Positions 1 to 43,082 of a stretch of DNA of 43,082 nt are shown piece after piece. Where the stretch lies: contig NC_081440.1 of the NCBI RefSeq assembly GCF_007210705.1, forward strand, positions 5,296,144 through 5,339,225, in the 5' to 3' direction. Position 1 is the stretch's first letter. Every line of letters begins with the position of its first letter. Origin of the DNA: Tigriopus californicus (taxonomy: Eukaryota). The notes below the pieces were generated by a model. It saw nothing but the letters and a program-made list of their open reading frames with translations. It did not search any database and was not told the DNA's origin. The position numbers were made by a program, and so were the translations under genes.

Positions 1-186
1 AGTTTTCTCAAGGATATCTTGCTACTCCAACGCCAATCAGCAATACAAAAGTCAAAACACATGATTCTTTGTCTTCTCAATCTGAGAGGGAGGTGTAGAT
101 ATGACATTAGGTTTTTCCTGAGTCAAATATTGCACAGAAAGCTTCTCGCTAGTCTGCAGTTGTGGGAACTTGCGAGAGCGCCTTGA

Positions 187-714
187 ATGAGATCAATTCA
201 AATGGCGTCCCCTTCAAGTGAAATTGCAAGTCCCGTGGAGCCCACATCTGACACTTCATCCACCTCTGCGCCTTCAGCACCCATCTATCGAGTTTTCAAA
301 ACCCGTTGGTACATCCTATCGCTCTTTGCTTTGCTGGCCTGCTTCCAATGCCAGGTTTGGAACACATGGGGTCCCATTGAAGTGGCGGTCAAGTATGGTT
401 ACGGATGGCACGATTCTACTGTGGCCATGATGGCCAATTGGGGAACCATCATGTTTGTCGTCATGGCTTTTCCATTGTCGTACTTTTTGGAAGTCCGTGG
501 CCTGAGGGAAACGGTCATTTTGGTGTCAGCATTGTCTGCTATAGGAACAGTGATCCGGACCTTCTCTCTGGGTGCCACATATTTTACTTGGTCGGGTCAC
601 ATTTGTTCCATTTTGAATGGAATATCCGGTGTCACTGTGATGTCTGCTCCCCCTGTGATATCTGCTCTATGGTTTCCGCCCAATGAGCGGGCTTTTGCTA
701 CTGCTGTGGCTCAG
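187..714 (+). CDS. MFS transporter, SLC49 family (FLVCR/MFSD7/DIRC2-like), exon 1 (176 aa)
   Basis: ORF 187..747 with multiple TM helices. Motifs align to human MFSD7/FLVCR: FKTRWYILSLFALLACFQCQVWNTWGPI ~ [34 protein letters not shown] ~ DSVGLR; ISALWFPPNERAFATA ~ LAALWFPEHQRATANM. Donor CAG|GTTAGA after codon Q at 712-714, phase 0. Confidence 0.7.
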
Positions 715-771
715 GTTAGAGCTGAAATGAGTTGTTTAAGGAAATGAGAGTAATCAATTGTTATGCTCTAG

Positions 772-1677
772 GTTGGCAATCAACTTGGATCGGGAGTTGC
801 CTACTTGCTAGGGCCGTATATGGTCCCAGATACGGGTATCCCAACTAATGAAACATTATTGATGTCTCCTCTGACCATCGATAAGAGAATGATCCAACGA
901 GACATCGAGTGGTACATGATCGTTACGGCAACTATTTTTGTTGCCATTTTGGTCTTGGTGGTTCTATACTTTCCATCGCAACCCTCCATTCCACCATCGC
1001 CCAGTGCTGAGGTTCCTAGGACCAACTACAAATCAGGGTTGATCAGCATTGCTCAGAACCCGAACATGTGGCTATGTATGTTGGCTTACGCCATTCCTGG
1101 AGGGGTCAATAGTGGATGGGCGGCTGTGATGACCATCAATTTCGCACCCGTTGGTATTGATGAGGCAGAGACAGGGTCAATAGCGTTGATCTCTGTGCTC
1201 AGCTGTGCTTTCGTGACATTGGGTTCGGCCTATGGGTTGGATCATGTCAGACGGTTCTTGAAGTCTTGTCTTTTGACACTGCTGACCATGTCTGCCCTGT
1301 TCTTTGCTTGGCTAGCTCTGTTGTGCCTTCAATTTATCCCCTTTTCTAAATGGCAAATCTATGTGTCGACCATCGGTGGAATATCTTGCAGTTTCGCCAC
1401 TAACCCATTGTTTTTTGAGTACGCCGTCGATTTAGCCTACCCTATTTCTGAAGGCTTGGTCGCCACATTTCTGACTGCCTTCAATAATCTAATCGGAATG
1501 TTCTTTTTGGGAGTATTTTTCATCCCAAATATAAAGTTCACGTGGATGAATTATGTTCTTGTAGGGTCATCTTTAATCAGTATTCCATTAGTTCTTCTCA
1601 CCAAGGGAAATTTTAGAAGAATGGCTGTCGATGATGGTACCTCGTCGATAGATCAAGAAGGTTACAGGATCCTTTAA
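772..1677 (+). CDS. MFS transporter SLC49 family, exon 2 (301 aa plus stop TAA 1675-1677)
   Basis: Acceptor ctctag|GTTGGC at 770/771. The 57-nt phase-0 intron (715..771) keeps the frame. The joined protein reads ...AVAQ|VGNQLGSGVAYLLGPYMV..., continuing the MFS loop 6 / TM7 region, followed by 6 more TM helices. Total about 477 aa with 12 TM, typical for MFS. Confidence 0.7.
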   Translation, partial: VGNQLGSGVAYLLGPYMVPDTGIPTNETLLMSPLTIDKRMIQRDIEWYMIVTATIFVAILVLVVLYFPSQPSIPPSPSAEVPRTNYKSGLISIAQNPNMWLCMLAYAIPGGVNSGWAAVMTINFAPVGIDEAETGSIALISVLSCAFVTLGSAYGLDHVRRFLKSCLLTLLTMSALFFAWLALLCLQFIPFSKWQIYVSTIGGISCSFATNPLFFEYAVDLAYPISEGLVATFLTAFNNLIGMFFLGVFFIPNIKFTWMNYVLVGSSLISIPLVLLTKGNFRRMAVDDGTSSIDQEGYRIL

Positions 1678-2976
1678 AATCCCCCCGATGATATAATAAT
1701 GTAAACTAAGTCACTTTCAAAAACCCTAAGTATGATCGATCTGACACAAGTGATTACAATGTTTGTTACTCTGATCTAATTTTGATATTGTGTATTGAAA
1801 TATATCTAAAAAATGGTTGTTGACCAGTGTTTTGAAAACCATATCAGAGTACTTATTGCTTCGCTTTATTTGGTTCAAAATAAGTTCCAAGGAGACTCGA
1901 AGACAGTCTCTTAACTTGGTACATTACCATTTAAAAAGTTGTTGGCAATGATGAGTGAGTGTTGTTTTGGAAAATACTTCACCGGTCCTTTTTTCTTTCC
2001 AAATGCTGAAACCCTTACCGTATTGGGAATGCAATTCCAAGAAATTCAAGATGAAATATTTACAATTAGAAAACTTGGAGGACCTCAAAAGGGATATCGT
2101 GAATGCCTGGCACCCAATTCTCAATAAACACAAGGAGTATAAGGTCTACACGATACTGTTGTAATTACATGGCAAAAAATACTGGCCACAGAAGCCATTA
2201 ACATGAACCGACAGTGTCGATTGAATATTGTTATGATATTCCAAACTGTGCGTCACAAACAGATTAAGTTTGATATGCAAATACTCATTCAAATCTTTTG
2301 TGAATCGTTAATGAGACAGGTGCATGTTTTTAGATAATGGTAAATAGGAAACACTTTGTATGCCTTTATGAGCTCCCTGGGCTTTTATCACGGATAAAAA
2401 AAATTAATAACCCATCGGGAACCTGGTCCTGGATGCTTCTCTCTTGAAGCCTGTTAACTAAAAGGCCACCATCTACCTTGTCAAAGGCTTAAGCAAAGTC
2501 GAGAAAGAAAGTCTATATGTTTTTGTTGTTTTCTCTAATTTCCTTTTGAGTTTAGATCGGCCAATATTCTTGCATACACTGTAAAGTGCAAAAGAATTAC
2601 AAAATACAAATACATCTGTTGGCTCATGAGTTTTTCAGTCCCTCAACGGTTTTACGCAGTTGTCAAATTTACAGTAATTTGATCGAAAAGTGAGGCCAAA
2701 GTTCTGTTCATCTAATATGAACATAAGTGGAAGAAAAAAATACCTCGAAACAAAGCAAAAATATTCTAGGATTGAGAGACTTCGCTGAGACTTCGTATCA
2801 ATGCAAATGACCTCAAATAATGGTTAGAGAGAACAGGCATTCTTGCAACGGATGTATATGGGTATGAAATAAAATCTAACGATGAGTTTGAATTATTGTC
2901 ATTGAGGTGATCCCGGTTGGGTTTTATCACGTTAGTGCCATAGATGGCGCTGAATGTAATATTCTGACTCCCCTAG

Positions 2977-2986
2977 TCACGTGACA
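2977..2986. promoter_or_regulatory. perfect palindromic E-box GTCACGTGAC with an adjacent ACGTCA half-CRE (2992-2997)
   Basis: Seen directly in the sequence. The flanks are GC-rich (ggcgcctcggagg). No gene could be assigned to it. Confidence 0.2.
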
Positions 2987-5900
2987 TTTGAACGTCATCA
3001 ACTGTTAAGCTGCGTTTCGGCCGTCAAATGAAAACGGTCTGGGAAGGCGCCTCGGAGGAAACACAAATAAGAACCGACTCGAGCATGTATCGTTCTTCCT
3101 TTTAAAACTTGAAAGTCACAGATAAAGATCATTCATGTTTTTAGGAATTACTTGGAACTGGACGAGACCCTACAGAAAGTAATTAATTAACAACTCAAGA
3201 TAACTCAAGATGCATACACATATGTGCAAAAAAGCGAATCTCAGGTACTTTTTTAGATTCTGCAATTTACTTTCTACATTTGGTTATTCCCTAACGACCT
3301 TTTTTGAATACAGCTGCCTTCAAACATTGTCGCATTTACATGTGATCATTGCTCCACCGGATTCAACTCGAAGCAATAGCGTGATTCATTCGGGTGAAGA
3401 GATCATTGCACTTTAAAGCAGGGGCAGGAGTCAAGAAGTTTAATTTTGCAACATAATGTGAATCATTCTTTTCTTTTTCCATTCGGTATTGCATTCCTAT
3501 TTCATGGCATTTTGGATGACTGAACGGGTTTCCTTTTGGCTTTTAATGAATATGTTTTGATAAGTTTTTGTTAAGAGCTGTAGAGATTCCTATCTACAGT
3601 GTCCATACATTCCGATTTCTCGCTGGGTTATTTTCTGTACTGTCTCGGCTTTTGCCTTATTTTCGCTAAAAAGAGGGTGACATTATCAGCACTCACAGGC
3701 CCAAGTTCTGCCCAGATCGATCAACTGTTAGAGTATGACTGGTCTGAAAGAAAAACAGTGTTTCCATTCACTACAAATGCTGAGTAGCACCTCATCATTT
3801 AATTAGTTCGTCATGATCTATAATTGTAAGTTTTACATTTCATAGCAAATTTCAAGAATTTTATTTTCGTGAAACCCTATAAGTGTCAAACATAATCTCA
3901 AATACACCGACTGCCAAATCAATCTATGATGAAGTGATTAACTTTGACTTGGACCAAGAGGCTTGTCTGTTACAAAATTGCAGCTTAAGAATTAATGTTG
4001 CAATCTGAATACACTCGAACTTTCATACCTTTGCCTAAAAAGAAGACCTGCCAACAGCAATAATGAAAATTATCAATAATAACCCATCTGTGATGTCTCA
4101 CATCGATACAAAATATTTGTTAATTAAGTGCTACTTACTCAATTTTTCTCCCAATAGAGTGCAGAATAAGGAGAGCTCTTTTAGTCTGCCCAGGGCTAAG
4201 GAAAAATGAAATAAAAACATGTCCGTGATAAATGTTTTTTTTTACTTAATTAGCTTATTTTCCCGGTTTTTTCGAAACAGATAAAGTAATCCCAAGTACT
4301 ATTAAAGTGAAAGGTTATATGTCAACTACTTTTCCTGTCAATCATTATCTATTATTTGGCCTGCCAACGAATTTGAATTGGCTGACTAACTAGTGCTTGA
4401 ATTTAGAATTGATTTGGGATGCTATTTAAAAGAATCTGTCCAAATCTGACTTGAAAGATGCTACAGGATCAACAACAACACATACGTGTTCCCAACGAAT
4501 ATGAGATGAAAAGTTAATGAATAACAAGTAAAAAACATCTTTGGAAATTAGCATGTAATTTTGCAGTATTTAGGTCACATTATCCAATTTCAATCCTAAC
4601 TCCAGTTTCAACGGCAAACTTGGGCACATTGCGAGTCTTGAATTGGGCTTTCCGTTTTCCAAAATGTTCCTTGGACTGCTTTGAGAGGCACCTTGTGAAA
4701 CCAGAAGCAGACGCCCAAAAATCTAATGCGATCACGGCTTGAAATGACAAACTATTTTCATCAAAATCTGGATTGACGTTTTCCTTCTGTACTGTGATTA
4801 TTTTGATATTTCCTACGAAACATAAAATGGAAACACTAGGGTGGAATCTTGTGCAGTCTGATCTTCATTTCAAGTCTCCAAGGTCGAAACGGGGTTCACA
4901 GGGTGAGAAATATATATTTTTTCTCGGCTTTAATAGCCTTGCAATTGACCTAAATAGCATGTAAAGTTTTGTCTCTATCCTATGATTACTAATCTGGGAG
5001 GCTCAAAAGGACCCGAAAAGTCAATTCTGTAAAACGTTAATCTGGCAATTATCCTGTTTTGTGGCAAATACATTAGCCCAAAGGTTGCAGTTTATCCTAG
5101 AAAAACGCCCATTGATCCATTTAGACTAAAGTTTCTTATTTGTTGAACAAAAAGAAGCAAGTTTATTAAGATACCATAGTGTTGGTGCCTAGCGCACTCT
5201 GCTGGCAAAACGTTGCGATAAGGCCATTAAAGAAACGTACTGGTGTCGAGAATAATCATAGATCTGGGAAAAACCGGAGCCAAAACCGGCCTTCTTTCGC
5301 TCTCTAAGGGTAATTGGAGAAGGTTGTTGATTTGCGTTGCCGTTCTCGATCGAATCGAGACCTTTCCTAGGCACAGTAGTTTGTTCATAAATGTTCGTTT
5401 ATGTCCGTAGAACAAGAAAACAAAAGGCTTGCACGCCATCCATGCATGCACTTCTAACACTTGCGAATTGACCGTGTCATGTATTTAGGTATTCGATTCG
5501 AGTTTGCTCGAAACTTTGACACAGAGAGCAAGCCTTGAATATTTGCTCCGAGCCCGTTATCTTATTTACCAAGTACCTCCATTGAATTCGAGAATTCGAG
5601 AACAAATTGGGGGCCTCTGAGTTATTGTGGTGTAATCAAATAAGGGTCGAGTTTGCATTGATCCCCTCTTATGGCACAAAGCCATTCTATTCCCAAAAGC
5701 TATGTACATCTTTGGAGAGGGGCTCTTTCCTCCTCCAAATGCTATCCACAAAGGCATTAAAGATGGCAATGCTGCAATTGGCTAACAGCTGTCCTAAGGT
5801 TGCTGCCCTGAGAGCTTGGCAACCCAATCTTGCCCTCCAACAGCTTGAGTTCACGATCCTTCAATAACATTGTTGCTTTTGTCCATCATGCATGCACTCA

Positions 5901-7379
5901 CTCGCCCGTCTCACACAAAGAAGACACACAATCGAACTTCCTCGCTCTCTGAACCTCGTGTTCATGCCTTATGCTCGTGGTTGCTTCTAATAAATAAACC
6001 ATGGGAGTGCCATGGGGAACATGGGCTAGCTAGATAGCCATATAGTAGACCGAGGACCTGATTGAGAGAAATGTCACATAATTTTGATGTTTTCAGGTTA
6101 TTTGGCGTTTTACCTCTTTTTCGAACTAATTCAATGACTTTTGGTCGGATTTGAATTTTGTTTTGTTGCCATTTGGCGATTTAAAAACAAAAATACTTAT
6201 GAAGTGTCACTAATTTCTTAAGAATGCAGTTCAAATGCTAAAGATAAAAATGCTAAAAATGTACTTGGAACAATTCATTGTTAAAATGTTACAATACTTT
6301 TCAATTATTTAGGATGTTTCCAAACTGAAATCTTCTGAATGATTTTACGTAACATTTAAGGTATCAATATTTTTTCGAATTTTCAGGCCATGTACCTTAG
6401 CTGCCAAATATAAACAAAAGAGTTTGTATAATGTGTAACTCATCGTCCAAATTACATTTGCATCTTGATTCTAATCCACGATTATACATCAAAAAGCATT
6501 TTTTGGAACCCAGTTGAATGCTTAGGACATGATAGGGTATTCATATTCTTTAATTGAAAATTTTACCTTGACATCATTTTGACTTCAATGAATGAGTCAA
6601 AAAAAATATTTATTGATGATAGCCGATAAGCAAGCAAGGTGATGAAGCTATTTGCTCTTTTGAAGTTCTGATAACGGGCACTTACTGGTGATGAATTTCT
6701 GATTCACTCTCTCATGTTTCATTTGTTCACATTTTTGTTTCAATGTGGATGCTGATACGAAATTATTGCGAGAAAATTCGATGGGCAAATAAAAGATAAG
6801 TTAACGGCCCATTTGCACCCATCGACTTTTTTTTAATTTTTTTTTTAATTCGTGAGCAAGACGCGTTGCAAAGCACTTAAATATGAAGCAAATAAGAACG
6901 TCGAGTAACTGTTGAGTCAACAAAAATGATATAACCAAGTGAGCTGGGGGCATTCATGGGAAAGTCATAAGGGAAACTTTTATCTCAAGTGTGAAACAAA
7001 GACTTTTCAACATAGAGTCATATACACCTATGGGAAGAACCCAATTCGTTGGACAATCGTTGTCCCTTAAACCCCCAACAAACCCATTCTCGTATGTTCC
7101 CAACTTGACCCTCATATCATTCTCACTCTTTCTTTTTTGTTTTTAGGTTCTTCTACCTCTTGTTCGTCTTACTTCGAATCTGGAATAACCCCATTGTCCC
7201 ACAGTGGAATCTGGATCCAGGAAAACACTCGCTTTCTGCTCCAACACCGTGTCCGTGTTGGCGAATCAAAACGAGCAGTCCTTAGTGTCTTTCCTGCCTC
7301 CCAATTCTGAGTTCCACCAGAAGCAGTAGAAGTAAGCTGTAAGGCTAAGAACAAGCTACATACAAGCCAGAAGCTCTGC

Positions 7380-7849
7380 CTGGACCCGCTCTCTCGTCAC
7401 CCGGATCTGTCGACAACGTCCACGACGACTACGACGACCCGGACCGCTCAGCAGCTCGGAAATCGTCTCAGCTGAGAGAACTTTTTCAAGGCTAACGTTC
7501 CAAAAACTGGGTGACCCGTCACGGGAGAGGTTTGCCTGGAAGATAGTAGAGAAGAAGCCAGCCCCGCCGAAGCCTTAGACAAAGGAGACCGAGAAGTTGG
7601 ACTGGGGGCTGACGAACCTCGTCAGCCAGTTCCTTTTTATCTCCTTGTGAAGCAGTTGGGTGCGAAGTTGTGCTAGCATTGGTTGGTTCAACTGAAGCTG
7701 GATAAGATCACTGTTCTGACGAACCAGAAATTACTCAGTGGTCCCATCAAAAGTGCTAAGAGTGTTGGGAGAACCTCATTTTCGTCGATATCGACCCCAT
7801 CCCTTGTTTAAGTGAGGCTTTAGGATCCTTAGAATCCAGGTAAGTGGTT
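7380..7849 (+). other. candidate non-coding (5' UTR) exon ending in a strong donor CAG|GTAAGTGG, gene unassigned
   Basis: GC-rich block with no long ORF and a consensus 5' splice site at 7847-7852. A C10 homopolymer follows in the putative intron (7867-7876). Confidence 0.25.
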
Positions 7850-8231
7850 ACTAATACCCTGACCATCCCCCCCCCCATCCACTCGTGTTCCCAGTTGTGG
7901 AAGCCCCGATAAGAGCAGCTTTACCTGGCTTGTCATACATAGGTGGCCGTTCTGTCGTCACGACGTGCTTTGGTTTACCTGTCTTGATTCACACTCGCTC
8001 ACCAGAAGCATTGTTGGGAAACAACAATAGTTGAGAGTAAAAATGTGTCATATCTCAACCATTAGTGAGTGTGGTTCTGCTCCCTGGTTGCCACAGCAGA
8101 GCTTGGAAACTCACCCATGCCGTAATGTCCTTCAAATTGCTTTGCTAGCTAACTTAAATTCAAATGTAGGATCAAAATTGCAGTACGAAAAGATCCAGGC
8201 TCTTTTACCGTATAATGAAGGCTTTTCATCG

Positions 8232-8245
8232 CACACACACACACA
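8232..8245. repeat. (CA)7 dinucleotide microsatellite
   Basis: cacacacacacaca seen directly. Confidence 0.9.
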
Positions 8246-8543
8246 TGTGCATCTGCATTACTAGATAGAGAGAACAGTCACATATGTGGATCATAAGGAT
8301 TCTTGTTCACTTGCTCCTGGTGGGTCGGAACTAATTTTGTTATCAAAGTTTTGTGCGCTTGAATATTTCGCTTGGTGGGGAGCTGGATACTTTGAAAACA
8401 TTTTGTGTGCTGGGATCAATCCGTCCAGCACATTCTTAGTACCAGAAACTGGAATGACGTGTTTTCCAGCCTCAATCGACTTATGCATCGAGTATTTGTC
8501 CAACGCAGATGAGCACGGCCACTCGGTAAAACCTTGTATGCGC

Positions 8544-8551
8544 TGACGTCA
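8544..8551. promoter_or_regulatory. canonical CRE palindrome TGACGTCA, overlapping CACGT, inside a GC-rich promoter-like block (about 8520-8900)
   Basis: Exact 8-mer TGACGTCA. Local CpG enrichment (gcgctgacgtcacgtaagaggcctcg ... gggcgggtgag, an Sp1-like GGGCGG at about 8628). Confidence 0.3.
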
Positions 8552-11265
8552 CGTAAGAGGCCTCGAAAAAGTACTGCTAAGCAGGCCTTAGGCCTTGGAG
8601 CTTGGCTTGAAGGGCAAAACCTCCAAGGGCGGGTGAGAGAAAGAAAGACACACGCACGAGCCAATACTCAATTCTGAAGCTTGACGTTTTCGTACGTATT
8701 CTCGAGTACGTACCTACCCCCTCAAAGGAATTTGCGCACCGCCTCTTCTCCTTCTCTCGCAGAACTCTCCCAGAATTGGCTAGTATGAACAGACCTGACC
8801 AGAAAAAAGCAGTTTGAGCGACGTTTGTACGGTCACATTGCAAGTCTGTGGTAATTTGAAGACCACATTCTGCGATGTTGTGCACGGCGTCTAACTCTCA
8901 TAATTGAGTCGCAATTTCTTGCAACTGATTCATTGCACATACGCCTTCTTTTCAAGATGGCACTTGACCATCTCACGGGAGCAAACCGCATTGGATTTGG
9001 TCCTGGTTGTCTATGCGATATCATATCCAACGCACCCTTGCGCATCAGAGGGAGATCTTGCTTGAAGGACTCCTCCTTGACAATGAAGGTGAAGCCACGT
9101 TTGTCTTGCACTGCTGCTGCCAATACCTCAAATGAGTCGGTGGTCTTAGTTTTAAGACTGATAGCAGTGAAAGTTGGTTACGGCTCATCTCACTATGGGA
9201 AAAGAAATGAACAAGTTGATGTTCAGTTTCAAAAGACAGGAAAAAACGGACATCAGATGATTGGTAAACACTGTCTGATCATTAACGTCAGTGAATTTTT
9301 TATACGTTTGTCATACATAAACTTTAAATTACTAAAGATAGTGAGGCAAAAACTGATAGCAGATTGAGATGTAGTGAAAAATAGCACTCCTTTTAAATGC
9401 CTGCCACCAAGATGAGAAGTATGTTTGGTGCAACTCCTAATCACAACATCCTGTTAAGGGTTGGGGGCCATTTGGTCGCCATTTGATGGATGATATTTAA
9501 AGACTGTAAACAAGTTTTCACGAGCCTAGCTAGTGCTTCACTGATTCAGTCATTGGGAACGAGGGTTCAAACGTGCAAGCAGGCCTTAGCTCGGTACTCA
9601 AGTAATTCTCGAACTTCAAAAGGCCAAATGACCCGAGGAACACTCACGGGAAATTTCCGGGTTGAGAACCGTGAGCAGTTCAACATTCTTCAATGTGTTT
9701 TACTTTCTTGTAAGAGCATGCGTGTTTGGCTGTCCGTTGTGAATCGCTGTTTGCCCTAGATTTTTCCAGCCAATTATTGAGAATTGAGCGGTTGCTAGGT
9801 TGAAGATCCAATTCATTGTTGTGGATTGTTTCGGAAGGAGTTGCTATTCCGTTAATCTGATGCGGACAGTGTCCTCCAGAGTTTGACACTGACTCTTCAC
9901 TTCAGAGACGCGTTTCTTAAAAGACATTTGGAACCACAGCGCGTTCACAAAGTTCAGTCTATTTCTTGACGTCGACCCAAACTGTCATGAATTTTTATAT
10001 TCGTCAGTAAAAAGTTTGAGTTAATATTTTGGAGCAAGGTAAGAGATTCAAATGTCACCATAAATAGCCACGTGTCTTGCCCCCCAATAACTCTTGAAGT
10101 AAAATAACAAGTTGACCTGCTTGATATATTTATGAGTACTAGACTAATCAATAGATCAAGAGCATTAGCTCACGTGACAATAAATGATAAATGAGGGCGA
10201 AAATTTGATGCGAACACCAATGTCTTCTCTAATGGGTCTGCTATACAATATATTTTGGGGCCTTCAAGAAACTAAAAATGTATGATTCGTTACCAACAAA
10301 AGTAGCTATAGTATAAAGGTAACCATCTTCACAAGGATAATATGCTTGAAAAAACAAACTCAAAAATATTTCTTTTGACAAATATCATCAATACCACGCT
10401 TGTAGTTAATGTCCGTGAAGTTAGATATGTCCTTCACATGCTAAGGTTAACATTGGTCTTTGGTACGACTCGTTCAATTGACAGTTTGGGTCATCGTGAT
10501 GATTGGTTCCACAAGAACACTCTCTGTTAGACTTCCCTCCAAAACTGAATGCATATGATTGCTGATATTATTATGACGTTATGAAAGATATTTAATGAGG
10601 CAAACAAAACGATTTACCCCTCCAAATGAGATGTAAAGATGGCCGATGACTTCATCACTTTGTCCATTTCACCACGTGTGATAAAACGTGTTCAGATTCT
10701 GCTCTACCATGCTCATTTAGTGAATTCGAAGGTCTTTGAATATTGCTGAGGCGTTGAAAAAAAAACCAATTTTGAGAATTTGTACTCATTAGCTAATGAA
10801 GCAAGTCAATTTCTGGCCTGATGTGTAATTTTTCGTCTCTATTAGGTCGATGCGAATGAGCACTACTCCAAAAGTAAAGTCGTTCGTTCGATTTGTTTAT
10901 TAGAACTTGCAATAAATGCTCTGCATATGGAGTTAAATGTACTAGTCGTAACATCAGGTTCTTCCCTATTGCCTCAAGCGCGATATACTCAATGTCCTTG
11001 AAACAGTAATTTGGGCATGGCTGAATTCGATCGTGAATCCGCCTTACCAAGTAGATCACAGACCGAAGTTACAAATTGTTTGTCATCAATGGCATATTGA
11101 TCGGATATATGTCATCAATTGAATGTATGTTAAGGGCCCGGTAGTAGAAACGAGTGTTCCAAGAGAGGATCCCATCCCTCAAAACGGGCACAACAGCGTG
11201 TGATGTTGAGTTTGGTTTCCTCGCAGCAGTAACAGCTGATGCTCCTAACGCCGTTTCTGAGAAGT

Positions 11266-11290
11266 AGGAGGAGGAGGAGGAGGAGGAGGA
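11266..11290. repeat. (AGG)8 trinucleotide microsatellite
   Basis: aggaggaggaggaggaggaggagga seen directly. It produces the poly-Ser and poly-Leu runs in the overlapping minus-strand ORFs at 11069..11363. Confidence 0.9.
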
Positions 11291-11896
11291 TCGCAGAAAT
11301 CGCAATGACGTTCGTTCTTAGTGAGGGGCAGCGGCTAGGGAAAGGCGCAGCTGTTGTGGCCACCGCAGCTTGCTTTTGTCAAGACTGGGCTGAATGAGGA
11401 GGAAAGCTGTTGAGGTGGCCATGTTGGCCAACTGGGACTGGGAGTTGTACTCGTTGTACTGCTCTGAAGCATTCTCTGCTTTTGCTGGATAGAGTGGAGC
11501 TATAGAGGAGTCCAGGTTATTCTTTATGCTCTCTCCGAGCAGCAAGAAGTGAGCAAAGCTTGGCATTGGCTTTACTGCTTAGACTGTTCACGAGCAAGTC
11601 TATGACAAAAAGTTTTCACTGTGCCCCTCTGGTAAAGACAACGCTTGTTTCATCTGGGCTCCCAAGATTGATTTGTAAGTGAAGTTGAATCTATTTCCTA
11701 AGAAGCTGTATGGCGTCAAATTTCAGTGGGAAAAGTGTGAAGGAAGTCTTGGACACTGGGGTAGAGTAAGTCGTCCTCTTGCAAACGAACTAGCTGCCGT
11801 AGCTCTCTCTAATGAGGACGATAAAACAAGATTTGAAAGGCTATCTATAACTCTGCACCATTTCTCTTGTAGACGGTCGCCAACCTCTCAGTCATC

Positions 11897-12196
11897 ATGG
11901 ACCAGGAATCGAATCAGATGGAACAGCAGTCTGTGCAATGTCGCAACGGATGCGGCTTCTACGGAAATGCGGGCAGTGAAGGTTATTGCTCTGTGTGCTA
12001 CAAAGAGGTGATTAAGAAGAAGCAGCAACCACCAACGAATATGCCTTCATCATTGGCACCCACACATGGCACGATGGCCTCTCTTTCCATTGACGAAGCC
12101 TGTTCCATAAGCCCAACCGCCTCTAGTCCATTGAAATCCACTTCCCTCAACACGGCTTCCCCCACAGTTCTGATACCGCCCTCTCAAATGGAAAAG
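11897..12196 (+). CDS. ZFAND5/6-like: AN1-type zinc finger protein 5/6-like (ZFAND5/ZFAND6, ZNF216 family), exon 1, encoding the A20-type zinc finger
   Basis: QCRNGCGFYGNAGSEGYCSVCYKE is a canonical A20 zinc finger (C-x2-C-x11-C-x2-C). Donor GAAAAG|GTAAGC at 12197. An acceptor tttctcttgtag immediately 5' of the ATG (about 11870) implies a 5' UTR intron. Confidence 0.8.
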
Positions 12197-12303
12197 GTAA
12201 GCCTCGATAATGACCAAATATGAAGGCAATGATACACGGAACTCAACTTTATATCCTCTAGATCAAGATCCACTTGTTTAACAATGATCAATCCTTCTTA
12301 CAG

Positions 12304-12493
12304 AGGGAGTCAGAGACCGACATGAGCGGCTCTTCAGCCTTGTTGGGCGGTTCCCCTCTCCCCTCTGATATCAACGCTGTCGCGGCTTCACCCAGCTCCT
12401 CCTCCCCTTCAGAAGACGCCGATAGTGGGGCCAAGGATGGTAAAAAGAAGAAGAATCGTTGTGGATGTTGTAAAAAGAAAGTGGGTCTAACAG
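12304..12493 (+). CDS. ZFAND5/6-like: ZFAND5/6-like exon 2 (Ser/Pro-rich linker and start of the AN1 finger: KKKNRCGCCKKKVGLTG)
   Basis: Acceptor cttacag|AGGGAG at 12302/12303, phase 0. Donor ACAG|GTAAGC at 12494, phase 1. An alternative acceptor ctctag at about 12261 cannot be excluded. Confidence 0.6.
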
Positions 12494-12748
12494 GTAAGCA
12501 AGCTATCTAAATTGAGTCACATGTACCATTTCCACATGACAATAGAACGTTGGTGTTAGTCTTGTCTAAGCCATGAGCTTTTGCAACGGCTAAGAAGCCT
12601 CTGGGCTTCCCTCCCCACCTGACCAATTAAGGCTTAGTAAAGTAGGAAGTCGAATCATAGCAACCTCTTCTGGCATTCCATGTAGAGCAGGAACTAATGA
12701 GAACATTTTTGCTGAATATTCTCTAAATCTATCTACTCTTTGTTTCAG

Positions 12749-12897
12749 GATTCACTTGTCGTTGTGGAGGACTGTTCTGCTCAATACACCGATACAGTGA
12801 TAAGCACGATTGTCCTTTCGACTACAAGGAGCTGGGTGCTGAGGAAATCAGAAAGAGCAATCCTATGGTGGTAGCCAAGAAGATCCAAAAGATCTAG
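12749..12897 (+). CDS. ZFAND5/6-like: ZFAND5/6-like exon 3 (AN1 zinc finger C-terminus, stop TAG 12895-12897)
   Basis: Acceptor tttgtttcag|GATTCAC. The joined translation ...KKVGLTG|[48 protein letters not shown] is near-identical in pattern to the human ZFAND5/6 C-terminus ([46 protein letters not shown]). Total about 212 aa. Confidence 0.85.
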
Positions 12898-15800
12898 GGA
12901 CAATTTTAGAATACTAAACACAAAACCTACGAGCAATGTTGTGTGGCAAGAAGAAAAAAAACAAGAAAATAGTAGAAGAATCGTCAGTGACCGGATATCT
13001 CGAACACGAATGGATGCCCAACAAAGTAACCGTTAGAGAAGAAAATCTTCAACAACAATGACCCCAACCATCCCTCGGCAGCACCTTTGTTTTTTCATAA
13101 TGATGAAAATTTGTCATTTTTTTGCGACTGCTTTCACCATGTGTGTTTGACAAACTTTCAGAAATAGAAAAAGACTCGCGTTGTGGCTCTATTAACTCTC
13201 AACATTCACGTTGTTGCCCGTTAATTTGGATGGCGGATCAAATTCCCATCGAAAGACCTGCCAGCTCGCTGATCCATGGCCAAGGAAAACGGGTCGTCGA
13301 GAAATCTAGGTCTGTCTTCAAAATCAATGCCAACATAACTGTCTCAACATCCGCAATCCCCCGCAACAATTACGAAAACGATCCCTTGAACGGAGGGTTC
13401 CCCAATTGAGAGACTTTGTGATCAGTGTTTATCCCCGCGGGTTCAGATATCGTTCGTTGCCGTGTCGCCGCCAGTTTCCTCCGCTTCCAAACCATCTCGT
13501 TTGTCTGCTGCAATCAAAGTTCATTCTCATTCGTAACCCTGAAATCAACCATACCGTCCTTCCGTCAATGACTATCTGGAGCAATCCTGCCTTATCCGAA
13601 GGAGTTGGAGTTCAGCTGCTTGGAAACGTGTTCCATATCTTGTGCGTGTGTGTATAGATCGAAGAGGCAACGGAAATGGACAACCATCGGTCTGGAGAAC
13701 GAACTGGAAGTCGAACGGCACGATTAACCCATCTCGACTTGCTCGAATAGTGTTGAGTTTTCGTTCACTTTGTGTGTGTGTAAATATAGCATATACCTTA
13801 TGATAGATTATGTTATACACTCCTTGCTCTTCCTGCTTTTACCTCTCCTCCCTTAGTCCCACATCATACTCGCCCTACTTGATTCTTCGTGGCTTTGAAA
13901 TTCGAATCGATTTCCTCTTCACTTTTTGCTGCCGTTTAGTCCTCAAAATATGTTTGACACTGACTCTTATCCTCAATTACCTCACCTCAGCCAACATCCT
14001 AAGATAACGCAAACGCAGATTCTTTGATAAACGCGCGCAAGAATGAGTTTCCTCTCCCAATTTTTGGCAACAACTTCAAAACATGTCTTAAACACTGAAA
14101 GAAATAGAGTTTCTTTACCTTCCCGAACACTGATCACTTGGACGAACAGATGTACGCATGTCGCAAAAAATTGTCCCTGTCTAAAGGGATCGAATCATAT
14201 CTTCTCGAGATTTGTAAGTTTGGATTTCAAATTTGTTTTTGTCCTTGATTAAGAAAAACGACACCTTGGAAAGCAATCCTTGCCCTTGCATTGATGTAAA
14301 ATTACTTTCATTCGACACGAGGATCAATTGGCTTAGTAGTTAAACGAACTATTCGCCATGCCTTTGAAGTAATATCACCACAATTTTTACTCTCATCCGA
14401 CAAAAATAGACAAGATTCATCCCAAAAACGATCTTAGCATCCAAACTCGTTACGCTGTAATAGATGAGAACGACTGTAAAAAGCCAGCTTGGTCCCTGGC
14501 TCAAATCGTGATGAACGATGAGCCATTTAACATGCAAACTACTATTACATCTAAATCTGCTACACCTGAAAGAGTTGTAATCTGCTTGGAAAATGTTAGT
14601 GTAAAATTTCTCACAACTTTTTCTTGTTGCCAACAATAAACATTTCATTGTTTACTAAAATACAAAAAACATGCATATTTCTTCACTAATCTAGAGGGAG
14701 TAATCGCAACTTGTGGGTACCTACGTATTAAAAGTGCCAAAGTTATTTCATTCCTGCCAAGGATTGGAAACTGAAAGACTCCCAATCCTGAGCTCCGTTA
14801 ATCTGGAGAAAAAAGTAAAGAAGATAACTGCTATTTGGGAAATGGGGTGTCCTTGTCACAAAAGCTCACAAGTCTTGGCTTGCACCAGGCTTGATTTTTC
14901 TCTGAGCTATGAGACCCTGATCTATCCTGCATAAACGCACAGCATTGTTCCCAATGCTACCCTTGAATCCATGGAAGTATTTCGTTCTTCAAAAGCCCAA
15001 TGTAGGTGTCTATATTGGCTTTAACACACTCGGGTACGACCTCAAGGGGGGGGTCCTCAGTACCAATAACACCCGCAAAAATCATGATATGGGGCCAAAT
15101 GTTGGCAAACAAACTATTTTAGACTATTTGGGAATGTCTTCAACGCTGCAGGTGTACAGGCTATCATATTGGCGGTCCCATGCTGGCTGAACAGTTCTTT
15201 TTCTTTCATAAGTCGAACTTTTTGCAGAGCTTGGATCAATAACAAGCATTTTTTTTTAATTTATTGTCCTCGTTGAGACCTCTTGGCTTATGGTGGCCTC
15301 AAAAATCTTGCCTTCCAACATACTTGCAGAGCTTCATGTTCGAGTCAAAGTTGATCAGCCTTCTGAGGCTGGTTTCTGCAATATGGAACTCGCTGCACAT
15401 CTGTCTGGCTTCTGTTATTCTTGAATAGTCTCCCTATGCTCCACAAAATATGATCTACGTTTTGCACTTCAGAGGGCGCTTTGTAAGCCAGCCTCTACCA
15501 AATAAAGAGCAGATTGGGCTGATTCCTCTTTATTGAATTATAATGAGTTTGTGTTGCTTTTGGCTAATTCTATCAAAATCTTATTAATAATTAATGACCC
15601 GGTCACATAATGACCGGAAAAGAAATTGCTTTCAAGGCAAGGCAAGAGCAGTTTATTTAGCAATCTACCGTGCCTCTTCCCGTTTTCTTTGGGCAGTGTG
15701 ACGATGCAAATAAGGGACCTCCGTCCCCTTTGGGATTGAAAATGAGTTAACTCTTGAGATAAAATACTGGGAAAAGAGCAGAGACCAGGAAGAAGATGTC

Positions 15801-15949
15801 TCCATTTTGTTTTGAAAATAAGAAAAATGACATGACAATCAGTACACACAGCGGAGCGTGAGGAAATAAAAATTGGCTCAGGGAGTATTCATAAAGGGAA
15901 AAAAAGAAAACCACATTCCGTCTTCAGGACCCATCATATTGGACATTTG

Positions 15950-18400
15950 CCTTCAGTCTTTTCTTGAAAACCTTGTTGGTGCATATATAATCCGGGATAT
16001 CTGAGTAATTAAAGAGGTGTGGGAAAACATAACCAGGGAGAGCTTTCATCCACTCTTCACTACACTTTGGCTCATAAAGCCATAAACGACGCCTATTGTG
16101 AGGAGAGTCGTCCTTTTGATCCTATATTTATCCGCTTCCCTTATACCCTCCCCCAACATCAGTACCTTTTGTACATGGCTTAAAATCTTGATCTTTCTCA
16201 GATCTTCTATTTTGAGCACCTTGAATTTGTGGAATAAAGGGCTCGTGTGTTCCCTCCAATGGGCTTTTGCAATCCAACGCACAACTCTCTTCTGAATTTT
16301 GACTAATTTGTCAATGGGGTACCCCCGCGTGGTTTCGTGAGCGCAAATTTTGAAATGCGACAGTACTAAACTGTAACCAGTCGCATTTCAAAATGTGCGT
16401 TCACGAAACTATCTGATACTCGCAGTAGGTGCAACTAGGTAAAAATCGCATCTCAAAATATGCACTCACAAAACCATGTGGGGGTGCCCCATTGTCTTTG
16501 CTTCTCCAAAGAATTCCAACCCGTAGTCAAATACACTTTGGACAAGTGAATTGTACATTAGCAGCTTCATTTTTGTTGGAAGATGTTTTCCATGGTGGCT
16601 AAAATTAAGTAAAGTTTGCTTTAATCTATTTTCTACATTGGTGATATAGAATGTCTAAGACAATTCATCGTCCAGCCAAAGCCCAAGGAATTTTGTGGCT
16701 TTTTCAGGAAACCATCTGCCAATTCTCTCACTCGAAATTGTAACCCCCACAACCTAGATTGAAGATTGATCTCTGCTTTGTGCGATTATATACTAAAAAT
16801 TTACTTTTCGCGACATTTGATGTAAGTCTGTTTCTGTTAAACCAGAGATGGAGTTCCTCCAACCACTCATTAGCCTCCTGTTTGACCTCTCTTGCATTGC
16901 CTCCAAAATGCTGTAGCGTTGTGTCATCAGCATACATGGTAAAATTAAAGCCAGTACAATTTGGCATATTGTTAACATAAACCAAGAAAAGCAACGGACC
17001 TAAAATGCTCCCATGGGGTACACTGCATTTGAGGCCTTGAGGCCTTAACAAAATGCTACCAATTTGTACTAGTTGTGAGCGATTTGATAAATAGTCTTCA
17101 AACCATTGAAGAGTCCAATTCTTGACCCCATAGGCTTGCAGTTTGAATAATAATACCTCGTGATCCACGCAATCAAAAGCTTTTTTATATCAAGAAATAT
17201 GGAGACTCCGAACTTAAAATGTTTATGTTTTAATATATTATGTAGATAGTTTCTTAGGGCATGGTTTGCACTTATTTCAGGGCAAAAGCCTTACTGTATA
17301 CTTGACAGGTGCTTGTCGAAGTACACTAGAAATTGCTTAGAAACAACCTTTTCCACAACTTTGGAGCAAGCTGACACTAAACTTATTGGCCGATAATTTT
17401 CCACCTGATCTTTTTGCCCCCCTTTGTGGAGCGCTATTACCTTCCCTTTCTTCCAGCCACACGCTGTCTTAGAGTAAGCCAAGGAAATATTGACGAGTAT
17501 AGTAAGGGGCTTACTTATGATCCCGTTTATTTTCCTTAACAAATTGTTTGAGACACCGTCACACCTGAGCTTTTTATGCACTTGAATTTTTTGATTATAT
17601 TGAAGACTTCCAACTCACTCGCTTCTGAAAACTCAAAATCTGTTTCAGTTTTTGTAATATTCTTTACGGCTTCCTCTGGAATACTTTTGAATTTTTGATT
17701 CAGAGATTGTCCAATCATACAGAAGAACGTATTCAAGCTCTCAGCAATAGCTTTGTGAGACGTTACCGTTCCATTCTGAGTTTGGATAACACTAGGATAG
17801 CCCCCGTTTCCTTTTGTTGGTTTATTTAAGACTTCATTTAATCCCTTCCATGCATTTTTAGTATTTCCCCAGTTCTGTAACGCAATGTCTTTGAAATAAG
17901 TTAACTTAGCCTCCAAAACCAATTTGTAATATTGTCTTGCATACTGTTTGTATCGTAATTTGCCCTTCTCGCTTGCCTTTTTTGAGTTTTTGAATCAACA
18001 ATCCTTTCTTACTGTGAACTTCATTAAGCCATTAGTCATCCACGGATTAATTTTGACGCAATTATTCCTCACCCTAAATTCCCTCAAGGGACAAGCTGCA
18101 TCAAAATCTTCATTGAAATTGATTTTGAATTTACTGAACGCCTCCTCCGCCGCCAAATCGATAAAATCCCATACCCTTTCCTGGAGCAATTTGCGGAGTT
18201 TATCAGTATTCTTATCTGAAAAGGATCTGCCGCAGATTTTATCATTCTTTTTTGATTGACAGAGTTCAGACCCGTGTGAAATATCAATGAAAGGAGCCCA
18301 GTGGTCTGCGACATCACAGACCAGCGTACCAACTTCCAATAGAACTTTTGCATTTGTTAATATGTTATCAATACGTGATGAATTAATTACTTTTTTCGGA
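15950..18400 (-). mobile_element. 5'-truncated, frame-disrupted non-LTR retrotransposon (CR1/L2-like LINE) ORF2 remnant
   Basis: Minus-strand ORFs in different frames (16728..17168, 17291..17581, 17536..17922, 17995..18339). They carry RT motifs NYRPISL, GVPQGSILGPLLF-like (VPHGSILGPLLFLVYVN), YADDTTL and WFxxNRL. ORF 16046..16282 carries the CR1-type C-terminal HTSPLFHKFKVLKIEDL signature. No endonuclease domain is present and the reading frame is broken several times, so this is a dead copy. Confidence 0.75.
16310..16496. mobile_element. foldback/MITE-like element inserted into the LINE remnant
   Basis: About 50-bp terminal inverted repeats (gtcaatggggtacccccgcgtggtttcgtgagcgcaaattttgaaatgcg versus the reverse complement of cgcatctcaaaatatgcactcacaaaaccatgtgggggtgccccattgtc, about 85% identity). 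An internal near-perfect 30-bp hairpin lies at 16332-16361 / 16379-16408. It splits two LINE ORF fragments. Confidence 0.55.
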
Positions 18401-21027
18401 CCTTCATCAGTTTGTATAATTTATTCCTGGACTCTGGTTGGGCAATGAACCTTCATTATTCTGGCATTATTTTAGCATCAGTTAGTGCTTGGGCAAATCT
18501 GAGTGCGTTTGAGTCTTTTAATCAGAAATGGAAAATTCGGCAAGACTCGGTATTTTATAAAGGAATCGAGTCCCGATTCTTCAAAATATAATCTCATTTC
18601 TTCTGAGCGTTCTTTTGTTGAACTTGAGCAAAGCAAAATTGTCGAATCAAAGAGTTACGAGTCTGTTTAAAAGTTGGAGAATCAAAGGACTCCAGCATTA
18701 ACATATTCGCGTTGAAATTAACATTTTCTGGATTGGTTTTGTTTTAGCGAATATTACAGAGTTCTCTCTATCCATTGTTGCCTTCGAAATTACTTATTGT
18801 TTTAAAACTACTTTTTTTTTGGTTGGGGGTGCTAGGGTCGGAGGGTGCACCTCGCCCGGCCAGCGAAGCCAGCCATCGCATCATCCAAGTCCAAATTCCG
18901 TTATAGATAAACGTTTATAAAGCTTTATTCGTAAGAAATGCTCTCTGTTTGCTTCAACAGCAGCCCTGAGTCGTTTGCTGAAAGATTCGCACGAGGCAAT
19001 CGGCAACTGTATCTATCGACCAAAAAAACTGGTCACCCTGATCCAAAGCCGAACTGGTGTTAAAACGTGAAAGTACAAATATATTGGACAAAAATGCCGA
19101 GTGAAGTGAAATAATTTGAAGTTGACAAAATATTTTTGTGTTAATGGTGGCCAGAAACCTCCAAGGCCTCGTTGAAAATGAACCAAGGTTGTGGTGACTT
19201 CTATGGAGAACGAAAGAGAACCAGGCATTTCAAGATATTGGATTTGCAAACTCAGTTATTCATAGAGGAATTTTCAGCACATTGAATAGAGCCCTTTGCC
19301 TACTCTAATGGCTCATTTACACGAGATATATTTGGACACAAGATTTGACGAACAATTCAGGAACTGTTAGACATCTGAAAAGTTCATTTTTTTGCATCAT
19401 GACTTTGTCTGAGCTCTTTATGGCCGGCCCTTTGGTAGCTAACCTTTTGCTGGCGCTAAACCTTGTGGGGAGCGACACATGTATCTTGAAAAACAAGGCA
19501 TTTAAGACAATAATAATAATAGTAATAATGATTTATTTTTTTTGTTCACCGATAGAAGTCTTGAATGGATTCAAGGCACAAAAACGTGATTACACAATCA
19601 CTCGAGAGTAAATCTGATCAGAAATTGAGTTTGAACTTGCTGATTGAAGATACCCAGGTATCAAGGGTTGGGGTCTGGAATGGTTTAGAGGAAGTTATCC
19701 AGGTCTTCTTTGAATTTGGGAAGGGGATTTTTACCAACATATATGACCCGCAGCGAGGTGGGCAGTTTGTTGAAGAGTTGAAAGAAATGAGTGGCGCATG
19801 ATTGATAGCCACATTCTTCTTATACCCCACGCGGCATATTTAACTTCACAAATTTGAATTTAGATTTTAATGATGATTTGTCGTCATTAAGATTAGGCTT
19901 AGTCAGGGCTAATTTATAAATCAAGACAATGTTTTGACATATAAACTTTTTTTAAATAGTATGAACGGCATCATTGTAAAAGTGGTTTGTCCCTGTTAGG
20001 CACATCGTAAATCCTGGACAATTTTTCATGTATGAAAAGGATGACTTCCTTTCCACTCTTTATTTCATTGAGTAAGAACTTGAATCGGGCAAATCTTGTA
20101 ATTTTTCAAAACCATATACATTACAATGAGTCAAGGTTCCTCGCGATAAAGATAAAGGTGAGGATTTGTAGAACCGTGCTTGATAGTCATTGATGAAGGT
20201 GAATGTTAAATTACTTACTTGAAAATATTATTGAACTGCTTGTTATTTCTTTGTTGTTGAATAAGCAGTTTTTTTTTACTTTACAAAAGATGGTTCAAAC
20301 AATTTTTTATGTATGAAATAGCCAATTGTTAGCCGAGCTATGGGACAAACAGTTACGCACGATTCGATTTTGAAGGTTTTATTTGCATTTGTATTTTTAG
20401 TATCAACCAAATACGTTCTTTAAAATCGAAATTTGTTATTAGATGTGGAGCTGAGTCGGCAGTCAATCTATCAGATGAAAAAAACATTCGTTATGATCAC
20501 GATTTTTTATAGGCTTCATCGTTGCCGCTTTTTTCGGTTGTCTTGCGTGAGGCTTGTGTGAGAGCTAATTATTATGAAGACTTCCTTGATTTTGCGATGT
20601 TTTATGGTTTCATTCTCCGACCTACCGGTGAAGTTTTTGTTTATAATCCATGACGATTGATTATCAGACAAAAAAATGTCAATTTGGCAAAATGACTAGT
20701 TTGTGTCATTTCGTGTTAAGCCTTAACAAAGTTGAACCTTATTACAACTATCATGTGTGGGTGGAAGACAAAGTGGGCAGATTCATGTGAGTAGGGTGGG
20801 ACTGTTGGTTTTAATTCATGAAAAAAATAGCCAATGCGACTTTTTTTCATTTGATACTTTTTTCAAGCCCAAAATTAGCTTTGTTTTGCTACAAAATATC
20901 TTTGCCTGTCAGCATATTTACTACTCTCGTAGCATCAAATTAGGGCTGAGCAATGAGATGTTGATGGAAACAAGAAATCAGTATTGTTATTTTAAATACC
21001 AAAAAAATCTCTAAGGTGTACATGTAA

Positions 21028-21099
21028 GCGATGGTGGTATAGTGGTGAGCATAGCTGCCTTCCAAGCAGTTGACCCGGGTTCGATTCCCGGCCATCGCA
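21028..21099 (+). tRNA. tRNA-Gly-TCC: tRNA-Gly (anticodon UCC), 72 nt
   Basis: GCGATGGTGGTATAGTGGTGAGCATAGCTGCCTTCCAAGCAGTTGACCCGGGTTCGATTCCCGGCCATCGCA. The cloverleaf is canonical: acceptor GCGATGG/CCATCGC, anticodon loop CTTCCAA, T-arm GGGTTCGATTCCC. It differs from the human tRNA-Gly-TCC only at the acceptor pair. A Pol III terminator CTTTT lies at 21105-21109. Confidence 0.95.
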
Positions 21100-21822
21100 G
21101 GGATTCTTTTGTCATGCACACTCATGGTCTAGATGAAGCACTTTCAGCTTTTTCTATATTTTATTGAACATGTTCCTAATGATTGCTAATTGCTTTCGCT
21201 TTCCAGCGGTAGGATCAGAGATAGTTATGCAGTTTTTCAATCTTAGAATTTTACTTTGCTTGCAATTGTAAGTCAATGGCAATTAAAGTTCGACAGGTTT
21301 TTGGCCCTTGCTGGCGTTGAATGAAAAAAAAAATCTTTATGTGAATGAATACTCAAGCCCATATGTGGTCAGTAGAAAGGATTCGACTTCGTTCCGATAT
21401 GTTCTGGTCTTCGGGTGCAAAAATCCAACTCGCAGGATTCATCAAAGCAAGGGATCTCTTTCAGTTAATATTCAAGCTTCCATACAACACCTAACAGTAC
21501 CAAAAAGAAGGTTCCAGATGGATATTTCAGAGGTAATTTATTCGAACACATCACGGCAGTAAGTGAATGATTTCATGCAAATGCAACTCTTGCTTTAGTA
21601 TCGAACATAGAATCCTGTTGTATATGTACATAACATCAGTAAGTTATAAACGTGGTTTATTGTACAGTACGGATGGCTTTGATGCATTACCATTAGTAAT
21701 GTGACACGGAGTGATTATCACAAGAGATAATTAACCATCGCTGCTCCTTTCATTATGAAAAATATTGATTTCGAACCCATTTTTGTCAACAATGGCAACC
21801 CTTGCCAAAAATTAGGCGAAAG

Positions 21823-21828
21823 TTTATT
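21823..21828 (-). terminator. polyadenylation signal AATAAA for MVP (minus strand), about 32 nt 3' of the stop
   Basis: TTTATT on the plus strand at 21823-21828. Confidence 0.5.
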
Positions 21829-21859
21829 AAGTGAACTTGAACAGCGGTTAAACGTGTAT

Positions 21860-24475
21860 TTAAGCAGAATTATCATGTTGTTGGTTCAGATTTATGCCGG
21901 AGGTTCCTAGTAAACCACTAGCCGTGTTCAATAAATTGATTGGGGTTCTGCCATCCGTGATAAGCGTTGAGCTCAATCCCAACGATTGAAGCATCTTGAC
22001 CTGATGATCTTGTGGGCCACTTGCCATGGCCTGAATGGTGTCGGTTCCCAAAGCTTGAACCATGAGTTGAAACTTCTCGGTTTCAATCTTGGCCATCAGT
22101 TCGGCTTTCTCAATGTCAAGTCGGTTTTGCTCCGTCAAAAACGTGATTTCAGCCTCCCTGGCTCCACGAAGACGCTCCAATTCGGATTCGGATTCAATCT
22201 TGGCTGCCTGAGCCCGGAGTCGAGCTGCTTCAACGGCGGCCTCCGCTTCGATGCGGGCAGATTCAGCTCGGGATGAGGCCTCAGCTTTAGCCTGACCTGT
22301 CGATTCAACGGCAGCGCTCTCTGCTTGAAGGGTCAGAAGACTCCTTCGAGATTTCTCTGCCTCGGCGTCATCGCCAATTTTCTGCCGTTCTAATCGTCCT
22401 CGAGCTTCTTGGTCCACTCTCTCAGCTTCTCGTTTAGCGGCAGCCTCCTGAGACTGAGTCGTAATCTCAATTGCCAAAGTTACAGACTTTTGTAGAGAGT
22501 CTCTGGTGCGTTGATCTACCGGCTCTACACTACGAATATCGATCGAGGTTACGACTAGATTGTTGGCCGGAAACCTGAGCTCTTCATTAGGTTTCATTCC
22601 CTCGTCCACGCCAAATACTGCAAGCTTGATGATTCCGGCTGAGTTCTTGTGGAAATTGTCGAAGCTAACCCCGGAAACAGCGCCTCGAATTCGAGATGCG
22701 ATTGCTTTGCACATATCACCAACAAAATCAGGAACACAGAAGAGCTTGGCCCCCTCGTCTTGGTTGTTCTTATCCTTGACCTCAAAATGCCAGTTGTAAG
22801 ATAATTGTAATTGAAGACGAGCATGGTCGCTAGTCTCCACTGTGATGATGTCAGTGCAAAAATCTGGACCCAAGAGCAAAGCCAAAGCTCGAATCAAATT
22901 AGCCTTTTTTGGTTTTCCTCCAGAGATCGAGAGTTGTGTAAACTCCTCGTTTGGTTCAAGCATCACCAAATCGGGCCCAAAAGCGACTCGAGATCGCTTT
23001 GATTTGTAATCATAGATCTGAACAGCCGCGTTGTTGGGAACTTGAAACGTTACCACCTGAGTGAGATCGTCTTCATCCCAATCGCTCTTTGGCTTGGCAT
23101 CGGCTTTGTCGCTCTTCCGCTTTTCTTTCTCCGGATTGATCCATTCCCCTCGATCAGCGCAAGGATCTCGGTTTCTGTTGAGCAAAGTTCTCACAATGAC
23201 CGGCATTTTCTTTGGCCAAAGCTCCTCGTCTTCACCTAACATGTAGGTTTGCCCAATCACAGATCGAACGGATCCATTTTTCGAGTTTCGAACGTAAATG
23301 CCCTCATTCTGATGCAGAGGTATAGCTTCTCTGGTAACCACTACTTCAACCTCCACGGGTGGAATGTATTCCATTGGGCCCTTCAGCATCCACTTGTCGC
23401 CGGCTTGTCGAGTGACGGGTGGTTCGACCGAGGTGTCCAAGAACTTCTCCAAGGACCTCAAAACTAGACCACTGTCTTCTCCCAAAACGTGAACGTCTTG
23501 AATGCCATTCTCGAGCTCCTCTCCAGGTTGCAAGAAAAAACTTTTCTCGCCCTTGACAAGGACCTTGTGGCCTAGCTGTGGTTTACCATCATTGCCAATG
23601 GGATTGACAACAACGCAGTATTCTCTCTTCGTTAAAGTTATTATATCTACAGTCTGGATGACTTTTTCATACACATCCGGAATGAAAGACTCCATGTCTT
23701 CTAAGGTGATCAAGTACTCTTCGCCATTTTTCCTTGCCTTTCCTTTCTGATCCACGAACGATTTCACAGCCATGACATGGACAGCCATCTTGTCGGTCAA
23801 GACAGTGGCAGAGCACCTCTCTACGATCTCCTCAAAGGCTCCCGGGAGATAGGATCCTTGACGACGAACAAGCCATTCCTCCCCCGCCACTCTCTTCTGA
23901 TCGTCGCGATCAATGGTATCTCGAAGGGATCGTAGCTTTAGAGCCTCGTTAGGCTTGATAATGACAGCCTTTTGAGTCGAAACAACTTCAACCTCTTTTC
24001 GAGGAATATACGTGCCAGGTCCTTCAAAAAGGTACTCGTCTCCAGCTACCCGTGGTGTGCCATCATCATTGAAGTCCCGCAAGACCCTCAATCTCAGAGC
24101 AGTTAATGCGTGAACCACTGTCAAAGGTTGGACCTTTGTCTCCACTTCTTCTCCTGGATAGAGAGGGAACGGTTCTTGCTCAAGGCGGACTTCCGTTTCG
24201 GCATGGAGAAGCTTCACTTGACCTAATCGATCAGTCACAACGGATCCGTCTTCCGCTCGAGCCACCGGATTTTTAATGGTGCAGTAGTGCCGAGGTGGTA
24301 CAACAATCATCCTGGCAGGATTTTGAAGGACCTTCTCATTATCCTTGCGAATGAACGTCTGAGGCCCGACCTCGACACGGCTAGTATTGGAAGTTTGATC
24401 CAAAACGTGGATGTAGTAGTAAGGCGGAATCCGGAACAAGGACCCATCGCAATCAGCTTCTTTGTCTCGCCCCAT
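21860..24475 (-). CDS. MVP: major vault protein (MVP), complete single-exon CDS, 871 aa
   Basis: Collinear with human MVP from the N-terminus ([25 protein letters not shown] ~ [26 protein letters not shown]) through the MVP repeats and the shoulder domain ([36 protein letters not shown]) to the C-terminal coiled coil ([25 protein letters not shown] ... [20 protein letters not shown]). Start assigned to M76 of the 946-aa ORF (MGRDKE.., ATG at 24473-24475); the 75 upstream in-frame codons are judged to be 5' UTR. A possible 5' UTR acceptor ccattttcag lies just upstream of the ATG on the minus strand. Confidence 0.9.
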
Positions 24476-24759
24476 CTTGGTTCTTGGCTCTGAAAATGGA
24501 GAATGGTCCCTATGAGTTGAATCCTCCCAACGTGATCGACATGGATTCTGGTCCAGATGGCGGTCTCGGGTTCGTTTGCTCATGATTATTGTACCAACCT
24601 TGTGAAGACGTATTGCCGAAGGGCAAGAGAAAAAACCAGTGAAGATGGTTCTCTGAAAAGCTGGCCTTTTGAGGTAGAGCGATTTCACCGAGTTGCACAA
24701 TGGTTACTCAGATTCGAGGGTTGCCAACGTACTATCCAATGGGAATGACTCAGCCTTCA

Positions 24760-24849
24760 TAGGCCCACTGCTATCTTCGTCACCCAGGGAACCTTATCGA
24801 TTCGGCCACGTCTTCAGGTTATGAATGATAGTCAACGACTATCGCACAT
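24760..24849 (+). other. TEP1: putative TEP1 5' UTR exon 1 (donor CAG|GTATGTG at 24850; matching acceptor cctctag|CG at 25380, 34 nt before the ATG)
   Basis: Splice-site consensus only. The 5' boundary is a guess. Confidence 0.25.
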
Positions 24850-34800: not shown

Positions 34801-37800
34801 TCGAAACGAGACGTCACAGTAGCTGAACTGAGTCAAATATTGTCCGAAGGGCAGTTCAAACCGATTCCCCCTCTCCAACTATCAATCCTCATAAATGGAC
34901 TGGAAAGTTTCTTGCAGCCCACACAGGGAAGTCTCATCGAAGGGCTCCTGCTTTTAAAGAAAGGGGAATGGTTGAAATCTGTTACTGAGCGCTACTTCTC
35001 AAAGGGGTGCCACTCGGCTCAGAACATTCATCTTGTCTTGGCGGGAGTTTTTCATCATATATACCGCTTCGCTCCCAACCATCCAAGGGCTTTGCAAGGC
35101 CTGCCCGAGCATTTGGCCTCGACAGGAAACGTGAAACTGCTCGAGCAGACCATTTGCAGTCTTGATTACATTCGAGAATGTGCTGCCTTCCCCGACATCC
35201 TTCAAGAGTTGGCTCTACGACATTTCAACGGTCATTATTTGAGTGGAAGACCTCAGCTTGAGAGATTCCTAGCGTCTGAACAGATTAAGGCGTATTCTGC
35301 CTTTGTCCATCTACACTGGACCTCGTTGATCGATCAGCCTAGCCTGGCGTATCAGTTGGCTTTAACAGAACCGCAAAGCACTCCTCCTCACAAAGAGGCA
35401 GTTGCAAAAACTATGAATAATGGTTATGATGCGAAGCAGATTACCACTTGTTCTTCCTCGGCCCCTCTTTGGCTTTTCTGGGAAAATAGGTCAGAGGGGG
35501 AGTGCTTAGGGGAGAACAATGAGGGCACCAACAATCTGTTGGCGGTCAAGGCTTGCAAATCGAGTCGAATGGCAGTGATTTGCCTCGAAAAGTCCTCATT
35601 AATTTCCCCTGAGGAATTGTTGGTGGCTTGCGGGCATGATGATGGACATATAATAGTGGGATTGGCTCATAATAACGAAGAGCTCTTCTCATTGGTGGGC
35701 CATTCAAGCCCCATTTCGTCCCTGACGTTTCTCCCGGGTACGTCGTCATCTGAGACGTGTTTGGTAAGTGGATCTCAAGATGGGATGATCTCGTTTTGGG
35801 ATCTTAACAGTCAGATCAGGACGAATTCGGTCCAAGGGCACAGTCGATGTGTCAGTGGCCTGGCTTGTAGCTCAGATGGACTAACCCTCGTCTCTGTTGG
35901 ATGGGATGGTCGAATCAAGATTTGGAGTGGCCGCTCTCAGAGAGAGATGTCTTGTATTCAACAGAGCACGCAAGCCTTTAATTGCGTGGCCTTTCACCCC
36001 GACAAGGACTACATCATTGCAGGTGGTTGGGACGGACTATTGAAGATCTATGATCTCACGACACTGGAGCGAAAAGCCATCGTCAGAGGCCATTTGACCT
36101 CAATTCAATGTGTGGCCATTTCAAGTGACGGAAAGAAAATTGTCAGCGGATCCAGTGACGGTGTTGTCAAAGTCTTTGACAGTGGCATTGGAGGAGAATG
36201 TGGCTCATTTAGAGTTGGCCATTGCGTTCATTCGATTGCTTTGGATAATAGCAGAATCAATACGGAAGGTGTTCCACGAATCTTGATTGGAACACGCGAT
36301 GGCGTGATTCATTTTTGGACCACTGACGAAGGTACCGAACATCCCTCCATCGTTTTAGATTTGGAATCCGATCTAGACCTTGATGTCGAAACCGTGATTG
36401 ACGCTCCAACTGATTTTGAAATCACCTGCAATGGTTCAGATATGGAAACCGATGAAATTGGTCCTCAAACTGGACTGAGAATCACAAGCTTCTGTATCCT
36501 TCCTTGTCTCTTTGGAGTCACAGACACGAATATGGCACTTGGTTGCGCTGATGGGACGCTTTTGATTGTCAAAATTAGCAGTGTCTCTAAAACGGTGATC
36601 ATGCGTTCAAAAATTGCCAACGGACCGATAATAGGAACTCTGCCAATAACTTGGGAAAATCTGTGGACCAACAGCACATTCGACGAGTGCCACTTTTGCT
36701 TAGTAAGTTCCTCTGAGGGGGTCTACCTTGCTTGTGCAAAAAAGCAAACACTAGAAGGATCTCGTCTACCTCTTGGCGAGTCTGAAGTTCAAGTGGTGGG
36801 AGCCCGGATCTTTTCCTACGGTTCCTCAGATTATGACATCGCCATAGTTCTTGGCACCGCTGCAGGGTTTTGCCTGCTTTTGAAAGTCCAAAATCCAACT
36901 TTAACAAAAATTAATCGGTTGTTCAAAGAGGCCATATGCTTTGGCAATGAAGAACTTCTTGATTTCAAAGTCTGTAAAAAGACTGAAGCGAGTTCCACGG
37001 AGTTCCATTTCCTGACTCTTACATCCCTCAATGTTCTTAGTCTCTGGTTGGGAACAAAATCAGGGATAGTCTTGCTAACTTCACTCACTGATTATTCTCT
37101 TGGATCAAAATTATTCATCCCTAATTTTGGCCAGAAGGAATTTGTATTTGTCACCAATCAGATGGGAAAGTTTGAGTCTTATCTCATCTCCGGGAAAACC
37201 AAGGCGCTTGATCAAGAAGAGGACCAAATTTCGTCCTCAGAATTCAAATTTGTCCATAAAGGAATATTTGAATCTCGAAAGGCTGGATCAATCACAGGCT
37301 TTCTTCAAGCAAGCGAATCAGATTGTTACTTTGGCTGCATTCACGAAAACCAAGACATCACAATCTGGTCGAAAAAGGGCATCGAAATTAAGTGGATCAA
37401 CATGGAACGACAAGGACACAGCTTAGTGAGTTTAAGCCGTCAATCAGTGGGTGGTTCCTGCTTGAAAGATGAAGACCCGTCCACGTGGTATCTGGGCATT
37501 TTCAATCCCAAAAAAATGCGCGGCCAATTTCAAATGTTCGACATTTTCAACGCTAAACTCACCGAGTCCTACATCGGCCATAATGGTCCCGTCACCGCTT
37601 TGAATATGGCCCATGATAGGGTATTTAGTGCCTCTCGAGATGGGACTTTGAGGATCTGGGACGCTGGCAAACGAGGAACGAGGCTGAATGGCAGTCCAGT
37701 GGTGGGTCTGGTGGCATGTAATGGACTGATCTTAACTGTGTGTCGTGATGGCTCCTTAGTTAGCCATGAGGTGGAAGGAGGCCATTCCAGAGTTCTGGGG

Positions 37801-38604
37801 AGCTTCTTCAACGGCCAGGGCCACACCGAGCACATTAGATATGCCTCTCTGGTCTCCCTCCAGGAAGCCATTGTTATCATTGTGGCTACCAATCACCGAG
37901 CGTTGCGTGTGGCTCTCCTGGAAGGGGAAGAAAACCATTTGACTTTCCCTTACCATAAATACTTTTCCGACAGGGAATTGCTGTTTTTCGGCGCCAAGCA
38001 ATCCGATCCCCAGACGTGTATACTAACAGTACTCTTTGACAAACCAAGGATCTCCGGGACGGGAGAAATCGAGCAAGTCTCAATGAAATTGTCCTTCGTG
38101 AAGCAGAAATCCGAGTCTTTTGGCGTGATAACTCTAGGCCAATGGGCTTTGAAAGGGATCTCCTCTCTGCTGAAGATGGTACAAGCTCCCATTCATTTTC
38201 ACGGCCTTGACTTGTCAGAGAATGGATCCTGGATCTCGTCCGCACTGTTCATGACACTGCCTGAGTTGAACCAGATTGTAATTACTGGTGATACGCAAGG
38301 TCTCTTGACAATCGACCTCAACAATGGGCGATGCTTTACCCAACGAATCCACAATCAAGTCATTACTGGTTTACTTGACTGGTCGGGGAGATTAGTCTCA
38401 ATCTCCTTGGATGGTAAACTAAAGATTTGGTTAATCGAACCAAATGCTCTTTTGGTGAGGATGACTGAAATTGGCCAGTTCTCAGTAAATAATACCCCTC
38501 TGACTTGTGTGGAAACTGTTCGTGTGAATGGTCGTGAAAAACTTGTTGTGGGGGATCGATATGGTCAAGTCTACGTCTTAGATCATGACCGAAGAAAAAA
38601 CTAG
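31881..38604 (+). CDS. TEP1: TEP1 exon 6 (terminal, 6.7 kb, 2240 aa): TROVE C-terminal part, DUF4062, NACHT NTPase and WD40 repeats (about 1000 aa)
   Basis: Acceptor cctttttcag|A at 31880. HGNKAAIWESLIDNKKLPYMATIRNLRNL ~ human RGNKASVWEELIENGKLPFMAMLRNLCNL. SRMFPFQFYTAFD ~ SRQFPFRFLNAHD. IRVFVSSTFTDMHGERDL..IDLRWGI..CHLFIGLLGDRYGWKPP ~ IRLFISSTFRDMHGERDL..IDLRWGV..AQLFVGILGSRYGYIPP. The NACHT P-loop is present, as are many WD repeats (LVSGSQDGMISFWDL, IVSGSSDGVVKVFD, ASRDGTLRIWD). Stop TAG 38602-38604. Confidence 0.9.
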
Positions 38605-38644
38605 TCGTGTGGAAATATTGAATATGTATCGCATTTTACGATAA

Positions 38645-38650
38645 AATAAA
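38645..38650 (+). terminator. polyadenylation signal AATAAA for TEP1
   Basis: About 40 nt after the TEP1 stop. Confidence 0.5.
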
Positions 38651-39334
38651 CGGTTTTTCTTAGACGCGCGTTGTAAGATTGTACTCGAATCAGTTACAGC
38701 GCGATTCAGTTTTTGAAAAACTTAGGGTCCATGTCGAAGCATGTTGTCGCACGAAAAAAGTGATAGCTTATTAAGCAGCTCCTTAGACAATCCTTACGAT
38801 GTTTAGCACTTAATAGCACTAGGTCTACGACAAGCTTTTAACATTTTTTTAGGATGAAAAAAAAGTATTTCAACTTGTATGAAAGAGTTTTTGGGTCACA
38901 CTGCCAAAGCTAATGGCGTGTCTGCGTTCCAACAGAAATCTGCTATACTATCCTTGAAGATTGAGATCCTCGTTTTTAAGACGCTTTACTCTCTAATCTT
39001 GAAAGCAGACTTCCCTGGATGGCTACCACGCGCATTATTGCTAGCTTTTTTGTCCCACCAAAGTTTATCTCATGAAGCTTACAGTATAATTTATACCTAT
39101 TTGTCGTTTCTCCTGTCGCTATAAAAAACAACCGCTTATGGCAAGCAGATCTCCACCAACAGCTTTTGAGGATCAGAGTCTCTCTATTAGGCACATTCTG
39201 AAGTGGATTCCAATATAATTTTGCCCAGAGCATCTCGCAGAGTATCATTTGCGTTCAATTACATGATGAACTCTGATTCGGGGCACTTTGCTTTTTATAT
39301 TTTAGCATCAACAATTCTATCTTCAATTAAATTG

Positions 39335-39350
39335 TTTTTTTGGGGGGGGG
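39335..39350. repeat. T7G9 compound homopolymer
   Basis: tttttttggggggggg seen directly. Confidence 0.9.
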
Positions 39351-42300
39351 ATACTTTTTGTGCTCTTCTCACGTTAAACGAGATGCTTCGACCTTCGAGT
39401 CTCAATTGGACCATTTGTACAAACCACTATTATGAACATCATAATTGAAATTGCTTTCTGGCCCTTGCCAAGAACTTTTTTTCATCTCGCTCAATGGACC
39501 ACAAGAAAGGCAGTCGTGATGGACTGATAGTTATTTCGGTTTCGCTCATGTAAACCGCAAAAGCTAAACAAGAGTCAAAAGATTAGGATACTTTTGTCGA
39601 ATATTTCTGTTTTTTTTCTCAGACTCCATTTTGTCAAAAGCTTTATGCATCAATTTTTAGTTTACTTGGCTCAAGAGGATTTGCAAATTTATAGAAATTA
39701 GACTAAAAAATGTATTAGTTCATTTTGCATTTTTAGTTGATTGTTGAATTGTTGATTTTGAGGCAGGAAGCCGAGAGGCTTCCTATTCTATTTAATTTGT
39801 CTTTGGGTTGAAACTTTCATTATCGCTTACCAGTTCTTTCGCGTCCATCACTAAAAAGGAGGCATCATGGTAGACACAAACCTTCCATTGGCATTATTGT
39901 AAAAGCGACCTTCGAGCAAAAAGGGACGTCTAATTTGCCTCTCCGCAAAAATGAAATTGATAAATTAATATTTGGATGAAGCCGGTGAGCCGCTGATAGA
40001 TGAAGGTGAGTTGGTTTATGTTGTCAAACTCATCCTTGACAGAATTTGGTTGAGCTCAATGTTTATATGTACCATTATGAGCCTCAATTGAATGACACAT
40101 ATTTATTTTAATCCTAATATAGATATAGGTCAGTGTGAACAACGGTGGAAAATAACATCACCTCAGGTCAAGTTGGCTGATGGTGACAATATCAAGGCTT
40201 GCGCTTTCTACTACAATTACTTTTATTAAAATGTAAATAGCTTATGTTTCAGGATTATATCTGACAGCTTAGATGGATAGTTTTTTGTCAAATGTCTTCG
40301 AATGTGGATAAGTGAAATACAACCCAAAGGTTCAAAACTGAAACAAGTTCTCAAATATCCGAAATAAGTTTCGCTTTAAGGTAGACTCTAAGATCTACTA
40401 GTATTTTGTTCATAAATGATTGTGAATTATTGCTAAGGAATGCAATGATAAAGCAAAAAGACATGATGGAAAACGACATTTGAAATTCTCGCTTAAAGTG
40501 TCCCTGCTTGTAAAATGTGTTGTAAATCATGGAAATGTGGAAAGTTGAGAAATTTGGAGCAATATTCTCAAGCCAAAGGAAAATTTCCTGCATCAACTTC
40601 TTGACAATCGAATGAAGGTCGCTCTGAAAGAGGTCTTTTATTTAATTGAGAAGATGTACGCAAACTGGGATGCATTGCAAACGTAACAAGTTCAATGTCG
40701 CTAAGAGCAAGCACAAATTTTAGCCTTGATCTTCCTTAGGCAAAATACATTATTACAAGGTACTTTTTCTTACTGTGAGCCATTCTTTATGTTTCAGCAT
40801 TGGCAGTGTTGGGAAGATGTCCTTAAGAGCTTCAAGTTTCTTTCAATGAGTGGGAAAAAGAAAATTAAATAAAGACCTCAAGGAGGGAGGGGCGTTACAT
40901 TTACACCATTTATAGATGTAAGGGGATAACGAATTCCTATTTTTCGATCATACTGCTTGGACATTTTCAGTCTTCACGGGATTTACAAACCTTTTCTCAG
41001 ACCGGATTTTTCCCCAAGAAATAGTGGAACAAACTAATGCTGACAGTAGCTAAAGAGGATTGATGAAACTTTCTTTTCCTTCTTTGTATAAATATCTGTA
41101 GAAAAGTTGAATGCCAAACTTTTCACCTTTTATTCATTCCTACAGAAGAATCGGAACATTGGAGGCCTTTTTTGCTCCTTCGGTCTTAGACAAGATAGGC
41201 CATATCATCCAAATCGCGAGTTATGTCTAGGCATATCCATGGTCTCTTGCTAGTGTCTCTGGTCATGAACTCGTGGAATCAGGACGGTAGAGCAAAAAAC
41301 AATTCGGATTTGAGTGAAAAGACGTATTTGAATTTTGAGTTACATCGAAGGACTGGATCAAAAGTTATGCCCTATCAAAACCCGTTACGTAACTCTTCAC
41401 AGAATTCTGAGCCTTTTTATGTACTGGATTTTGAGAAGGAGTAACGTTTTACACAGTCAGTTGAAAATTAATATATGCAATTGTAGCGACCCAGGGCCAG
41501 GCTCACATTCTCAGAAAAGGACTTGTCAAGCATTATTCTAGAAATATTTAAAATGTGATCCAAAGTGCACCGCGGAGCACCCTTTTATAAAGAGCAAATT
41601 TTCTAGTCTGAAAAAGTTTTGAATGACATTTCCAAGAACCTTTATTGCTGTTTTTTCTTCTTGTTGAATAAAACTGCTTAACAACTTTGCTGCTCCTGAA
41701 GGTAGATCTAATTGTTGGTTTCTCACTTTATCCATCCCTTCTTTTCGTTTTGAAGATTCGATGTTTTTTTCAAGATGCCCTACTATGCTAGAATTGCCTA
41801 AAGATGATGAAATATTCAACCGTATCAATAATCCAAGTGAGCATGCTTAAGCTGATAGGTGACGATCGTATTGTTTCTCTTTCTTCCTCAGATTATGAGA
41901 TCCATATCTCTTTCATTAGGTTCCATTTCACTATCGTTTGATTACTCTGTAAGAATACCCAGAGGGAGGTTCATGTCATAAAATCCACGTTCACTAAGGC
42001 TTTGGAGCTCAGATAATATGAGCTCTAGTGTTGTGTTTACGAACATTCCAATACAAAGGCATGGCAATATCTCAGTTCATAAGTTCTTTATTGTCTGACA
42101 AATACAAACGACTGAGTACATGATAGTATTTATATATAACTTCCAGAGGTTTGCTTTGTTCAGGTGGAGACATACATAAGTACCTGTTTGCACATTGCTC
42201 CTTTTTAATAAATTTTTTAGGCAGGCCTTCCTGCGCTTCTTCGGAAAACTATTTCTTGCGTTTGTTAACTAGAGCGACCGAAGATGCTTATATTTGCTAT

Positions 42301-42903
42301 TTGTGCATGAAAGACTACGGATCAAATCACCTCTAGCCAAAGTTAGAGCCCTAACAATACGAAAGGTAATCTGATAGAGATATGTTTCCTAGGCTGTGAT
42401 CATTTTTCTCGTTGTTCAAAGCGCTACTTCAAGGAGAGATTAGCCAGAAATGGTCGTGAAGCTCAAGTTGGTCTGATAGATATCTCTTTTGCCTTCTAGT
42501 CTTGGCACCTCGATAGAATAATCCTCATTTCAAGGTGACTACTAGTTCTAAGGAAGCCATGCACATGATCAAGTACCAAAATAGTCCATTTTATGATTGT
42601 GACATGCATCAGCCGCAGAAGCCATGTGGTCAAATTTGGTAATAAGTTGGAGGATGGGGAAGGAGAGGAAAGGCGCGCGAAAATCCTTGCTCCTTCAAGG
42701 AATACGAGTGTAAATGAACAACTCAAACATCACAGGTGCATCACTGTTGCACTTTTTCGTCCTTTAGATCATCAAGAATTTTTGGCTTGAAAAACAGCTG
42801 AGAGCATCAAAGTTGGTAGTGTGCTCGTGTTCCTGGACTTGTTCAAGGAAGAATCTTTGGCACTTTCGTGGGCATTGACATTCCGGAATCTTTTAAGGGC
42901 TCA

Positions 42904-43082
42904 TCTTGGAAGAGGTTTGGATCGGCCCAAGTTTCCAAAGACACGACTTTGTCGGTCCGTTAGCATTTGCCTCATATCCGAAATCGAACACTCAAAGTTG
43001 AGGACCTTCTTGGAGCGTTTGTAGATGCCTTCACGCTTGGACATAGCACAAGTCATCATGGCCTCGCTGACTGACATATTCA
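42904..43082 (-). CDS. possible coding exon running off the window edge (hypothetical protein fragment ..NMSVSEAMMTCAMSKREGIYKRSKKVLNFECSISDMRQMLTDRQSRVFGNLGRSKPLPR*)
   Basis: 59-codon open frame on the minus strand, open to the window edge. Coding-like composition. No recognisable family. Confidence 0.2.

Follow-up and report, generated by a model that had tools for sequence, protein, structure and literature searches.

The genome of the copepod Tigriopus californicus carries complete genes for the major vault protein (MVP) and for TEP1 as divergent, head-to-head neighbours, and this pair is an old copepod arrangement that is present in Harpacticoida, Calanoida and Siphonostomatoida. We consider it somewhat probable that the pair, inherited from an early copepod ancestor, has been retained through shared or interleaved regulation in the spacer that separates the two genes. 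Throughout, the window denotes the whole stretch of 43,082 nucleotides that was analysed (contig NC_081440.1, positions 5,296,144 to 5,339,225), and all feature coordinates are window positions. MVP lies on the reverse strand with its ATG at 24475 and TEP1 on the forward strand with its ATG at 25415, leaving 939 bp (24476-25414) from ATG to ATG. An earlier sequence-only reading of the same DNA had proposed both gene identities, a divergent orientation, this spacing and product lengths of 871 aa for MVP and 2745 aa for TEP1, and all were reproduced by the analyses below.

The MVP coding sequence occupies 21860-24475 of the reverse strand as one coding exon (871 aa and a stop codon), which is the portion of an open reading frame at 21860-24700 that is read from ATG 24475. 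Pfam searches with the 871-aa product returned Vault in four stretches (E 4e-59), Vault_2 (3e-36), Vault_3 (1e-33) and Vault_4 (2e-17), all above the curated cut-offs, and the MVP_shoulder profile was covered over its entire length (1-118 of 118, E 2.4e-50). The T. californicus protein TCAL_04082 (NCBI) was 100% identical to the MVP of the window over 889 aa, and named MVPs from outside the copepods (arachnid, echinoderm, sponge and mollusc) were 61-65% identical over 97-100% of the length, with homologues aligning from aa 1 to aa 871. The translation also displays, by eye, an Ala/Glu-rich helix at approximately aa 650-800, and an AATAAA lies 32 nt past the stop codon. The interval is thus confirmed as a complete MVP gene. 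Exact-sequence look-ups of the window MVP and of the NCBI model (P0001) gave no record, and the source species was assigned through homology. The NCBI model of the gene, at 909 aa, was not adopted: its upstream ATG at 24583 is not conserved, and its last 22 aa derive from an exon approximately 8.4 kb away, whereas homologues match the read-through C-terminus instead. ATG 24475 was preferred as the start because all close relatives begin with MGK[DE]... at this position. For the MVP of the salmon louse, evidence of vault assembly has been obtained by differential centrifugation (PMC11219742).

Upstream of the MVP start codon, a polypyrimidine-AG stretch (tccattttcAG, 24490-24500, reverse strand) was read from the sequence 14 nt before the ATG and is a candidate 3' splice site. 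A comparable acceptor-like signal was found approximately 10-40 nt before the MVP ATG in the related loci L001, L002, L008 and L010, and 19 nt before it in the calanoid Eurytemora carolleeae (L039). The recurrence of this signal in six species points to an upstream non-coding exon, and MVP therefore probably possesses a short 5'UTR intron with its acceptor at 24490-24500, which would place the MVP transcription start site (TSS) nearer to TEP1.

TEP1 was modelled as six exons on the forward strand between 25415 and 38604, with 8235 nt encoding 2745 aa and all introns in frame and bounded by GT...AG. Exon 1 (25415-26137; 241 codons) is Ser/Leu-rich and not conserved, ends in AAG|GTAAAT in phase with exon 2, and is the least certain exon of the model; it returned no Pfam match and no homologue match, and the N-terminus of Eurytemora TEP1 is unrelated to it. 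Exon 2 (26227-26361) begins the TROVE domain and was placed by tblastn with a mollusc TEP1, by canonical splice sites, and by a homologous exon opposite MVP in L001 and L002. The TROVE domain continues through exon 3 (26917-27198; Pfam E 3e-25 on the open reading frame, 53-56% identity to mollusc and vertebrate TEP1), exon 4 (27929-28182; donor set by homology and phase, acceptor chosen as the best polypyrimidine-AG among several in-frame options within 27929-28049) and exon 5 (28647-28766; ending ...PETWETQIAK, 47-51% identity to mollusc TEP1, placed by splice sites and phase). Exon 6 (31881-38604) is a single exon of 6.7 kb that encodes the end of TROVE, a DUF4062 domain (TIR-like NADase domain), a degenerate NACHT domain, the WD40 propellers and the stop codon, with an AATAAA 41 nt beyond it; its product was 37-41% identical to copepod-like TEP1 proteins. 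All TEP1 introns are consequently confined to the first 6.5 kb, on the side of MVP.

The domain content of the spliced product agrees with this assignment. TROVE, the N-terminal domain with which TEP1 binds vault RNA, was matched at full length (profile 12-442 of 442, E 6.1e-95), DUF4062 scored 49 bits against a cut-off of 24.7, WD40 was matched at E 2.7e-35, Beta-prop_TEP1_C scored 64.3 bits against a cut-off of 32, and Beta-prop_TEP1_2nd scored 84.4 bits, slightly under its cut-off of 89. The best named homologues are annotated as telomerase protein component 1, and the TIR-like domain of human TEP1 (PDB 11gz_A) was matched at E 2.9e-30. Within that domain the human SVTEMEV reads SITELEM in Tigriopus, such that both Glu residues of the T-E-x-E stretch are kept; E1008 has been named the catalytic residue of the human domain (preprint). 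The NACHT domain is present but degenerate: AAA_16 matched weakly (21.7 bits, under the 32.6 cut-off), and a search for an intact Walker A motif (GxxGxGK[ST]) found GNPGSGLST, which has no lysine. This lysine is missing from all ten copepod-like TEP1s compared (P0121-P0130), and its loss is thus a trait of the lineage rather than decay; vertebrate TEP1, P0131 and the mollusc protein P0132 keep it, and the acanthocephalan P0141 has an arginine in its place. Taken as a whole, 25415-38604 is confirmed as a complete TEP1 gene. The gene appears to be unannotated in T. californicus, because no T. californicus TEP1 protein was returned by homology searches with windows together spanning approximately aa 228-1674 of the 2745. 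The description of TEP1 as a cap component in the sequence-only reading follows an older assignment.

The same reading had treated 21860-38604 as a two-gene interval; it holds three, as an intronless phospholipase B-like gene at 29115-30812, missed at the time, lies within TEP1 intron 5 (28767-31880) on the same strand as TEP1. The nested gene is intact (Pfam Phospholip_B, E 5.6e-179, profile 1-485 of 487), its product has a hydrophobic, signal-peptide-like N-terminus, and an AATAAA is found 46 nt past the stop codon. A check for retrogene origin found no poly(A) remnant beyond that AATAAA. The gene is absent from the equivalent TEP1 intron of L007 and from Eurytemora L039 in the stretch examined.

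The spacer between the two start codons is a putative shared promoter region. With a GC content of 44.6% and a CpG observed/expected ratio of 0.90, it exceeds the remaining non-coding DNA of the window (36-41% and 0.45-0.82, respectively), and a TATAAA at 25349-25354 (forward strand), a consensus match only, was read approximately 60 nt before the TEP1 ATG. Because the start codons are 939 bp apart, the TSSs of MVP and TEP1 are likely to be less than 939 bp apart in Tigriopus, and the more so if the 5'UTR intron proposed for MVP exists. Co-regulation of the two genes from a shared promoter is plausible, given the short length and raised GC and CpG content of the spacer and the probable shift of the MVP TSS toward TEP1 by the intron. 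Comparison of the spacer with those of relatives by blastn (word size 9) returned nothing outside exons and the tRNA, and the 7-, 8- and 9-mers common to the spacers of all four species were at or under shuffled expectation. When the TEP1 introns and the spacer were aligned by blastn to L001, L002, L007 and the remaining compared loci, no conserved non-coding block emerged either.

Conservation of the pair was assessed in related genomes, and the microsynteny check suggested by the sequence-only reading came out in favour of the arrangement. In the metagenome relatives L001 and L002/L003, the strand opposite MVP carries the TROVE exons of TEP1 upstream of that gene; these relatives are distinct species, as their MVPs are 83-84% identical to one another and 73-75% identical to that of Tigriopus. 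In Eurytemora carolleeae (GCA_000591075.2, KZ484539.1), the NCBI annotation places MVP on the reverse and TEP1 on the forward strand, again in divergent orientation, and 3381 bp separate their start codons. For Lepeophtheirus salmonis, the salmon louse (Siphonostomatoida), LsMvp2 has been reported with LsTep1 beside it on the other strand, and LsMvp3 is paired in this way with a truncated Tep1 (PMC11219742, Sci Rep 2024). The recurrence of the pair in L001, L002, Eurytemora and the salmon louse identifies it as an old copepod arrangement. Tight spacing is not the conserved feature, given the 3.4 kb between the Eurytemora start codons, and MVP is separated from TEP1 exon 2 by 1.75 kb in Tigriopus, compared with 2.7-2.95 kb in L001 and L002. 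Synteny between Tigriopus and Eurytemora is otherwise almost absent, with only 32 collinear gene pairs surviving. For a given gene, the probability of being the divergent neighbour of MVP by chance is approximately 3e-5 by our own estimate, which takes gene order as random and the gene number as approximately 15,000. In the closer relatives, the region downstream of MVP also keeps a tRNA-Gly and a ZFAND-like gene; synteny there extends past the pair, so part of the conservation among these species reflects simple relatedness.

Elsewhere, tblastn searches (to E 0.1) of the 10 kb preceding MVP found no TEP1 in the barnacle Pollicipes, in the horseshoe crab Limulus, or at LsMvp1 of the salmon louse, and a contig with a 51%-identical MVP (L028) had no TEP1 near that gene. 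In Amphibalanus, MVP and a TEP1-like protein are on differently sized contigs, which weakly suggests that they are not adjacent. The Lottia MVP flank is 69% N and thus uninformative for linkage, and matches from the metagenome scan were mostly on contigs of 2.7-3 kb, too short for a linkage test.

A tRNA-Gly(TCC) gene (21028-21099, forward strand; 63.6 bits with Rfam, also called by ARAGORN) is convergent with MVP and lies 760 bp beyond the MVP stop codon, and L001, L008 and L010 each have one at the corresponding place and in the same orientation. The sequence-only reading saw neither PARP4 nor a vault RNA in the window, and this held: a search for vault RNA (RF00006) in the window at Rfam E<=1 returned only a tRNA. 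The same search (Rfam E<=1) in L001, L002, L007, L008, L010 and L039 gave only tRNAs and chance miRNA-like matches, and box B-like motifs occurred as often as expected by chance. One box B-like site in the spacer (24913-24923) was rejected as a vault RNA, being without a box A and without a T-run. It is very improbable that MVP and TEP1 stand at the centre of a larger vault locus, one that would also encode a diverged, Pol III-transcribed copepod vault RNA among, or derived from, the downstream tRNA genes; the sole point in favour is the conserved position of tRNA-Gly(TCC) in four species. Were it true, the shell, the RNA-binding subunit and the RNA would share inheritance and regulation as a single unit.

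The explanation that we lean towards is that the three orders inherited the pair from an early copepod ancestor and kept it as gene order was otherwise almost wholly scrambled; its duplication in the salmon louse took place as a unit. The most likely cause of retention would be that regulatory DNA in the spacer is shared or interleaved between the two promoters, in the style of a bidirectional promoter, which would give the shell protein and its TROVE/NADase partner matching expression across cells and conditions. Against shared regulation, it should be noted that LsMvp1 functions without an adjacent Tep1, that the spacers have no sequence or k-mers in common and their length is unconstrained (0.94 versus 3.4 kb), and that a 10-kb search showed no such pair in Pollicipes or Limulus, and the genes are unlinked in humans. 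Equal output of the two genes would not be needed, because each vault contains approximately 78 MVP to approximately 2 TEP1 (PMC11219742). The adjacency could also be a neutral relic, a possibility that we hold to be real but rather unlikely, in which the two genes came together once in an early copepod, have independent promoters, and have not yet been separated by a breakpoint in a short spacer, such that their adjacency has no regulatory meaning. The absence of a common motif or sequence in the spacers, the range of spacing (0.9-3.4 kb), the similar retention of the tRNA-Gly and ZFAND-like genes among closer relatives, and the sufficiency of unlinked genes in other animals are all consistent with such a relic. 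However, the pair persists in three orders although collinearity between Eurytemora and Tigriopus is reduced to so few gene pairs, in the salmon louse both genes were duplicated together, and the presence of both products in one particle would be an unlikely coincidence for randomly surviving neighbours.

A further possibility, which we judge improbable, is that the genes are entangled without a shared core promoter: if one gene contained enhancers or insulators of its neighbour, as the intron-rich 5' part of TEP1 might, breakpoints would be selected against, and transcription of the two genes would not be co-ordinated. The concentration of all TEP1 introns beside MVP, with the 3' 6.7 kb in one exon, and the free variation in spacer length are in keeping with such entanglement; however, no conserved non-coding blocks were found by blastn in the TEP1 introns or spacer, and TEP1 intron 5 has tolerated the insertion of a whole gene. 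Finally, the pair might be an artefact, either of a chimeric assembly join or of a mistaken identity, the putative TEP1 being another TROVE/NACHT/WD40 protein or a pseudogene. The lack of a T. californicus TEP1 protein among the homology matches, of a homologue for exon 1, and of the Walker A lysine could be taken in this sense; however, this explanation is effectively refuted. The window contains no N, and a chimeric join is excluded by the recurrence of the arrangement in other species, in four further independent assemblies (one from the literature). The 2745-codon frame has no interruption and its splice sites are canonical, TROVE is matched at full length together with TEP1-specific propeller families, and the loss of the lysine is common to the ten copepod-like TEP1s.

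The sequence-only reading had taken the arrangement as not described for vault genes; in this it was mistaken, as the salmon-louse paper states the opposite-strand co-localisation of LsTep1 and LsMvp2, in one sentence and without discussion of conservation or a shared promoter (PMC11219742). The louse pair has the same two vault genes adjoining on opposite strands and is almost certainly orthologous to that of Tigriopus. The two loci differ in that MVP in the louse is built of three exons and occurs as three full-length paralogues, with LsMvp1 unpaired (PMC11219742), whereas the Tigriopus pair is single-copy, its MVP coding region is intronless, and a phospholipase B-like gene is nested in its TEP1. 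In Eurytemora the TROVE exons likewise face the 5' end of a divergent MVP; however, the start codons are farther apart than in Tigriopus, MVP has several introns, and the TEP1 stretch examined holds no phospholipase B-like gene. No comment on the Eurytemora pairing was found in the literature searched.

Bidirectional-promoter pairs whose products belong to one complex include histone H2A-H2B and COL4A1-COL4A2. Like MVP-TEP1, these pairs diverge from a short, GC- and CpG-enriched spacer, contribute both products to one assembly and are conserved across species. They differ in that their shared promoter activity and co-expression have been demonstrated experimentally, whereas for MVP-TEP1 both are putative, and the MVP-TEP1 spacers of the other copepods exceed 1 kb. 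In humans the vault genes are dispersed, with MVP at 16p11, TEP1 at 14q11, PARP4 at 13q12 and the vault RNAs at 5q31. The mammalian genes encode the same protein families with the same domain order as those of copepods; however, they are dispersed and intron-rich, copepod-lineage TEP1 is without the NACHT Walker A lysine, and no PARP4 or vault RNA was found in copepods.

Vault function is a long-standing puzzle, and whether the primary role of TEP1 lies with telomerase or with the vault was debated for years. Adjacency of MVP and TEP1 does not by itself reveal vault function, and the gain is incremental, as the salmon-louse work had already recorded the adjacency and the non-copepod arthropods checked do not share it. 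Nevertheless, retention of the pair across three orders with hardly any other gene order in common, together with its duplication as a unit in the louse, provides independent evolutionary evidence that MVP and TEP1 are functionally coupled, and Tigriopus, as a culturable copepod with a 939-bp spacer, offers a compact system for tests of co-regulation.

In the window, MVP (minus strand) and TEP1 (plus strand) lie head-to-head, with start codons 939 bp apart, and the sequence-only reading, which had described this arrangement, was confirmed on it in all particulars. The DNA is eukaryotic, with a GC content of about 36-49%. MVP occupies an ORF at 21860-24700 with its ATG at 24475, and the 871-aa product carries Pfam signatures for Vault (four copies), Vault_2, Vault_3, Vault_4 and the shoulder domain, each well clear of its curated cut-off. 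Its sequence matches that of TCAL_04082, an NCBI protein from the harpacticoid copepod Tigriopus californicus, at 100% identity, and that of a T. kingsejongensis protein at 85%. The deposited TCAL_04082 model has 909 aa and is unlike the 871-aa model at both ends, since it starts at ATG 24583 and its last 22 residues are spliced from 13511-13446, approximately 8.4 kb off. An MGK[DE]... start is found at the position of ATG 24475 in all close relatives, conservation does not extend to the upstream ATG 24583, and homologues align out to residue 871 of the read-through C-terminus; the 871-aa model originally read is therefore preferred, and the NCBI model appears, from these alignments, to be mis-annotated at both ends.

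To define TEP1, TROVE segments were mapped on the plus strand by tblastn, using TEP1 proteins of molluscs, vertebrates and protists as queries (approximately 26233-26367, 26908-27192, 28046-28183, 28612-28764, and 31885 onward), and splice junctions were fixed by sequence reading. The resulting exons are 25415-26137, 26227-26361, 26917-27198, 27929-28182, 28647-28766 and 31881-38604; all introns are GT...AG, all junctions are in phase, and the 8235 coding nt give 2745 aa, exactly the length first proposed. The identity of the gene also held, as the spliced product contains a full-length TROVE domain (profile 12-442 of 442, E 6e-95) and DUF4062, and the large exon carries WD40 repeats and the TEP1-type C-terminal propeller. 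Compared with the sequence of the crystallised human TEP1 TIR-like NADase domain (11gz_A), the DUF4062 region matches at E 2.9e-30 and keeps the two glutamates of the human T-E-M-E stretch; the residue identified as catalytic is E1008 (preprint 10.64898/2026.05.01.722283). A degenerate NACHT Walker A motif, GNPGSGLST, lies at 34888-34914 (aa 1177-1185), with leucine in place of lysine. None of the ten copepod-like TEP1 proteins in the comparison has the lysine either (P0121-P0130; GSGTT, GSGST, GAGIS, GFGST and others); GSGK[ST] or GQGKT is retained in P0131, in mollusc P0132 and in vertebrate TEP1, and the acanthocephalan P0141 has arginine. Judging from these residues, the NACHT NTPase is probably inactive in the copepod-like lineage. 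Support for exon 1, which comprises 241 Ser/Leu-rich codons, comes from its open reading frame and from a good splice donor whose phase agrees with exon 2; no homologue of it was found, and the N-terminus of the Eurytemora TEP1 is unrelated. Queries across the N-terminal 1,670 aa returned no T. californicus TEP1 protein, and TEP1 therefore seems unannotated in that species. In the Eurytemora TEP1 protein P0283, a 19-residue segment (residues 209-227) finds six or more matches at 13121-13586 of its locus, L039, which suggests either tandem repetition within or close to an exon, or a fault in the annotated P0283 model.

A chimeric join between the two genes had been considered; however, the window contains zero N, and the same arrangement is present in independent assemblies. 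In the metagenome-derived locus L001 (MVP 73% identical), the region upstream of MVP carries TEP1 exons 2, 3 and 4 on the opposite strand, and in L002/L003 (MVP 75% identical) it carries a TEP1 exon 2 homologue in the same way. L001 and L002 represent two distinct species; their MVPs share 83-84% identity, approximately that between the two Tigriopus species. In Eurytemora carolleeae, the NCBI annotation, verified by tblastn, likewise places MVP (minus) and TEP1 (plus) head-to-head in L039, with the conserved MVP ATG at 6619, the TEP1 ATG at 10001, and 3381 bp between them. The persistence of the pair in Eurytemora is notable. The suggestion that such linkage had not been described for vault genes is wrong for copepods, as LsTep1 opposite LsMvp2 has already been noted in the salmon louse Lepeophtheirus salmonis, together with a truncated Tep1 homologue opposite LsMvp3 (PMC11219742); in the louse, the pair was duplicated as one unit. 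No TEP1 was found within 10 kb upstream of the 859-aa L. salmonis MVP (locus L004), because this gene, LsMvp1 on chromosome 1, lies apart from the pair (PMC11219742). In its main text, the salmon-louse genome paper goes no further than recording that the vault genes are present, and the literature search found no paper on conservation of the pair or on a shared promoter. The arrangement is accordingly on record in a related copepod, and the linkage does not open the question of vault function. Taken together, the pair is found in Harpacticoida, Calanoida and Siphonostomatoida, and the divergent linkage is real and ancient within copepods.

Beyond the copepods, the 10 kb upstream of MVP yielded no TEP1 in the barnacle Pollicipes or in Limulus; in a large genome that is a short distance, and the pairing may therefore be older than copepods. 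The Lottia MVP flank is mostly gap and uninformative on linkage, Amphibalanus MVP and a TEP1-like protein sit on contigs of different length, and human MVP and TEP1 are on different chromosomes.

The MVP coding sequence is intron-free in Tigriopus, L001, L002, L008 and L010, and is interrupted by several introns in Eurytemora, Pollicipes, Limulus and Lottia; the salmon-louse MVP has three exons (PMC11219742). A polypyrimidine-AG acceptor-like signal lies just upstream of the MVP ATG, at 24490-24500 on the minus strand, and such a signal occurs approximately 10-40 nt 5' of the ATG in six species (Tigriopus, L001 at ~9970-9985, L002, L008, L010 at ~2165-2180, and Eurytemora L039 at ~6640-6650). 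This suggests a conserved 5'UTR intron in MVP, even where the coding sequence is intronless. Because MVP still adjoins TEP1 and apparently retains this intron, intron loss in place would fit better than a retrogene inserted elsewhere; the TEP1 pattern is likewise 3'-biased, with five small exons followed by one of 6.7 kb.

A putative 5'UTR intron would set the MVP transcription start deep in the spacer, nearer TEP1. The spacer (24476-25414) has a GC content of 44.6% and a CpG o/e of 0.90, above the 36-41% and 0.45-0.82 of introns and other intergenic DNA in the window, and a TATAAA lies 60 nt 5' of the TEP1 ATG. These features, with the acceptor signal, fit a putative bidirectional promoter region, through which expression of the two vault subunits would be coordinated, and a shared promoter is our preferred explanation for a linkage that is probably maintained by selection. 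Nevertheless, the spacers of four species have no common sequence and no shared k-mers above chance, and spacer length varies 3.6-fold. Neighboring genes are also conserved: a tRNA-Gly(TCC), at 21028-21099 on the plus strand and thus convergent with MVP, lies downstream of that gene, by 0.5-1.8 kb, in Tigriopus and in three relatives (L001 13736-13807 and 14270-14341; L008 4045-4116; L010 6572-6643), and a ZFAND-like gene that encodes an A20-type zinc finger (NGCGFYGN...CSVCYK), downstream of MVP at 11850-12900 on the plus strand, is syntenic in two related species (L002 9743-11557; L008 5378-5539), so local synteny among close relatives is wider than the pair. For these reasons, neutral persistence of the adjacency and regulatory entanglement of the two genes both stay live beside the shared promoter.

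The assignment of 21860-38604 to MVP and TEP1 stood for both genes but overlooked a third. An intact, intronless phospholipase B-like gene (ATG 29115, stop 30812, plus strand) lies within TEP1 intron 5 (28767-31880, 3114 nt) on the strand of its host, with an end-to-end Phospholip_B Pfam match (E 5.6e-179), a hydrophobic, signal-peptide-like N-terminus, and its own AATAAA 46 nt past the stop; transcription of TEP1 has to continue past this polyadenylation signal. In the related locus L007 the corresponding TEP1 intron, at only about 360 bp, lacks the gene, and the Eurytemora locus gave no phospholipase B-like match; the nesting is therefore particular to the window's lineage.

Consistent with the initial reading, Rfam searches (E<=1) of the window and of six related loci detected no vault RNA, and the window holds no PARP domain gene. 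Vault RNA was found by neither copepod paper (the salmon-louse genome paper and PMC11219742), and vPARP was not found in the salmon louse (PMC11219742). A non-LTR retrotransposon remnant, judged from reverse-transcriptase-like ORFs in translation (16728-18339, minus strand), is placed between the ZFAND-like gene and MVP. It adjoins a 72-nt near-perfect hairpin (16335-16406), whose Rfam match to MIR6140 (E=1) is a chance match. An MFS transporter fragment lies at 187-1677, and the L010 tRNA-Gly(TCC) sits in a four-tRNA cluster (Trp, His, Met, Gly).
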